Source of the DNA: a virus
Virus record (IMG/VR): IMGVR_UViG_3300009151_000041
Location: 39,144-103,143 of that record
DNA length: 64,000 nucleotides
Direction: 5' to 3' (one strand)
The first letter of the stretch is position 1. Each line of letters opens with the position of its first letter. The notes below the pieces were generated by a model. The model saw nothing but the letters and a program-made list of their open reading frames with translations. It did not search any database and was not told where the DNA came from. This document shows, in pieces, positions 1-64,000 of this stretch. The position numbers and the translations under genes are program-made.

Positions 1-796
1 ATTTTTTGTTTGTAAAAGAATTTATATTGAGCTGATTGCATGTCAAAATTTCTGCATCATCACCATCTTGAAACTTTATTGGCAGTTGATTCATGGCATT
101 TGCCAGCAAATGACTTTGTTTGAGATGCAGTATAGGATCTAGGAAAAATGGTTCAACATTACTAACACCTATCACTTGTCGCATTGGACGATCTTCTATA
201 GCTGACCACCAAGTGCCATTTCTAAATTTCAAAGTGGGTTTTTCGTGCCCAGACAATAGTGCCCAGTTATAGGCACCGTGATTGGCTGCACAGTATTCAT
301 AGCTTTGAAGATCAACTCCGCCAAGATCAAAAGATCTAGTGTCGCCAAAATCTTCCAAGGCCCAATTCTCATTTTTTATAATTTCTGATCGCTTGTTCCA
401 ATCTAAAATGTCATGATGTGTGATCTTGGTTGTTTTGTCCCAGTAGTGTTCTTTCAACCAGTCAAGATGTCTCAACGGATACCAAGGCACACGTTTGTTT
501 GCCAAACACACTATTTCATCAATGCGAATGCGATTGCGAGCAAACACATTCAACACAGTTTGACTGTCTGTGCCGCCTGACCAAAAGAAAACCAGACGTT
601 CGTATTTGTTTCGAATGTGTTTGGCATGCCGATCCATCAACAGGTCAAATGATTCCGCAGGTTCCTTAGTCCAGTCTATGGCACTGTATTCTAGATCATT
701 GCAATGAAATACTATTGGTGATCTTGATTTATAGTTTTCATACCAAGCCAAGTATGGGTTGAAATACCTGTTGCCATTGACTGTGTAATAGAACAT
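1..796 (-). CDS. PP-loop (adenine nucleotide alpha-hydrolase-like) protein, partial, runs off left edge
   Basis: Not in ORF track. Manual translation from ATG at 796: MFYYTVNGNRYFNPYLAW...IDWTKEP...YERLVFFWSGGTDSQTVLNVF, with an SGGxDS PP-loop motif. Confidence 0.7.
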   Translation of the reverse strand, partial: MFYYTVNGNRYFNPYLAWYENYKSRSPIVFHCNDLEYSAIDWTKEPAESFDLLMDRHAKHIRNKYERLVFFWSGGTDSQTVLNVFARNRIRIDEIVCLANKRVPWYPLRHLDWLKEHYWDKTTKITHHDILDWNKRSEIIKNENWALEDFGDTRSFDLGGVDLQSYEYCAANHGAYNWALLSGHEKPTLKFRNGTWWSAIEDRPMRQVIGVSNVEPFFLDPILHLKQSHLLANAMNQLPIKFQDGDDAEILTCNQLNINSFTNKK

Positions 797-798
797 TG

Positions 799-1773
799 TT
801 AAGGAACGATAGATTTGATTTTGGATCTTTGAATGATTCGAGTCCAAGTGTTTTGTTGATCTTGGTGCAACTTTTCAAAGGAATCTGGCCAATCATCTTG
901 TGCAGGATCAATCACGCCTTTGTCGCGCAGTTCTGCAAATGCACGAGTCCATGCTGTCTTGCTGTCTGCTCTGATTTTGCGAACAATAGCATCGGGAGTT
1001 CCTGCGGAGGCCATGATCACATACATCTGGCGAACCACAAAACCGTCAAGTCCTTGTTGTGCCATTGTGCGAGTATTTGCAAATGCCGGCCACGGGCGGT
1101 TGTTGATCACTGCAATAACGTTGAACTTGCCCAAGGCAGCATTTTGCTCAATAAGCGCACTGGTAGGCGTCACAACAAAATCCAACACCCCACTGGACAG
1201 ATCATTCATGATCTGTGGTGTGCCTTTGTACGGTACCGCAGTCATTTCTATACCAAAGTGATTTGACAGACTGGCGCCAAAAATGTGATGCGGAACACCA
1301 ATGCCGGGCATGGCATAGTTCAACACCTTGGTCCGTGCCCAGGCTTCAAATTCTTTCAGATTGGTAACTTTTGAGTTGCTGTTTACCACAACAACAAACG
1401 GAGTAGCATCACCTAGATAGGCCACACCTACCATGTCTTTCTGCCACTCATATCCAGGATTACTCAAAATATGTTGAGGACCCAGGTTACCAGTTTGAAC
1501 CATGCTTAATGTGTATCCATCCGCTGGCTCACTCAGCATGTGTTTGATACCCAAGTTGCCACCGCCCCCAGGACGATTTTCAACCACTACTGGTGTGCCC
1601 CAAATATCACTCATGTGCTTGGCCCACACCCTGGCAGCAATGTCAGTGCCGCCACCAGGTTGAAATCCAACCATAACTTTGATTGGTTTAGATGGCCAAT
1701 TAGCCACTTGTGCAGTGGCAACTGCTGCCAGAAATATTGCAGATACTGCAACAAAAATTTTCAATAGACTCAT
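799..1773 (-). CDS. Bug/TctC tripartite tricarboxylate transporter substrate-binding protein
   Basis: Signal peptide; WPSKPIKVMVGFQPGGGTDIAAR, VVVENRPGGGG, PADGYTL and VPYKG motifs. Confidence 0.9.
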   Translation of the reverse strand: MSLLKIFVAVSAIFLAAVATAQVANWPSKPIKVMVGFQPGGGTDIAARVWAKHMSDIWGTPVVVENRPGGGGNLGIKHMLSEPADGYTLSMVQTGNLGPQHILSNPGYEWQKDMVGVAYLGDATPFVVVVNSNSKVTNLKEFEAWARTKVLNYAMPGIGVPHHIFGASLSNHFGIEMTAVPYKGTPQIMNDLSSGVLDFVVTPTSALIEQNAALGKFNVIAVINNRPWPAFANTRTMAQQGLDGFVVRQMYVIMASAGTPDAIVRKIRADSKTAWTRAFAELRDKGVIDPAQDDWPDSFEKLHQDQQNTWTRIIQRSKIKSIVP

Positions 1774-1793
1774 ACTAACTCCTTTTTAAAAAA

Positions 1794-2180
1794 TTATTCG
1801 AATTTTAACTCCGCAGTGATCTTCTTCAGTCGATCAAATCGGAAACTGCGCCACTCTTGCTTTTCCATGTCAAACACCCGCAGGCTGTGTGGGTCTGGTT
1901 CTTTGCGAGGCTTCTTGCTTTCTTTAACAATGCCATCCACTGGTGATGACAGTTTTATTGCGTCCGGGGGAATTTTGTCCCAGTTGAGTGTGCAAAGCAT
2001 TTCGCGATCAGTGCCATCTGCCTTGACAAAGGTCACCGTGATTGTGCTTTTTTGTAGTAGGCTTTTGATCCAATCACGGATGATAGCCTTGTTGACATCA
2101 TCTGCTTCTTGGTATTGTGTGCCTGGTGCTCCTCGGAGCAGCCGCACCACTTCTTGTTTTTCCCATGTTTCCATATCCAT
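1794..2180 (-). CDS. WYL_2/SH3-like phage protein
   Basis: VTFVKADGTDREMLCTL...VFDMEKQEWRSFRFDRL; SD GAGGAG before ATG at 2180. Confidence 0.65.
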   Translation of the reverse strand: MDMETWEKQEVVRLLRGAPGTQYQEADDVNKAIIRDWIKSLLQKSTITVTFVKADGTDREMLCTLNWDKIPPDAIKLSSPVDGIVKESKKPRKEPDPHSLRVFDMEKQEWRSFRFDRLKKITAELKFE

Positions 2181-2218
2181 AATGAGTTCTCCTCTATAAG
2201 TTAATAAACGCTTTTTGT

Positions 2219-2485
2219 TCATGTAAATTTTAGCAAAAATACAAGATACTTTTTTTCATCCACAATACGATATCCATCTGTGATGTTGCCATCCACAAGG
2301 TTTAGTTTGATTCCATAGTGTTCTTCCATGTAACCTTCAAAGTCGTATGCATCAAATTCTTTAGCGGTGGCTTGATATTCTCGGCGTATTTTTTTTAAAG
2401 CCGCCCAATACGTCCAACGCTTGCGCCTGAACTCGAGCTCAGGATCGTCATCGTCATAGTCTTGTAACGGGGGAATACTAGCCAC
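2219..2485 (-). CDS. small protein, divergent member of the F-x-L-K-W-terminal paralog family
   Basis: C-terminus YRIVDEKKYLVFLLKFT; GTG start inferred. Confidence 0.55.
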   Translation of the reverse strand: MASIPPLQDYDDDDPELEFRRKRWTYWAALKKIRREYQATAKEFDAYDFEGYMEEHYGIKLNLVDGNITDGYRIVDEKKYLVFLLKFT

Positions 2486-2876
2486 GGCGCATGGTTGCGA
2501 TGTCATGTGCTTCTTCGTTTGAGAAGATGGGCACAGCATTGGACTTGTGCATGGTACCCACACCAATCATTTTGGTACCAGTGTATTGTGGTATGACCTT
2601 GCTGGACACAGGACCCAACACAGAGTCAGCACGACTGGGAATTGCATGTCCGCTAGGACGGCCTGCAGGTGTGCTCAATTTGTAGTCCAGTGGGGGTGCT
2701 TTCATGGCACGACTGCGGCGTTTGTCGTCAGCATCCACGTCCCACTTCTTTTGCAGTTCCTTCCACGAAGCATCAAGCTCGCGGGCTTTTTTTGCTTCTT
2801 CTGCATTACGGAATTTCACTTTGCCTTTGCGCTTGCCGCCAAGACTCAAACTGGGGTGGTGGAGGTGCATACTCAT
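2478..2876 (-). CDS. conserved phage hypothetical protein
   Basis: YTGTKMIGVGTMHKSNAVP C-terminal motif; ATGA overlap with upstream ORF. Confidence 0.6.
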   Translation of the reverse strand: MSMHLHHPSLSLGGKRKGKVKFRNAEEAKKARELDASWKELQKKWDVDADDKRRSRAMKAPPLDYKLSTPAGRPSGHAIPSRADSVLGPVSSKVIPQYTGTKMIGVGTMHKSNAVPIFSNEEAHDIATMRRG

Positions 2877-3031
2877 CGTGGGTCTTTCAAAGGTTGCGCA
2901 GGCCGGGTGGAACAAAACTCACAGGTTGGATCGTCACACTTGGTGTCAATCCATTCATTGGTCACTTGATTGTAGTAGGCATCATACTGTTCAGAATACG
3001 CAATGTCTTTTTCACCATTATTCTTAATCAT
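2873..3031 (-). CDS. 52-aa Cys-rich protein, leaderless
   Basis: Not in ORF track: MIKNNGEKDIAYSEQYDAYYNQVTNEWIDTKCDDPTCEFCSTRPAQPLKDPR; ATG 6 nt from TATAAT. Confidence 0.65.
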   Translation of the reverse strand: MIKNNGEKDIAYSEQYDAYYNQVTNEWIDTKCDDPTCEFCSTRPAQPLKDPR

Positions 3032-3037
3032 GTATTG

Positions 3038-3066
3038 ATTATAGCATGAGTAGGTTTATTGGTCAA
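3038..3066 (-). promoter_or_regulatory. sigma70-type early promoter
   Basis: TTGACC-17-TATAAT. Confidence 0.8.
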
Positions 3067-3076
3067 GTACTACTTT

Positions 3077-3391
3077 TTACTTAAAAAGTATCAAGGCCAT
3101 GCACCCTGCTTGCAGTATAAACCCAAAGCCAATTGTGATGATATTGAGCATGTCTTTTAGCACCACCGCCCGCAAGAACAGCAGCACTAGGCCGCCCCAT
3201 AAGAATAGGATCATATCCAGTCCCGGGGTCTTGTCCGATAGCCCAGTCATCAGTGCTAGAAAACTGGGCAAGGTTGCACAGTGCAACACAATGGCTGCCA
3301 GCCAGCCCAGTGTGTCTGCGGAGAGTGTGGCCAAACTGTTGCTTAGAAATTCACGGATAGCAATGATTGTTACAGGAAATTTAAAAGGCAT
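3077..3391 (-). CDS. small multi-pass membrane protein
   Basis: Three hydrophobic segments. Confidence 0.6.
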   Translation of the reverse strand: MPFKFPVTIIAIREFLSNSLATLSADTLGWLAAIVLHCATLPSFLALMTGLSDKTPGLDMILFLWGGLVLLFLRAVVLKDMLNIITIGFGFILQAGCMALILFK

Positions 3392-3393
3392 GA

Positions 3394-3966
3394 TTATGCT
3401 CCGTAGAAAATGTGACGACCAATTTTGTCAATTTTGGGCTTTTTCCAGCCCGGGCTGACATAATCAGCATGATAGTAAAGTGCGCCTTTTAATCCAGGCA
3501 GTCTAAAGTTTTCCAGCAAGACTTTTTTGGCTACCAGTTCACTTTCGGCCCACAAGGGCTGGTATACCGGTCGGGTCTTGTGAGTGGTTTCGCAAACCCA
3601 CGAAAATTGGCAGATTACTCGTTCGTAGATCACGTTCTTTTGATGCACAACACCGCAAACTGAATTTCCAAAACGTCCAGAGTCCACACGGTTCATTGTG
3701 ACTTGGGCCACAGCTACTTTGCCTTCAAACGGCTCCGAGGCAGCTTCCCAGTAGATGTTGCGAGTCAAGCAATCCAACTGACGGATTTTTTCTTGAGCAG
3801 TTACATAACCAGCAGGCATTGATTCAATGCCGGACCGGAGCTCTGCTAGTTTGTGGTTGCATACTGCAATCACGGCCAATATTACCAACCAAAGTCCTGC
3901 GACTTTGAAGGCACGCGAACTCCAGATGGCAAGTTGATTACTGATATAGTTTACTTGTGTTTTCAT
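3394..3966 (-). CDS. SleB/Hydrolase_2 family cell wall hydrolase
   Basis: CLTRNIYWEA, GKVAVAQVTMNRV, CQFSW, ALYYHADYVSPGW, IGRHIFY; N-terminal membrane anchor. Confidence 0.9.
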   Translation of the reverse strand: MKTQVNYISNQLAIWSSRAFKVAGLWLVILAVIAVCNHKLAELRSGIESMPAGYVTAQEKIRQLDCLTRNIYWEAASEPFEGKVAVAQVTMNRVDSGRFGNSVCGVVHQKNVIYERVICQFSWVCETTHKTRPVYQPLWAESELVAKKVLLENFRLPGLKGALYYHADYVSPGWKKPKIDKIGRHIFYGA

Positions 3967-4053
3967 GGTAGTTTTACTTACTCTGATGGTGGCGGATCCG
4001 GACGTTTCCGGGCCAAAATGGTGCCGTTTTGGAGTAAACGGCGCAGTTATCTA

Positions 4054-4866
4054 TCAAAACTGGCAGACCGGTATTGGCAGCATCTTGTGCATGTTTCTAG
4101 CACGAGTGTCTTGATACCGCTTGAGTTTTTTTCTGTCATCCGCTGATAATTTGGCACTACCGGGCATGTCTGAGTCCACTGCCTTGCATTGTTTCAAAAA
4201 GTCCAAGGCCATCATGCGTTCAAGATCTGGATAGCTCATGCCCAGTTGTCCTTCGTCTGTGCGCCCATCATCCCAGAGACCGTCAGTGGGTTCAGCGTCG
4301 ATGATCTCTTGTGGCAGACCAAATTCTCGTCCCATGTCCCACACCACGGTTTTCATGCAGTCGCCAATGGGCGAAATATCCACACCACCGTCGCCGTATT
4401 TGGTAAAGAAACCCACACCAAAGTCTTCCACGCGATTGCCTGTGCCCACCACAAGACCGCCATGGCTTTGTGCAATTTGATACAAGGTCATCATTCGCAA
4501 TCTAGCACGGCTGTTGGCAAAAGCCAGTTCAACTTGCGATGCATCTATTGCACCACAAAATGGATCAGTCTTCTTTTCAAACGCAGAAAACACTGTTGTT
4601 AGATCCACGCTCATGTGTGTTACTGTGTCAGGATATCGTTCCAGCAACCAAGTGGCTTGCATTGAACTGCGATTGTTTAAGGTCTTGTTTTGCCGAATAG
4701 GCATTTGCACCACAATGGTTGTCAGCCCGGTTTCGGCGCACAAGGCACTCACAACCGATGAGTCGATACCGCCCGAAACACCCACTACCAGTGTGTGAAT
4801 GTTGGCGCCCTTGGTGTAGCTCTTGATCCATTTTACAATGTGCTTGATACGTTGTTTAGAGTTCAT
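4054..4866 (-). CDS. nadE: NH3-dependent NAD+ synthetase
   Basis: VVGVSGGIDS, NSRARLRM, GTGNRVE, GFFTKYGDGGVD, PTDGLW, DEGQLGMSY. Confidence 0.93.
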   Translation of the reverse strand: MNSKQRIKHIVKWIKSYTKGANIHTLVVGVSGGIDSSVVSALCAETGLTTIVVQMPIRQNKTLNNRSSMQATWLLERYPDTVTHMSVDLTTVFSAFEKKTDPFCGAIDASQVELAFANSRARLRMMTLYQIAQSHGGLVVGTGNRVEDFGVGFFTKYGDGGVDISPIGDCMKTVVWDMGREFGLPQEIIDAEPTDGLWDDGRTDEGQLGMSYPDLERMMALDFLKQCKAVDSDMPGSAKLSADDRKKLKRYQDTRARNMHKMLPIPVCQF

Positions 4867-4872
4867 GATAGT

Positions 4873-4901
4873 ATTATATACAAATAGTTAAGTTGTGTCA
4901 A
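4873..4901 (-). promoter_or_regulatory. sigma70-type promoter for leaderless nadE
   Basis: TTGACA-17-TATAAT, ATG 6 nt downstream. Confidence 0.75.
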
Positions 4902-6307
4902 ATTTTCAGAGAATACTTTGAAAACTCGTCTATCAGCCAAGGAAACACCTTGGGCCAGCTTGTCCCACGGCGACGATCAATTTCATTTAAAAAATAAAAT
5001 AAATTTTGTATTTCTATTTGATTAGGGCCGCCATGGGCCGATTGCTGCGCAATGCCTTCTAGATATCTGCGACTTGATTGTTGTTCTTTACCTATCATAG
5101 GTTTTAAGGCAACGGCACGGGCAAAGTCTGATTGAAAAATATCGCCAAAAATATCAATGAACATGTAGCTGGGCGAATTTACAGAATTTTGATAGTGATA
5201 AATTTGTCGATCTTGTTGCCAAATATTGATTTTTTCAATCAACTCGGGCAATGTTTTGATAGTCAATGGTGTAATAGTGCTACTGACAATGAGATTGATC
5301 CAAGGCTGTTGAACTAGATATTCAAAGTTGCTCTGCCACACTTTGAGATCCAGTGGATATCTAACATACTCTTGTGGAGCTCCCCAGCAGTCTAAGCTGG
5401 CTGTTATTTCAAACTCTCTCAACTTGTTGCTATTAACAAGTTTTTTAACTTTTGCAACCAGTTGTTGAACACGTTCTAACTTTGCATTGAGATTGGTAAA
5501 AATTTGCAGCTTGAGTTCAGGAGCAGGGTACTGCTCAAATAAATCCAAACATTGATTGGTTTCGTCTTGATATAACGGTTCACCTCCCAAGATATTAAAC
5601 ACAGTAAGGTGCTGTGAGTTCAGTCGAATCCAGTCAAATAACTTTTGTTTATTGCTTTCGATGTTGACACTTTTGTCAAACGCAGTAAGGTGTACCCCTT
5701 GTTGATGGAATGCACCGTGTTTTTTATTCTCTGCGTCCCACAGACTGCTAAAATGCGGGCCACAATATAAACATTTTAAATTACAAGTATTGTCAAAATA
5801 GATCTCTAAAATGCGTGGAGTGACGGCAGTTGCATTGCAGTTAACATCTAGTTCTATAGGAGCATGGATTCCAGGAAAATCCAAATTGGTAATTCTATCA
5901 CTTTGTCCACCCGCAGCTTCAATGTTTTGACAGTAGTTGCAACCATTTTTTGGCCATTGGCCTTGCAACATTCGTTGTCGATCTTCTAGCTTAGTAGGAG
6001 TGTTATGAAAATCAAATTTGTCAATGTCAAATTTATGAGCGTTGGTTCTATGGCAACTGGCAGTACTTTCTTTTGTTAAAAATACTGTGCTCCAGTTCCA
6101 TTTTAGTTGACATGCTGTTTCAGTTTTAATTGGAAATCGTCGATTGGTTAGTTTGCTGTTTTTTGCATACTGACCTGGGCGATATCCAAATATTTGCTGA
6201 CATTCATTTTGAATGTGATCAGGCAGCTGATTAAAATCCTGTTCATGATCACATTCAGGCCAACTTGGATCTTTTATGTTTTGATAAAACTCTTTCCAAG
6301 TAGACAT
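4898..6307 (-). CDS. radical SAM protein with N-terminal twitch/SPASM-like Cys cluster
   Basis: CNLKCLYC motif, GGEPL, N-terminal C...SCH...CNYC. Confidence 0.85.
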   Translation of the reverse strand: MSTWKEFYQNIKDPSWPECDHEQDFNQLPDHIQNECQQIFGYRPGQYAKNSKLTNRRFPIKTETACQLKWNWSTVFLTKESTASCHRTNAHKFDIDKFDFHNTPTKLEDRQRMLQGQWPKNGCNYCQNIEAAGGQSDRITNLDFPGIHAPIELDVNCNATAVTPRILEIYFDNTCNLKCLYCGPHFSSLWDAENKKHGAFHQQGVHLTAFDKSVNIESNKQKLFDWIRLNSQHLTVFNILGGEPLYQDETNQCLDLFEQYPAPELKLQIFTNLNAKLERVQQLVAKVKKLVNSNKLREFEITASLDCWGAPQEYVRYPLDLKVWQSNFEYLVQQPWINLIVSSTITPLTIKTLPELIEKINIWQQDRQIYHYQNSVNSPSYMFIDIFGDIFQSDFARAVALKPMIGKEQQSSRRYLEGIAQQSAHGGPNQIEIQNLFYFLNEIDRRRGTSWPKVFPWLIDEFSKYSLKI

Positions 6308-6316
6308 GCTACAATA

Positions 6317-6814
6317 TTACCATTTTGTCCCCGGTTTGGGCATTGATTTTAGTTTGTTCCATACTTCTGCTTTCTCTTTGCATTTCTTTTCTAACTTGCG
6401 ATAGCGTTCGCCCAGTCGGCGCAGTTCATCCCACTCTTTTTCCAGTTCAGGATTTGGTGTGAGAATGTTCAGTCTCTCTTCTACCTTTTCCATCCAGTCC
6501 TTGAGACTTTTACCATTGATATCAAGATCAGCGTTTTTGCCTCGGAGGGTCATCTTGCCACTTTGTTCAATGGTGGCAGCGGTGGTGTTGTAATCTGGAC
6601 TGAGTCGAAAACTACCAGTGCCTGTGGTGTTTGTGGTCCAAATAGTGTTGGGACTGGGGCCTGTTCCGCCGTTGCCAATAGTGAATCCACCAGAGCTAGT
6701 ACTGATAGTTACATTTGGCACGGTGTTTGCTTCATACCCTACACCACCTGGTGGAATCGCACCATATGAAGGATGAGTTGTTAGGTTTTTTGTCCAGTCA
6801 ATGTGATTTGCCAT
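6317..6814 (-). CDS. hypothetical phage protein
   Basis: Thr/Gly-rich N-terminus and coiled-coil C-terminus. Confidence 0.6.
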   Translation of the reverse strand: MANHIDWTKNLTTHPSYGAIPPGGVGYEANTVPNVTISTSSGGFTIGNGGTGPSPNTIWTTNTTGTGSFRLSPDYNTTAATIEQSGKMTLRGKNADLDINGKSLKDWMEKVEERLNILTPNPELEKEWDELRRLGERYRKLEKKCKEKAEVWNKLKSMPKPGTKW

Positions 6815-6954
6815 GTTCCGTCTTTGTTGTCAATCCACTGAACTGTGTCGCCTACTTTCCAGCCCAGCTCTTCACACAATTCAGTGCCAAGATCCAACAA
6901 CAGTTCTTCGGGATTGTCGGGATCCTCAATTACATTCACAGTTCTAGTCATCAT
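6781..6954 (-). CDS. AbrB/MazE/SpoVT-like DNA-binding protein
   Basis: ELLLDLGTELCEELGWKVGDTVQW. Confidence 0.65.
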   Translation of the reverse strand: MMTRTVNVIEDPDNPEELLLDLGTELCEELGWKVGDTVQWIDNKDGTWQITLTGQKT

Positions 6955-7639
6955 TTTTGGTGCCAAACAGTTGCAGTAGGTTAACAAAAATGTTGATAAA
7001 GTCCAAGTACAAGGTGAGCGCACCTAGGATTTCTGCAGGTGTGTCTGGATCATCCACACTGACCATTTCACGGATTTGCTGTGTGTCATAGGCTGTGAGG
7101 CCCAAGAATATCACAATAGCAATAGCAGAGATAACCATGGTCATCACCGAACTGCCAATGAAGATATTCACAATGCTTGCAATGATGATGGCAATCAAGC
7201 CAATGAACATGAACTGTCCAAGACTCTCCAAACTACGTTTGGTAAAGTATCCGTAAAAACTCATGGTAGCAAATAGAATAGCACTTGACACAAACGCCAT
7301 TACCAAGCTACCTGTGGTATAAACATGCACAATAGCGCCCATACTGATACCCATAATACCTGCAAACCCATGCAACAAGCCCACAGCCACTGAGTGTGAT
7401 GGGTTGTTGGCAAGTGCATAGCTTACTCCAAATATTGCTACCAAGGGCAAGAACAGCGTGATCCATTTCATCACCCCAGTGAAAAAGAATGCCATGGCGG
7501 CCGGACTGGATGCTAATACTCCAGCTACCACTGCTGACGTAACAATGGCCAAGAGCATGTGATTGTACACACGCAACATGGCCGAGTTCACTTCTTCAGC
7601 GGTTCTGTAAGATGTTTCCGGTATGGTTGCTTCGAACAT
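6944..7639 (-). CDS. Bax inhibitor-1/YccA family membrane protein
   Basis: MLRVYNHM, YGYFTKRSL, GLTAYDTQQI, GALTLYLDFINIF. Confidence 0.9.
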   Translation of the reverse strand: MFEATIPETSYRTAEEVNSAMLRVYNHMLLAIVTSAVVAGVLASSPAAMAFFFTGVMKWITLFLPLVAIFGVSYALANNPSHSVAVGLLHGFAGIMGISMGAIVHVYTTGSLVMAFVSSAILFATMSFYGYFTKRSLESLGQFMFIGLIAIIIASIVNIFIGSSVMTMVISAIAIVIFLGLTAYDTQQIREMVSVDDPDTPAEILGALTLYLDFINIFVNLLQLFGTKNDD

Positions 7640-7777
7640 GTTTTTCTCCATGAAATTTAAAATGCTGGACAGCACGAGCAAACTTGTTTCGTATCAATTG
7701 CTCGCGTTGTTGCTGGGACATAAACAAGGGCCATGATTCTTCATGGTGTTTATGTGATTGCTGTTCTCTATCCTGGA

Positions 7778-7966
7778 TCATTTTGCGGCTAGTGCTTCTT
7801 TCTCAGCGGTAATCTCTTTGCGGCGTTCCTTGATGCCTTTGCTCATTTCCTGCAGGGCCTTGCGAGCACGAGCAGCCGAAGCTTTCACACCTTTAGTTGC
7901 AAACTTCTCGTTTTCGGCGAGGTAAGTTTCATATGCGGCCACGATTTGTTCATGTTGTGTTGTCAT
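7778..7966 (-). CDS. histone H1-like (Hc1-type) small basic protein
   Basis: ENEKFATKGVKASAARARKALQEMSK pattern. Confidence 0.65.
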   Translation of the reverse strand: MTTQHEQIVAAYETYLAENEKFATKGVKASAARARKALQEMSKGIKERRKEITAEKEALAAK

Positions 7967-7988
7967 GATAGTTCCTTTATAAAAAATA

Positions 7989-8017
7989 ATTATACACTGT
8001 GCTCTGCACAATGTCAA
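7989..8017 (-). promoter_or_regulatory. sigma70-type promoter
   Basis: TTGACA-17-TATAAT. Confidence 0.75.
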
Positions 8018-8045
8018 GAAAAAACCTGGCGTTTGGCACTCCTGC

Positions 8046-8288
8046 TTAGAGGTATATGTGTCTTCGGTTCCAGGTGTCCCATACTGTGACCAAGTCCCAG
8101 TCGTGTGTCCACGTCAATCTAAAATTCTCAAAGGCCTGTTGATGATGTATCATCAACTTGTTGCCCGACACTGATGCATGTTCTATTTTGTGTGATCGAA
8201 TCCAAGTCTTAAACTGTGATTCAGCCTGCTGACTGCGCAGGATTACAATGTACAGCGGTTCGGCTGTACGAAAATTAGAAATGCTCAT
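8046..8288 (-). CDS. hypothetical protein
   Basis: ORF packed against neighbours. Confidence 0.55.
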   Translation of the reverse strand: MSISNFRTAEPLYIVILRSQQAESQFKTWIRSHKIEHASVSGNKLMIHHQQAFENFRLTWTHDWDLVTVWDTWNRRHIYL

Positions 8289-8543
8289 TTAGTGGATTGT
8301 GGCCCCATCAGGGATGCGAGATTGCAGTAGATGCTTGATATTTACATCATTTAACAGTTCGGCAAAACTTTCATCTATGTCAATCCTATCATCATCATGT
8401 TCAGCGGCACGTTCTTCATCTACGCCAATTAGGCGCATCATGGCACCCACATGCAGTTGCCGTTGACCATTGGCATACAAAACTGCCATGACCTCCAGCA
8501 TTACTGTACGCACGAATTCATACAATGGATCTGTTTCTTGCAT
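8289..8543 (-). CDS. hypothetical protein
   Basis: ORF; TAATTA 4 nt upstream of ATG. Confidence 0.55.
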   Translation of the reverse strand: MQETDPLYEFVRTVMLEVMAVLYANGQRQLHVGAMMRLIGVDEERAAEHDDDRIDIDESFAELLNDVNIKHLLQSRIPDGATIH

Positions 8544-8575
8544 GTAGTAATTATGATTTGATCAAAATAATCAAC

Positions 8576-8602
8576 AAAAAGGCGACCGAAGTCGCCTTGT
8601 TT
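8576..8602. terminator. intrinsic terminator
   Basis: AAGGCGAC-CGAA-GTCGCCTT hairpin with A/T tails. Confidence 0.75.
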
Positions 8603-8619
8603 GTGTGCAAAGTTAGCAA

Positions 8620-8976
8620 TCAGGCCTTTGCAGCCTCAACCAATTGCTCAGCGGTAACAGTAGCTTTAGCCTTGGCTTTGACGCCAGTGGCAACCACTTT
8701 GACTTCGCCTTTCTTGGCAACCTTGGCACGTTCGGCCAGCTTGTTGGCTACCACGTAGCCAGCATCACCTTCAGTAATGCCCAGGGTCTGCAGGTGTTGC
8801 AGGGCTTCCATCTTGGTCATTGCACGGGGCAATTCTACCAAGTTGATCTCAGTGCATCCAGCCTTGTTCAGGATCTTGATGCGGGCCACCAGGTCGTTTG
8901 CAAAACGAGCCTTAACGGTGCCATCGGCGTTGATTGCGGTACCAGCCACGGTAAAAGTTTTTTCAGTTGCGGACAT
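8620..8976 (-). CDS. Ala/Lys-rich hypothetical protein
   Basis: FTVAGTA...KARFANDLVARIKILNK; own promoter and terminator. Confidence 0.65.
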   Translation of the reverse strand: MSATEKTFTVAGTAINADGTVKARFANDLVARIKILNKAGCTEINLVELPRAMTKMEALQHLQTLGITEGDAGYVVANKLAERAKVAKKGEVKVVATGVKAKAKATVTAEQLVEAAKA

Positions 8977-9044
8977 AATGTTGCCTTTCAAAGTTTACTT
9001 ACAGAGTTTAAAAAATGTTTTGCATCGCTGCTCAACATATCAAT

Positions 9045-9073
9045 ATTATAGCAAAAGAGCAGATTCTGGTCAA
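9045..9073 (-). promoter_or_regulatory. sigma70-type early promoter
   Basis: TTGACC-17-TATAAT. Confidence 0.8.
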
Positions 9074-9109
9074 CCACTTTTGCAATAATTTTGATTTGAT
9101 TTGCCCAAA

Positions 9110-9238
9110 TCACTGGGCCAATTCCTTGCTTTGGGTTTGGATAGTTTGCACACCTCGGTCAAACATTCGAGCAATGCCCGAAAAGCCAACGGCGCTAACC
9201 ACCAAGCCTAAAATGAATCCAATTATGAGTTTGCTCAT
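9110..9238 (-). CDS. 42-aa membrane peptide
   Basis: Not in ORF track: MSKLIIGFILGLVVSAVGFSGIARMFDRGVQTIQTQSKELAQ; SD AAGGA. Confidence 0.6.
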   Translation of the reverse strand: MSKLIIGFILGLVVSAVGFSGIARMFDRGVQTIQTQSKELAQ

Positions 9239-9247
9239 GACATTTCC

Positions 9248-10027
9248 TTATACAATTTTAACACGGTTCAGTTGAGTTTTACCATCGCGGTGACCTTTTA
9301 CTGTGCCGGCAATGCTGAAGCGATCACCTGCCGCAAGTGGATTACGATAGCTGAAGAACACAGGCTGGTCAGCAACATTCACAGCAGTGATCCAGTAGAT
9401 GTTGTAGTTTTGGCTGTAATTGGCACTCACAATCTCCACATCCATGCCCACCTTGTCACCAACAGAGCCAACCGTACCACCACGGGCCATCTGTATGCGG
9501 GCTTGATGTTCTTGACGAGCCATACTGCGCAAACGGCTTTGGGGCAAGCAGGCAATCACAGCCAATTCATATTTGTGCTTTTGCGGAAAGAAACGATTTG
9601 TTACTGCCAGCACCTTTGAGGTGGCTTGATCAAAGTCATTCAGCTGACCCTTGAGCGCACGGAAGGTAAGATCATTGCGCAGGAAATTCTGGCATTCCGC
9701 ACCTTCTGCAATATCTTCTGGCAGGAGACATTCGGGGTGATGCAGGAACTGCAACATGACGTCACGATTGCGTGGCGTGGTACTCAGCACTTCGCCCTGC
9801 TCGCCCATGATGTTGCGACCCTCTTTCAGATACTCACCGTTGATGCGTTGAGCGGCACAGGCCGCGGCCCACACATCTGCTACAGCATAGCCGGGATGCC
9901 CGCCACCGGGTGTGACTTGCACAGCACGACGTGGACGGTATTCTTCGGGGGTGTGATCATCAGCATGGCCCAAGCGAGCCACGTCTCGAGCACTCCGGCC
10001 GGTGACGTCAATAAAACCTGCCATCAT
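9248..10027 (-). CDS. phage protein with C-terminal OB-fold-like domain
   Basis: VGSVGDKV...FSIAGTVKGHRDGKTQLNRVK; SD AAGGAG. Confidence 0.6.
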   Translation of the reverse strand: MMAGFIDVTGRSARDVARLGHADDHTPEEYRPRRAVQVTPGGGHPGYAVADVWAAACAAQRINGEYLKEGRNIMGEQGEVLSTTPRNRDVMLQFLHHPECLLPEDIAEGAECQNFLRNDLTFRALKGQLNDFDQATSKVLAVTNRFFPQKHKYELAVIACLPQSRLRSMARQEHQARIQMARGGTVGSVGDKVGMDVEIVSANYSQNYNIYWITAVNVADQPVFFSYRNPLAAGDRFSIAGTVKGHRDGKTQLNRVKIV

Positions 10028-10037
10028 GTTTGGCTCC

Positions 10038-10277
10038 TTAGCAATAAAAAGGTGTACGGAAGCCCAGGGCGGAGTACACACATTCGCGCACAGCGGTGTC
10101 AGTGGCTTCGCCAAATTCTGCCTGCTCACTCAATGCACACAGAGCGCGGTAGGTTTGGGGCCACGTCAACTTGTTCTCACGGGCACTCACAACCACGGCG
10201 TGAACTGCGGCGTTGCCGAGTTCGGTGAACATGGCATAGTCTTGCACGGCACCAGTCATGTTGTATTCAATTTCCAT
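10038..10277 (-). CDS. early hypothetical protein
   Basis: Follows promoter cassette and SD AAGGAG. Confidence 0.65.
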   Translation of the reverse strand: MEIEYNMTGAVQDYAMFTELGNAAVHAVVVSARENKLTWPQTYRALCALSEQAEFGEATDTAVRECVYSALGFRTPFYC

Positions 10278-10283
10278 TTTGAA

Positions 10284-10365
10284 CTCCTTTTTGCTTAACA
10301 TATCCATATTATAGCATTTTGGCAATTATTGGTCAACCGTTTTTGTTTATACTACTTCAGTAGTA
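10284..10365 (-). promoter_or_regulatory. early promoter cassette with palindrome
   Basis: TTGACC(10331-36)-17-TATAAT(10308-13), leader-SD, palindrome TACTACT-N2-AGTAGTA at 10350-10365. Confidence 0.8.
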
Positions 10366-10820
10366 CTTTCCAACGCCTCGCTCAACAGCGTCAAACGCTT
10401 GCTGAGGGGGTGGGTGTTTTCGTAAGTGGTACCAACATACCACACGCCATCTTTCATGATGTAGTAGAACTCAGCACCACAGCCGTCTGCCTGCTCCAAG
10501 AATTCTTCAAAGGTGTTGGCAACTTTCCACACACTCACTTCGCCGCGATCACGGCCATAAAAGGTGCACCAGTCCCGAGTGAGCTCTTTGTATGCTTCCA
10601 CTTCTTCTGGCGGCAGGTCAAACTGGCTAAACGCATGCTTCTCACCAATGCTAGGACGCAGGCTACTCAGATCACCAAGTGCTACGAGTTGATTGGCTTT
10701 GGCTGAATCATAGTACTGGTCAAGAATCTGGCCATTGTGTTCCAGATAGCCATCCCAATGGCAGTAGATTGATTTGACTTTGTCACCATGCATGACACCA
10801 ATGCGTGAATTTGTACTCAT
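10347..10820 (-). CDS. conserved phage protein (YCHWDGY motif)
   Basis: MSTNSRIG...SIYCHWDGYLEHNG. Confidence 0.7.
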   Translation of the reverse strand: MSTNSRIGVMHGDKVKSIYCHWDGYLEHNGQILDQYYDSAKANQLVALGDLSSLRPSIGEKHAFSQFDLPPEEVEAYKELTRDWCTFYGRDRGEVSVWKVANTFEEFLEQADGCGAEFYYIMKDGVWYVGTTYENTHPLSKRLTLLSEALESTTEVV

Positions 10821-10845
10821 ATCCTACTCCTCTGTTTAAAATCAA

Positions 10846-10874
10846 ATTATAGCAAATTGGCCGTTATTGGTCAA
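10846..10874 (-). promoter_or_regulatory. early promoter
   Basis: TTGACC-17-TATAAT. Confidence 0.8.
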
Positions 10875-11137
10875 CCAAATTCACACATGTACTGGGCCAC
10901 AGTAGGGTCCAGTTTCACAAGGTCCCGAGCGGCTCCGTTGAGTTCGCGGTAACGGGCCTGCACTTGGCTCCGGCTCAGTTCACCATCACAGCTCAAATTT
11001 TCAGGACTGAGAGCGCAGTCAATCACTTCGGCCACTCGCTTGCGACCTGCCGCAGTTGCAACCTCGTAAGGTGTGTGATTGCCAAACATGGCATTCCATT
11101 TGTTCTGACGATCAATGTAGGCTTGCAGTGCTTTCAT
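10871..11137 (-). CDS. early hypothetical protein (LSPENLSCDGE motif)
   Basis: Follows promoter and SD. Confidence 0.65.
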   Translation of the reverse strand: MKALQAYIDRQNKWNAMFGNHTPYEVATAAGRKRVAEVIDCALSPENLSCDGELSRSQVQARYRELNGAARDLVKLDPTVAQYMCEFG

Positions 11138-11167
11138 TTCAACTCCTTTTTGTGTTAACTAGTCTCT

Positions 11168-11196
11168 ATTATAGCAAATTGGCAATTATTGGTCAA
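11168..11196 (-). promoter_or_regulatory. early promoter
   Basis: TTGACC-17-TATAAT. Confidence 0.8.
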
Positions 11197-11378
11197 CCAA
11201 AATAGTTTTCCACAGCATCCTCAATGCCTTCTTCGAAGGTATCGCTGTAAAAGCCCTCGATGTCCTGCTCAAAGAACTTCATCAGTTCTTTCTTAGAAGG
11301 AGTCTTGCCATTGAGTTCTTTGGCGTAAGCCTTGACTGATTTGATAGCATGTTTTGGAACAGTGATAGTGATTTCCAT
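11193..11378 (-). CDS. early hypothetical protein
   Basis: SD AAGGAG before ATG at 11378. Confidence 0.6.
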   Translation of the reverse strand: MEITITVPKHAIKSVKAYAKELNGKTPSKKELMKFFEQDIEGFYSDTFEEGIEDAVENYFG

Positions 11379-11384
11379 TTGGAA

Positions 11385-11489
11385 CTCCTTTTGCGTTAAT
11401 ATGTCCATAGTATAGCAGATCGGGAATTATCGGTCAACCAAAGGAAAAGCCCTAGTGTTAGTAGGGCTTTTGTAGTACTTGAGTATTAC
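11385..11489 (-). repeat. full early-promoter cassette (two palindromes + promoter + leader/SD)
   Basis: Same architecture and near-identical promoter/leader as 32040-32144; leader ATGGACATATTAACGCAAAAGGAG shared with 31810-31864. Confidence 0.85.
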
Positions 11490-11695
11490 TTTTTAAACTC
11501 GCGTTGCACATAGTACTTGACCAAAGATCGCTGGCACATGGTGATCAAGTCCCCATGGTCCTCAGGCACAATAAAGCGATATGGGCATCGTCCCCAGGAC
11601 TTGTGCGTGACAAACTGATTGTACCAGCGTCGGTGTTCTCGGTTGGCAGGATCAAACACAGTGTACGGGCGACAATTAAATTGCAGAATGCTCAT
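11486..11695 (-). CDS. hypothetical protein
   Basis: FDPANREHR...WGRCPYRF. Confidence 0.6.
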   Translation of the reverse strand: MSILQFNCRPYTVFDPANREHRRWYNQFVTHKSWGRCPYRFIVPEDHGDLITMCQRSLVKYYVQREFKK

Positions 11696-11704
11696 GCAGT
11701 TTCC

Positions 11705-12259
11705 TTAGGTAAAATCAAATAATTTTTCCATGGTGGTTTTTGCCACATACGGCTTATTGTCTATGTGGGATTCATCTTTGATATTCCCAATTGGTAACTT
11801 GTAGTGAGCATCCTTGTATTCTTTGATCAGTTGTCTCTCAAGTTGTTTAACATGAAAATGTTCATCTGCAACACTCGGGCTTTCGACTCTGGTTAAATCG
11901 CGAACGATAATTTTCATGCCTTTGCGATTTAACCGAGTATTTGTTTTGGCGAGATATCTATTATCAATATCTCGCATGTCATCACCGGCTGATCCATCTG
12001 CCAACTGCTTGAGCCAACCTTCAAGATGCCCAGACTGGCGATAGATGCGTTCGCCAGGAATTGATTTTTTATCAACACTAATACCGTGCTTGATTATTTC
12101 GTCATTGTATTCAAAGGTGTACACATAATTTATTGTGTTAAACCCTTTTACAATTGCAGAAATTTCCACTGGAGCATTGATTTTTTCTAGGTCAATTTCG
12201 TAGATTAGATACGGTGATGTTTGTTTAACTGTGCAAGCTGTCATTGTGTTTGTCCTCAA
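11705..12259 (-). CDS. putative GIY-YIG-like nuclease
   Basis: YVYTF..IIKHGIS, GERIYRQ, LERQLIKEY..HYKLPIGN resemble the GIY-YIG Y/G/R/E/N pattern. Confidence 0.5.
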   Translation of the reverse strand: MRTNTMTACTVKQTSPYLIYEIDLEKINAPVEISAIVKGFNTINYVYTFEYNDEIIKHGISVDKKSIPGERIYRQSGHLEGWLKQLADGSAGDDMRDIDNRYLAKTNTRLNRKGMKIIVRDLTRVESPSVADEHFHVKQLERQLIKEYKDAHYKLPIGNIKDESHIDNKPYVAKTTMEKLFDFT

Positions 12260-12819
12260 TTAATTACAAGATGTTTGAAATATTCAAAATGTTGTTCCAG
12301 CGTCCATGTTTCTGGATCAATTGGTGTTCCATCATGTGTTTCAAACTCAGCTTCAAACACTTGACTGTACCGTCGGAATGGCAGCCACATGTCTGGTGTG
12401 TGACTGGCCCAACCGGCGTCTTTGAGTAGAGCGTGTTTTACTCGGCTCAACTTTACTGTTGGTGCATTCAATGCCTGTTCAACAGTGATTGCCCCGGTCA
12501 ACAACAGATCTCGAATGCGTCCCAACGGAATCAAATGTTCAAAGTCTGTTTCGATGTCGGCCCCTTGCTCATGGTAGTGTGCAGCCATGTTGTCGCGTTG
12601 CTTGATGCAGTACTCGTGATACCGACGAATTTTTTCATCAATGTCATTGCGGATTTCTCGCAACAATTGCTGATCATTTTTTATAGATCGATATTCATGG
12701 ACGAATTGAACCAACTGGGCGTTACAACGTGTTGCCACTGTTTTGTAGGTTTCTGTAGTACGTTTGGTTTTGCCATACACCGGAGCAGTAAACTGTTCAA
12801 GTGATTCTTGTAGGGTCAT
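12256..12819 (-). CDS. putative His-Me finger (HNH-like) protein
   Basis: TDFEHLIP motif and downstream KH; ATGA coupling to upstream gene. Confidence 0.5.
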   Translation of the reverse strand: MTLQESLEQFTAPVYGKTKRTTETYKTVATRCNAQLVQFVHEYRSIKNDQQLLREIRNDIDEKIRRYHEYCIKQRDNMAAHYHEQGADIETDFEHLIPLGRIRDLLLTGAITVEQALNAPTVKLSRVKHALLKDAGWASHTPDMWLPFRRYSQVFEAEFETHDGTPIDPETWTLEQHFEYFKHLVIN

Positions 12820-13874
12820 TTTTGTTCTCCTTCGGGAAACAAGCCCGGGGCAACATTGCCATCGGTAATGCCCATTTTAGCACCTTCGCCGTGGTAGGGC
12901 AAACTCAACTTGGTACCACCGTTGCGAATATACAACTCACGCATGAAGTTGCTCATGGCAGTTGGTGCAGTCCAGGTGCCGCCCGGATTCACATGTTCCC
13001 ATTGTACTTTGGCCTTGGCATGTATCAACCCGGAACTCTTGAATGTTTTCTTAACAACATCTAGCAGTTCGCCTATCCAACACTCGGGCAACGCTGTGGT
13101 TTCGGTACGGCTCAACTTGTGCAATTCTAACAGGCCAATGTAAACACCTTGGTCAATTTCTTCTTGCAGTGGAAAGCAAATCTTGATAGAATTCAAAATT
13201 TCAAATAACACTTTGCCCTTTTCATCAACCTCAATGCCTTTTTGTGCATATTTAAAGTGGCTGAAGAAGTAGTCGTTGTCGCCACGCAGGTTGTCACTTG
13301 CACGTGAGCCTTTGTCTTGCAAGTCAATACCAGCGGCGTCAAATTGATCTTGCATGGTTCTAGCATGAACCACTTTGATATCTCGACTGCCATTTTTGTA
13401 ACGTACCAAGGCGTTGCGGTGCAAGTCTCCAGGAGTAAGACGTTTTACACCTGTGTCGTTGAGCATCTCAAAGGCATAACTTGCAAAGTTTGGATCTTCT
13501 GTTTCTACCACAGCACAGGGAATTTCTCTAAAGCCCAAGATACCTGCGGCAATGGTACGATGCTGGGCGTCATACAAATAGATATTGTCTTTACCAATCA
13601 ACCGGCAAGCGGATCCTGGTGAGCAGATGCGTGGATCCCATTTACGCATGATGTTGATAATGTGCTTGTGCAATACATCACGCTGAACTTCATAGTCAAT
13701 CCACAGATCTTCAATCTGGATCATTGAACTGACAGGGTATTTGTGACTAAGAGCTCTTGCACGGGTGCGCCATGCATCAAGTTCTTTTTGTGTGACGTTG
13801 TAATGTGCTTTGAGTTGAGTTTCAACTTCGGCAATAACGTCAGTGAGTTTGCGAGTAAGGCGTTTTGCAGCCAT
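12816..13874 (-). CDS. ParB/Srx-fold (DGQHR/GmrS-like) protein
   Basis: IDYEVQRD, WDPR, YDAQHRTIAA, AFEMLN. Confidence 0.65.
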   Translation of the reverse strand: MAAKRLTRKLTDVIAEVETQLKAHYNVTQKELDAWRTRARALSHKYPVSSMIQIEDLWIDYEVQRDVLHKHIINIMRKWDPRICSPGSACRLIGKDNIYLYDAQHRTIAAGILGFREIPCAVVETEDPNFASYAFEMLNDTGVKRLTPGDLHRNALVRYKNGSRDIKVVHARTMQDQFDAAGIDLQDKGSRASDNLRGDNDYFFSHFKYAQKGIEVDEKGKVLFEILNSIKICFPLQEEIDQGVYIGLLELHKLSRTETTALPECWIGELLDVVKKTFKSSGLIHAKAKVQWEHVNPGGTWTAPTAMSNFMRELYIRNGGTKLSLPYHGEGAKMGITDGNVAPGLFPEGEQK

Positions 13875-13950
13875 TTTTAATTTCCTTTTAAAATGATGCG
13901 CAATGCATCTGGGTTCGAGCCGCCTAGTACCATACTTGGCTAGCCCTTGT

Positions 13951-13979
13951 AGTATATATGATTATGATTAAATTGTCAA
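13951..13979 (-). promoter_or_regulatory. sigma70-type promoter for the three-gene operon
   Basis: TTGACA-17-TATACT. Confidence 0.75.
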
Positions 13980-13980
13980 C

Positions 13981-14307
13981 CTATACAATAGCCGCTTTCT
14001 GAGTTTGTCGATCACTATGAAACACAGTTCCGATGCGTCGAATGGTGTCAGCGGCTGTCTGGGGCGAGGCCTCAAACATTTCAACAATGTCGTCTTTTGT
14101 GATGCCTTTCACAGTTTCAAACACATAGATTTCATAATGCCGCTGAGAGTTAAACTGAGCCCGGAGACGCCAGTGCATGATGTTGGGAGGCTTGGGCGGT
14201 TCTGTACCTTTGAGTAGGGCAAAGGTGGTCTCAGCGGGATCGGGCAACAGCTCCACAGCCTCAAGGCCATTGCAGTCCCACATCACCACAAAACGATTGT
14301 TTTTCAC
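13981..14307 (-). CDS. hypothetical protein
   Basis: MWDCNGLE...LRAQFNSQRHYEIY. Confidence 0.6.
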   Translation of the reverse strand: MKNNRFVVMWDCNGLEAVELLPDPAETTFALLKGTEPPKPPNIMHWRLRAQFNSQRHYEIYVFETVKGITKDDIVEMFEASPQTAADTIRRIGTVFHSDRQTQKAAIV

Positions 14308-14528
14308 AGACGGAACCTTGATAACACAGAGCAGGCTTCGGTCATGTCTTCCACTGCTTCGTCATCAACCAGAGCCAGTTCCGTCATGGCCAATTCAGTG
14401 CGAGCACGGCGGAACAAGTCTGCGGCATATTTAAAATCGTCGTCGGTGGCCATGTGATACCAGTCTTCCATGGTTTCACGATCTGCATTAAGCAGGAAGT
14501 TAAGATTGTCGCGGTCCCAGTCGTTCAT
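14304..14528 (-). CDS. hypothetical protein
   Basis: SD AGGAG; promoter TTGACA-17-TATACT at 14554-14582. Confidence 0.6.
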   Translation of the reverse strand: MNDWDRDNLNFLLNADRETMEDWYHMATDDDFKYAADLFRRARTELAMTELALVDDEAVEDMTEACSVLSRFRL

Positions 14529-14601
14529 TTGAATCTCCTAAAAACATGCTGTAAGTATAGCATGGTAGGGATTTTGTGTCAAGTACTACTGAAGTATTGG
14601 T

Positions 14602-14844
14602 TTATGACCACTGTAGCACAAACGCAAAAAAGTCACGGTCAGAATCAAAGTAAAAAATGTATCGGCCTGGTTTTTTGTCTGTGCTGCCTTCAACCAGTTG
14701 CCAGCGCCATTCGGCTATCAGTTCGGTCTTGCACCAGGCCAACACACGGTCTAGCTCGCCGTAGGGCTTGAGTATTTCACGGGCATAGCGAAAGCTGTCC
14801 CCTGGGCGTATTTGTAAGGTGGATTGATGTCTCAACAGGTTCAT
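14602..14844 (-). CDS. F-x-L-K-W-terminal paralog family protein
   Basis: LAWCK...YIFYFDSDRDFFAFVLQWS. Confidence 0.6.
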   Translation of the reverse strand: MNLLRHQSTLQIRPGDSFRYAREILKPYGELDRVLAWCKTELIAEWRWQLVEGSTDKKPGRYIFYFDSDRDFFAFVLQWS

Positions 14845-15653
14845 CAATTGTATGTATTGACAAATTCCTGCGTTTGTAAATTTTGATCCAGCACATGGTT
14901 GTACATGATATTTTTCACTGTGTTTAGGCGTTCGGCTTTGTTGCGACTGCCCAAGACCACAATCACATACTGTTGGGCATTTTGTTCTGCAACCAGGCCC
15001 ACGCACCAACCTGCACTAGAAGTTAGTCCAGTTTTGCTTACTACAATGTTGTCAAATGTAAACAGGATCGTGCCCGAAGTATGGGCCAAACGAATGGTTC
15101 GGATCTGTTTTTTGTAGCGAGTTTCAAATGCCACTTGTTTTTTGGTGCTGGTATCGCGAATGAACCAATAGTTTGCAGCCACAGTCATCATCACAGCTAC
15201 ATCATGCACCGTGGAGGTATTGCCTGCACCCAAGCCACTTGCATCTTCAAACCGTGTGTGCTTGAGATCCCAGTTTTCAGCATGCCTATTCATTTCTTTA
15301 ATAAAAGCCGTTCTGCCACCAGGGTAGTCTTCTGCTAAGGTTTCGGCTGCACCATTGTCAGATTTTACCAACATGGCTTCTAACAGTTGTTCTCTAGTGT
15401 ATTGTTGCCTAGGCAAAAAACTGCCCACCCGCCGGGTCAGCGTAAGTCGTCTGCTGAGATCCTTGTCATAGTCCAAGGCAACCATAGCAGTCATGATCTT
15501 AGTTATTGAAGCAATAGCCCGCACACGGTCCGCATTACGACTCAGTTCAACCTTGTGAGTGGTAGAGTTCAGTAGTAATACTGAGTCTGAATTTGGTGCA
15601 GGCCTGGCATGAGCCAAGTTTACTGCCAGCAACACAAACAAAATCCATTTCAT
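14844..15653 (-). CDS. peptidase S11 (D-Ala-D-Ala carboxy/endopeptidase, PBP7-like)
   Basis: Signal peptide; SxxK (ASITK), SxN (KSDN) and KTG motifs. Confidence 0.88.
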   Translation of the reverse strand: MKWILFVLLAVNLAHARPAPNSDSVLLLNSTTHKVELSRNADRVRAIASITKIMTAMVALDYDKDLSRRLTLTRRVGSFLPRQQYTREQLLEAMLVKSDNGAAETLAEDYPGGRTAFIKEMNRHAENWDLKHTRFEDASGLGAGNTSTVHDVAVMMTVAANYWFIRDTSTKKQVAFETRYKKQIRTIRLAHTSGTILFTFDNIVVSKTGLTSSAGWCVGLVAEQNAQQYVIVVLGSRNKAERLNTVKNIMYNHVLDQNLQTQEFVNTYN

Positions 15654-15660
15654 AGTCTAC

Positions 15661-15864
15661 TTATCTCCACTTCAATGAAAATGCTGTGGCATCTTTTTCG
15701 TGTTCGAACATGAAAAACGTATTGCCAAATATCGCCCTAACATGCCAGATATAGTAAGGCTCATTCAACCAGCCACCTGGACCAATGTTCTCTTCACACC
15801 ACCGCACCATTTCATTTTGTAAATGATGACTGTGCTGGTCAAACACAAATTCAATCATGACCAC
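15661..15864 (-). CDS. F-x-L-K-W-terminal paralog family protein
   Basis: RWCEENIG...FMFEHEKDATAFSLKWR. Confidence 0.6.
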   Translation of the reverse strand: MVMIEFVFDQHSHHLQNEMVRWCEENIGPGGWLNEPYYIWHVRAIFGNTFFMFEHEKDATAFSLKWR

Positions 15865-16202
15865 TTCAACATGAACCAGGTCAGGTCCTTTTCATCTCTA
15901 AACCAAAATTTAGCATTGTTGGCATACCAGCGTCCATTGGGATTGGTCTTCCAAGGTGAAGATAGTTCTCCAAATGCATGATTGCACCACAACATCATGT
16001 CGTCCCACATTCGGCGACTGTCTTGCCATTCAAGATTGCGTGGTTCCACTGTGTGATATCGAGTGCCAAACACTGTGCCGGTATCACGCACCAATTGTAC
16101 ATCTTTGTAGTAGCCCATACTTTTCAATACACTGCGGTCAATCTCGGCGGCAAGTTGTTTGGCGGCTGTGTCAATAATATCTTGTTCTATGTTCATGACC
16201 AC
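15855..16202 (-). CDS. F-x-L-K-W-terminal paralog family protein
   Basis: LWCNHAFG...FWFRDEKDLTWFMLKWS. Confidence 0.6.
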   Translation of the reverse strand: MVMNIEQDIIDTAAKQLAAEIDRSVLKSMGYYKDVQLVRDTGTVFGTRYHTVEPRNLEWQDSRRMWDDMMLWCNHAFGELSSPWKTNPNGRWYANNAKFWFRDEKDLTWFMLKWS

Positions 16203-16405
16203 TTGAGTTGATAAAATGTTGCTAGTGCCGGATCTCGAAAACTAAACACTGTATGGTTTGGGCGTTCTTGAGTGAACCCATCCCACTGTGGAGGATGGTA
16301 TGCCCATTCAAAATCTTCATTCACGACCAAGCCATCGCGAATCAGTTGGTCTTTCAATTGAAAGATCTCAATGAGTGCTATGTCTGTAATGACAACTCTA
16401 TGCAT
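16193..16405 (-). CDS. F-x-L-K-W-terminal paralog family protein
   Basis: FSFRDPALATFYQLKWS. Confidence 0.6.
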   Translation of the reverse strand: MHRVVITDIALIEIFQLKDQLIRDGLVVNEDFEWAYHPPQWDGFTQERPNHTVFSFRDPALATFYQLKWS

Positions 16406-16719
16406 CGGGCCTGTCCATTTCTCAACACAAATAACAGTCTATCCTGTGGATCACGAAACCACCATACCATTTCATTTATGTTGATTTGAGTGATGTAGCG
16501 ATCGCCCGGCAGGCCAAATGTTTCTATGCCCCAGACAGACACTTCATCCCACTTGGTTATGGTGTCGTACGGTCTGCCCCAGGCCAACCAGGCACCGTGT
16601 GGAAATTCACGGTCGTGCAAGCCAGTCAACTCGTATGATACTGTCGCACTTGACCCAATCTCGTTCGTAGTACAGTCGATTGTCTTGGATGCCAAAGTGG
16701 TTGCAGAAACTTTGTCCAT
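16378..16719 (-). CDS. F-x-L-K-W-like family protein, start uncertain
   Basis: VWGIETFGLPG...WWFRDPQDRLLFVLR. Confidence 0.5.
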   Translation of the reverse strand: MDKVSATTLASKTIDCTTNEIGSSATVSYELTGLHDREFPHGAWLAWGRPYDTITKWDEVSVWGIETFGLPGDRYITQININEMVWWFRDPQDRLLFVLRNGQARCIELSLQT

Positions 16720-16825
16720 ATCTCATGTTCATCAATGCGTCCCAAGTGTATTCGCGCTTCCACAGTTCATAGTCTTCTATGCTGACACTATTGTCTTCAA
16801 CCAGTTCTTGATAGTCTTCAGTCAT
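16607..16825 (-). CDS. hypothetical protein, start uncertain
   Basis: RYGQSFCNHFGI motif. Confidence 0.5.
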   Translation of the reverse strand: MTEDYQELVEDNSVSIEDYELWKREYTWDALMNMRYGQSFCNHFGIQDNRLYYERDWVKCDSIIRVDWLARP

Positions 16826-16883
16826 GTCACTGACCATATTTGCAAACACAGTTTCGCCCATAAACACCTTTAGAGTTAAAAAA

Positions 16884-17606
16884 TCAATCCCAGAGGGCCT
16901 GGTAGTATTTGCCAAACAAGCGGAAGCCATTGTCAATCCGCGTTTGCACTACCTTCATTCCTTCATAATCGCATTTGTAGGTGTCGTTGGGACCACGCCG
17001 CATTTCGGTGTACTTGTGATCGCCCTTGGCGACTTCGTTACCGTCTTTGTCCACAGGCACCCACAGTATGTCGTGTTCACCTTCACGGAAAGCATCTTCC
17101 CAAGAGTCATCAACCTTGCACTCAAACGCAAAGATCATTTCACTCATGGCCCAGTCCCAACGCTTGAAGTGGTTTTCATCTGTGTCCCACTCGTTCTTCT
17201 TGGGAGGTGCCGCAGTGCTTTTGAGTTCGTCAGGCACATCCTCATCGTCTACAAACGGGCTACCGTGTTTCTTTTCTTTGAGTTGTTTCAGCATGGGCAG
17301 AATGATAGGACTCAAGGTATGGTCCATGCTCCAGGTGTCATAGTGATCAATCTTTACATAGTTGATGGCTGGATGCACACGGTCCAGTACCCATTCAATG
17401 GCACGACTGATGGGTGCAAGTCGATCACTCCAACGTTCTGTCCACTCTGGACGTTCCACATATTTGTGTTCACGCTCTTCGGCCAGTGAACGAATCACAG
17501 TGTTGTCTCGGGCGCATTTGGACCAGTCAGTCCACCAGAACATGTAGTCCAACATGGTGTAAGGTGAGATCCAGTGATCTCGATAACCGCTAATGTATAC
17601 TTTCAT
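16884..17606 (-). CDS. conserved phage hypothetical protein
   Basis: IDHYDTWSMDHTLSPII...GFRLFGKYYQALWD. Confidence 0.7.
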   Translation of the reverse strand: MKVYISGYRDHWISPYTMLDYMFWWTDWSKCARDNTVIRSLAEEREHKYVERPEWTERWSDRLAPISRAIEWVLDRVHPAINYVKIDHYDTWSMDHTLSPIILPMLKQLKEKKHGSPFVDDEDVPDELKSTAAPPKKNEWDTDENHFKRWDWAMSEMIFAFECKVDDSWEDAFREGEHDILWVPVDKDGNEVAKGDHKYTEMRRGPNDTYKCDYEGMKVVQTRIDNGFRLFGKYYQALWD

Positions 17607-17839
17607 TCTTGTTCTCCTAACATTCTATCCATTCTTTCTTTTAGTTTAGGACTCAATCTACCTACACTGATCAATGTACTGTGTGCTGTGCCAGGATTGA
17701 ATCCATACTTGATGCTGTGTATCAATTCTAAGTGTGCCGCACTGGCCAAGCCCAATGCTTCATCACGCTCACGCTCTGCAGACTCTACTCGTAGTTTAGC
17801 CCAATCTTCGGCAGCTTTAATTTGTTGTTCAGGAGTCAT
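17603..17839 (-). CDS. hypothetical protein
   Basis: ATGA coupling with downstream gene. Confidence 0.5.
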   Translation of the reverse strand: MTPEQQIKAAEDWAKLRVESAERERDEALGLASAAHLELIHSIKYGFNPGTAHSTLISVGRLSPKLKERMDRMLGEQE

Positions 17840-17845
17840 TTACTT

Positions 17846-18052
17846 TTACCAACTTCCATCATCTACCCAAAAACGCACAGTCAAACATAACCAACTTGCA
17901 CGCCAGGTGCGTTCGTTGGGACTGGGCCAGCCATCATTGTACTCACGGCAAGCCCGCGGCACCAAGCTCCAATGCAGTGGGTTCAGTGAGAAAACCACCG
18001 AAGCACCACTGTATCGAATCCACTTTAGATATCTACTGTGATCAGTTGCCAT
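17846..18052 (-). CDS. Trp-rich hypothetical protein
   Basis: NPLHW...DDGSW. Confidence 0.5.
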   Translation of the reverse strand: MATDHSRYLKWIRYSGASVVFSLNPLHWSLVPRACREYNDGWPSPNERTWRASWLCLTVRFWVDDGSW

Positions 18053-18846
18053 CTGTCTGCTGACTCCTCATAGTTGATATAGCCTCTTGGGTTGCACACC
18101 ACCCGGGTGCTGCCAATCATGTAGTCAAAGTCATGATGTGTGTGCCCGTGTGTCCACAGTCGAATCTGCGGATGGTCAATAATATAGTCATCAAGACTGC
18201 TGGAGTAGCCGCCGTTCATGATAGTGTCATCTGCATAACGCGGATGTGTAGATAATCTGCTGGGCGAATGATGCCCCACAATCACAAACTTTTGATCAAA
18301 CTTGCCTTGGATGATTTCTTGTATATAACCCACAAATCTGCGATGTTCTTCAACTGCATCTTCGGGCAAAAATCTAACATTAGTACCCAATGTGGTGTTG
18401 CGCACACATCGGAAGTCATTCATCATGCTCTTCATGTGATACAGTGTGATGGGATCTTCGTTGTTCATGTCTGTCCACAAGGTGCCACCAATGAATGTGA
18501 CATCATCAATCTGTTTGATTTCATTGTCCAATAGGTAAACATTGCTCAAAAAATTAGATTCCAACATGCTCTTGATAATATTGTAAGTGGTAGCAAAGTC
18601 TCCATGATAGTGTTCATGGTTGCCCAAGATATAAATCACATGCGGAAATTGAAACGAACAGCGTTTGAAAAAATCCACAATTCTATTGCTTCTAGCACTT
18701 TCCAAAATACCGTGCGGGTCTGGACGGCCAATATCAGCCGCAACACAAATGTCACCTGAAAGGATTAACACATCAGCATGGTCGCTGTTGTCAAAATACA
18801 AGTCTCCAAATTCAAGATGCAGATCCGATGCTACGGCTATTTTCAT
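18025..18846 (-). CDS. calcineurin-like metallophosphoesterase
   Basis: SDLHLE, LSGDI, GNHEHY, HH, HGHTH, NPRGY. Confidence 0.88.
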   Translation of the reverse strand: MKIAVASDLHLEFGDLYFDNSDHADVLILSGDICVAADIGRPDPHGILESARSNRIVDFFKRCSFQFPHVIYILGNHEHYHGDFATTYNIIKSMLESNFLSNVYLLDNEIKQIDDVTFIGGTLWTDMNNEDPITLYHMKSMMNDFRCVRNTTLGTNVRFLPEDAVEEHRRFVGYIQEIIQGKFDQKFVIVGHHSPSRLSTHPRYADDTIMNGGYSSSLDDYIIDHPQIRLWTHGHTHHDFDYMIGSTRVVCNPRGYINYEESADRWQLITVDI

Positions 18847-19219
18847 TCAGTTCTTTCAGTTGCTGTTTGAGTGTTTTTACGGCTGACTCATCACCATTGT
18901 AAATTGCGGCGCTTTTGCTAGGATACCTTTGCCGAAACCGTTCGCGTATTTCTTCTAGGTCTCGACCCTGACACACAAACACCATGGTCTGTGCATTGTA
19001 GCACAAAAACTGATCTCCGTCAACCTCTACTGTGAGTGCAATTAGCTTTTCCGCTTCAAGATCCTGGGCAATCTCGCCCAGTTCTTCTGTCAGTCGGGCT
19101 TCAATCCGGGCTTCGATTCGTCGAGCTATCCAAAACACCAACAGGTTGAATGCCATAATGACCAGGGCCGTTACTGTTGAGACTTCGCCCAACCACATTA
19201 AAAATTCAGCAATTTCCAT
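18812..19219 (-). CDS. membrane-anchored hypothetical protein
   Basis: N-terminal TM segment; TAAATA 4 nt upstream of ATG. Confidence 0.6.
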   Translation of the reverse strand: MEIAEFLMWLGEVSTVTALVIMAFNLLVFWIARRIEARIEARLTEELGEIAQDLEAEKLIALTVEVDGDQFLCYNAQTMVFVCQGRDLEEIRERFRQRYPSKSAAIYNGDESAVKTLKQQLKELNENSRSIGSAS

Positions 19220-19232
19220 AATGTATTTACTT

Positions 19233-19547
19233 TCAGCCTCGCATGGATTCCAGGGTGATCATCTTGCCCAACTCACGTTCAAAGTCCATTTCATCAGGAA
19301 CCACATACAAACGGTGACTGTGGCGATCGGTCTTGTGATCATATTGACGGAATGTCACAATCTTACCGCCCATGGCGTTGCGCACTGTGATATTGAGCCC
19401 TTGATCACTATCTACGTCTTCAGATGTTCTCAGCAGTCGAGACACTTTGCTTCCACGCACTGTGTCTGCTGGCATATTGCCATCACGGAGATCGCGATTG
19501 AAATCCCAACCCCACTTCATGATAAAATTCCAAATCAACCTAATCAT
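19233..19547 (-). CDS. hypothetical protein
   Basis: ATGA coupling to cupin gene. Confidence 0.55.
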   Translation of the reverse strand: MIRLIWNFIMKWGWDFNRDLRDGNMPADTVRGSKVSRLLRTSEDVDSDQGLNITVRNAMGGKIVTFRQYDHKTDRHSHRLYVVPDEMDFERELGKMITLESMRG

Positions 19548-19999
19548 ACCCCAGCCTTTCTTGTTGCCAAATATTGTTCCCACTGCACCCATTGATTACG
19601 AACCAAGAAGCCCCAGTCTCTTTGCTTGATACCGGGCATGAACAGAGTCCAACATTCCACATCAGGATCCAGCTCTACCCTGTGATAGGTGTTGGCACTG
19701 GCCCAACGGAATGATCCTGGCTTGCACCAACGAGCAATCTCGCCGATCTTTTCGCCCCGGGAATTGAACTGTGGGCGCCATTCCCAGTAACCACCTTTCA
19801 AGATCACGGTGGCAAACGGCCACGGATGGTCATGCACGTCGTCTGGATCTGACTTTAGAAACTTGTGTACAAACACATTGAATGGGAATCGTTTCCTGTC
19901 CTTGAGAAACACATAATAGCGTTCCAAGTAAGGCTCACCATGCACACGGTCCATGATTATGCGATATCGACCCAAACGCTGGAAGAGTTTTTTAAGCAT
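19544..19999 (-). CDS. cupin-fold protein, leaderless
   Basis: HKFLKSD..HDHPW...GGYWE...YHRVEL; promoter at 20006-20034. Confidence 0.7.
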   Translation of the reverse strand: MLKKLFQRLGRYRIIMDRVHGEPYLERYYVFLKDRKRFPFNVFVHKFLKSDPDDVHDHPWPFATVILKGGYWEWRPQFNSRGEKIGEIARWCKPGSFRWASANTYHRVELDPDVECWTLFMPGIKQRDWGFLVRNQWVQWEQYLATRKAGV

Positions 20000-20100
20000 A
20001 TGATGATTATACAATAAATTTCAATTTCAGTCAAGAAAAAACCCTACTAGATGTAGGGTTTTGTCTGTGTGATCCTTGTGAACGGATCAGCGAGTTTGGT

Positions 20101-20370
20101 TCAAACGAGGCCCATGGCCAAAGCGCGATAGCCAGCAGCCACCAACTTGCGTGAAGGCTTACCAATCACATACTCAGTGACTTGCACGCCATTGCCAGCT
20201 TTACGGCTGTTGGCATAAACTGCAAAGCCAGCTTGACGAACACGAGACACTTCAGCCGAAATGTTCTTGATGCCAAAACGCTTTTCAGCTTGGCTGGCAG
20301 AAATTGCTTCACCGTTACGCAGAGCGTTGAACAGTTTAAAAGTTTTGGTTTCAGGATTAAAACGCATCAT
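20101..20370 (-). CDS. winged helix-turn-helix phage protein
   Basis: GEAISASQAEKRFGIKNISAEVSRVRQAG. Confidence 0.6.
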   Translation of the reverse strand: MMRFNPETKTFKLFNALRNGEAISASQAEKRFGIKNISAEVSRVRQAGFAVYANSRKAGNGVQVTEYVIGKPSRKLVAAGYRALAMGLV

Positions 20371-20584
20371 AATAAAATACCTTTCTTTAATGTAGCTGTG
20401 TTGCACAGCATTCCACTATTGTACGGAGTTTGTGTTAGAAACACAATACAGTTTGGCCCAACATTTGCCAAAATAAAATGTTTTGGCAATCTCTCCAAAA
20501 CACGTAAACTCATTTGAGGGCTGCCGCGTTGTATATGTGTAGCAGGAAAGTTCTTGTTACAGTTTCAAATCAAAGGAGATTACT

Positions 20585-20782
20585 ATGAAACAATTGATCG
20601 CACTCATTGCCGCTGCTTTTGCAGTTACCGCTTTTGCAGCCGAACCTGCCAAGAAAGAAGAAAAGAAAGTAGAAGCCAAGCCTGCTGTCACTGCCCCTGC
20701 TCCTGCAGCCAGTGCTCCTGCCAAGGCCGATCCCAAAAGTGCACCGACTGGCGATAAAAAAGCCGAAGCTGCTAAGAAGTAA
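20585..20782 (+). CDS. secreted Ala/Lys/Pro-rich low-complexity peptide
   Basis: Signal peptide ending AFA; SD AAGGAG. Confidence 0.7.
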   Translation: MKQLIALIAAAFAVTAFAAEPAKKEEKKVEAKPAVTAPAPAASAPAKADPKSAPTGDKKAEAAKK

Positions 20783-21049
20783 TCCCTTAAGGTTCTCGTT
20801 AATTCGACTGCAAGGGGTTGATCCAACTCTAATTGAAGTCGATGACGAGGCCCTCTGTTGTGCTTATCGTAGAGCCAAGATCGTTCATGGTCAACCCGAC
20901 CAAGATGATGAGTTGTCTGACTACGTAAGCACTCGATTACAACTGGCTCGGTACTTTGCCATCAAACGATACCAAGAAGTTTGGGGGTAATTCCCCAAAC
21001 TTTTTTTGCCTTCATAAATACCTGTGCAAGGATAATAACAGCGTACATT

Positions 21050-21481
21050 ATGTTGCATACCATAACAACCATTACCGAAGAAATTGTAAAACTGCTCAAG
21101 GACGATCCTGTTCGCCCTGAGATTCCTGTGAGTGACCGTATCAACAGCAACAGCAGAATCTACATGCTCAAAGATGGAGACAAAACGCAGGCTATTACCT
21201 GTGTGAAGTTTTTGGATGTAATTCCTGCCGCAGTAGAGGACATGGCCGGCTTGGTTGAGAGCGCCACAACTGCGGTATTTTACACCATTTGGTCGTACAC
21301 CGCTGGCTCAGGACGTGACTTGATCATAGCGGCCCAAAAGTCAATTGAGTCAGAGTTTCCGGGTATCCAAACCTATGTGACACTGAGTCCCAAGACCGAA
21401 ATGGCTCGACGCTTTCACTTGAAGAACGGTGCCAGAGAATTGCGCGAAAATCCCGATACCATCAACTACATCTACAAGTGA
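21050..21481 (+). CDS. GNAT-fold protein resembling the malonyl-CoA decarboxylase catalytic domain
   Basis: TAVFYTIWS, GSGRDLI, EFPGIQTYVTLSP. Confidence 0.5.
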   Translation: MLHTITTITEEIVKLLKDDPVRPEIPVSDRINSNSRIYMLKDGDKTQAITCVKFLDVIPAAVEDMAGLVESATTAVFYTIWSYTAGSGRDLIIAAQKSIESEFPGIQTYVTLSPKTEMARRFHLKNGARELRENPDTINYIYK

Positions 21482-22155
21482 TACCAAATCAAAGCATTCA
21501 AGTAACAGATTACTTAACTTGGGAATCTTGCGATGACCCAAGATTCACTCATCTACCAGTTGACGCGCCTACACCCAGCAGGAATCATCTACCCAAATGG
21601 GTCAAAGAGTTGAGTGGGAACATAAGAGAATATCTTCCAGATGGATTTGCACAAGATCACACCATAAGACACTGCTTGGGATTCCGTGGACTTATGGACA
21701 TTGGATATACCATGCCTTTGCCCGAAGTGGTTGGCGGTGGTGATAGTGAATTTGCCCGGGGAAGATTACATCCAGAAATGATCCACGGAACTCCCTGGGC
21801 ACAGACTTGGCCCACATGGGCACCATCAGATCATTGGGTAGATCCGGCCCACAATGCACCAGATAGCAGTCCTTATCGGTACAGGCTGAAACTATTACAT
21901 TGGGGGTGGCGTGCCAAAATGGCACCAGGATGGCGATTGCTCACGCTGCCCACGTTGTGGGATTGGAGTGAAGATTTCAATACATTTTCTGGTGCACAGT
22001 CTGCCAATTTAGAAAGCAGTGCTTGCATTTACAGCATTCCAATTGATCCTGCCTACTGTTATTACAACATAGAAACTGTGATGGCCATTCGCAGAGATAG
22101 AATGATACCCAAGGGCGCCATCACTTTTTGTGTGGTACCAATTTACCAGCCATAA
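21478..22155 (+). CDS. hypothetical protein
   Basis: TIRHCLGF...GYTMPLP...IPKGAI; GTGA overlap with upstream gene. Confidence 0.55.
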   Translation: MIPNQSIQVTDYLTWESCDDPRFTHLPVDAPTPSRNHLPKWVKELSGNIREYLPDGFAQDHTIRHCLGFRGLMDIGYTMPLPEVVGGGDSEFARGRLHPEMIHGTPWAQTWPTWAPSDHWVDPAHNAPDSSPYRYRLKLLHWGWRAKMAPGWRLLTLPTLWDWSEDFNTFSGAQSANLESSACIYSIPIDPAYCYYNIETVMAIRRDRMIPKGAITFCVVPIYQP

Positions 22156-22232
22156 GTAATCATGCTCGTGTAGCAATCCGGTCCTGCAAGGGGCGGGACC
22201 GGATAACACACATCACACACAAGGAGAATAAC

Positions 22233-22460
22233 ATGAGCAAAACACCTTACGAGATCCGTCTTGAACTTCTTACCTTGGCCAAGGAAATCCTCCAGGCGCC
22301 AATTTACGAAAAACGCAGTGAACTGACCAATGAATATCATTCCAAGTTGACCGACGCTAATCGTGGAAGCCTTTCGTTCCCAACCATGCCAGACTTTCCG
22401 TCCACAACGGATATTATCAACAAGGCAGAAGAACTCAAGAAGTTTGTAGACCAAGCATAA
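22233..22460 (+). CDS. conserved phage protein (KTPYEIRLELL motif)
   Basis: SD AAGGAG; strong leader hairpin at 22176-22204. Confidence 0.7.
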   Translation: MSKTPYEIRLELLTLAKEILQAPIYEKRSELTNEYHSKLTDANRGSLSFPTMPDFPSTTDIINKAEELKKFVDQA

Positions 22461-22486
22461 AAAAAGCCCCGCAAGGGGCTTTTTAG
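22460..22486. terminator. bidirectional intrinsic terminator
   Basis: AAAAAGCCCC-GCAA-GGGGCTTTTT between convergent genes. Confidence 0.85.
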
Positions 22487-22502
22487 TTTGCGCTATCGGA
22501 GT

Positions 22503-22733
22503 TTACTTCTTGTTGAAGGACCAATAGATCACTGCCAATGCCACCAAACCAACCAAACCTTGAGAGCCAAGGGCACCCACGAATTTGATAAGACTTGCGG
22601 TCACATCGATTGCCAAGAACGGAACTGCGGCACCAAAAAGGATTTGCAGAATGACGCCAGCGGCAATCAACTTGATGCCGATATCAATAATACCGACCAA
22701 TAGGCCATTGGCCTTAGATAACACATTGTCCAT
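22503..22733 (-). CDS. small membrane protein
   Basis: Two TM segments; SD AAGGAG. Confidence 0.65.
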   Translation of the reverse strand: MDNVLSKANGLLVGIIDIGIKLIAAGVILQILFGAAVPFLAIDVTASLIKFVGALGSQGLVGLVALAVIYWSFNKK

Positions 22734-22837
22734 AAAATAGACTCCTTAAAAAAACAAGCCTAGGGCCTGCGGACAAATATTTAAGGAAGCAAAAGGAAAC
22801 CCGCATATTTCAGCGGGCTTTTTGGGTGGTTTGGCCA

Positions 22838-23188
22838 TTAACTGCGCAGTTCTTTCACATGCTTGCAGTCCCCACGGAATCGAAATCCTGAGCAGGTGCA
22901 AGACCAATCACCACGCACCTCATTCACTTGGTAGGTGTCGCCCTTGCTACCTTTCACCGTCCATGTACGGCCTTCGGGTTCGGGTGCAGACACTTGGGTT
23001 TTAAACTGCACAGGATTCACCACAAACTTGCGCCCACGCATGTCCATGCGGATGGGATTTCGAAACACCTTGATGGCTTCTGTGCCCCGGGCTCGGAAAG
23101 CATACATCTTGCTCTTGCCATCATCCAGCAGGTAGATGCCGTTGGGTACAGAGTCTTTCCAATCGGTTGTTTCAGCAAACCATTTCAT
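22838..23188 (-). CDS. SWIM zinc-finger protein
   Basis: VKGSKGDTY...WSCTCSGFRFRGDCKH. Confidence 0.75.
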   Translation of the reverse strand: MKWFAETTDWKDSVPNGIYLLDDGKSKMYAFRARGTEAIKVFRNPIRMDMRGRKFVVNPVQFKTQVSAPEPEGRTWTVKGSKGDTYQVNEVRGDWSCTCSGFRFRGDCKHVKELRS

Positions 23189-23496
23189 TCTTCTTCCAAT
23201 CCAAAATGACTCAAAATCTGATTGCGAACTTCGTAGTTGCCGTCAGCATATTGCTCACCAATGTCGGCACATTTCTGCACAATCAACTCGGCGAACTTTT
23301 CTACACTCTCAAGTATTTTTAACCCACCACGACCGTCATCCGATCCATTCCAATGTTGAGATTCTTCCCATAGTTGTTTAATTCGTTCGTTCATTCGGGG
23401 TTTGAGTTTGGGGGCATATGGTCCCCGACTACACACATGAGCCACATCAAAGTCTGGGTAGGTATCCGCACAATGCGGGCAGGTGATTTGTTTCAT
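23185..23496 (-). CDS. hypothetical protein
   Basis: CPHC..HVC N-terminus; MNERIKQL...EKFAELIV domain. Confidence 0.55.
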   Translation of the reverse strand: MKQITCPHCADTYPDFDVAHVCSRGPYAPKLKPRMNERIKQLWEESQHWNGSDDGRGGLKILESVEKFAELIVQKCADIGEQYADGNYEVRNQILSHFGLEEE

Positions 23497-23609
23497 TTTG
23501 CCATGATCCTTGCTAAAACTTCACGGGCCTGGGAGAGGTCTCGGATGGGGAACTCCATGGGTTCCCAGGCAGTGTAGGGCTGTGTCCAGCGGATGGTGTA
23601 GAGTGTCAT
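23493..23609 (-). CDS. 38-aa hypothetical protein
   Basis: Not in ORF track: MTLYTIRWTQPYTAWEPMEFPIRDLSQAREVLARIMAK; ATGA coupling. Confidence 0.45.
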   Translation of the reverse strand: MTLYTIRWTQPYTAWEPMEFPIRDLSQAREVLARIMAK

Positions 23610-23612
23610 GGT

Positions 23613-23756
23613 TTAGATTCCGGTATGAAACGGGTTGCGTTTGCGAAGATGAGCCAGTGCGGCCTCTTTGGTTTCAAACCTGCCACTGATGGGTGTTTGG
23701 TGTGCGCCGCGCACAATGAACCAACCTCCAAGTATACCATTGTAAACAACTTTCAT
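23613..23756 (-). CDS. 47-aa hypothetical protein
   Basis: Not in ORF track: MKVVYNGILGGWFIVRGAHQTPISGRFETKEAALAHLRKRNPFHTGI. Confidence 0.5.
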   Translation of the reverse strand: MKVVYNGILGGWFIVRGAHQTPISGRFETKEAALAHLRKRNPFHTGI

Positions 23757-23757
23757 A

Positions 23758-24033
23758 TCACATGCTCCAGTAGGATTCTGACGAGGGCGAGCAGAAGTAA
23801 GGCGTGTTCACATCTTCCATGAACTTCTTGCCAGTCATGATGTTGGTGCGTTCTACCATAGGGGCTTGGTAGTGCTTGGTGTCCACAATGGTCAAGTCAT
23901 TCACTGACCAACCTGCCTTGCGGCAAAGACGGGTGCGGGTGGCACGAGCGGCACCAAAAGTTTTGTATGCACGGGTTCGGTGGGGACCGTCTGTAACGAT
24001 GAGTCCGGTACCTTTTGCGACTATGTAAAACAT
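23758..24033 (-). CDS. early hypothetical protein (NTPYFCSPSSESYWSM motif)
   Basis: Promoter at 24064-24092 and SD. Confidence 0.65.
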   Translation of the reverse strand: MFYIVAKGTGLIVTDGPHRTRAYKTFGAARATRTRLCRKAGWSVNDLTIVDTKHYQAPMVERTNIMTGKKFMEDVNTPYFCSPSSESYWSM

Positions 24034-24063
24034 TCTGGCTCCTTTGTTGCTGTCTATGTGTGT

Positions 24064-24118
24064 ATTATAGCAGTTTGGGAATTATTGGTCAACCGAAAAA
24101 ACTAGTACTAAAGTATTA
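24064..24118 (-). promoter_or_regulatory. early promoter with palindrome
   Basis: TTGACC-17-TATAAT; TAGTACT-AA-AGTATTA at 24103-24118. Confidence 0.8.
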
Positions 24119-24514
24119 GTCTATAGCCCTGCGAAACACAATTTCCTGCTGGGCAAAGGCCTGAAGTTCCCAGGGCTGTTGCAGGTATGGTGTTTTCTTT
24201 GAGTAGAATCGGCCCTGCCAAGTGCGGCCTCGGGGCGTGATTTTTAGCACACCCCGGGCCAACTGCCGTACATGCACCAGTTCGTGGGCCAGGGTAGAAC
24301 CCAGTGTATGCAGGTTCCGTGAGGGTTTAATCACCACAAGATAAGTGTCAATGCCCGGCATGGGCACAGTGGTTCCCATGTCCTTGAGCTCCGGGTCCAT
24401 CTTAACCATTAACAATTTTTTACTGTTAGTAAGTCCCAACTGACTTAACATGCTGGGCAAGATACTTTCAATAAACTTTTTGGTCTTGGGACCTGCTTCG
24501 ACATAAAATTCCAT
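24116..24514 (-). CDS. HEXXH zinc metallopeptidase-like protein
   Basis: TLAHELVHVRQ...PWELQA; promoter at 24540-24568. Confidence 0.7.
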   Translation of the reverse strand: MEFYVEAGPKTKKFIESILPSMLSQLGLTNSKKLLMVKMDPELKDMGTTVPMPGIDTYLVVIKPSRNLHTLGSTLAHELVHVRQLARGVLKITPRGRTWQGRFYSKKTPYLQQPWELQAFAQQEIVFRRAID

Positions 24515-24568
24515 AGGTGCCTTTGCGTTGTAAGTGCTGATTGTAGCAGATTAAGATTTATTGGTCAA

Positions 24569-24796
24569 TTACAACCAAAGTTTTACCACCAAGCCGGTGG
24601 TGTAAATCACTAATACTATGGCATTAACTGCTATCAAACTGGCTTCACGCCACATGATGCTGACTACAAGCCACAGCACCGTTCCAATGTTTAGCAAGAT
24701 TGGACCCAAAGGATAGATGTTGAGTGACGTACAAAGTGCCCCTGCACAGATTACTGTGGTGGCAGCCCACTTGATGTACCAATCTAATTTCTTCAT
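24569..24796 (-). CDS. small three-TM membrane protein, leaderless
   Basis: Hydrophobic; promoter at 24803-24831, 6 nt from ATG. Confidence 0.65.
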   Translation of the reverse strand: MKKLDWYIKWAATTVICAGALCTSLNIYPLGPILLNIGTVLWLVVSIMWREASLIAVNAIVLVIYTTGLVVKLWL

Positions 24797-24894
24797 AGAC
24801 TAATTATAACAGTTTGGGAATTATTGGTCAACCAACCATTATCTATTAGTAGAAACCATTAGCACTAGTGGTAAATACTGAGAAGGAGAAAACC

Positions 24895-25062
24895 ATGTCC
24901 GAACTAATGACAAAATTATTAGAACGCCTGGCCGAGATGTTTCCCGATTTGGGATACCAGTCCAAACTGGAAGCATATATTGCCAGCAGACGTCCAATGG
25001 ACGTATTTGATGTTGAACGATTCCAAAGAGAGTTCAGTCAAGAATTCAAAGGATTTTTATGA
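24895..25062 (+). CDS. small protein, possibly DUF3563-like
   Basis: LEAYIASRRPMDVFDVERFQREF; SD AAGGAG; TAAATA upstream. Confidence 0.5.
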   Translation: MSELMTKLLERLAEMFPDLGYQSKLEAYIASRRPMDVFDVERFQREFSQEFKGFL

Positions 25063-25156
25063 TTGCTAAATTTTTTAATAGAGTATTTGAAATGCTGGTA
25101 GCGTGGGGCGACACTATTCATTCTTACAGAATGAGCAGAGCCAGCCGCACTTGGTA

Positions 25157-25405
25157 CTATTGAGGTGTTAACAACCATCCTTGGCCCGACACTCGGTGAT
25201 ACCACCGATAAAATGGTTCAGGTATGGTTAGTTTTCCGTCAACTGCTAGATACTGGTATTTGGGAAGTATTTCCTCACCATCCACAGTAACAGTATTGTT
25301 GGCGTTAAATTCCAATGGCATAGCCCAGCCAACTGAATAAGTTGTATTGTTTATTGAAACTGCTAGATGCAGTTCAGTAGCCAGCAGATCTGAAAAGTTC
25401 TTCAT
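25157..25405 (-). CDS. hypothetical protein
   Basis: PFYRWYHRVSGQGWLLTP. Confidence 0.5.
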   Translation of the reverse strand: MKNFSDLLATELHLAVSINNTTYSVGWAMPLEFNANNTVTVDGEEILPKYQYLAVDGKLTIPEPFYRWYHRVSGQGWLLTPQ

Positions 25406-26645
25406 ATTCAGGTAGGTGAGTCAAAATTGAGTTGCCACGGCTGGTTTCGAGCTGTTTCAAAAACACCATCAATTCAGGTAGCCGATCACTTTCGTCTGGC
25501 ATATTTTCCAAATAGTTCACATAGCTTTGCAGGTCTTGATGATTTTGTAGCTGTAAAACATTAGGATCTCGAATGTTAATAACAGTATCTCCTGATACTG
25601 GATGTTGGTCTAGCCAGGTGCGCATGCGAGAAATAATTGCTGATCGATAACTTAACGGCAACACAGATGGACGCATGACTGCTGGCTCAGCTAAAAAATT
25701 ACAACTCTCTACACAGATTCCACGATTCCAAGCATAGTCATAGATTGACAACAAACTGCCTACAGTGAACAAGGTGGGAGTGGTTCTTAACTGCAATAAC
25801 CACCCCTGTTGACCAGCTAATTCTTGCCAACGATCAAGATTCTCTAACACCACAGGCAACTTACTGGGCCAACGCACATAGTCATTAACAATTTCAAATG
25901 ATTCCACACTCATACCAAGATTTACGCCGTGGAACTGTTTCAACAAGTCTACTACACCAGTATCCCACACAGTTAGGTTGGTAGTAAATCCAATGGTGGC
26001 TGTGCGATTCAAGCCGGCTTGGATTAGAGCTCGAAGTATGGTTTTGAATGCAGGAGTGATTACAGTTTCACCACCAATGAAATGCAGATATTGAATGTGT
26101 AAACTTTGTGTTAAGGTATCTACAAACCGATCAATCAGGACAGGATCATCAGTCCAGTTGGCGGGCGGTAAATCCTGAGTGAATCCTATGCGTTGCCATT
26201 CTGCAGCCAATCTTGAACTGCTGTGCGGATCACAAAACACACAAGCAGAATTGCAGTAGTTGCCAAGATCAATTTGCCAGTCCTGTGGCAGTTGATCAAA
26301 GTGATCTGCCACAAAGGTGTCCCGCCAAGGTGAACTAACCAAAGTCTTTTCAAACTGTTCAAGCCGAACACCCACCTTGAGCAGTTGTTTTTGACGCCCA
26401 CTGACCTTGAGATTCTGCTCCATCACAGCACATTCACCACATCCTGCAGGCTGTTCCCCGGCCAATAACTGTTGGCGTATGGGTGTCATGTGCTGTTGAA
26501 AAAACTCCTGCGGTGATACTGATTGAATATGTGCTGTTTGAGTGCGTTGGCTCTTGTCAGCCCAGCGGCAGTATTCATAGTGCCCGGCATTGTTGATTCG
26601 CATGTGGAACCAAGGGCTGGAACAGAAGTTTTGTTTAAGTGTCAC
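25374..26645 (-). CDS. radical SAM protein with N-terminal twitch/SPASM-like domain
   Basis: FCSSPW..YC...CGEC; CNSACVFC; FIGGET. Confidence 0.85.
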
Positions 26646-27225
26646 GAGTGGTTAGAATTTTGTCAGCAAGACCATATTCAACTGCTTCACCGGCAGTCAT
26701 GAAAAAGTCTCGTTCCATGTCTGCTCGCAGTTGCGTGTGGGTCTTGCCAGTGTGTTTTACATATATATCTGTCAACACCGTTTTCCAACGCAATAGTTCC
26801 TTTGCTTGAATTTCTACATCTGTTGCCTGACCTGATGCACCGCCCAAGGGCTGATGAATCATGTGTCGAGCATTGGGCAGAATGTAGCGTTGTCCTTTGG
26901 CACCTGCTGTGGCCAACAGCGAGCCCATGCTGGCAGCCTGTCCCATCACAATGGTGTGGATTGCAGGCTTGATAAAGTTCATGGTATCATAGATAGCCAT
27001 GCCTGCTGTGACACTTCCGCCTGGTGAATTGATGTACAAGCTGATGGCTTTTTCAGGATTGTCACTTTCCAAAAACAACAACTGCGCACAGATTAAACTG
27101 GCACTATGTTGTGAAACTTCGCCATCCAACATGATCACACGATCTTTTAATAAACGGCTGTAAAGGTCGTAACTGCGTTCGCCTCGGGAAGTGTGTTCAA
27201 TAACAATGGGCACTAGATTTGACAT
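26635..27225 (-). CDS. clpP: ATP-dependent Clp protease proteolytic subunit
   Basis: [37 protein letters not shown]. Confidence 0.95.
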
Positions 27226-27276
27226 TGGGTCTCCTGGTTGATTGCATAAGTATAGCATATTCTTACGGAAAAAGCA

Positions 27277-28965
27277 ATGCGTGATCTACTCAATATACTC
27301 GACAACATACTATCAGAATCAGCAGGTGGTATGGCCAAAAGATGGCTAGAGAGTCAACAAAAACCTATATATTTTCTTGATGCACAAGGAAATAGATACA
27401 CCATTGACAATCTTTTGATATTCCCTGATCAAGTTCCGTCTGCGCCAGTTGCAGAACTAGGTGCTGAACTGGAAACTGCAATTGCATCATTGGGCCTAAC
27501 AAAAGGAAATATACATTTTTTAAACCGCATGCCAGCAAAACAAGGCGCTGGTATGTTGATCATAATGAAAGATCAAAATGGTATGTTATTTCCATATTTT
27601 AAATTTTTTAGCAAGCGTGATATGGGCAACCTGGGCATGCATTGGACTCCTACAGAGTTTGAAAAAGAAACTGGCCTGGCATGGGAACAGACTCGTGTTA
27701 CAGGCACAGGCAAAAATCGACAAGCAGAAGTTATCAGTAGGATTGAGCTAAAGCCAAAGTTTGCTGTTCCTACCAACACAAATATGAGCATTGCCAGTGT
27801 GCCAGCTCAGTCTAGTCAGATGTTAGCTGCCAACGACAAAGTGGGTTTAGAACTTGCGCAAAAACTACAGACATTATTAGACAACACACTGGCTGGCAGT
27901 TTAGAACCTGTACCCGGGTTGGCGCAGTATGAAAGAGATATACGAGTAGACTACGGCGAAGTGGCTGCTCCGTTGGGATTAGTAGCAGGGAAACATGTGG
28001 GCGGCAGTTATGCCAAGGTAGATAGCGAACTGTTGGGTCCACTAGGAGTGAGTTGGAGCACAGCTACAACTGTGTTTTATCCTGAAGCAGGAAATGAACC
28101 TTTGTATGACAGTCAAATTATGTGGCCCAACGGTGAAAAACTGCGGATTAGTAACAAGGCTGAAGGCAAGGGCGGAGCTGCCAGCACCACTTCCATATTA
28201 GAAATCATAGACAAATATCCGGAACGATTTACAGACAAAGATAAAGCCATGCTGGAACCTGGCGGCAAGTATGGAGATTTTATCACTGCATTAAGAACCA
28301 TTAGTAGGGCAAAAGGATACGAAGGACCTGTGCGCCTGGCACAACAATTTGGTTACATTGATTCTGCAGATGCAGCTAGTGCTTTGGAAAATCTACAACA
28401 AAAGACCAATGATCCACGGGCACTAACTCCTCGATTGCAAGAAATCATAAATGACCCGACTATTTTTGCAGCTCGAACAGACAAGCCTGACTACAAGGTC
28501 TGCTATCATGTGATAGCCAGCTTGGCTAGACTTGTGATCAAGCACTTGAATGACGACATTGGGTTGACCACAGAATTTTTTAAGTTTATGTTGAGTCGTG
28601 CTAACTTGGTGCAGGTAAATCAATTCACAGAAAGAAAAGGTGATGGTGTAGCATTTAGTAAATTTGATGTGATATGGCCACCAACCTTTACTGGAAAAAT
28701 TAAATTTAGTGCCAGTGATTTTCAAAGCAACAAAAAATCCAGTGGAAAGCTGGCATTTAGTGTGGGCAACGAAAGAGGTAAGAAAACTGACGACAATGCT
28801 GAAACTCAAGAACCCGATTCAGGGGTGGCAGCAAGAACTTCAACAGCTGATTTGGATGCTGAAACTGATCGCCAACGACTGAAAGGTCCCGGAGCTCGTG
28901 CGGCAAAAACCCAAGCCGAACCCAAAACTGACGTAACCACCTTGGGCAGAGAACGCAGAAAATAA
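27277..28965 (+). CDS. large hypothetical protein, possible virion-packaged protein
   Basis: N-terminal [15 protein letters not shown]; PLYDS...RISNK is possibly PD-(D/E)xK-like. Confidence 0.55.
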
Positions 28966-28966
28966 T

Positions 28967-29545
28967 TTAAGTTTTGGTCACTGCCGACACATGATCGCAG
29001 ATGCCCAGGGCCAAGGCTTCTTCGGCGCTGAGCCAAATGTCTTGTGGTGGTAATAGATGCTTGCGTATCTGTTCTGGATCCAGGCCAGTGCAGGCTTGAT
29101 AGTGTGCGACCATTCGAGCCTGTGTGAGTTCAAACTCTCGCATGGTAGCAAATAACTCATGTGCCTTGCCTTCACTGCTCCATGAAAATTGATGACTCAA
29201 GATTGATGTGCTAGGTGTGAGAACTCTGCGACCCCGATTGCCAGCAATGAATATCAACAGGCCGGCACTGGCGATCACACCCAGCCCCACAGTCTTTACA
29301 GGAATAGTGCTACTATGCATGACATCAATCAAGGCAAAGGCAGCACCCATGTCGCCACCTTCTGAGCACACCATCAACAGCAGTTCTTTTTTCTTTTTCT
29401 TGGCCACATGATTTTCATGTAGGATCCATTCTATAATGGGCTTGATGTTTTCGTCATTCACCTCTCCCATAAAAACATACATTCCTGCGTCAGCCAAGGC
29501 CTGGCTGTGTGTTTGCTCAAGTTGAAGAGAGTTATCTGTGGGCAT
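28967..29545 (-). CDS. clpP: second, divergent ClpP-family protease
   Basis: CSEGGD, GVIASAG, LSHQ, DIWLSAEEA; TATAAATA at 29583-29590. Confidence 0.85.
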   Translation of the reverse strand: MPTDNSLQLEQTHSQALADAGMYVFMGEVNDENIKPIIEWILHENHVAKKKKKELLLMVCSEGGDMGAAFALIDVMHSSTIPVKTVGLGVIASAGLLIFIAGNRGRRVLTPSTSILSHQFSWSSEGKAHELFATMREFELTQARMVAHYQACTGLDPEQIRKHLLPPQDIWLSAEEALALGICDHVSAVTKT

Positions 29546-29596
29546 GATTTGGATATAGGAAAAGGCAGCCGTAGCTGCCTTTTATTTATACGCCGT

Positions 29597-30205
29597 TTAT
29601 TCAGGCTTGCGATCTGCGGCATCCATTTCACGGAATACCTGATCACCGCGCACAACTGCACGATCTTGCAGTTTTAACCGATCTTTGCGTTGTTGCAACT
29701 GGTTGGCATCACCTGTGGGCAGTGCAACCAACACATAACTACGGAATCGCCCGCCTTCGCTGATGCGTTTGACTTCTTTGGTTTCTGCTCCGGTAATATC
29801 CACTGCCGGGCACATGCTCTTGATGGCCAATTCGCTAGTTTCAAGGCTGGCGCTACCAGTATCTTGCATGAAGATCTTGGCTTGCTGGCTCACACGTCCA
29901 CCGGCTGCAATACAAATTTTGCCGTAAGCAAACATCTTGGCCTTGTAGTCTGCCATGCTCATGTCATTGCTGACACCGGTGCCATTGGCATACACAGCAT
30001 TGTCGCTCACAGGCAGTTTGGTCATCCAAGCAGGTGCCTGTTCAATACTGCGGTTAACTTGGGCATCTCTGCGATCTTGTGCTTGAATAGCACGAGCATC
30101 ATAAGTTTCACGCTCAATCACAGGCACAGTAGCTACTGGCTCTTTGGTAGAACTACAGGCCGACATCACAGCCACAATGGGCAATATAACAAAAAGTTTT
30201 TTCAT
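29597..30205 (-). CDS. lipoprotein (LPP20-like)
   Basis: Lipobox MSAC; APAWM...YANGTGVS; promoter at 30234-30262. Confidence 0.65.
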   Translation of the reverse strand: MKKLFVILPIVAVMSACSSTKEPVATVPVIERETYDARAIQAQDRRDAQVNRSIEQAPAWMTKLPVSDNAVYANGTGVSNDMSMADYKAKMFAYGKICIAAGGRVSQQAKIFMQDTGSASLETSELAIKSMCPAVDITGAETKEVKRISEGGRFRSYVLVALPTGDANQLQQRKDRLKLQDRAVVRGDQVFREMDAADRKPE

Positions 30206-30262
30206 ACAAACCTCACACAGTTAAGATAATACAAGTTTAACACAAAAACAAATATTGGTCAA

Positions 30263-30826
30263 TCAAAATTTGTCTACCACTACCCATTTTGAATCATGCA
30301 CTTTACAGATCACACCTTCAAAAGTTCTGATGTCATTGCGCACGTAGGCACTGTCCAAAAAGTACCTACACGGAGCACCATTGTGCCAAAACTGTTGTGG
30401 ACGATCTGGATGCGGACGAAATTGAGCCAGCTCGCCCACAGTACCTGGATTGGTTGAACGTAAGGTTTCCAGATCAGGATTGTCCCTGCACACCAGCATT
30501 TTTTCGCTCATGACTTGACTGCGTCCCACACGCTCTCGCACTGCATCCTCGGCTCGCTTTACAGCCGCACCGCAGGCTTCTTCTCTAGGGCGATCACCAG
30601 ACCATTCATATTCACCAAAGGCAGTGTGCCAATCTGCACCAATCCTGGCTCTAAAAGAGACCACGCATTTGCGACCGCCTGAGAATCCGGGTACTACTTC
30701 TGCACGAAGCTCACTGCGTTCTGCAATCACCACAGCACCACGACTCACAGTTTTTTCTTGGAGCACACATTGTTGGGCCACTGCCATAACAGGTACCAGG
30801 CATAGGGCAATTAGGGACGTTTTCAT
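30263..30826 (-). CDS. secreted Cys-containing protein
   Basis: Signal peptide ending AVA; several Cys. Confidence 0.6.
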   Translation of the reverse strand: MKTSLIALCLVPVMAVAQQCVLQEKTVSRGAVVIAERSELRAEVVPGFSGGRKCVVSFRARIGADWHTAFGEYEWSGDRPREEACGAAVKRAEDAVRERVGRSQVMSEKMLVCRDNPDLETLRSTNPGTVGELAQFRPHPDRPQQFWHNGAPCRYFLDSAYVRNDIRTFEGVICKVHDSKWVVVDKF

Positions 30827-31125
30827 TAGCAGTAATCTCTCAATTCACGAATGTGCCAGTTTATCAACCAATTAACTCTTTTGTCCTGCCCAGTCCATCC
30901 ACTAAGGCTGAACAACTGATCATCAGCAGTTCGCCGCATGCTGTTCAACATGGCAATTTGTTGCGGGGCTATTTTGCAATCAGTCTGGAAGTATTTTAAA
31001 TCTTCAATGCTCATGGCAGTGAGACTGGGTGTTCCTGTAGCACAACCACTACATAGGCTGACACACATAACGCATGTTCCAAATTTTAGCACGAATTTGT
31101 CTGCGATGTCTTTGAAAGTTTTCAT
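30826..31125 (-). CDS. putative lipoprotein
   Basis: CSGC lipobox-like; DC...C pattern. Confidence 0.5.
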   Translation of the reverse strand: MKTFKDIADKFVLKFGTCVMCVSLCSGCATGTPSLTAMSIEDLKYFQTDCKIAPQQIAMLNSMRRTADDQLFSLSGWTGQDKRVNWLINWHIRELRDYC

Positions 31126-31303
31126 CTGATTCCAAGGGTTGTTGAGCAATAGCGGCCTGTTGTGAAAGCCAGTTTATGATGGCTTCTCTGTTGCCGCAGT
31201 CGTTGGGCATCATGGCCACTTCAATGGGCGGTGATGTTTTGGGTGTCATACAACCTGTGAGGGTTGCTAGAGCCACAACAGATGCCAGGTGTTTAATGTT
31301 CAT
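31049..31303 (-). CDS. putative lipoprotein
   Basis: MNIKHLASVVALATLTGC lipobox; DC...C pattern. Confidence 0.6.
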   Translation of the reverse strand: MNIKHLASVVALATLTGCMTPKTSPPIEVAMMPNDCGNREAIINWLSQQAAIAQQPLESDENFQRHRRQIRAKIWNMRYVCQPM

Positions 31304-31445
31304 CACGTTTGGGATGTTTGGCTTTACGATTGTACGCCACACGTGACTTCTCTGTCTTGGGTTTAAACGGAGTGTCTCGTGAGTACAACTCCACCGCACG
31401 TCGGCGTTGTCGAGGTAGTTCAATTGTAAAACTTAGTGTCTTCAT
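31293..31445 (-). CDS. ArfA-like small basic protein, leaderless
   Basis: Not in ORF track: MKTLSFTIELPRQRRRAVELYSRDTPFKPKTEKSRVAYNRKAKHPKRDEH; promoter at 31452-31480. Confidence 0.55.
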   Translation of the reverse strand: MKTLSFTIELPRQRRRAVELYSRDTPFKPKTEKSRVAYNRKAKHPKRDEH

Positions 31446-31476
31446 GATGTAATTATAACAGATTGAGATTTATTGG

Positions 31477-31803
31477 TCAATCAGCTCTTGAGCTCATGTA
31501 TGCGTTGATACCGAAACTGCGCAGGACGTCAGCATAGGCCTGGGCACCGGCTTCTTTGATGTCCATGCTTTGGGTGCCTGAGCCACCGGGGTTCCACAGA
31601 TCCAATCCGCCTTGGTAGCTCTTGCGGAAACCCACTTGTTTAAGTGCGCGGCCCAATTTGGTTGAAGCCTTTTCACTCACATGCACCCAGGCAAAGCCAC
31701 AGTAGCCAGGTTCGCCATGCTGGGCGCGGAAGTCTGCTTCGGCCCGTTGCGCGGCGGCAATAGCAGTGTTGTGGACTGATTGGATATTGTCTAGTGCAAG
31801 CAT
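31477..31803 (-). CDS. conserved phage protein (CGFAWV motif)
   Basis: GYCGFAWVHV...QSMDIKEAGAQAYA. Confidence 0.7.
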   Translation of the reverse strand: MLALDNIQSVHNTAIAAAQRAEADFRAQHGEPGYCGFAWVHVSEKASTKLGRALKQVGFRKSYQGGLDLWNPGGSGTQSMDIKEAGAQAYADVLRSFGINAYMSSRAD

Positions 31804-31809
31804 GTTAGG

Positions 31810-31864
31810 CTCCTTTTGCGTTAATATGTCCATAGTATAGCAGATTGGGAATTTCCGGTCAACC
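31810..31864 (-). repeat. early-promoter cassette copy
   Basis: Near-identical to 11385-11439 and 32040-32094. Confidence 0.85.
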
Positions 31865-31871
31865 ATTTGTG

Positions 31872-32033
31872 TTAATCGTAGTAGGTCTGGTCGTATATTA
31901 ACATTGCCACAATACCAAACGGTTGTCCTGTTTCTAAAGCAATATGCCGCAGGTCCTCAAGGGTCAAATCTTCAAACCCTTGGTATTCAAAGGTCTTTAC
32001 CATAGTTTTAGCCATCTTTAGAATATTCTTCAT
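31872..32033 (-). CDS. early hypothetical protein
   Basis: Follows cassette SD. Confidence 0.55.
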   Translation of the reverse strand: MKNILKMAKTMVKTFEYQGFEDLTLEDLRHIALETGQPFGIVAMLIYDQTYYD

Positions 32034-32039
32034 ATCAAG

Positions 32040-32144
32040 CTCCTTTTGCGTTAATATGTCCATAGTATAGCAAATTGGGAATTATTGGTCAACCCAAAAA
32101 AAAGCCCTACAATCTGTAGGGCAATTGTAGTACTTGAGTATTAC
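32040..32144 (-). repeat. full early-promoter cassette copy
   Basis: Same architecture and spacing as 11385-11489. Confidence 0.85.
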
Positions 32145-32413
32145 TTTTTAGAAGTTGCTGTGTAAGCCTTCATGATGCCTTCACCAAACTTAACATAGTC
32201 AAATTTGGTAGCTTCTTGCATGGCCTTTACAGTTTCAGTGGCCACTGTGGTTGCGGCGTCTGTGGTTGCTTTGATGGCTTTTTTGGTGTAGTCGGCTTGG
32301 TTGTCAACGAATTTGATCATTGCGTCTTTCATGGCCTCATTGGTCACAAAAGTGTTAACCCAAGTTTTTTTACCGATTTGTACGGTGTCGATGAATGCGT
32401 CTGCTGTAAACAT
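32141..32413 (-). CDS. helical Ala/Thr-rich protein, possibly phasin-like
   Basis: Amphipathic helical composition; structured leader. Confidence 0.5.
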   Translation of the reverse strand: MFTADAFIDTVQIGKKTWVNTFVTNEAMKDAMIKFVDNQADYTKKAIKATTDAATTVATETVKAMQEATKFDYVKFGEGIMKAYTATSKK

Positions 32414-32419
32414 AGTGTT

Positions 32420-32470
32420 CTCCTTAATTAAGCAAGTTTGCTATAGGACCCGGCCTATCCAGCGTCCTAT
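32420..32470 (-). promoter_or_regulatory. ROSE-like RNA thermometer leader
   Basis: CUUGCUU-AAUU-AAGGAG SD-sequestering hairpin plus an upstream hairpin. Confidence 0.5.
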
Positions 32471-32582
32471 GTAGTATTATATATGATTTTTATGCTGCTC
32501 TGCAATATCTTTTTGTAGTGAGCTGCCACTAAAAACGCAAATCCAAAAAAGGCATACTAAATACACAATAGGAGAATTTATC

Positions 32583-32831
32583 ATGGAAATTGTACTTGCC
32601 GTTATTGTTATTGTGTTGATTGGCTATTGGGCCTACACCGTTTTTAACAAAGAAAAACCCGATGGATCATATGTTTTGGACACGTTTACCAAACCAGCAG
32701 AAGTTGTGCCACCTGCACCTGTTGCCGAACCAGTAAAGGTCGAAGCAGTGGCGCCAGCCACAAAGGCTCCTGCTGTAAAGAAACCACGAGCACCTGCTAA
32801 ACCTAGAGCAAAAAAGACTCCAGCAAAATAA
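32583..32831 (+). CDS. membrane-anchored Pro/Ala/Lys-rich protein
   Basis: N-terminal TM; TAAATA and SD upstream; terminator at 32836-32856. Confidence 0.65.
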   Translation: MEIVLAVIVIVLIGYWAYTVFNKEKPDGSYVLDTFTKPAEVVPPAPVAEPVKVEAVAPATKAPAVKKPRAPAKPRAKKTPAK

Positions 32832-32889
32832 ATTCAGCCCCGTAAGGGGCTTTTTTAATGAGCCAATAAATACTTGTCAAGGAGTCATT

Positions 32890-33237
32890 ATGTCGGAAAA
32901 AACAGCACAAGACGCTCACGAAAAGGGCGCATTCATAGAAAAATTACTATTTGCTTTGTTACCGCTCTTGGTAGGATCAGTAGGTTATCTAATATCAGCA
33001 TTGAGCATGCTGCAACACGATGTGACCATTCTCAATCAAAAGGTCAGTTTGGTTGTTACTACAGACAACAAACAGGCTAGTAACACTGGAGCAGAACTTG
33101 CTAGAGAAAAACTGCGTCAAGATATGGAAAAAGAAATCCAAAAAAACCGGGATGCAATCATGGAGAACCGCCAGCACATTGCTATCTTAGAAGATAGGGC
33201 GGGCATTAAGAAAATTGGCGCAATGAAAGGAGAATAA
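32890..33237 (+). CDS. membrane coiled-coil protein
   Basis: Single TM followed by coiled coil. Confidence 0.6.
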   Translation: MSEKTAQDAHEKGAFIEKLLFALLPLLVGSVGYLISALSMLQHDVTILNQKVSLVVTTDNKQASNTGAELAREKLRQDMEKEIQKNRDAIMENRQHIAILEDRAGIKKIGAMKGE

Positions 33238-33238
33238 C

Positions 33239-33781
33239 ATGGCAGAAGAAAAACCAATTTCGCGCAGTGAACGTGAAGCACACATAAAAGACAAAGCAGG
33301 ATGGGTAATCACTGTGCTGGCTGCACTGTTGGCCATTAACACACTCATGGGCGGTGGCAATGCCAGCAAGGTATTGAACAATACCATTGACGCCAACAAC
33401 ACTTGGGCGTTTTATCAAGCCAAGTCAATCAAACAAACACTGGCCGAAATGGCATATGATGATGCGGCTCGTGCAAAAGATCAGCCCAAGATGCAGTCAT
33501 TACAATCCAAAATTGATCGTTACGAAAGTGATCCCAAAACAGGCGAAGGCAAGCAAGAACTCATGGCCAAGGCCCGTGAATTAGAACACGAGCGCGGCAT
33601 TGCCAAACAGCGTGGTCCCTGGTATACCTATGCAGGGTCGCTGTTTCAAATTGCCATTGTGTTGTTGACTGCCAGTATATTGGCCGTAAACATGAGCTTG
33701 TTCTGGGCTAGCCTGTGGGTCGGCGGTGTAGGTATTGCACTCATGAGTCAGGCTGTTTGGCTTGTAATTCCGGCAATTTAA
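33239..33781 (+). CDS. DUF4337-like membrane protein
   Basis: ANNTWAFYQAKSIK; LFQIAIVLLTASIL. Confidence 0.7.
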   Translation: MAEEKPISRSEREAHIKDKAGWVITVLAALLAINTLMGGGNASKVLNNTIDANNTWAFYQAKSIKQTLAEMAYDDAARAKDQPKMQSLQSKIDRYESDPKTGEGKQELMAKARELEHERGIAKQRGPWYTYAGSLFQIAIVLLTASILAVNMSLFWASLWVGGVGIALMSQAVWLVIPAI

Positions 33782-33865
33782 TAAACACACCTTAGAACTT
33801 AACAAAAAGCCCCGTAAATATACTACGGGGCTTTCTCGCGAAAGTGATCCGAGAATAATAAGAAT

Positions 33866-34648
33866 ATGGATCCATTGACACTCTTTGCACTGGCCAACGG
33901 AGCTGTCTCCGCGGTCAAGGCTGGCTGTAAACTCTACAAAGACATCAAGGGTGCAGCCGGAGAAGTTAAAGATGTGCTCAAGGATCTCGACAGTCAATTT
34001 CAAAAACTCTATCCACCCGAAAAGCCGCCAACTACCGCACAGAAGAATGCCTACATAGAAGAAAAAAATCGTGTAATTGAACTGAACAAAAAAGCCAACT
34101 CAGGCGAGCACACTGGCATTTACCAAGAAATTGGCGAACATCTGGGCACATATTACGACAACTATCACAAATGCATTGCAGTTTTTCAAGAAGAAGAGCG
34201 CCGTGCCAAGACAGAAGTTTACACAGGCGACGACAGTTTGGGTAAACGTGCTCTACAGAGAGTTCTCATGCGCAAACAACTGCAACAAATGGAAGTTGAA
34301 TTGCGAGAACTAATGATATATCAAAGCCCAGCGGAACTTGGTTCATTGTATACTGATGTCGAAGAGATGATGAAACAGTTGGGCAAAGAACAAAATATTC
34401 TTATCTCACAACAAATGAAAATAAAGGCAGCTTATGCTGCACGCCGTGCGGCTTGGATGAAAAAAGTAAGAGATGAAGCAATTGTAGGTGTGTTTATTGT
34501 GGTAACAATACTAACAGTAGGCGGGTTGTTCATATATGTGGCATACGATCGTCAACAAAAGTATCCGCAATACGGCAATGAGTTATTTCCCAAGACTGCT
34601 CAACAACGTCGTCAAGAAGCCGAACCAATAACATATATAGGTCGATAA
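33866..34648 (+). CDS. coiled-coil protein with C-terminal TM
   Basis: MDPLTLFALA N-terminus; ELRELMIY...G. Confidence 0.6.
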   Translation: MDPLTLFALANGAVSAVKAGCKLYKDIKGAAGEVKDVLKDLDSQFQKLYPPEKPPTTAQKNAYIEEKNRVIELNKKANSGEHTGIYQEIGEHLGTYYDNYHKCIAVFQEEERRAKTEVYTGDDSLGKRALQRVLMRKQLQQMEVELRELMIYQSPAELGSLYTDVEEMMKQLGKEQNILISQQMKIKAAYAARRAAWMKKVRDEAIVGVFIVVTILTVGGLFIYVAYDRQQKYPQYGNELFPKTAQQRRQEAEPITYIGR

Positions 34649-35281
34649 CTACCGGCTGAACAAGTCATGCACAAAATCTTGCAGGAGTTGATTGTGACGA
34701 CCTTGATGCCAATGTGGCTTTAGATAGTTTTTGTCATACCAGAACTGTTGGCTTTCTGGATGACATCCAATTAGCCCAATTCTATCTTGTATGATGGCCA
34801 TGGCATCACCATTGGCATATCTAGCCACAGTGTCAAACCCTGTACCTACCAAAGCACATCCATCGTAAAAGTACATGCGATCAGCTTGACCATTCCAAGT
34901 GACAGCACAGGCTTTGGCATGTGGCCGTCGTGTGTCAGTGTGAGGTTGTCGAATGTATTGTACTGCTCGCACATTATTCAAAATGTTAAAGTAATTGCGA
35001 TCGGCCCAATATGCACCCATACAGATGCCAAGATATCTACCACCACGATTGATAAACGTGCGTATGCGTGGTGCATTTTCTTTCAGCATCCAGTCGTATG
35101 TGTCTGCATCGCCCATGCCGCCAGGAAATGCCACACAATCAACATCATCAAAGAAATTGTCTTCCAATTGATGTCGTGTAAAAATTTTAAATCTATAGTA
35201 AGGAGTTAGTGATTGTATTATGCCATTGCCACTTTGTACTGAACATCTGGGCTGATGTAAGAACAGCGCAATTGTTTTCAT
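34649..35281 (-). CDS. BPL-N/class I glutamine amidotransferase-like protein
   Basis: FPGG, YLGICMGAY, GCHPE. Confidence 0.75.
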   Translation of the reverse strand: MKTIALFLHQPRCSVQSGNGIIQSLTPYYRFKIFTRHQLEDNFFDDVDCVAFPGGMGDADTYDWMLKENAPRIRTFINRGGRYLGICMGAYWADRNYFNILNNVRAVQYIRQPHTDTRRPHAKACAVTWNGQADRMYFYDGCALVGTGFDTVARYANGDAMAIIQDRIGLIGCHPESQQFWYDKNYLKPHWHQGRHNQLLQDFVHDLFSR

Positions 35282-35422
35282 TTAGTCTGACTGGTTAATT
35301 GGAGGAGGCGCATGTTCTTTGGCTTTTTGTTTGGCTTTTTCTGTAGCTGGGCTTGTTCTATGCGGAGCAGCGGGGCGGGGTGTTGAGGGATATCGGGGAG
35401 GTTTGTGTTTGAACCAACTCAT
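35282..35422 (-). CDS. small basic peptide
   Basis: MSWFKHKPPR...; abuts next gene. Confidence 0.4.
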   Translation of the reverse strand: MSWFKHKPPRYPSTPRPAAPHRTSPATEKAKQKAKEHAPPPINQSD

Positions 35423-35454
35423 AGGCTGTGTCCTTTTGAAGTATTTACCAGTGT

Positions 35455-35685
35455 TTATTTTTTGTTGTAGTTCCAGACCAGTCTGCGTTGTTCTTTGCGC
35501 ACCCAATGGATACAATCTTCTTTAAGTGACAAGTTTTTAATTTTATCACAATGGTTAATACTTATGGTGGCTTGAGCCATGCACATGGCATTTTGCTCGG
35601 GATCTTTAATCTTGGTGCAATCATTTAGGTTCACAGCCCATGACTGCATGGGCGCAAACACAAGTATAAACAGGGTGGGCCACAT
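35455..35685 (-). CDS. small secreted Cys-repeat protein
   Basis: Signal peptide; two C-x-KIK repeats; TAAATA 4 nt upstream. Confidence 0.55.
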   Translation of the reverse strand: MWPTLFILVFAPMQSWAVNLNDCTKIKDPEQNAMCMAQATISINHCDKIKNLSLKEDCIHWVRKEQRRLVWNYNKK

Positions 35686-35700
35686 GCCTTATTTACGGCC

Positions 35701-35775
35701 AAAATAATAGGACTATGTAGTCCTATTATGCTGGTTACGAGTTCCAGCGCCACTCAATCGTTGTGGTCGGTTATA
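35701..35775 (-). ncRNA. candidate small RNA (two hairpins plus terminator)
   Basis: TAAGTA at 35777-82; CCAC/GUGG and GCUGG/CCAGC hairpins; 11-bp terminator stem with U tail. Confidence 0.4.
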
Positions 35776-35792
35776 TTACTTATATTTGAGAA

Positions 35793-35810
35793 ATTACAAT
35801 TTTATTACAC
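35793..35810 (-). promoter_or_regulatory. Pho-box-like direct repeat
   Basis: GTGTAAT-AAAA-TTGTAAT, 11-bp period. Confidence 0.45.
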
Positions 35811-36800
35811 CAGATTGTCTCGAAATATCTCCCAGGCCAGTTGCCAACTCCATCGCTGACTGCCTTGCCACACAGTTTCTCTATCCAGTCCCATGCATTT
35901 GTATGTGGCAGTGGCTAGATTTTGATCCATAACACCTGTAACTCCCGGATCAATCACATCTAGTGGTCCTGGTGCAGGATACGCTGCCACTGGCGTTCCG
36001 CAGGCCATGGCTTCAATCATGACCAGACCAAATGTTTCCCATCTAGATGGAAACACAAACACATCTGCTTGTGCATAGTATTCGGCCAGTGCTGCACCAG
36101 TTTTAAATCCCACAAACTCCACGTCAGGATATTTCTGTTGCAGTTCTTTTCTGTAGGGACCATCACCTACCATGATTTTTCTAGCACCAGGATATTGCAT
36201 GGCACAAAAGTCATCAAGGTTCTTTTCTTTTGAAACTCTGCTCACGCATACCAGTATGGGACGATCATTTTCTGCAGGATCACGCCAGTCAGGCTTGAAC
36301 ACTTGTCGGTCAACACCGCGTGTCCAACTGATCACAGTGCCGTCAAAGCCTTGATCTCTTAACTCGTTGACCATGGTGTCTGTTGTGGTCAGCACTTTGC
36401 CCGAATGTTTGTGGAACCAACGCACGTAGGCCCAGGTAATAAACTCTGGCACACCCACAAGTTTTTTTATGCCTTCAGGAAAGCGAGTATGATAAGCGGT
36501 ATTATACCGTATACCGTCACGCTCAAGCAGGTGTCTAGCAGACACACCGAGAGGACCCTCTGTGGCGATATGGTAATGAGTCGCACCCACCTCCGCAATC
36601 TTCTGGCGTAGCGCCCGGGGATAGGCAATCTTGACTTCGTTGTAGCCAGGACAATCACGGTGGGGGAACTGCCCGGGATCAATATAAACAAGCTGATACC
36701 CATCCAAAAGCGCATGTGCCTCCAAATTCTTGTAGGTCGTAACCACACCATTAATTTGATCCGGCAAGTTGTCTGTTACTATCAGTATCTTCTTTGTCAT
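35805..36800 (-). CDS. GT4 glycosyltransferase, Agt-like diacylglycerol glycosyltransferase
   Basis: QINGVVTT, HIATEGPLG, YHTRFPE, RGVD, RVSKEKN, ETFGLVMIEAMACG. Confidence 0.8.
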   Translation of the reverse strand: MTKKILIVTDNLPDQINGVVTTYKNLEAHALLDGYQLVYIDPGQFPHRDCPGYNEVKIAYPRALRQKIAEVGATHYHIATEGPLGVSARHLLERDGIRYNTAYHTRFPEGIKKLVGVPEFITWAYVRWFHKHSGKVLTTTDTMVNELRDQGFDGTVISWTRGVDRQVFKPDWRDPAENDRPILVCVSRVSKEKNLDDFCAMQYPGARKIMVGDGPYRKELQQKYPDVEFVGFKTGAALAEYYAQADVFVFPSRWETFGLVMIEAMACGTPVAAYPAPGPLDVIDPGVTGVMDQNLATATYKCMGLDRETVWQGSQRWSWQLAWEIFRDNLV

Positions 36801-37545
36801 TTCGTTGTGTCCATGTTACAATTTCCCATGCACCTGAATGATGTTCTACCAATGCTGTGCATGATTCAACCCAGTCGCCATCATTCATGTAAACAACGCC
36901 GCCAATGTCTTTGATTTCTGCGTGATGGATGTGGCCGCATATCACCCCATCAAATCCACGCTTGCGGCAGTAGTCAGTGAGATTGCGTTCAAATTGAAAT
37001 ATAAAGTCTACAGCCTTTTTAACGCGATGCTTAAGATACAGGCTAATACTCCAGTACCCAAAACCCAGGCGGTGACGTATCCAATTAAACTTAGTATTGA
37101 GAAATAGTATGAAATCATATGCTTTATCTCCTAAAAAACTCAGCCAAGGTGCCAGTCGAGTGATACCGTCAAATAGATCGCCATGGGTCACAAGGTAGTG
37201 CTTTCCATCCGCACCCACATGTTCACATTGATTGCGAACTTCCACATGCCCAAATGTGATACCATCAGGTATCATTGGGCGTAAAAATTCATCGTGATTG
37301 CCGGCCACATACACCACTCGTGTGCCGCGTTTGGCGTGGCCTAAGATCCTGCGAACCACATTGGTGTGGCTTTGTTTCCATCGCAGTCGGTTTTGTTGAA
37401 CCTTCCAGCCGTCAATAATATCGCCAACTAGATAAAGAGATTCGCAGGTGTTGTGCTTGAGAAAGTTGTTAAGACGATCTGCCTGGCACTCTTTGGTACC
37501 AAGGTGAACATCGGAGATAAAGATGCTGCGATATGTTTTCTCCAT
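36751..37545 (-). CDS. PlcP/LpxH2-like metallophosphoesterase (putative phospholipase C)
   Basis: FISDVHLG, LVGDIIDGW, GNHDE, HGDLFD, CGHIH, NDGDWVES. Confidence 0.82.
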   Translation of the reverse strand: MEKTYRSIFISDVHLGTKECQADRLNNFLKHNTCESLYLVGDIIDGWKVQQNRLRWKQSHTNVVRRILGHAKRGTRVVYVAGNHDEFLRPMIPDGITFGHVEVRNQCEHVGADGKHYLVTHGDLFDGITRLAPWLSFLGDKAYDFILFLNTKFNWIRHRLGFGYWSISLYLKHRVKKAVDFIFQFERNLTDYCRKRGFDGVICGHIHHAEIKDIGGVVYMNDGDWVESCTALVEHHSGAWEIVTWTQRNDKEDTDSNRQLAGSN

Positions 37546-37566
37546 AAAGTATTTACGGAGAAATGC

Positions 37567-37584
37567 ATTACAATTTTGTTACAT
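37567..37584 (-). promoter_or_regulatory. Pho-box-like direct repeat
   Basis: ATGTAAC-AAAA-TTGTAAT, upstream of the plcP-like gene. Confidence 0.5.
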
Positions 37585-37869
37585 TGCCAGCATGCGAATC
37601 AACGCAATGGAGTCAATAGTCGTGAGCAGAACATAGTTAGCCAGCATCCCAAAACTTCTGCGAGTCCAAGCAGCCCAGGCATAGATAGCGCAACCAGTAA
37701 TCCAAACAGGGTAAAGGGCCAGAAGGGGTGGTGTTGGTACAGTGGAGGCCATTGTAATACTGCAACCAATGCTGATAGCCCAAGCCAATACTTCCATGAC
37801 AAACCTAAAAGGGTGGGTCTTGTAATCACTTTTGATCCAATCAAAGATGCCGGTTAAAATATCATTCAT
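37579..37869 (-). CDS. small membrane protein
   Basis: Three TM segments; ATGA coupling to uvsE. Confidence 0.6.
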   Translation of the reverse strand: MNDILTGIFDWIKSDYKTHPFRFVMEVLAWAISIGCSITMASTVPTPPLLALYPVWITGCAIYAWAAWTRRSFGMLANYVLLTTIDSIALIRMLAM

Positions 37870-38897
37870 CGAGAATACAGCCATTGCTGGTACAATTGAT
37901 CTCGGCTCAAGTTCTTGCCTTTGGCCTCGCATTGAATGTCCCACTGATCTGCAAATGTCAGTGCCCAGTCATTCACAGCACGGTTCCAATAAAAGTCACT
38001 GTGTGCTCGAAGTTTTTGCTTTTTGTAACCTTGTGCCAACAGTGCGCTCAAGTCGGGTTTTACATTGGATACGTGATCGACAAGGCAGTCTTCACGAGAT
38101 ACTGAGTAATGAAGAACAGGACGCACACCGCGCCAAGAGTCAAGCACCCGTTGCGCACGTGAGTCCGTGGGGGTAATGTATTCCCCGGTGTTGATCCAAT
38201 GATGGTGGATATCCAAAGTGAGAGCCACATGATCAGCCACGGCCAAAGTAACATCCAGTCCATTTGAGAGTTCGTCATTTTCTATTGCTATTAAGTTTCT
38301 TGCTTCTGTACTTAGCCTGCTCAAAGTTCGCAAAAACTTAGCAGGGCCGCCTTTGCCCGAGAGATGCACATTGATCTTAAACCCATGATCGTGCCAGTCA
38401 GTGCCGTAACCCATCCACCGGGCCATATCAGCGTGATACTCAAATTCAAGTATGGACCGCTCGACAATTTCATCCGATTCGCTTGCCAGCACACAAAATT
38501 GTCCTGGATGGAAGGAAAGCCGAACACCCAGACGCCGAGCAGTGTCACCAACCGGCGCAAATATGCGTTCGCAATGATCTTGAATTTCACGTCGTTGCCA
38601 CCATGCAATCCAGGAGGGTTCGGTGTAGCCTTGTAACATTTCACTGCCCAGTCGCACCATTCTGCGCTCGGGTTCCATAGCACCCACACGCTCGACCAGT
38701 TTGAGGGCCGCGGCAGCATTATGGTTCATGATGTCCCACTGACGCTGGTCAGCTTCGTCCTTGTGCTCTCGAAGCCAGCGCATGGTAGTTGATCTTCCGT
38801 TTATATCACGGTCCACAGCATTGACTTTCATACCCCCGCATTCCTCAGGGTCATTGAGCCATTTGCAACAAAATCCAAAACGTGAGTGTGTAGTCAT
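37866..38897 (-). CDS. uvsE: UV damage endonuclease
   Basis: RLSFHPGQF, INVH, IENDE, LDIHHHW, HYS, AHSD, EAKGK; leaderless promoter at 38904-38932. Confidence 0.9.
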   Translation of the reverse strand: MTTHSRFGFCCKWLNDPEECGGMKVNAVDRDINGRSTTMRWLREHKDEADQRQWDIMNHNAAAALKLVERVGAMEPERRMVRLGSEMLQGYTEPSWIAWWQRREIQDHCERIFAPVGDTARRLGVRLSFHPGQFCVLASESDEIVERSILEFEYHADMARWMGYGTDWHDHGFKINVHLSGKGGPAKFLRTLSRLSTEARNLIAIENDELSNGLDVTLAVADHVALTLDIHHHWINTGEYITPTDSRAQRVLDSWRGVRPVLHYSVSREDCLVDHVSNVKPDLSALLAQGYKKQKLRAHSDFYWNRAVNDWALTFADQWDIQCEAKGKNLSRDQLYQQWLYSR

Positions 38898-38951
38898 AAG
38901 TATATTATACAAGATTTCTGATATTTTGTCAAATCTTTTGAAAGGATAAAC

Positions 38952-39386
38952 ATGAGAGTTTTTACACAAAAATACCAACTTAACCCACTTGAAGAGCATC
39001 CTTGGACTAAACCCGCACCAGGGGTGTTTCCTGCATATGATGCTTGGGTTGCTGAATTTGATGCCATTTTCCCAAATGCCGTTCTTAAAGACATGCATCA
39101 ATTGGACTACAGAGTAGCATTCGAAACTCCCGAGCATGAAGAATTTTTCATAGTGGGCTATTATTGGGGAGACGAATCTACAATTCCAGCAGCAACTCAT
39201 TGGATCAATCATAATAAGGTGTTAGGCGTTGAACAACTGCGATGGTTGATAACATGCAGTGACGACGAGCATCCTGCTATAGGTCCAGCTTCAAACTTAA
39301 AAATTGATGATTTACTAACTGCCAAACAAGGTGTTAAAAAAGGATACTTTCTTTGGGAAACATATGATGTCATGAGAACTGATTGA
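38952..39386 (+). CDS. hypothetical protein, tandem paralog A
   Basis: Shares MRVFTQ, FFIVGYYWGD, EHPAIG and QGVK with the next gene. Confidence 0.7.
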   Translation: MRVFTQKYQLNPLEEHPWTKPAPGVFPAYDAWVAEFDAIFPNAVLKDMHQLDYRVAFETPEHEEFFIVGYYWGDESTIPAATHWINHNKVLGVEQLRWLITCSDDEHPAIGPASNLKIDDLLTAKQGVKKGYFLWETYDVMRTD

Positions 39387-39408
39387 AGTTTCAATTATCC
39401 AATCAAGA

Positions 39409-39840
39409 ATGAGAGTTTTTACACAAAGATTTCATGCATCTATAGAATTACTTTCTTGGGAAAAGCCAAAACTAGGACAATTTCCAGAATTTGATGCCTG
39501 GGTAAAAAAATTCAATGATGCTTATCCGAATGTCATGAGTCTTGACATGCATGAATTAGATTACAAAGTATGGTGCACCACTCCAGACAATGATGCATTT
39601 TTCATTGTTGGATATTACTGGGGTGATGATTCGACCCTTGCCGCAGCAATTGATTGGGCCGGAACTAATAAAGTCACGGATCTACCAATAAGAAGATGGG
39701 TAGTAACTTGTGATGACAACGAGCATCCTGCCATTGGCTCTGCCGCTAATATGCAAATTGATGATTTTTTAACTTCTGTTCAGGGTGTCAAACAAGGATG
39801 TTGGCTTTGGGGTGATCAAGAAAGTTTTATCCCTTATTAA
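39409..39840 (+). CDS. hypothetical protein, tandem paralog B
   Basis: Colinear paralog of 38952-39386. Confidence 0.7.
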   Translation: MRVFTQRFHASIELLSWEKPKLGQFPEFDAWVKKFNDAYPNVMSLDMHELDYKVWCTTPDNDAFFIVGYYWGDDSTLAAAIDWAGTNKVTDLPIRRWVVTCDDNEHPAIGSAANMQIDDFLTSVQGVKQGCWLWGDQESFIPY

Positions 39841-39848
39841 CCTTAAGA

Positions 39849-40763
39849 TTAAGTAGTTCTAACCAAATCTAACGTAACACAATGAAAGCCGCCTCCTAGA
39901 GTGCGGCTTTGTCTTAACCGCAAAGGAATTACTTCAAATTGATAACTCTTTAGAGTTTTGATCAATTCAGTTTGGGCGGCGTCACAAATCACTGTGTGTG
40001 GATCTACTACCAACATGTTCATGGCAATCCATTTTGATGCATATGGATACTGATAAAAATCCTGTGCCACAACATCATGCACCCAAATTTTATGCCATCC
40101 ATCAAACACTTGAGGTACAGTATCAACCCCAACTCTATGTCCGTTTAGTATGACCAAACCTTCGCGTAGCGGCACAATGGTTGAATCAATATGTACACCA
40201 GCATAAAAATTGCACAGTTCTATTGTGACATCCGGAAATTGCTCACACAACCAATCATACGCTTTTCGATTGCCCGAAGATGATTCCAAATACAGCATCT
40301 TGTCGCCCAGTCTGCACACATTGGCAGCATCCAGTGTCATACCTTCGTTTCGTGGCATGAACAGGTAATGGTCAGCAGAATCCACAATGTGATGATAGCA
40401 CTGCAATTCCATGTCTCTACAAGGATACATCATGGCAGGATCAACTATAGTAGATCCATACACAAGAAACCTGTCGCGTGGACAATAGTTATACATGCCA
40501 TCGTGTGTTTGGAAGTTCAGTGGATCTGGACGTACTACTTCTACACCTAGACTTGTCAGTGTGGTTGCTAATGCGTCCAAATCTTCATTAGCTTCATCAA
40601 TAATGCGCTGTGGTACAGGTCCGCGTGGAACCGGTGTTTCTGTCCATGTAGTCTTTTCACTTTCTCGAGAAAACACAGGATCATTCACAGGCCAGTTTGC
40701 ATCAGTGGCACTACCTACCACAATTTTTCTTAGTGGGCTCCACTCATCAACTGTGGATATCAT
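39849..40763 (-). CDS. amidinotransferase (glycine/inosamine-phosphate amidinotransferase family)
   Basis: DEWSPL, YCPRD, DAAN, HIDST, MNML, GGGFHCVTLD. Confidence 0.88.
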   Translation of the reverse strand: MISTVDEWSPLRKIVVGSATDANWPVNDPVFSRESEKTTWTETPVPRGPVPQRIIDEANEDLDALATTLTSLGVEVVRPDPLNFQTHDGMYNYCPRDRFLVYGSTIVDPAMMYPCRDMELQCYHHIVDSADHYLFMPRNEGMTLDAANVCRLGDKMLYLESSSGNRKAYDWLCEQFPDVTIELCNFYAGVHIDSTIVPLREGLVILNGHRVGVDTVPQVFDGWHKIWVHDVVAQDFYQYPYASKWIAMNMLVVDPHTVICDAAQTELIKTLKSYQFEVIPLRLRQSRTLGGGFHCVTLDLVRTT

Positions 40764-41278
40764 ACGTGTCCAGTAATTTGTAAAGAATATCGGTCTTCAA
40801 GTCCGATGTTGGCTGCCATGTGTGGCAGATCATATACCCATTCAACTGTGTCGCCTGCCTTCCATGCAACATAGGGCCTACCATCTACTTCAAGATAGTG
40901 TCCTGGTTTCCAATCTTCCAACAACAGCAGAGCTCGACAAATTGAAGTTTCTTTTCCTTGAAGACCAAATACTTCTACGTAGCGTTTATATAGATCCTGA
41001 TGCACCGGCATCACAGTGTCTGTGCTCATGCGATAAAATGCCAGGCCAATGTCTTGCCATCCGCGAGCTTGATACATTTCAATGAACTTGTTGGTCCAAG
41101 TAGGCAAGCGATGACGCATGTCACAAAGATCGCCACAAATTTTACTTGTGTAACCTTGACTGGTCCATAACGCTACATTGGCTGGATCATTAAATGGTTC
41201 CTGGATGTAGTCCAGTTGTTTGAACTCGTCGTCCCAGAACTTTTTGATATTGTATTCACGCACTGCGGGTATTGCCAT
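40760..41278 (-). CDS. Fe(II)/2OG-type cupin oxygenase-like protein
   Basis: MPVHQD...PHMAANIG..DRYSLQITG (HxD...H). Confidence 0.7.
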   Translation of the reverse strand: MAIPAVREYNIKKFWDDEFKQLDYIQEPFNDPANVALWTSQGYTSKICGDLCDMRHRLPTWTNKFIEMYQARGWQDIGLAFYRMSTDTVMPVHQDLYKRYVEVFGLQGKETSICRALLLLEDWKPGHYLEVDGRPYVAWKAGDTVEWVYDLPHMAANIGLEDRYSLQITGHV

Positions 41279-42500
41279 AGTGTATGACCTCAACATCCTT
41301 GGTAGATTCAAGTTTACGCCATGGGTCAACAATCACACTACTGCGTAAAATGTCACAGTATGGTTTGGTATCTGCTTGATCACCGGTATACTCATAAGTG
41401 ATTTTACGATTGTGCGCCCACAGAAATACTGCGGGATAATCTACACCATCAACTACGTCAGTTGGATCATCGGCCAACGGGTCAACATATTTTAATGCAG
41501 TATGACCATGTTTGGTCACATAGTGTCCTACCAGAGTTGAGTAGCTGCCAATACAGTATTCCACATCGGGCTTGTAGGCCTTGCCATGGATCACAATGGG
41601 CAAATTGCCATTGTCTTCACTGACTTTGATCAGGTACCTGGCAAGATTTTCTGCTTGAATTTCTCTAGCATGCATTACAGTATCAAATAAGTCATAACCA
41701 ATGTTATACTCTTGAGCCAACCAACGCAGAGCAATGTTGTCGCGTGGGTGGCAAGCACCTGCATCGCCCATACCAGCAGTCATGTACTTGGGTCCCATGA
41801 TGCGCATGGTTGATCTGGCCAAGGCATTTGTGACCACATCCACATTGATGTTTCCAATCCGTAATGCAAAGTCCTGAATCATGTTCACCAAACCAACTTT
41901 TGCAGAGATAAATGTATTGTAGAAGATTTTGATTGCTTCGCATTCGTCCCATGTGCCTACTTCATAGCGTGGATCATTTTGCATGATAGTCTTGTACAAA
42001 TCAATCAGTTCACCAGCAACACCTGTGAGTGATCCATCCTCTGTGCCAATGATAACCATTTCGGGATTGGCCATGTCCCACTTTACTGAGCCCATGGCAA
42101 TCAAGTAAGGATTGTAGCAAAACTGATGCTTGGTGTCAATCAACGGTACAAATTTATTGCGAGTGGTGCCAGGCAACACTGTGGATATTAACACAATTTT
42201 TTTGCTGTCATTTGCATATCGGTTTACATTTTTGATAGCATCAATCACAGCATCATGCCCAAAATCTCGTGGTTCCATGTGACTGGATGGTACAGATCCA
42301 TCATATCCTTCTGCATGTGGAGTTGGCACTGCAATAAAGATCCATTCACTTTCATTCACAAGCTCTTCAATTCCACATACTTTTACTGAGTCACTTGTTC
42401 GAGGGTAAATATCATATCCCCAGACTTGATGTTTCTCTGCCATTACTTCGGCGCAATCCAAACCAAGTTTACCAATTCCTATAAAACCAATTTTTGCCAT
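41256..42500 (-). CDS. UDP-glucose/GDP-mannose dehydrogenase family protein
   Basis: GIGKLG, IAVPTP, STVLPGT, K.FYN, GACHPRD, GKAYKPD. Confidence 0.88.
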   Translation of the reverse strand: MAKIGFIGIGKLGLDCAEVMAEKHQVWGYDIYPRTSDSVKVCGIEELVNESEWIFIAVPTPHAEGYDGSVPSSHMEPRDFGHDAVIDAIKNVNRYANDSKKIVLISTVLPGTTRNKFVPLIDTKHQFCYNPYLIAMGSVKWDMANPEMVIIGTEDGSLTGVAGELIDLYKTIMQNDPRYEVGTWDECEAIKIFYNTFISAKVGLVNMIQDFALRIGNINVDVVTNALARSTMRIMGPKYMTAGMGDAGACHPRDNIALRWLAQEYNIGYDLFDTVMHAREIQAENLARYLIKVSEDNGNLPIVIHGKAYKPDVEYCIGSYSTLVGHYVTKHGHTALKYVDPLADDPTDVVDGVDYPAVFLWAHNRKITYEYTGDQADTKPYCDILRSSVIVDPWRKLESTKDVEVIHYGNTRSA

Positions 42501-43677
42501 GAGCGTTCCTTTAGATAGATTATACAATTTTTTGCAAGACATTTGCAATCAGGATATTTTAATTTATCGCTTTTTGCCACACGGGTCAAGAAAAATAGAA
42601 GACTGTCTGCCATTGGCAGAACCAAACTACAAGTACTTAGAAGAAAACCCAAAAGTGCAAATGATCTGCCATGATCAGGAAACACTAGATTACAAATCTT
42701 ATGAGGTACCATTGGAGTTGCACTCTAAAATTAACAATATTCCATATCCTGTGTTCAATAAAGTTTCTAAACATGGCGCTATGAACTACTATGACCAGAT
42801 TTTATTACTGCATTCGGAAATGCGTAGTAAAGACCTTGAATGGTTTGAAAACAACGGCTCAACAGGAGTCTATTGGTGGAGTCATGCAATCATAGCTAGA
42901 GATTGGTATAGATATGCTGAAATTGACCCACTACTCTATAAAGAAAAAAATCCAAAAGTTGATTTTTTAATTTACAATCGTGCCTGGTCTGGATTAAGAG
43001 AATATCGTTTAAAATTTACAGAGTTAGTCTTGAATCAAAGTTTACAAAGTTTTTGTCAGTTGAACTTCAACCCTTATGACAACAATGCCCACTACAAAGA
43101 GCATAAGTTTGTTAACTCTGCCTTTGCCCTCACGAGAGATGATCTTTGTGAATATTTTGATCCAACCACAGTTGACGCTGCTGCCAGCGCAGACTATTCA
43201 AATTTAGACTACCAAAACTGTGCTATTGAAGTTGTTTTAGAAACTGTATTTGATGATACCAAGTGGCATCTAACAGAAAAAACATTGCGCCCATTGGCGT
43301 GTGGCGTTCCTTTTATTTTGGCCAGCACTCCTGGAAGTTTACAGTATTTGCAAAGCTATGGTTTTAAAACATTTCATAATTACTTTGACGAAAGCTATGA
43401 TTTAATTCACGATCCTGTGCAACGACTTGAGTGCATTGTGCATCTAATGAAACAACTGTCTTCTTTGCCACAAAATCAAAAACAGCAGTTGTATTCTAAT
43501 CTACAGTCCATATGTGATTTTAACAGACAGAGATTTTTTAGCAAAAGTTTTTACACACAAGTGGTTGAAGAATTTGTCACTAACTTTAGCCAGGCATTCC
43601 AATTAATCATACAAACCGATTCACATCAATACTTTGATCGGTTTAAACGACTGCAAACATTCTTCAATACCGTGTGA
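42499..43677 (+). CDS. putative glycosyltransferase-like protein (TEK motif)
   Basis: VVLET...HLTEKTLRPL..GVPFI...GFKTF...DESYD. Confidence 0.55.
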   Translation: MSVPLDRLYNFLQDICNQDILIYRFLPHGSRKIEDCLPLAEPNYKYLEENPKVQMICHDQETLDYKSYEVPLELHSKINNIPYPVFNKVSKHGAMNYYDQILLLHSEMRSKDLEWFENNGSTGVYWWSHAIIARDWYRYAEIDPLLYKEKNPKVDFLIYNRAWSGLREYRLKFTELVLNQSLQSFCQLNFNPYDNNAHYKEHKFVNSAFALTRDDLCEYFDPTTVDAAASADYSNLDYQNCAIEVVLETVFDDTKWHLTEKTLRPLACGVPFILASTPGSLQYLQSYGFKTFHNYFDESYDLIHDPVQRLECIVHLMKQLSSLPQNQKQQLYSNLQSICDFNRQRFFSKSFYTQVVEEFVTNFSQAFQLIIQTDSHQYFDRFKRLQTFFNTV

Positions 43678-44017
43678 TCACTGGCGTCCACTCATTGCCT
43701 GGAGGATTTGTTACATATTCATCTATGCGGCTAACCAGGTGTTGATAAAACGTATCCATTTCACCATTCCAGCATCCTATCAACGAGTGTGCTGCACTGC
43801 GACAAAATTCCCAATTTTGTTGTTTATATTGTTCTATCAGTTGTTGATGTATGTGTTTGTTATTTTCTAGTTGAGGAAATTCTGTCAATGGTATAGTATC
43901 AATCACACAATAAGTTTTTACCAGTTGTTCGGATGGCATTAATTTGAATGTATCTAGTTCTAAAACAGTGTGAGTATCGACTACTTGGTTAACAGCATCG
44001 CCAAATATTATGTTCAT
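43664..44017 (-). CDS. hypothetical protein
   Basis: VLELDTF...YKQQNWEFC; SD AAGGA. Confidence 0.55.
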   Translation of the reverse strand: MNIIFGDAVNQVVDTHTVLELDTFKLMPSEQLVKTYCVIDTIPLTEFPQLENNKHIHQQLIEQYKQQNWEFCRSAAHSLIGCWNGEMDTFYQHLVSRIDEYVTNPPGNEWTPVITRY

Positions 44018-44042
44018 GGTCAATTCCTTTTAAATATGTATC

Positions 44043-44834
44043 ATGCAATTAGCTTTTGATTTAATTTCTGATTTACATATTGATACATGGGATGGAGAGT
44101 TTGATTGGACTGGACAACCTACCAGTCCACACTGTGTGGTGATTGGTGACATATGCGAAAATAGACCGCTGCTGTTTAAAACGCTTGCTCACCTGGGAAA
44201 CTGTTATCAAGCTGTTTTTTATGTTGATGGTAATGACGAACATGCAAATTACATTGGCCAGCTGGGATCTAGTTATCAAGATCTAGCACACAAAATTGGC
44301 CAAATACCCAATGTGGTATACTTACAAGATAATGTGGTAGTGATTGATGGTGTGGCTATTTTGGGCACAAATGGATGGTGGGGGTTTGATTTTGATAACA
44401 CGATTAGTCCCGAAGAAGTTAGAGATTGGTGGTGTGAAAAGTATTCTTTTACACATGACAATTACAATGCCATACGAAAAGCCAGCACCACTGATGCCAA
44501 CTATATGATAGCCAGTGTAAAACGCCTACAAACACATAGAGATGTAAAGAAAATAGTCATGATCACACATACTGTGCCCGGGCCCGAGCTGATTTCTCAC
44601 GATATCGATTTGGCCAACAAACTTAAATTCAATGTTATGGGCAACAGACACATGCTAAATGCACTTGATGTAGATACCGAACACAAGATTGATACCTGGT
44701 GTTTTGGACACTATCATGGCAAAGTTGATCAGTATCGAGATGGCGTTCGATATGTTAACAACTGCCGTGGACGAGGCCAAACACCATGGTCACAATACGT
44801 GTATCATCCATTACGTGTGGTTGTTGATTATTGA
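44043..44834 (+). CDS. calcineurin-like metallophosphoesterase
   Basis: ISDLH, GDI, GNDEH, THTVP, FGHYH, NNCRG. Confidence 0.82.
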   Translation: MQLAFDLISDLHIDTWDGEFDWTGQPTSPHCVVIGDICENRPLLFKTLAHLGNCYQAVFYVDGNDEHANYIGQLGSSYQDLAHKIGQIPNVVYLQDNVVVIDGVAILGTNGWWGFDFDNTISPEEVRDWWCEKYSFTHDNYNAIRKASTTDANYMIASVKRLQTHRDVKKIVMITHTVPGPELISHDIDLANKLKFNVMGNRHMLNALDVDTEHKIDTWCFGHYHGKVDQYRDGVRYVNNCRGRGQTPWSQYVYHPLRVVVDY

Positions 44835-45139
44835 ACTGTTTCAGGTTCCAGTTTGATCTGTAGCGGATAGTTTTGTGATCTAGCGCTCACAGTAACTTCA
44901 ACACCTTTTTGTTCGGCAATTTCATAAGGCAGCACTGCCACACAAGCAGAGCCTTCTTCGTGAATGTCAATGGTGATTTGTTCTGCGGTTTCGTGGGTGT
45001 ATTCAAAATATTCAATCAAACTTTCAACCACAAACTCCATAGAAGTTGTGTTGTCGTTCAAATAAACCACGCGAAACATAGGTGGCTCTTTTACGGCCTC
45101 TGATGGTTTGATTCGTGTGCGAGTATCGCTCTGTGCCAT
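44828..45139 (-). CDS. clpS: Clp protease adaptor ClpS
   Basis: FRVVYLNDNTTSMEFVV, IHEEG, YEIAEQK, YPL. Confidence 0.9.
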   Translation of the reverse strand: MAQSDTRTRIKPSEAVKEPPMFRVVYLNDNTTSMEFVVESLIEYFEYTHETAEQITIDIHEEGSACVAVLPYEIAEQKGVEVTVSARSQNYPLQIKLEPETVQ

Positions 45140-45164
45140 TTCTATTCCTTGCTTTGCTATACAA

Positions 45165-45193
45165 TCAGTGGCAGCAGGATTGCTGCCACTGTA
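45165..45193. terminator. hairpin after hsp20
   Basis: CAGTGGCAGCA-GGAT-TGCTGCCACTG. Confidence 0.6.
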
Positions 45194-45207
45194 TTTACAC
45201 TATTATA

Positions 45208-45660
45208 TTAGGAAGTGTAGGTGATCGCAATGGTCTTTGGCTTGGCGTCTTCTGGCACTTCACGCTTTAGGTAAACGTTTAGAATTCCAAGTTCAAGATG
45301 AGCATTGCTAATTTCCACATGATCAGCCAATTGAAATTCCCTGCGGAAATCCCTGTTGCTAATGCCTTTGTGTAGGTAATTTGGCACTATTTTTTCGCTA
45401 TCTGATTGATACTCTTTACCTTCGATTATCAAGAACTTTTTGTCCTTGGTAACTGAAAGATTATCAAACCCAAAGCCAGCCACAGCAAGACTAATCATAT
45501 ACTCATCTTCATTGATTTGAACAATGTTATAAGGTGGATAGTTTGTTGAGGATTGTTGAGCACTTACTCGCATGAGTTCATCAAACATGTTATCAAAACC
45601 AATACCAAATTTGGTGAGTGCGGGTAGGTCGAAAGACCGAAGTGTGAGAGTTTTTGTCAT
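45208..45660 (-). CDS. small heat shock protein Hsp20 (IbpA-like)
   Basis: IGFD, YPPYNI, LAVAGF, YLHKGIS.R.F.R.F.LAD, GIL. Confidence 0.93.
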   Translation of the reverse strand: MTKTLTLRSFDLPALTKFGIGFDNMFDELMRVSAQQSSTNYPPYNIVQINEDEYMISLAVAGFGFDNLSVTKDKKFLIIEGKEYQSDSEKIVPNYLHKGISNRDFRREFQLADHVEISNAHLELGILNVYLKREVPEDAKPKTIAITYTS

Positions 45661-45722
45661 TTGTTTTCTCCTTTATATAAGCAAGATGACTTGTGATGTA
45701 GCCCCACTATAGGCACTACAAC
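45661..45722 (-). promoter_or_regulatory. ROSE-like RNA thermometer leader of hsp20
   Basis: CUUGCUU-AUAU-AAAGGAG hairpin, upstream GUAG..CUAC hairpin, TAAATA upstream. Confidence 0.6.
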
Positions 45723-45747
45723 ATTATTTATTATACACGAAAAAAAA

Positions 45748-46008
45748 CTATATTTTATTATTTAGGTCAGTTATCAGACGGTAACTTGTCCAACTTGGAT
45801 GTTTTGAATTGTTTATCCAAGTCATAGCAAACAATGTGTAAGATTCGTCTGCGTCAAATGTGACTCGCAAGGTGTATTTGAATATTTTGGTGCGATATTT
45901 AATATTGTATTTTGCCGCCCATGAACTCAATTTGTTTCGAACTAAGCCTAATGCATAATTTGCTGCCTGGCCCCCTGCACCTCTGGGCAACTGAAACTCG
46001 ATGTACAT
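45748..46008 (-). CDS. hypothetical protein, possible divergent F-x-L-K-W family member
   Basis: RVTFDADESYTLFAMTW. Confidence 0.5.
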   Translation of the reverse strand: MYIEFQLPRGAGGQAANYALGLVRNKLSSWAAKYNIKYRTKIFKYTLRVTFDADESYTLFAMTWINNSKHPSWTSYRLITDLNNKI

Positions 46009-46232
46009 TAGTACATTTTTTTAGGCAGGGCCTGGTCGGCTAGTTGTCTGCGCCAACGATTTTTGGCAGCACTGCGTTTGAGCTTGCGGGCGGTAGTTGG
46101 CTTGGTGTAGAATTCACGATCTCTTAGATCGTTAAGAATACCAGATAACTGAATTTTTTTCTTGAATTTGCGCAGGGCTTTTTCTACATTACCGTCAGCG
46201 ACTATTACTGATCTTCCTCGCAATTTGCTCAT
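46008..46232 (-). CDS. rpsU: ribosomal protein bS21
   Basis: NVEKALRKFKKK...REFYTKPTTARK. Confidence 0.9.
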   Translation of the reverse strand: MSKLRGRSVIVADGNVEKALRKFKKKIQLSGILNDLRDREFYTKPTTARKLKRSAAKNRWRRQLADQALPKKMY

Positions 46233-47430
46233 TGGGTGCCTTTAATTCTATAGGAATATTTACCAGGCCATCGGTTATTTTTACCTGGTCTATTCCTTGT
46301 TCTTTGTAACGTGCCAGGTTAAACATGTGTGGCAGTAGCACACGTTCCAGTTCACTGTGCAGGCCACGAGCTCCTGTTTTGTTTTTTAATGTGTTCTTGG
46401 CCACTTGCTCTAGAGCTGTTTTATCAAATTCTAATGCAACTTGATCTTGCACAAACAACCATTTGTATTGATCTACATAACTGTGTTTGATTTCTGTTAG
46501 AATAGATATCAAATCTTTTAGAGCAAGTTCGTTTAACGCAACCCAACTTGGAAAACGTCCCACAAACTCTGGAATCATGCCAAATTTAACCAGGTCGTCA
46601 GGAGTTACTTGATCAAGGTCGCCGGCACGATCTGATGACACTTCGGCTTGGAATCCAATTGATGTGCCACGAATACGACTCTTCACAATATTGTCCAGGC
46701 CCACAAAGGCGCCGCCAGCAATAAACAAAATGTTAGTGGTATCAATTTCCACAGTTTCGCCGTTGGGATGTTTGCGACCTCCTGTGGGTGTGATTCTGCA
46801 TTTGGTGCCTTCTACTAACTTGAGCAAGGCCTGTTGCACCCCTTCGCCCGATACATCTCTTGTGATGCTTTGGCTTTCTGAACGTCGACTGATTTTGTCA
46901 ATCTCGTCTACAAACACAATACCACGTTGTGTTTTTTCGATGTCATTGCCCGAGGCAGTATACAGACGTGAAATTAAACTTTCAACGTCATCACCTACAT
47001 ATCCTGCTTCAGTCAGTGATGTAGCATCAGCAATCACAAACGGCACATCCAAGTATCTTGCTACTGATCGAGCCAACAATGTTTTGCCAGATCCTGTGGG
47101 ACCTAGCATGAGAATGTTGACTTTTTCAATTTCAGTGTTTTTGTCTTGATTGCCTATGCGTTTGTAGTGGTTGGCAATTGCCACGCTCAATACCATTTTG
47201 GCTTGACCTTGTCCTATAACATATTGATCAAGATGTTTTAAGATAGCTCTAGGATCAAGACTGATAGTCTGCGTTGTAGGAGTAAGTATATGTTCGTCTA
47301 CTAGAAGAGTTTGGCAAAGTTCCACACACTCGTTACAGATGGCAACATCTTCGCCCACTATTAACTTGACCACTGCATCTTTGTGCTTGCCACAAAAACT
47401 ACAATTATCTAAATTTTCGGTTTGTTTCAT
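46195..47430 (-). CDS. clpX: ATP-dependent Clp protease ATPase subunit ClpX
   Basis: CSFCGK zinc finger, GPTGSGKT, EAGYVG, DEIDK, RKHP, IGF loop, GARGL. Confidence 0.96.
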   Translation of the reverse strand: MKQTENLDNCSFCGKHKDAVVKLIVGEDVAICNECVELCQTLLVDEHILTPTTQTISLDPRAILKHLDQYVIGQGQAKMVLSVAIANHYKRIGNQDKNTEIEKVNILMLGPTGSGKTLLARSVARYLDVPFVIADATSLTEAGYVGDDVESLISRLYTASGNDIEKTQRGIVFVDEIDKISRRSESQSITRDVSGEGVQQALLKLVEGTKCRITPTGGRKHPNGETVEIDTTNILFIAGGAFVGLDNIVKSRIRGTSIGFQAEVSSDRAGDLDQVTPDDLVKFGMIPEFVGRFPSWVALNELALKDLISILTEIKHSYVDQYKWLFVQDQVALEFDKTALEQVAKNTLKNKTGARGLHSELERVLLPHMFNLARYKEQGIDQVKITDGLVNIPIELKAPNEQIARKISNSR

Positions 47431-48884
47431 GCGTTGGTATTGGTTGGTTTTAGACGTTCTGATACTTGTTCTCTCTCAATGTCACTCAACAAATCTGGAT
47501 CATATTCACCAGTGGCGATCTTGTCAATGAGGTGATCAATGTATGCTGTGTCGTAAGTATAGTTATCTGTAGAATTTTTGTCAATAATAATCCACTCGTC
47601 TCCGTTGAATTTGTACAACTGTGGAGGCATGCGATCAGTTTTTACAAAGGTGTCACCTCGATTGGGTGCTGCCGGAAACTCTCTACCAAAACTGGTTTGA
47701 GTGTACTTGGGATCAGTCCAGGGCAATTGATCAATTTGCCCTCGGGTCAATTTAACTCTTTGTGCTTTGATAGTTTCATCAGGATGTTCCATTTTCCAAC
47801 GGCGCATGGCTTCTTTGTCGGTTTCATCAGCTGAATCGAGTGCATCAATTTCTTCCTCAGTCCAAGCACGGAGTTCTATGCCCGGTATTTCTTCCGGAGG
47901 CTGAATACCCATTGCGGCCTCATCTTCTCGGACGGGATCTGGTGCTACCATGGGCTTGAGATTTTGAAAGTGATCAAATGGCCGGGCAAGATAAGGATAG
48001 CGTTCGTTCCATGGACGATTGTCTTCAGGTGGCTCAGAACTGGCTTGAATCTGTTCAATTTGGTCATCAGTAACGGGTCCGTCGTCAGGTTCATACTGGG
48101 GCTCATCATGCACAAACCCACCTGTACCTTGTCGTGCCCATTCAAACTGTTTGTTTGCCGCTAGAATAAGTGTAAGCGCCAAGGGATCAAACACCAACAC
48201 AATCATTATGATCATCCAACGCACTGCACGTTCCAATAGATTGGCATCAGGATTGTCTCCGTACAGCAAGGCCGCAATGTATTTTATTGGTCCAACCTCT
48301 GCCTCCACTTTTCGGACCTCGGCGGCAATAGGCGCACGTTCATCGTTAAGTCCCGCGATAGACTTTTGCGACTGTGATATTTCTGATTGAAGGCGAGCAC
48401 GCTCTTTCTGCTGGGTTCTTCGCATAGCCACAGCTTTTTCGGCACCCGTTTCTGTTGTTGAGCGGCCCAATACTTGATCCACTCCCTCATCCATTTGTTT
48501 AAGCGCCTTACGGTTTGCTTCAATATTCTCTTTTTCGGTTTTGATCTTTTCATCATATATTGCAATCTTGCTAGTAACATCGCCTGACACCAGGCTTTGA
48601 TCTGAGTGTGCCTTTGACAAATAGCCAAATATACCCATGCTGGTCAGTATCATTAGGAATGCTATGGCCGGTATCAAATACAGTTTGAACACAATACCAG
48701 CACGGCGCCAGTTGTTGTGCAACCATACAGTGGCAACAATTTTGCCCAGTTCTAGCGAACCGCCCATGATGATCACAGGTATTGTGGCCGCTGAGAATAT
48801 AGCAGTAAGGCCTGCTACTGAGTACCAGGCTGCTACGCCGCTTAAGAGTAATGCGGTGGCGAGAATACCAAATCCAAATATCAT
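47427..48884 (-). CDS. membrane coiled-coil phage protein
   Basis: N-terminal TMs, GIFGYLSKAH, EVGPIKYIA, VFDPLA; TAAATA upstream. Confidence 0.65.
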   Translation of the reverse strand: MIFGFGILATALLLSGVAAWYSVAGLTAIFSAATIPVIIMGGSLELGKIVATVWLHNNWRRAGIVFKLYLIPAIAFLMILTSMGIFGYLSKAHSDQSLVSGDVTSKIAIYDEKIKTEKENIEANRKALKQMDEGVDQVLGRSTTETGAEKAVAMRRTQQKERARLQSEISQSQKSIAGLNDERAPIAAEVRKVEAEVGPIKYIAALLYGDNPDANLLERAVRWMIIMIVLVFDPLALTLILAANKQFEWARQGTGGFVHDEPQYEPDDGPVTDDQIEQIQASSEPPEDNRPWNERYPYLARPFDHFQNLKPMVAPDPVREDEAAMGIQPPEEIPGIELRAWTEEEIDALDSADETDKEAMRRWKMEHPDETIKAQRVKLTRGQIDQLPWTDPKYTQTSFGREFPAAPNRGDTFVKTDRMPPQLYKFNGDEWIIIDKNSTDNYTYDTAYIDHLIDKIATGEYDPDLLSDIEREQVSERLKPTNTNA

Positions 48885-48889
48885 AAAAA

Positions 48890-49210
48890 TTATTTACCAG
48901 GCGGAGGCATGGCAATCACCGCATGCTTTACTGCCACCCATGTGGCAAAGGTCTGATCCGGCACTTCAAACCATACAGGCACTGGTTGCAACGAAATCCC
49001 CCACAATGTAGTGTGTTCTAATCTGCGTTTTACTCTGCTTTGGGTGCGCCAGTTTTTTCCAAACATCACTCTAGCCTCTTTCATGATTGCATACCATTCT
49101 TTAACAGTATGCAATCGAAACCAAATACGGTGCATGACCAAAGGCGTTACATTAAGCGAGTCAAGTGACTCAGGGATACTCAACGCAGAGCCCTCAATTT
49201 TGACAGTCAT
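48890..49210 (-). CDS. hypothetical protein
   Basis: Start MTVKIEG after the structured leader; C-terminus WFEVPDQTFATWVAVK. Confidence 0.55.
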   Translation of the reverse strand: MTVKIEGSALSIPESLDSLNVTPLVMHRIWFRLHTVKEWYAIMKEARVMFGKNWRTQSRVKRRLEHTTLWGISLQPVPVWFEVPDQTFATWVAVKHAVIAMPPPGK

Positions 49211-49391
49211 TTCTAACCTTTCCAGATTTATCCTCTCGGCATACTCCCAGGGTATCAGCCTGGTTTTGATCCTAAGATCGAGGTCCTTGTCGCAACCTAC
49301 AGGATTTACGTCCACTTGCCACGGTTCAAGCAGGCCCAGGTTATCGATTCACCCCGCCCCACCATAGACTACCCAATCTCTTTGATCATGC
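49211..49391 (-). ncRNA. candidate structured RNA or long structured leader
   Basis: Own TTGACA-17-TATAAT promoter at 49398-49426; nested helices read by eye. Confidence 0.5.
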
Positions 49392-49422
49392 ACAGTAATT
49401 ATAACAACACTTGAGGTGGCTG

Positions 49423-49884
49423 TCAAGTGTTTTGTTTTTGTTTGACAAGATTGCAAACTGTTTGAAACTGCTCGTATGCATCACGCACAGCCGGGTGACT
49501 CATTAATTTATCTGCTTCTGCAATCATGGTGTTGATGCCTGCTTCTGCATGATCTCGAGCACTGCCATAGGTCAACGGACACAAGTCATCACCAAACTCT
49601 TTGGCCAATTTTTCCCAGGCTTTCTTTTGTCCGGGAGTGAGAGGAGTACGCTGTGGCCGCATTTCACTGGCTTTACGTATGGATTCACAGATGCCATCTT
49701 CGGCCAGTCGCCCTGCCGCAATCATTGCGGCATAGTTAGGGTCAATGTTGTAGCGTCGGCTTTGTCCACCTGGGTAGCACATAACAATGTGTGTGCCCTT
49801 GCCGAAACTGTCCAAGTACTCACTGTCATATTCACTCACAGGCACATACCTGCGGCCCTTTTTTTCATAGTAGATCTTTTTCAT
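49423..49884 (-). CDS. conserved phage hypothetical protein
   Basis: YEKKGRRYVPVSEYD...IDPNYAAMIAA. Confidence 0.6.
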   Translation of the reverse strand: MKKIYYEKKGRRYVPVSEYDSEYLDSFGKGTHIVMCYPGGQSRRYNIDPNYAAMIAAGRLAEDGICESIRKASEMRPQRTPLTPGQKKAWEKLAKEFGDDLCPLTYGSARDHAEAGINTMIAEADKLMSHPAVRDAYEQFQTVCNLVKQKQNT

Positions 49885-51248
49885 TAAAAACTCCATTGTG
49901 TTCGAGCATAGGCCACATAAACTTTACCACCAACACGCAGATCTAAAACATCCGATGATGTGGCTATAATAAAATTCCATTTGTCATTAACGTTAATAGG
50001 CATCATTATACCGGAGGTATTAGAATTTACACCGTTTAACTTTGAGTGTTGCAACACCAAATCATTAAAATATTCTCGACGACTTTGTTTAAATTTGCCT
50101 GTACCGTCATTCAGCCAAACTTGGTTACCACTTTCTGTGCGATTGGTATTCATCAACCAAATGTCTGGGTGCCCGTCACCATTAAAGTCCATGACCTTGG
50201 GTGTGTAACTGGCTAACGCACCCTGATCGTATCCGGACATGCTGATATCTGTTGCATCACTAAAAACATAGCCACCAAGATTGTAATAAATTTGTACCAT
50301 GCTTTGAGCACCAATTAATCTAGTTACTGTATTATCATTAAGATAACTTACAACCACCACATCCTTACGCCCATCACCATTAACATCTACAATTTGACAG
50401 CTTACATCATGACTTCGATTCACTGTGGCATCAGTGTTGTTTTTGTCAAAATATGGCACTGGCAAAGCCCCTTGGTATATAGGCTCCATGTTGGCATTCA
50501 ACTTGTAGATTAGTTGGCTGGCTTGAAGTCCAGTTTGATCAGTTAGCACCACTTGAGCAGCACCAGACCCATCTAAGTCGCCTGCACACACTCCAGCACC
50601 GGCAAGAGGATACTTAATAGTGCGCGATGTGTCCTTAGGCCTGTAAGTAAATCCACCTGCTTGATTGTTTATCCACATCTCTCCATTGCTGTTAAGCACA
50701 TCTAACCACCCATCTTGGTTGGCGTCTAGCACAGTGGTTCCATGATTCCAAGTCAACCCAGCTAGATCTACTCGTTGATGGCTTTGCCCGGCTCTGCTTA
50801 GGAACACCACTGATGGATTATTTTGCAACAAGTTAGCACCGTCGGTAAATCCTGGAAAGAATATGTCATCAATGCCATCGCGGTTAAAGTCGGCTATCTG
50901 TGGGTAGTTAACTGACCACCCAAACTCGCTACCTAACACATCGGCAGTGGCATCTGTGATTGTACCTGTGGCCCATTGTGGTCTTGGTCCGGTACCAGAT
51001 AATCGATAAATTTTAACAGTAGGAGTTGGCGAACTGTTGACTAACCATCCGCTAACCAATACATATTGATCGCCAGTATTGTCAAACTTGCCGGTAGCTA
51101 GACTAGGCACAAACGCACTGGGTATTGATATTGAGTCGGCAGCAACAAGTATAGAAGTTACCGGCATACCATTGTTGGCACTTCCACCTCCACCTCCACC
51201 ACATCCTGTTAGAGCCACTGCCAGTGCAGGGATTACAAGTTTCCACAT
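49884..51248 (-). CDS. lipoprotein with FG-GAP/VCBS-like repeats
   Basis: LTGC lipobox, poly-Gly linker, DFNRDGIDD, DANQDGWLD, DVNGDGRKD, DFNGDGHPD. Confidence 0.8.
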   Translation of the reverse strand: MWKLVIPALAVALTGCGGGGGGSANNGMPVTSILVAADSISIPSAFVPSLATGKFDNTGDQYVLVSGWLVNSSPTPTVKIYRLSGTGPRPQWATGTITDATADVLGSEFGWSVNYPQIADFNRDGIDDIFFPGFTDGANLLQNNPSVVFLSRAGQSHQRVDLAGLTWNHGTTVLDANQDGWLDVLNSNGEMWINNQAGGFTYRPKDTSRTIKYPLAGAGVCAGDLDGSGAAQVVLTDQTGLQASQLIYKLNANMEPIYQGALPVPYFDKNNTDATVNRSHDVSCQIVDVNGDGRKDVVVVSYLNDNTVTRLIGAQSMVQIYYNLGGYVFSDATDISMSGYDQGALASYTPKVMDFNGDGHPDIWLMNTNRTESGNQVWLNDGTGKFKQSRREYFNDLVLQHSKLNGVNSNTSGIMMPINVNDKWNFIIATSSDVLDLRVGGKVYVAYARTQWSF

Positions 51249-51265
51249 GGGAATCTCCTAGTTGA

Positions 51266-51673
51266 TTAATACGTTTGATCTAGTGTGACATTGGTTAACC
51301 CAGCAACCATTTGGAATTTGTTCCAAGCATCTTTTACTGTGGGATTGGCATCCAGTTCTTCGCTGGACAATACTGTTTCCAACCAGTGATAGCTGTGGCG
51401 ACGAGGACGAGCTCCAAACTTGCGTGGTTGATGGAACCGGCCAGTTTCCCAAAGTGCAATACTAACTAGTCGATAGTGACCATCATCCTGATCCCTGCAA
51501 TCCCACCACTCAGGATTTAATCCATAACGATAACCAAGCCAAATATCCGCCCACTGCTTGTCGTCATTCGGGTCAAAATCTGTGCGGGAGATCACCACCA
51601 GCACATCATTTATGTCCACGCGACCTTGCACAATGTCTCGAACACAACGACTATAGCTCAGTCCAATTTTCAT
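51266..51673 (-). CDS. hypothetical protein
   Basis: MKIGLSYSRCVRDI...FHQPR; ATGA coupling to ligase. Confidence 0.6.
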   Translation of the reverse strand: MKIGLSYSRCVRDIVQGRVDINDVLVVISRTDFDPNDDKQWADIWLGYRYGLNPEWWDCRDQDDGHYRLVSIALWETGRFHQPRKFGARPRRHSYHWLETVLSSEELDANPTVKDAWNKFQMVAGLTNVTLDQTY

Positions 51674-53043
51674 ACTTTATCACCTGCTTCAAAGTCACGG
51701 AATCTCAAGAACCGGGGGAATCGGAGACTGTAGGTTCCGTCTTGATTTTGGGTGACTGCGTCTGCTTGGACTTCAACCAAGTGACCAAGCAACTGATCCC
51801 TACTGGCCCAATACTCATCACGAAGAGTATCACTAAAGCCACTGCCAACATTAACGCAAATTCTACGGTCATTGTCATCTCCTTCACATATTATAGCACC
51901 CAAGCGGTTTTTGTTCCTACCAGTTCCTTCTTCAAAGCCCACAATGTTCAAATCAACACTAATGGTAGGTTTCCATTTCATCCACGAGTCCGACCGCTTG
52001 CACTGATAAGGTGCGTCCAGGCTCTTGATCATGATGCCTTCGAAGCCACCTTCTACGGCAGCTTCAGCATAGCGTTGCATGATATCATGCCCTTCGGCTG
52101 TGTCCAGATCCACATCCAATCCGGGCATGATGCGCAGACATGCAGTTTCTTCCAAGCCAGCACGAGCCGCTTCTAACCATTCCAGTCTCTTGTACTGCTG
52201 TACATTCCAATGCCCTTCTTTGAAGGCATCAAGTGGGATGATATCAAAAATGTGATATACCATGCCTGTGGTTTCGGCATTTGATTTGCGATGTGCTTGG
52301 CGCATGAGTTGTTGGAAACTTTCACCCACAATCTCACCATCCAACACATAATGTCCACCGGTGCCACGACCGTGTTGAAAGTGCTTGCGAGCATCTTCGA
52401 TAGCGTCGGCAACCTGCGGAAAGTTCTCAAACTCTTTACCATTGCGGCTGTATAGTGTGACTGTGGCGCCACTAACCACTGCCAACACACGCACTCCGTC
52501 TAACTTGCACTCTAGACGCTTGATGCCTTTCATTTTCTTGGGATGATCTGTTGAGTCCTGTGCTAACTGACATGAAAATACGGGAATCCGGTATTCAGTT
52601 CGGCCCACAACCTTGTTGATAGTCTTTTCAGAGACACCACATCGCAGATCTTTGATCAACACACGGCGAGCCAACATGTTCCACTCTTCAGAGTCAAACT
52701 GCTGACTCATTCGCTCAACTGTTTCTCTAGCACGATTGCCTGTGATCGATCTAGTGCGCAGGGCTTCTAGCATAGCCCAGAATTGTGTCCAAGGATTGTC
52801 ACGCCCAGTTAAGCCCTCAGTCTCAGGTACCTGGCGGATGCCAAACACATAGAACGGATTGTAGGCTTGATAGCAATTGAACAAAAAACACTGCGCATCG
52901 GCACTGCCTAGTTTTGCGGCCATCAGGGCTTTTTCAATCACTTTTTCTTTGTGAATGCGACTGTCTGAACTTTCGAGATCGCGTATCCAACCTGCGGCCA
53001 TTATGGCATCAAACCTTGAGTGGCTGTAATCAGTTTCATTCAT
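51670..53043 (-). CDS. ATP-dependent DNA ligase
   Basis: ECKLDGVR, LDGEI, FDI, EGIMIK, WMKWK, VGSG, SLRFPRF. Confidence 0.93.
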   Translation of the reverse strand: MNETDYSHSRFDAIMAAGWIRDLESSDSRIHKEKVIEKALMAAKLGSADAQCFLFNCYQAYNPFYVFGIRQVPETEGLTGRDNPWTQFWAMLEALRTRSITGNRARETVERMSQQFDSEEWNMLARRVLIKDLRCGVSEKTINKVVGRTEYRIPVFSCQLAQDSTDHPKKMKGIKRLECKLDGVRVLAVVSGATVTLYSRNGKEFENFPQVADAIEDARKHFQHGRGTGGHYVLDGEIVGESFQQLMRQAHRKSNAETTGMVYHIFDIIPLDAFKEGHWNVQQYKRLEWLEAARAGLEETACLRIMPGLDVDLDTAEGHDIMQRYAEAAVEGGFEGIMIKSLDAPYQCKRSDSWMKWKPTISVDLNIVGFEEGTGRNKNRLGAIICEGDDNDRRICVNVGSGFSDTLRDEYWASRDQLLGHLVEVQADAVTQNQDGTYSLRFPRFLRFRDFEAGDKV

Positions 53044-53055
53044 ATACTTAACGCC

Positions 53056-53469
53056 TTACCAGGATGAGTTATAAAACACTTTCAAGCCCATGAACATTTC
53101 TGTTCTAGCGGCTTTGACGAACGCCAAGTCCCGATCGTAATAGAGTTGATCTGCTTCACTACCAAAGAAGAAACCTGATGTAGGCGGCAGTTGACGGTGT
53201 GTGACTGCTCGTTCAAGTTCATCCAAGTCCTCAGGAGCGAGTTCCATTTCAATGCCGTTGAAGCTGTCATAGCTTAATTTTTTTTGTTCTGCCAGCCGTT
53301 CCATCCAACCATGCAGGTTAGGATGCTTGCGCCAGTAGGCAATTTCACGCGGCTTATTAACTTTTGTATTCACAAACTCTCTGGAAGTTTCATTCCACTC
53401 AGCGCCGTCATAGTAGTCGCGTTGCTGACCTTCGCGGGTGGCCACATAGGCATACATATCAAGACCCAT
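53056..53469 (-). CDS. conserved phage protein (YWRKHPNLHGWM motif)
   Basis: MGLDMYAY start with SD GGAG. Confidence 0.7.
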   Translation of the reverse strand: MGLDMYAYVATREGQQRDYYDGAEWNETSREFVNTKVNKPREIAYWRKHPNLHGWMERLAEQKKLSYDSFNGIEMELAPEDLDELERAVTHRQLPPTSGFFFGSEADQLYYDRDLAFVKAARTEMFMGLKVFYNSSW

Positions 53470-53626
53470 TTTTCTCTCCTTGTTGATGACGATATTCGCG
53501 TTTGAGCCAATATTTGTATTTGTTGAAATATTCTTGCTGTGTGCCAGTAGGCTCGAACCCTTCCCACACACGAGATTCTTCCACATGTTCGTACCACATT
53601 TCACGACACCAGGCGCGGAAGTTCAT
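53459..53626 (-). CDS. 55-aa hypothetical protein
   Basis: Not in ORF track: MNFRAWCREMWYEHVEE...YFNKYKYWLKREYRHQQGEKNGS; ATGA coupling. Confidence 0.55.
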   Translation of the reverse strand: MNFRAWCREMWYEHVEESRVWEGFEPTGTQQEYFNKYKYWLKREYRHQQGEKNGS

Positions 53627-53907
53627 GCTGCCTCCAACATGTTAGCAGGCACACGCCACAAGCCTTGTGGGGTGCTCACTGTCACATACTTGATGGCAAT
53701 CTTGCTTACAGTGCCTGACATGGTCATGCCACGTTTGGTGCTATGGAACTTCACAGTGTCACCTTTTGCAAACTGACGGATATTGTGTTTACGCAGACTG
53801 GCCTTGGCAAATTGCACTGCACTGATAATGCTGTCAAGTTCAGTGTTTGAAAACTCACCAAACATGATAGCAGAATTAACTTGCTGGATCTTGGACATCT
53901 GGGTCAT
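53623..53907 (-). CDS. SH3/KOW-like early protein
   Basis: GDTVKF...GTVSKIAIKYVTV...WRVPANML; promoter at 53939-53967. Confidence 0.6.
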   Translation of the reverse strand: MTQMSKIQQVNSAIMFGEFSNTELDSIISAVQFAKASLRKHNIRQFAKGDTVKFHSTKRGMTMSGTVSKIAIKYVTVSTPQGLWRVPANMLEAA

Positions 53908-53934
53908 TTGGGGCTCCTTTGTTGCTTACTATGC

Positions 53935-54063
53935 CTAAATTATAGCAAAAACGGCTTTTCTGGTCAACCAAAATAATAACCCTACAATCACTAGGAGTTC
54001 TACCACCGTAAAATTAGTACGATAGTAGTACTTCTGTATTTGGCGTTGCATTTTGGTCCACAT
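53935..54063 (-). CDS. 42-aa membrane peptide, leaderless, overlapping cassette elements
   Basis: MWTKMQRQIQKYYYRTNFTVVELLVIVGLLFWLTRKAVFAII; promoter at 54070-54098. Confidence 0.45.
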   Translation of the reverse strand: MWTKMQRQIQKYYYRTNFTVVELLVIVGLLFWLTRKAVFAII

Positions 54064-54116
54064 GCCCTAATTATAGCGGCAATGTGTTTATTGGTCAACC
54101 AATAAAAATGTATACT

Positions 54117-56153
54117 TTAGTATACAGGAGTCACAGCAGGCACAGGGGTCACTGCTAAGGTTGCACCAGGAGTGGTGTTGACAATCAATCCTGCCTCTCC
54201 CAGGCACTGATTGTTTTTGCCTTCACGCAAGGCACCCACAATGGCCTGACCGCCAATGATGCTAGTGTTGGCAATTTGCTCAATAAAATATGCAGGACCA
54301 CACGAACTGGTTTGAGTGCCATAGATGGGCAGTTGTTGCACAAAGCTCATTGTGCTGACCCGTTCACCAGCTTGCAAGTTAAAATAATCAATGCCAGCAG
54401 ATGTTTGATAAGTTTTTTCTGTGCTTAACACATTGGCTATAGCGGACCATGCATTATTAAGGATTGTTACATTAGACGCCACTTGAACATTGGCATTGGC
54501 GTAAATATTGGCAATGTTTCCATTTGCTTTGGCAATGTTGGCTACCACATCAGTACCACTGGTTGCAACAGCAATAGCCGCATAAGCTGAATTTATATTG
54601 GTAACATTGGCTGTAGCATTAGCAACCAAAGTTCTAATATTTGCCATAGCAGATGTTGCTATAGCAAGTTGTGCAGTAATGTTGCTGGAATCAATTGCAG
54701 TGCCAATAACATCACAAGTGGTAATAGTTCCGTCAGGTCCTGAACCGGTTGCTATGTTACTAGAAAAATACGAAGCCACCGAAGAATCGATAGCAGTTGT
54801 TTGTGCTTGTATCAGTGGCAGCCCAGACATGGTACTTAATCCGCATCCCGCAGTTGTAGGTAACCAATAATCAGTATCATTGATGCTGGTGCCAACTGGC
54901 ACGTCTTGCTGAGCACGATAAAAAACCGTGTCAGGATTCAACTGTGCCAGGCCATTTACTGCCGGAGCATTGGCCACTAGATTGTTGGCCAAATAAGTTT
55001 TGTTGATGTTCCACGGAGTTCTTGGCAGGGTATTGACTGTTGCAGCCAAGGCAGGCAGTGTTGTATTGGTGATGTTGGTCACTTGCTCAAAAGCCACCTG
55101 CACTGCTTTATTACTTACTGCTTGTGCAGGTGGTATTACTTTGCCTAAATCCTCACAGCCATTTGGTGCCGCCAGATATGCCGACACATTGTCGGCCAAA
55201 CTTATGTTTACACTACTATCAGGACCGTATATCAAAACTGGTCCTTCAGGACTGGGTGTTTGCAATGTGGTATAACTGTTGGGAAATATCATGGCCTGAT
55301 CCAACAAATCAGCCATACTGGTAAGATTTGGTGTGGTCACTCCCAAAATACTCAACACTTGTTGTAGGTCAGTACCAGCCACATTGGTCATGCCTTGGTA
55401 GGCCAAACGTTGCAAACGAAGATATTCGTTTTCTGACACTGTGCTTTGACCTGTCAACAAAGTTTGTATTTCTCCAGACGTTAATCCAGCAGCTAACAAT
55501 GGCGTTTGCACAGGTCCAAATACACCGCCTACCATATTGCCTTCGGCAGCCAACTGACGCAATAAACCAGCAGGTGTGCCATATGATCTAAGATCATTCA
55601 AGTTGGTTAAATTACCTTGATTGGTCAAGTCTGTAGCAAAGTTTCCAAAATCTGGATTCACATCATTGACGCTGTTGGTTGTTAAATTATTCATGTTAGT
55701 GAATGTGGGACCAAGATAGGTCTGAGCATTTACAGCAGAGTTAATATACTGATTGGTAGTGTTGATGTAACCTTGCACTGCCATAAAGCCTTGTGAGAAT
55801 CGACCAACATCGCCGTTACCAAGATAATTGTTTCCAGTCTGTTGAATCAATCCTGAAAACCCTGCAGGCACAGTAGAAACAGAGGTAAGATTGGTAAAGG
55901 CAGCAGGAATACTATCGCCCAATGCAGGAATGGTTGTGTTGCCAATGGTTAGCAATGATGATAGTGTTGTTGCATTGGCAAATAATGCGGCACTGTAGTT
56001 AGCCACAGCAGTAAGAAAATTTGGGATTGGTGATCCAGCATTGAATGATGCGATTGCAGTGGTCAATGCTGCGGGCAGTGGTTTGATGCCAGTATTGTTT
56101 AATAAAGCAGATGCCGCTGTCAACTGCAACGGGGTTAAAATACCTTGTGCCAT
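54117..56153 (-). CDS. putative virion (baseplate/tail-associated) protein
   Basis: Ala/Asn/Thr-rich, 678 aa, coupled to the PAAR gene. Confidence 0.55.
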   Translation of the reverse strand: MAQGILTPLQLTAASALLNNTGIKPLPAALTTAIASFNAGSPIPNFLTAVANYSAALFANATTLSSLLTIGNTTIPALGDSIPAAFTNLTSVSTVPAGFSGLIQQTGNNYLGNGDVGRFSQGFMAVQGYINTTNQYINSAVNAQTYLGPTFTNMNNLTTNSVNDVNPDFGNFATDLTNQGNLTNLNDLRSYGTPAGLLRQLAAEGNMVGGVFGPVQTPLLAAGLTSGEIQTLLTGQSTVSENEYLRLQRLAYQGMTNVAGTDLQQVLSILGVTTPNLTSMADLLDQAMIFPNSYTTLQTPSPEGPVLIYGPDSSVNISLADNVSAYLAAPNGCEDLGKVIPPAQAVSNKAVQVAFEQVTNITNTTLPALAATVNTLPRTPWNINKTYLANNLVANAPAVNGLAQLNPDTVFYRAQQDVPVGTSINDTDYWLPTTAGCGLSTMSGLPLIQAQTTAIDSSVASYFSSNIATGSGPDGTITTCDVIGTAIDSSNITAQLAIATSAMANIRTLVANATANVTNINSAYAAIAVATSGTDVVANIAKANGNIANIYANANVQVASNVTILNNAWSAIANVLSTEKTYQTSAGIDYFNLQAGERVSTMSFVQQLPIYGTQTSSCGPAYFIEQIANTSIIGGQAIVGALREGKNNQCLGEAGLIVNTTPGATLAVTPVPAVTPVY

Positions 56154-56443
56154 TATGCTGCCACCCTCACATCACCTGAACCGCCAGCTCGAGCATGACC
56201 ACAGGTGTCGCCGGCGCCTGTATAAACTACAGGAATGCCACCAGCTCTAACTGTGCCGGACCCACCAGCTGTGACGGCACTGCAATGAATAGGTGGACAA
56301 CCCTTTTGTCCGCAACAGGGATGAGCGCTTACAGAGTTGCCATCTACAATCACTGGGCGACCGTTGACTCGTACTGAACCAACACCACCACTGGCCACAC
56401 CCCCTGCGCCGTCTGCATCACCTACTCGTTGTACTGCTGGCAT
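56153..56443 (-). CDS. PAAR-repeat spike tip protein
   Basis: MPAVQRVGD, VRVNGRP, H..H, DTCGH..GGSGDV. Confidence 0.85.
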   Translation of the reverse strand: MPAVQRVGDADGAGGVASGGVGSVRVNGRPVIVDGNSVSAHPCCGQKGCPPIHCSAVTAGGSGTVRAGGIPVVYTGAGDTCGHARAGGSGDVRVAA

Positions 56444-56444
56444 G

Positions 56445-56738
56445 TTATCCCACTAAGATTCGTTTTTCTGGCACCTTAATGCCTGTGGTTGCTTCAATGT
56501 ACTTCATACGAACTGATTCGTCTGTTAGCGCAGAGATAGCAACACAATTCATATTTAGCCGGGAGTTTTTGTCAGGATCTGCGGTAAACATACTTGGTAC
56601 CAGTCCCATGCCTTGCGGACCAGGAGCCACACTTACAGGGTCTTGTAGCATGGCATAGCCTTCGCCGACTTCTGTAACTTTGGCAATCATTTCCTCGCCT
56701 GAGTTCATTTTGAATGTGTATACTTTTCCTGTTTCCAT
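56445..56738 (-). CDS. Sm-like fold phage protein
   Basis: FKMNSGEEMIAK...YIEATTGI. Confidence 0.6.
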   Translation of the reverse strand: METGKVYTFKMNSGEEMIAKVTEVGEGYAMLQDPVSVAPGPQGMGLVPSMFTADPDKNSRLNMNCVAISALTDESVRMKYIEATTGIKVPEKRILVG

Positions 56739-56968
56739 TATTTACTTTCTGTTAGTTTTGTTCTGAGTTCGGTAAACCCGCCTATCAGTTGATCGTCCAA
56801 GAAGATCTGTGGCACTGAGCGAGCCGTTGGTACTGCTTCTAATAGTTGCTCTCTTGTCCATTCATGCTGAATATTGCGTTCTTCAAACTCAATGTTGCGT
56901 GATTTTAACAACGCTTTGGCTTGGTCGCAGTAAGGGCACTGGTCTTTTGACCATACAATTGCTTTCAT
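56738..56968 (-). CDS. glutaredoxin
   Basis: CPYC, SVPQIF, IGGF. Confidence 0.93.
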   Translation of the reverse strand: MKAIVWSKDQCPYCDQAKALLKSRNIEFEERNIQHEWTREQLLEAVPTARSVPQIFLDDQLIGGFTELRTKLTESK

Positions 56969-57174
56969 TTTATTTTTCCTTTTAGTCTATAAAGTGTGTG
57001 TTCGTGACGATGATTCCAGATACTAATCTCTATTGTATCTCCGGGGCCTGTGATAAACCTAGTGCCACGAACATGCCGACCCCATATCCATCTACCACTG
57101 AGATCGCAACGGCGAGGTATCAATGCAAATGTTTCTTTCCATTCGGCTCGTTTATAATACCACTCATCTATCAT
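56965..57174 (-). CDS. hypothetical protein
   Basis: FALIPRRCDLSGRWIW; coupled on both sides. Confidence 0.55.
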   Translation of the reverse strand: MIDEWYYKRAEWKETFALIPRRCDLSGRWIWGRHVRGTRFITGPGDTIEISIWNHRHEHTLYRLKGKIK

Positions 57175-58271
57175 AAGTTAGGCAGTTCGTCGTAGTCAAT
57201 GGCATCACTCATCACACCAATCACATAGTTGGTTGATTCGTTTTCCTGCAGGGCAGTCTGTTTCTTGCTGGTGTCCACGTGCTTGTTGAACCACGGTATG
57301 GGTGTACTTCGCGGTGCTGGCTCTTGATACTTGATGCCAATTTCTTTGAGTGCGTTTGCGGCTGTGTAGTCCACAAAGTCTTTTAGGATCTGTGCGTTGA
57401 GACCAATCACTGGTCCTTTATTGAACAAGTAGTCGGCCCATTCTTTTTCTTCACGGATCACATCCAAATACAGTTGATACACTTCAGCTTCGCATTCAGC
57501 CTTGGCTTGAGCAAAGCGAGAATCTTCTTTCACCACTTGATTGATAATCCACCCCGTCCATTCTTTGTGCAGAATTTCGTCTTGCAGGATCAACTGAATG
57601 ATATTGCCGTTGCCGATAAAGATCTTGTTCTCCACCATGGCCAAGCTGGTGGCAAATGATACCATGAAGCGGAATGCTTCCAATGCATAACTGGCATTGA
57701 GTGCCATCCAAATGGCTTTGACATGAGCATACTCTTTAACAGGAACTTCCAGTTCCTTTTCGCAATTGACCATGTGCAAGTGATCGTAATACCGGCCCAC
57801 ACTAGAAGCCATGTCCACTATCTCTTTGGTATCGTGGATGGTGTTAAACACATCCTTGGGCACATTGTAGATGTTGCGAATGATATGGCTGTAACTGCGC
57901 GAATGAATGTTGGTTTCAAAGAAACTCCAGTTGTACATTAACGCTTCCAGCTCAGGTATGCCCACAACAGGAGTAAACACTTGCGCTGGACCGCGGCCTT
58001 GTAAACTATCCAATGCTGTTTGACGCAACAGGTTGGATGTAAAGATGTGCTTGACTGTGTCTGATGCTTCTTTGAAGTCATTGGCATCTTTGGTCAATGA
58101 AATTTCTTCTGGTACCCAGAAGAATCCGCGAGCCTCTTGTTCGTACTTGACCAGCTTGTTGTATTTTACTTCCTCAAAACGCTGAATGGTCACAGGACCA
58201 GCAGGATCCAAAAACATCTTGCGATGTAGATAGTCTGTTTTGGTGGAGAGATTGTATTGTGCTTGGCTCAT
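57171..58271 (-). CDS. nrdB: ribonucleotide reductase class Ia beta subunit
   Basis: FFWVPEE, LDSLQ, ETNIHSRSY, LEAFRF, DEILH, QE.E...Y. Confidence 0.95.
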   Translation of the reverse strand: MSQAQYNLSTKTDYLHRKMFLDPAGPVTIQRFEEVKYNKLVKYEQEARGFFWVPEEISLTKDANDFKEASDTVKHIFTSNLLRQTALDSLQGRGPAQVFTPVVGIPELEALMYNWSFFETNIHSRSYSHIIRNIYNVPKDVFNTIHDTKEIVDMASSVGRYYDHLHMVNCEKELEVPVKEYAHVKAIWMALNASYALEAFRFMVSFATSLAMVENKIFIGNGNIIQLILQDEILHKEWTGWIINQVVKEDSRFAQAKAECEAEVYQLYLDVIREEKEWADYLFNKGPVIGLNAQILKDFVDYTAANALKEIGIKYQEPAPRSTPIPWFNKHVDTSKKQTALQENESTNYVIGVMSDAIDYDELPNL

Positions 58272-58272
58272 T

Positions 58273-59139
58273 TTATATCCTTATAGAGTATTTGTCTTGT
58301 TCCCATGCCTGTTGGTACAAGTTTCTTAGTTGCTGTTGTAGTGCAGTTTCCAAAAAATGTTTGTTATCAATTGATGCAATAGATATTACACCACCGGCAG
58401 CCGTAGTTGCAAAAGCGTCATCTGCTATGTTCAATAATTCTTCGTTGATATCGCAGTATTGAAAATCTATGCCATGCTCTTGACATAATGTGTTTATCAT
58501 CTTCATAGTGATTCCTGACAGTCGATTACTAGCAGGAGACAACACACATCCATCTTTTATAATTGCTACACTAAACTGTGGTCCTTCGGTAAGCAGGTCA
58601 TTGTGATCCAACAAAATAGGATTGTCAAATCCACGCATGGTCGATTCAAGCTGTGCCATAGTAAAATCTTGTCTAGCAAAATTTTTGTAAGACTGATTGA
58701 TTGATGTATCTGGAATGCGGCGAACTTTTCTAGCAATGCATAACTTCATGTCTCGGTCTGGTTTGACTGATTCATACGGCCCTGTTCCTATCATTAAATG
58801 AGGTTGTGTTTTTATAACATCACGTATGTCATATGACGAAGGTTCTCCTCGAGTGGCAATTATCCACACATGAATATCTTGTGTGGCATGAGTGTTGATT
58901 TCTTTTATAATGCCAACGAGTTCATCAGCTGTGTGTTTTACATTGATGTAGTAATATTTGCAACCTTGTAAAAAACGATTGATATGTTGATCAATTGCTA
59001 AGGCTCGATTATTTTTAATACTGATTACATCATAAACGCCGTAAGAACGTAGCAGTCCAAAATCTTGAACATTGATTTTTAAATCGCCAACTTGGCAAAA
59101 TTTACCATTGTGCCAAGCAGGAAAATCTTTTTTGTTCAT
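58273..59139 (-). CDS. PLP-dependent aminotransferase class IV
   Basis: DFGLLRSYGVYD, HINRF, YKN, LTEGPQFS, LSGIT, TTAAGG. Confidence 0.82.
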   Translation of the reverse strand: MNKKDFPAWHNGKFCQVGDLKINVQDFGLLRSYGVYDVISIKNNRALAIDQHINRFLQGCKYYYINVKHTADELVGIIKEINTHATQDIHVWIIATRGEPSSYDIRDVIKTQPHLMIGTGPYESVKPDRDMKLCIARKVRRIPDTSINQSYKNFARQDFTMAQLESTMRGFDNPILLDHNDLLTEGPQFSVAIIKDGCVLSPASNRLSGITMKMINTLCQEHGIDFQYCDINEELLNIADDAFATTAAGGVISIASIDNKHFLETALQQQLRNLYQQAWEQDKYSIRI

Positions 59140-59152
59140 GACCGATATCCTA

Positions 59153-59803
59153 TTAGATTTTTCCTGATGCAAGAACTATTTTGCAAATATGTTCTAATCT
59201 TTCAATATGTTCATAAGCACGCCATGGTGTGACATCAATTGCTACCACTCCGTGCCCTTTGATGCCCACTATGTCGTAGGCAATATTACCACGGTCATCC
59301 AACTTCAGTTGACGATGACACTGATCAGCAAGCTCTTGGCTGATTGGTTTCACATCACCTACATTGGGTGCTACCCGAGTGTAGCGATTGAGTTCTGGAA
59401 ACGCATCGCTAATAGTACTTAGATCAATGCCAGCATGCATGGCTGCAATGCAATAGGTTGGATGTACATGAACAACAACTCTAACCTCGTTTGAGTGCTG
59501 CCCCATTTCTTTTTGTAGACCAAAGTGCAATGGTAGTTCTCCGCTGGGCTTGAGATTGGCACTAATGTCAGTGTAGTGTTCTTCTTGCCAGGATCTAGTT
59601 AGAAAAGGTGGAGTAGCACTGATGCTGTCAATCAATCCAATCTTTTTAAACTGATCTGGCTGTAGTGTTTGCTTGCGCACACCCGACGGTGTGATATAAA
59701 AATGATCACGATCGTGGTGACGAATAGAAATGTTGCCATCTCTGCTGGTTATCCAATTGCGTTTGTACGCATCTACCAATATATCACAACAGGTTTCTAA
59801 CAT
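59153..59803 (-). CDS. class II aldolase/adducin family protein
   Basis: DGNISIR, ITPSG, PSGELPLH, VHVHP, GHGV. Confidence 0.88.
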   Translation of the reverse strand: MLETCCDILVDAYKRNWITSRDGNISIRHHDRDHFYITPSGVRKQTLQPDQFKKIGLIDSISATPPFLTRSWQEEHYTDISANLKPSGELPLHFGLQKEMGQHSNEVRVVVHVHPTYCIAAMHAGIDLSTISDAFPELNRYTRVAPNVGDVKPISQELADQCHRQLKLDDRGNIAYDIVGIKGHGVVAIDVTPWRAYEHIERLEHICKIVLASGKI

Positions 59804-59804
59804 G

Positions 59805-60002
59805 TTAATTGTTCCAGTGTCTTATTGTGTTTGCTATGATAAACCCACAGGTCACAACGTGTATTATAACCCAAAAGGTCTTGAAGAACAAGGCCAATCG
59901 AGCTTCCTTCAAAGTTAAAATGGGCACATCAGGACGGTCGTCATCTGTGTGCCCCATTAAGTGGCCTGTGGCTCGTGCCCAGATTTTTTCTATACTGTTC
60001 AA
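59805..60002 (-). CDS. small membrane protein
   Basis: IWARATG...IIANTIRHW. Confidence 0.6.
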   Translation of the reverse strand: MNSIEKIWARATGHLMGHTDDDRPDVPILTLKEARLALFFKTFWVIIHVVTCGFIIANTIRHWNN

Positions 60003-62320
60003 AGTTTACAACTTTCACAGTCTTCTTCAAGATCAAAATCAATCTCCGGCATGGCTGCAGGTGCATCTTCTTTGATCATTTTACTGCCGGCTTTGTTGAT
60101 AAGGCTGTAGTAGAATGTCTTGAGTCCCCAATGATGTGCTTGCATTAGGTTGCGAGCAATCAGTGTGGTAGGCACCTTGCGATCAGGCCAGTGCGCTGGA
60201 TTGTAGAATGTGTTGGTAGAAATTGACTGATCAATATAAGCAGCCAACACACACGCGGTCTTCAAATAGCCAATGCAGTCTTTTTGTGCCCACATCAATT
60301 GATACCGGTTCTTCAACCGGTGATATTCAGGCACTACTTGCGTGAGACTGCCGGCTTTGGATTCTTTCACAGTGATTAGGCTCATGGGCATCTCAATGCC
60401 ATTGGTTGAGTTGATCACTACAGAACTTGATTCAACAGGAGCCACTGCCATTAATGTGGCATTACGTACTCCGTGAGTTTTCATGAGTTCACGCAGGGGT
60501 TCCCAGTCTAGTTCTGGTGCAAAATTCGCAAGTTCATTAACCCCAGCAGCTCTTCGTTCCCATGGAAATATGCCTTTACCATACCAGGTACGGTGAGAAT
60601 CTTTGCAAGGACCACGCTCCTTGGCCAGCTCAACAGTGGCTTCGGTCAAGTAGTAGGCTTGGTGTTCGATCCACGTCTTGACTTCAGCCAAGGCGTCTGA
60701 TTCACCGTATTGGAGGCTGCGCTTGGCATGCCAGTAGGCAAGGTTGGTGATTCCAATACCCAGGGGCTGGATCTCATCATTTGAAAGTTTAGACTGGATG
60801 GAGAGAAAGTCTTGATAGTCAAGAATGTTGCACAGGCTACGCTGCAATATACGGCAAGCACGGCGCATGTCTTCTGGATTACGGAATGCACCCCAATTGA
60901 TTGAGCCCAAGGTGCATAGTGCAATACGACCATCGCTGTCATCCAGACGTTTAAAGGGTTTAGTAGGAAGAAGAATTTCACAGCAAAGGTTACTCTGGTA
61001 AATGGTGTGATACTCAGGATCAAATGGTCCCTGGTTCATCACGTTGTCAATAAACACTAGATAGATACGACCAGTGTCTGTTCGTTCCTTGAGTATGCCT
61101 GATTTGAATACTTCTTCAGCAGACATAACTTTCTTCCGGAGGTCAGATCTAGCTTCATATTTGACATACAGATCTTCAAAAAGTGCAGTGTTGGAGTAGA
61201 ATGCCTCGTATAGTTCCGGTACTTGGTTAGGGTCAAAGAACGTGATGTTTTGTTTGTGTTTAAATCTACGCCAGAAAAAAGCACTAAGCACCACCCCATA
61301 GTCCATGTGTCGGACACGGGTTTCTTCGGTTCCTTGATTGTTCTTGAGCACAATAAGATCATCGAATTGAAGATGCCAGATGGGATAAAAAACAGTGGCA
61401 CTTGCATTACGGATACCTCCTTGTGAACATGAGCGCAGATCACCAAACCACTTCTTTAGGAACGGAATCATACCTGTGTGCATGATTTCGCCACCACGGA
61501 TGGGCGAGCCTAGTGGACGCAGTCGTCCAATCTCCAGGCCAATACCAGCACGTTTGCTGGCATACTTGGCCATCATTTCGCCCGAAGCGAATATACTATC
61601 AAGATCGTCATCACTGCGAATGAGAACGCAACTTGAAAATTGTTTAGTAGGAGTCCCCAACCCAGCCAACACAGGAGTAGCCAAAGTAAAAAGACCATCA
61701 CTGGCCGCATTGTAATATTCTTTGATATAACGCATCCTAGCTGTGTTAGGCTCTTCCTTATGGAACACTGTGGCTGCGGCAACCATGTATCTAACTTGCG
61801 GAGTTTCATATGTTTTTCCTGTTGAACGATTTTTAACAAGATACTTTTCAATCAACTGCTCAATGGCAGCATAGGAATACTGTTCATCCTTGGCATGGTC
61901 AATCATGCCTTGCATGCGGTTCCAGTCGTCCTCTGAATACCATTCCAACAGTTCAGGAGTGTACAAACCTGTAGCCACATTTGTTTTCACAATATCATAC
62001 AGGTGGGGAGGATCGTATGAACCGTATACGTCTTTGCGCAACATTGACAGTCGTTGTTTACCTGCCACATGCTGATAGTTGGTGTGTCCAACATCAGGAT
62101 TTTGTTCCACATCAATCAAGTCCACAATGGCTCTTAATGTTATGCCATCAATTTCTTTGGTGGTAATTCCATCGTAAAAATGTAGCTGTGTGCGTATCTC
62201 TATCATGCTCTGACTTACGTCTGCTATGCCTGCACACACTTTGGCAATTTGAGTTTGCCATTTTTCCAATGCTAATGACTCGCGCTGTCCACTGCGTTTG
62301 ACAACTGTTATATTTTTCAT
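59999..62320 (-). CDS. nrdA: ribonucleotide reductase class Ia alpha subunit
   Basis: ATP cone VVKRSG, SSCVL, QGGIR, SNLCCEI, LKTFYY, C-terminal CESCKL. Confidence 0.96.
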   Translation of the reverse strand: MKNITVVKRSGQRESLALEKWQTQIAKVCAGIADVSQSMIEIRTQLHFYDGITTKEIDGITLRAIVDLIDVEQNPDVGHTNYQHVAGKQRLSMLRKDVYGSYDPPHLYDIVKTNVATGLYTPELLEWYSEDDWNRMQGMIDHAKDEQYSYAAIEQLIEKYLVKNRSTGKTYETPQVRYMVAAATVFHKEEPNTARMRYIKEYYNAASDGLFTLATPVLAGLGTPTKQFSSCVLIRSDDDLDSIFASGEMMAKYASKRAGIGLEIGRLRPLGSPIRGGEIMHTGMIPFLKKWFGDLRSCSQGGIRNASATVFYPIWHLQFDDLIVLKNNQGTEETRVRHMDYGVVLSAFFWRRFKHKQNITFFDPNQVPELYEAFYSNTALFEDLYVKYEARSDLRKKVMSAEEVFKSGILKERTDTGRIYLVFIDNVMNQGPFDPEYHTIYQSNLCCEILLPTKPFKRLDDSDGRIALCTLGSINWGAFRNPEDMRRACRILQRSLCNILDYQDFLSIQSKLSNDEIQPLGIGITNLAYWHAKRSLQYGESDALAEVKTWIEHQAYYLTEATVELAKERGPCKDSHRTWYGKGIFPWERRAAGVNELANFAPELDWEPLRELMKTHGVRNATLMAVAPVESSSVVINSTNGIEMPMSLITVKESKAGSLTQVVPEYHRLKNRYQLMWAQKDCIGYLKTACVLAAYIDQSISTNTFYNPAHWPDRKVPTTLIARNLMQAHHWGLKTFYYSLINKAGSKMIKEDAPAAMPEIDFDLEEDCESCKL

Positions 62321-62326
62321 TTTTCG

Positions 62327-62752
62327 CTACTTTATTTGTGTTTTTATTTGTTCTTGACTGAGCCGGTGCCGAGGATTAACCGGCGTTAGATTGATATTTA
62401 ACAGCTGATCTCTGTCCCAATTCAGTATATATTTCTTTTGTTCCACTAGGACTAAATTGTCACTGCCTGTGTCTATTAATTCAGCATCTTGCATGTCTGC
62501 ACGATCCAGCAGAGCTATAGTATACAACATTCCCAGCCCTCTTGCAAGTCCACAGAATAAATTGTCATCTAACAATTGCCAAGGATCAGGCCAACTGGGT
62601 TGATCATCCCAGTGCAAATGGTAAGCACGCCAAGGGGTGTCAAACCACCAGGCATTTATAGCGTGTAAACATTGGTCTGCAGGCATGGCAGCAACTGCCA
62701 CACGCAGTTGATTCCAACTGGCCAATCTGGCATCAAAGGTGCGGGCCCACAT
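62327..62752 (-). CDS. conserved phage protein (WPDPWQL motif)
   Basis: Coupled to the upstream structural gene. Confidence 0.6.
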   Translation of the reverse strand: MWARTFDARLASWNQLRVAVAAMPADQCLHAINAWWFDTPWRAYHLHWDDQPSWPDPWQLLDDNLFCGLARGLGMLYTIALLDRADMQDAELIDTGSDNLVLVEQKKYILNWDRDQLLNINLTPVNPRHRLSQEQIKTQIK

Positions 62753-63999
62753 TAGGCTAGATAGGTGACTGAATAGCTTAAGGTACCGGTGACTGTATTG
62801 GTTGTAACATATTTCCAGGACACAACACTGGAACTTTCTGTAACAGAAAATGTCACGCCTGGTGAAGAATTTTGCACTCCGGTATCACTGCCTTGTAGGT
62901 CGGTGCCTGATGCATCTGTACCACGCACAATGGTATACACACCAGTTCTAACAGTGGTGTCACGAACTATGGTATAGTTGATTTGCACCGCGGCAACTGT
63001 GACAGCATCAAATGTGGTTATTACAGCAGCCGTTGACACGTTGTTTACCAAAGTAAACGAAACACCTGACTCACGTTTGTATGTGCCTTGTTGCAAGCGA
63101 TAACCATTTTCCATGGCAATACTGGCAGTGTTGTTCAATTTAATTCTAGGATAGGTAGCCGATTGTGCTGTGGTTCTTTCAAACATGTCGCCTAGGCACA
63201 CGTTGTTGTCGGTATCAATGTCAATGATTGCGCTTGCGGCCAATGCGGCGCCATTGAAGTGATTGCCCACATCATAGAACACATTGTTGGTGGTGGTGTT
63301 CAAGCTCACACCATCAATTACAACACCTTCAACATAGATGTTGTCAAACATGTTGCTGATCAATCTCACACCTGTTGGGCCGCCGTTAACTGGTGTTAGA
63401 CCGCCCAGATACACGCCCTGATACAAGGTATTAAACTTACAATTGCTTATTGTAATACCTTCAATTTGTTGGGCGGTATTGGTACCGTATGTGAATCCTG
63501 CAAAACTGCAATTATCAAAATTGATATGATTGTTAACCAATGCACTGGTACTGGCCCAGTTCACTGCTGTGCTGTTATCAGTAGACGAAGTTAATGTGCT
63601 TGTGGTCAACGGACCTTGAATAGTCACATTGGTAAATGCACAATCATGCGCACGTTCCATTAGTAATCCATTCATGGATTGGTCAGTAATCATACGCATG
63701 TTAGAAACCAAAATATTTTGTGGTTCAAGCGGGCTTACGATGTTAACGCCTGTTTGTTGTGTGCTGCTGGCTGTTTGCATTATGTAATTTGGCAAGCTGC
63801 TGGCTGCTCCGTTGGATATGTTGCCCCAATAGTACTGACCTTCAATGACGGCATTTAATGCAGTTCCGGTAGGCACTGCAAAGTTTGATCTAAAATATTG
63901 TGTAACTGTTCCTGTTCCAGATCCTGCTCCTGTTGCAGTGAAAGTTACTCCGGGAGTATTTGATGATGCACCTATCAAAGTAAAATCAGTGGTACCAAG
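62752..63999 (-). CDS. tail/virion protein with beta-helix region, partial
   Basis: Frame stays open to the right edge (LGTTDFTLIGASSNTPGVTFTATGAGSGTG); Asn/Thr-rich parallel beta-helix-like repeats. Confidence 0.65.
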   Translation of the reverse strand, partial: LGTTDFTLIGASSNTPGVTFTATGAGSGTGTVTQYFRSNFAVPTGTALNAVIEGQYYWGNISNGAASSLPNYIMQTASSTQQTGVNIVSPLEPQNILVSNMRMITDQSMNGLLMERAHDCAFTNVTIQGPLTTSTLTSSTDNSTAVNWASTSALVNNHINFDNCSFAGFTYGTNTAQQIEGITISNCKFNTLYQGVYLGGLTPVNGGPTGVRLISNMFDNIYVEGVVIDGVSLNTTTNNVFYDVGNHFNGAALAASAIIDIDTDNNVCLGDMFERTTAQSATYPRIKLNNTASIAMENGYRLQQGTYKRESGVSFTLVNNVSTAAVITTFDAVTVAAVQINYTIVRDTTVRTGVYTIVRGTDASGTDLQGSDTGVQNSSPGVTFSVTESSSVVSWKYVTTNTVTGTLSYSVTYLA

Positions 64000-64000
64000 A

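Follow-up and report, generated by a model that had tools for sequence, protein, structure and literature searches.

A phage-borne plcP-agt gene pair, predicted to renovate membrane lipids, behind a Pho-box-like promoter

The DNA considered here is a stretch of 64,000 nucleotides (the window), which is part of a 103-kb IMG/VR phage fragment whose record is estimated to be 29% complete. On the minus strand there are two open reading frames that overlap by 50 nt, namely a plcP-like gene of 264 aa (36751–37545), predicted to encode a phospholipase C, and an agt-like gene of 331 aa (35805–36800), predicted to encode a diacylglycerol glycosyltransferase. Pho-box-like direct repeats stand 5′ of the former and at the end of the latter, and further along the same strand come a structured RNA element (35731–35772), an intrinsic terminator hairpin (35701–35727) and a 210-aa gene of the BPL_N / class-I glutamine-amidotransferase-like type (34649–35281, from its Pfam BPL_N match). 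The GC content at the locus was measured to be 43–46%, contrary to the sequence-only reading of this DNA, made earlier without database searches, in which it was called AT-rich. A DNA-level search gave no match in reference phages, and at the protein level only Mosig, S-SRM01 and a few more of them were matched. Apart from tail fibre, ligase and RNR, the large proteins have few matches in PHROGs.

All of the motifs that the sequence-only reading had listed for the two enzymes, as well as the overlap of their genes, are present at the positions given there. In the phosphoesterase, which has a Pfam Metallophos match, these are SDVHLG, GDIIDGW, GNHDE, HGD, GHIH (as GHIHH) and GDWVES; the calcineurin-type metal-binding motifs are intact and align to the same residues in the proteins of Pseudomonas aeruginosa and Sinorhizobium meliloti. 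The identity to the S. meliloti PlcP orthologue is 50% (E 2e-87), and this match, which adjoins genes for a LuxR regulator and an AHL synthase, is taken by us to be the SMc00171 locus. The identity to P. aeruginosa PlcP is 56% (E 5e-95), the matching gene being LpxH-like with a family-1 glycosyltransferase directly 3′, and the same plcP-then-glycosyltransferase order has been described for PA3219-PA3218 (PMC8528852). For comparison, the validated PlcP PA3219 is itself only 46–47% identical to two other validated PlcPs (PMC8528852).

It is important to point out that the source annotations call this gene UDP-2,3-diacylglucosamine pyrophosphatase LpxH, and that lpxH has been placed among the LPS biosynthesis genes in a Lake Baikal virome paper. 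LpxH and the phage protein do belong to a common calcineurin-like metallophosphoesterase fold family and have metal-binding motifs in common. However, the match to LpxH in the PDB is marginal (E 4e-3), the NCBIfam LpxH models NF003743 and TIGR01854 give 39.4 and 29.1 bits against cut-offs of 134 and 190.35, and the E. coli K-12 chromosome contains no match to the phosphoesterase. E. coli LpxH has GNRD at the position where the phage protein has GNHDE, and the phage gene always has a glycosyltransferase next downstream. In a tree, 14 viral PlcP relatives and the window sequence form a single clade (about 78–98% identity) nested inside the PlcPs, while the LpxH branch is very long, with approximately 10 substitutions per site. 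The proposal that the enzyme would group with PlcP rather than LpxH is thus borne out against validated PlcPs, and the assignment to the PlcP clade can be regarded as supported at the level of sequence; phospholipase C activity is only inferred from it.

The glycosyltransferase has Pfam Glycos_transf_1 and Glyco_transf_4 matches and carries QINGVV, HIATEGPLG, YHTRFPE and RGVD. It is 40% identical to P. aeruginosa Agt1 over its full length (325 aa, E 4e-80), while the best other GT4 matches cover the C-terminal domain alone (E about 1e-11); the Agt clade shares less than 25% identity with other GT4 enzymes. The motifs QINGVV, ATEGPLG, YHTRFPE, WTRGVD, SRVSKEKN and ETFGLVMIE are all found in it and are conserved across 79 viral sequences. 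The residues known to be essential in the SAR11 Agt (the Gly-rich motif, Gly82/Gly85, His104, Thr162-Arg163, Arg190/Lys195, TFG and Glu264) are kept in the viral enzyme. These results agree with the earlier placement of the protein with Agt rather than with other GT4 enzymes, and membership of the Agt clade is supported, as far as comparison of sequences can do so, with no assay data on activity or sugar donor.

There is, however, one difference at the catalytic centre. The catalytic Asp of the FPSxTDTFG motif, Asp256 in the SAR11 enzyme, is absent from the window protein, which reads FPSRWETFG, with Glu255 in its place. A Glu is found at this position in 78 of the 79 viral Agt sequences, whereas P. 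aeruginosa and Sphingomonas have Asp. Since the D256E variant of the SAR11 Agt loses more than 90% of its activity, the viral enzymes may differ from it in donor, acceptor or rate.

As to the sugar donor, a UDP-glucose dehydrogenase elsewhere in the window had been suggested as a source of UDP-GlcA. The gene in question (41256–42542) scores 130 bits with TIGR03026 against a cut-off of 189.8, matches the Pfam N-terminal and central domains with no match to the C-terminal one, and finds UDP-glucose dehydrogenases as its best PDB matches (E 2e-15). We assign it as a nucleotide-sugar dehydrogenase of divergent sequence. Its frame overlaps a 178-aa ORF and an amidinotransferase-like ORF that run in the same direction, so that the gene seems to belong to a different operon, and nothing was found that connects it to the glycosyltransferase; the suggestion is not upheld.

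Bacterial plcP-agt operons for lipid renovation under PhoB control are exemplified by P. aeruginosa PA3219-PA3218 (PMC8528852), B. cenocepacia BCAL2364-2365 (PMC13691135), SAR11 HTCC7211 and Phaeobacter MED193 (PMC4796936), and S. meliloti SMc00171. The phage pair consists of the same two families, with the gene order and the overlap of the frames unchanged, the identity being 50–56% for PlcP and 40% for Agt1. In both cases an 11-bp-period direct-repeat box occupies the −35 position, and phages, too, have an alternative version in which the partner of plcP is a transferase of the GT2/GT21 type, known as the type 3/5 arrangements in bacteria. The phage version differs in being virus-borne, in having its own TAAATA as −10, in a plcP mRNA that is predicted to be leaderless, in a TGTAAY half-site where the bacterial one is TGTCAY, and in the Asp-to-Glu replacement of the viral Agt clade.

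We now consider the control region. Box 1 is TGTAACAAAATTGTAAT at 37583–37567 on the minus strand, with the half-sites TGTAAC and TGTAAT around AAAAT, and box 2 is TGTAATAAAATTGTAAT at 35809–35793 on the same strand, with TGTAAT on both sides of AAAAT. Between box 1 and the −10-like hexamer TAAATA (37555–37550) there are 11 nt. The hexamer ends 4 nt before the plcP ATG, so that the mRNA would have no leader or almost none. Behind box 2, TAAGTA (35782–35777) comes after 10 nt. Both can thus be written as one composite site, TGTAAY-N5-TGTAAT and then TAARTA 10–11 nt later. Box 1 overlaps the TAA stop of a 117-aa ORF (37579–37932) and box 2 that of the glycosyltransferase. The repeats, the spacing to TAA(A/G)TA and the overlap with TAA stops are all as the sequence-only reading had described them, together with its caveat on this overlap in DNA that it took to be AT-rich. 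That caveat is answered by the fact that the composite site precedes the phosphoesterase in many divergent contigs with differing upstream genes.

Exact matches to the repeat in the window are limited to the two boxes. With up to three mismatches allowed there are 4 matches, compared to 0.8 expected, a number that none of 100 shuffles reaches, and the combination with TAARTA 9–12 nt further on occurs at only two places in the 103-kb contig. A role of the box as a general phage promoter was also considered and can be ruled out, there being only these 2 composite sites in 103 kb.

In related loci (1.24 Mb), 68 unique composite sites were found, 67 of them on the gene strand, with 36 before plcP and 13 before pstS. 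When only loci not centred on plcP are counted there are 55 sites, 25 of which precede pstS and 14 plcP. Of 112 plcP upstream regions 34 contain the site, compared to 17 of 5014 control windows, and in its strict form it is present in only about 30–36% of the plcP upstream regions. The pstS genes behind the boxes in relatives score above the NCBIfam equivalog cut-off, and the box there also stands before genes for a secreted nuclease of the SNase-like type and for a second metallophosphoesterase. The expectation that the boxes would be conserved in related phages is hence met, the same composite site being found before both plcP and pstS. In the pelagiphage Mosig, pstS and the plcP homologue are divergently oriented.

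The consensus of 64 sites, yTGTAAYAwwAyTGTAAYA, consists of two 7-bp direct repeats that recur every 11 bp with A/T-rich DNA between them, and the distance to TAAATA over the 68 sites is 11 nt, seldom 10. A TTGACA-like hexamer is absent, and the box stands at −35. At the phoA and pstS promoters, the Pho box lies about 10 bp 5′ of the −10. The published consensus of the Pho box is CTGTCATNNNNCTGTCAT (PMC8528852), and the E. coli PhoB sites from ChIP-seq include TGTAATAAAAGCGTAAAC (phoE), TGTAACCCGTATGTAACA and TGTAATAGTTCTGTAACG. By sequence comparison, the half-sites of the viral boxes match sequences that PhoB occupies in vivo in E. coli; there are no binding data for the viral boxes. A Pho-box architecture and position can on these grounds be considered supported, with PhoB as the binding protein only inferred.

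The TAAATA hexamer has a wider distribution. It is found 5′ of 24 of the 145 contig genes, among them the tail-fibre gene and large ORFs of the tail-fibre region, without any box, which points to a general, T4-late-like phage promoter element. TAAATA is not special to the plcP-agt genes. It is a poor −10 for sigma-70 because the final T is missing. We know of no case in which PhoB activates a TAAATA-type promoter, and the protein that binds the box could therefore be phage-encoded.

In IMG/VR, PlcP relatives are encoded by at least 593 stretches and the glycosyltransferase by at least 428, and homologues are found on contigs of 336–513 kb. A glycosyltransferase lies directly 3′ of plcP in 76 of 76 evaluable viral loci (46 GT4 and 30 GT2/GT21-like). 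Related islands also hold a fatty-acid desaturase, an Mpo1-like gene and phosphorus-scavenging nucleases. When genome contigs were searched with a single protein, one locus was obtained, on a phage-like contig that had been assigned to a Haliscomenobacter MAG. This MAG, the only one searched, has two phage-like plcP contigs in addition to its own plcP (41% identical), and the composite box is on the phage-like contig only. Haliscomenobacter was not adopted as the host, considering that the box is confined to that contig and that a strong Shine-Dalgarno sequence precedes the phage pstS.

The reading that we favor, with a probability of about 0.78, is that of a phage-borne plcP-agt operon for lipid renovation behind a phosphate-starvation promoter of the Pho-box type. 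The gene families and the operon structure follow directly from the data, as do the facts that the site is conserved and that phage pstS has it too, while the enzyme activities, their substrates, the role of PhoB and the use of the phosphorus are inferred. When the host is starved of phosphate, PhoB in its phosphorylated form, or a factor of like specificity, would bind to the two 11-bp-spaced TGTAAY half-sites at −35 and bring RNA polymerase to TAAATA, giving a leaderless plcP mRNA. The overlap of the agt frame with the end of plcP suggests that the two could be translationally coupled. PlcP would then remove the phospho-head group from membrane glycerophospholipids, and the resulting diacylglycerol would be converted by the Agt-like GT4 to a phosphorus-free glycolipid. 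The phosphorus set free could be used to make the very large genome of the phage, with the membrane remaining intact until lysis. That the virus draws phosphorus from the host membrane is probable.

Three other explanations have to be weighed against this one. The enzymes could act as described and the box could be read by a phage activator or repressor, together with the phage's own TAAATA machinery, as a timing signal unrelated to phosphate, the association with pstS then reflecting a common phage expression class. The use of TAAATA genome-wide, without a box at many contig genes, is consistent with this, as are the fixed 11-nt spacing, which implies direct contact with a TAAATA-reading form of the polymerase, and the restriction of the composite site to phage-like DNA in the sole MAG searched. 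On the other hand, most of the identifiable box targets are classic members of the Pho regulon (pstS, plcP, a secreted nuclease, phosphoesterases), the half-sites and the 11-bp period match E. coli PhoB sites occupied in vivo, the position resembles that in the phoA and pstS promoters, and no candidate phage regulator has been identified. A pure timing signal is for these reasons considered quite unlikely.

The promoter shared with pstS, and the presence of phosphorus-scavenging nucleases among the neighbours, also speak against the view that the pair alters the envelope for superinfection exclusion, receptor masking, lysis or membrane properties instead of serving phosphorus supply. The same holds for the occurrence of the cassette in jumbo-sized phages, as judged from the incomplete record and the long homologue contigs; jumbo genomes are expected to need much phosphorus, and the sampled waters are presumably lakes, which we assume to be phosphorus-limited as lakes usually are. 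Lipid remodelling is reportedly discussed in connection with phage attachment and susceptibility (PMC9938194, PMC9804370), the desaturase and Mpo1-like genes of related islands point to general lipid engineering, and the Asp-to-Glu change is specific to the viral clade, but with the points above an envelope function is judged to be very improbable. Finally, an LpxH-type lipid A enzyme paired with a glycosyltransferase acting on LPS has in its favor the source annotations and the lpxH label of the Lake Baikal paper. It can hardly be reconciled with equivalog scores far under the cut-offs, the weak PDB and absent E. coli matches, the 50–56% identity to validated PlcPs and the 40% identity of the glycosyltransferase to a validated diacylglycerol glucosyltransferase.

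T4-like cyanophages offer a parallel to the favored lipid-renovation reading, in that their pstS and phoA are said to be induced via the host PhoR/PhoB (Zeng and Chisholm, 2012). In both systems a large phage has host-type phosphate-starvation genes behind Pho-box-like sites, and in relatives of the window phage the box drives pstS as well. The difference is that the cyanophage genes serve phosphate uptake, whereas plcP-agt would release membrane phosphorus and make glycolipid. A literature search on viral plcP or plcP-agt returned no paper, and in surveys the gene appears under the name lpxH. Should the predicted activities hold, the pair would represent a new class of viral auxiliary gene, beyond phosphate import by pstS, by which phages of phosphorus-poor waters dismantle host phospholipids and rebuild the bilayer with glycolipid. 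Viruses could then account for part of the environmental plcP/glycolipid signal by which phosphorus stress in bacteria is recognised, and the "lpxH / LPS biosynthesis" rows in virome tables of auxiliary genes would be wrong. The hybrid of a Pho box and a phage-type −10 also makes it possible to study how a response regulator of the host can drive phage transcription.

It remains to discuss box 2, which the sequence-only reading had included in the control of the module. In three relatives (L082, L083 and L002) the equivalent box is followed by pstS, and in the nearest relatives a 1.04-kb pstS occupies the exact box 2 position. Comparison of L083 and L002 with the window by blastn maps a deletion junction to 35777–35792, where 10 unaligned nt (35783–35792) are followed by TAAGTA, the latter being aligned with the last codon and stop of the relatives' pstS; pstS itself was not found in the window. 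The apparent −10 of box 2 is hence the 3′ end of pstS fused there by the deletion, and from these alignments box 2 is interpreted as the orphaned promoter box of the missing pstS, not serving plcP-agt. The possibility that the two boxes are flanking repeats of a mobile cassette was also examined and is ruled out, as the loss of pstS explains box 2.

In the window, box 2 is now fused to the RNA element and the terminator. The latter is a hairpin, AATAGGACT-ACAT-AGTCCTATT, with a T-run, and judging from its position it ends both the plcP-agt unit and the transcript predicted from box 2. The RNA element has two hairpins and possibly a pseudoknot, and in relatives it either lies in the 3′ UTR of pstS or comes immediately after a box promoter, with a hairpin and T-run behind it in most copies. 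Its exact core occurs in 83 IMG/VR stretches (one match each in the 80 listed), and no Rfam match was obtained for 35300–37700 at E up to 1. An alignment of 42 copies (A1) has covariation at 4 of 4 P1 pairs. For the remaining structure, a kissing-loop model with 84% of cells paired and no compensatory change is weaker than a 5′-tail pseudoknot model with 95% paired and one covarying pair, and neither is settled.

One can speculate that these parts form a self-contained phage Pho regulon, in which a host regulator acts on TAAATA promoters and a Pho-box-driven RNA of about 75 nt (35701–35772), stand-alone after the loss of pstS, tunes lipid and phosphate genes, acting either as a small RNA or as a leader gated by a ligand or a protein. 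This is a tentative proposal, unlikely as a whole. The BPL_N-like gene is present in 19 of 80 phosphoesterase loci, and in three loci (L010, L112 and L162) it is found 3′ of the box and RNA element.

The two genes of the proposed module are both on the minus strand, the phosphoesterase as an ORF of 264 amino acids at 36751-37545 and the GT4 as one of 331 amino acids at 35805-36800. They share 50 nt, and the peptide motifs quoted in the sequence-only reading were all found in them. It is important to point out that the functions of the cassette genes are all inferred from homology and context. The window is the final 64 kb of a 103,143-bp IMG/VR virus record, for which CheckV estimates a completeness of 29%, so that the full genome would measure about 350 kb. 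Genes for tail-fibre proteins, an ATP-dependent DNA ligase and a class Ia ribonucleotide reductase are present in the record. None of 50,697 reference phages is related to it at the nucleotide level, and the GC content around the locus is 43-47%.

A virome study of Lake Baikal files the phosphoesterase gene as lpxH, under LPS biosynthesis; the sequence-only reading had favoured PlcP. Similarity to LpxH was weak in each comparison. Solved structures of LpxH are matched at only E 4e-3; the protein scores 39 and 29 bits with the two NCBIfam equivalog models for LpxH, whose cut-offs are 134 and 190; and nothing in the E. coli K-12 chromosome, searched in six frames, matched it at E 1e-3. The bacterial comparators are mislabelled chromosomal records within PLSDB. 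In P. aeruginosa, the comparator (56% identity, E 5e-95) is an LpxH-like gene directly followed by a family-1 glycosyltransferase and an adenylate cyclase gene, the latter being consistent with cyaB. The S. meliloti comparator (50% identity, E 2e-87) adjoins genes for a LuxR-type regulator and an AHL synthase, and we take it from the locus numbering to be SMc00171. A maximum-likelihood tree places the viral phosphoesterases together in a single clade (support 93/98) within the bacterial PlcPs; the branch to E. coli LpxH is about 10 substitutions per site long. As published, Agt1 (PA3218) directly follows PlcP (PA3219) in P. aeruginosa, and the validated PA3219 is itself only 46-47% identical to the Phaeobacter and S. 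meliloti PlcPs (PMC8528852). Judged by these comparisons, the phosphoesterase is PlcP and not LpxH, and the proposed assignment stands.

The assignment of the glycosyltransferase as Agt-type is likewise borne out. Along its entire length the enzyme aligns with P. aeruginosa Agt1 (40% identity, E 4e-80), for which the product has been shown to be monoglucosyl-diacylglycerol (PMC8528852). The Agt clade is less than 25% identical to other GT4 enzymes, and the best solved GT4 structures align with the C-terminal domain only, at about 1e-11. All residues essential in the SAR11 enzyme are retained with the single exception of the catalytic Asp256 (FPSxTDTFG), which is replaced by Glu here (FPSRWETFG) and also in 78 of the 79 viral homologues; the D256E change costs the SAR11 enzyme more than 90% of its activity. 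As far as its sequence can tell, the enzyme is thus Agt-like with one consistent difference, and the sequence does not reveal the sugar donor.

The pair is not confined to this record. A scan of IMG/VR gave phosphoesterase relatives on at least 593 stretches and the GT on 428; for the best 80 of the phosphoesterase loci, identity to the window protein is mostly 78-84%, and homologues in the protein database are on contigs of 336-513 kb. Among these best 80, a GT4 is downstream of plcP in 46, with the same overlap of about 47 nt in 37 of them, and in 30 it is replaced, directly downstream of plcP, by a GT2/GT21-like transferase of 237-238 amino acids, which suggests an alternative glycolipid product. 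The remaining four end too early to judge, so that plcP is always coupled to a glycosyltransferase where this can be evaluated. The two kinds of partner parallel the arrangements known from bacteria as 'type 2' (agt) and 'type 3/5' (other glycosyltransferase genes), and as a cassette the pair is conserved among viruses. We found no published account of a viral plcP or agt. Neighbours in the islands include pstS, SNase-like and non-specific secreted nucleases, a fatty-acid desaturase, and Mpo1-like and BPL_N-like proteins. The last of these is represented here by a class-I glutamine-amidotransferase-like gene of 210 amino acids (34649-35281, minus strand), for which no solved relative was found by sequence; its counterpart adjoins the cassette in 19 of the best 80 loci, and in several contigs it is preceded by a box. 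In a Haliscomenobacter MAG, two distinct phage-like contigs bear viral plcP (83% and 79% identity), the MAG's own plcP being 41% identical; the finding is either a weak pointer to the host or an artefact of binning.

We now turn to the Pho-box-like repeats. The 17-mers TGTAACAAAATTGTAAT (37583-37567) and TGTAATAAAATTGTAAT (35809-35793), both on the minus strand, are the sole exact matches to TGTAAYAAAATTGTAAT in the window, and the repeat with up to 3 mismatches followed 9-12 nt downstream by TAARTA occurs only at these two places in the whole 103 kb. The hexamers proposed to accompany them are indeed present: box 1 is followed by 11 nt, TAAATA, 4 nt and ATG, and box 2 by 10 nt and TAAGTA. Many divergent contigs, with differing genes further upstream, have the composite site TGTAAY-N5-TGTAAY-N11-TAAATA before plcP, 4-8 nt from its ATG, and sites of this kind also precede pstS; the boxes are conserved in related phages. 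Of 112 distinct plcP upstream regions, 34 contain the site, compared to 17 of 5014 control windows. A scan of related loci, 1.24 Mb in total, yielded 68 unique sites. The coding strand has 67 of these, and the targets are plcP (36), pstS (13) and the BPL_N-like gene (4), with one site each before an SNase and a second metallophosphoesterase. In a second set of loci, not centred on plcP, pstS is behind 25 of 55 sites and plcP behind 14; the pstS genes behind boxes score 386-403 bits against a PstS equivalog cut-off of 339. In the pelagiphage Mosig, a plcP homologue (48% identity) is divergent from pstS, with TTAACA-N5-TTAACA in the spacer.

The box consensus, yTGTAAYAwwAyTGTAAYA, differs from that of E. 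coli, CTGTCATNNNNCTGTCAT, at essentially one position per half-site, and E. coli PhoB ChIP-seq sites include TGTAATAAAAGCGTAAAC (phoE), TGTAACCCGTATGTAACA and TGTAATAGTTCTGTAACG. TAAATA is a poor sigma-70 -10 and resembles the T4 late core. In the whole contig it is depleted (51 found, 89 expected); copies in the window are, for example, at 35690-35695 and upstream of 44043 and of 47427-48884. It occurs within 60 nt upstream of the start in 24 of 145 genes, including tail-fibre and other large genes of that region, where the copies lack a box. These box-free copies point to a general promoter hexamer of the phage, which, often being just 4-7 nt before ATG, looks T4-late-like with many leaderless genes. 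The near-invariant 11-nt spacing in turn indicates that the box-binding protein touches the polymerase form that reads TAAATA. That this protein is host PhoB is an inference.

The reading of both boxes as sites of the module holds for box 1, before plcP, but not for box 2. The closest relatives (L083 and L002/L082, phage loci with a GT 94% identical to that of the window) align continuously down to 35793 and again from 35782, and the intervening 1.04 kb is a pstS gene missing from the window. As this insert is directly at box 2, the latter is a pstS promoter box, and the window TAAGTA is the counterpart of the last codon and stop of pstS (AAG TAA). No pstS is present in all 103 kb of the incomplete record. 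Particular to this window is the loss of pstS, with an orphan box left fused to an RNA element.

For the suggestion that a dehydrogenase supplies UDP-GlcA to the GT, we saw no evidence. In the ORF at 41256-42542, two domains of the UDP-glucose/GDP-mannose dehydrogenase family are present, the N-terminal and the central one, but its score is below the NCBIfam cut-off; its best solved relatives are UDP-glucose dehydrogenases (E 2e-15). It overlaps a 178-aa ORF without an assigned function, which overlaps one ending in GGGFHC that we read as amidinotransferase-like, and these three genes (39849-42542, minus strand) look like a separate sugar-modification operon.

The RNA element directly after box 2 and TAAGTA is a structured stretch of 42 nt (35772-35731, minus strand; 35701-35772 with its intrinsic terminator) without a match in Rfam. 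It reads AAyCGr-[P1 hairpin, loop CAAnGAUwGAG]-CUGG-AAYUCGUAA-CCAG, in most cases with a terminator behind it, and recurs at L083:6056-6140, L113:5038-5124 and in L192, L218, L221, L249 and L261. The exact core is on 83 IMG/VR stretches, with one match each in the 80 listed. Over 42 distinct copies, all 4 of the 4 P1 pairs covary, P2 is invariant but for one compensatory change, and in 95% of cells the 5' tail could form 3 bp with the P2 loop. Upstream is pstS, the GT, or a gene whose product ends in an outer-membrane-protein-like YRF, and downstream plcP or the BPL_N-like gene; the box promoter directly precedes the element in at least 8 contigs. In seven loci (L094, L099, L110, L111, L188, L198, L248) the upstream gene ends in ...VGxQYRF*, which we read as the C-terminal signature of outer-membrane beta-barrels, and such genes could be phage-encoded phosphate porins (PhoE/OprP-like) inside the cassette islands.

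A second RNA-like element, CUCGCC-nGG-CUGGU-GGCG-UAmAAUrkGAyAAGUw-ACCAG and then a terminator, is downstream of the GT in L087, L098, L126, L129, L144, L149, L150 and L159, and upstream of plcP in L033 and L070. It looks like an H-type pseudoknot, the second stem of which covaries (CTGGT/ACCAG, CTGAC/GTCAG, GCTAGC/GCTAGC, CCAAT/ATTGG), and in L149 and L150 it begins 6-8 nt after a box and TAAATA.
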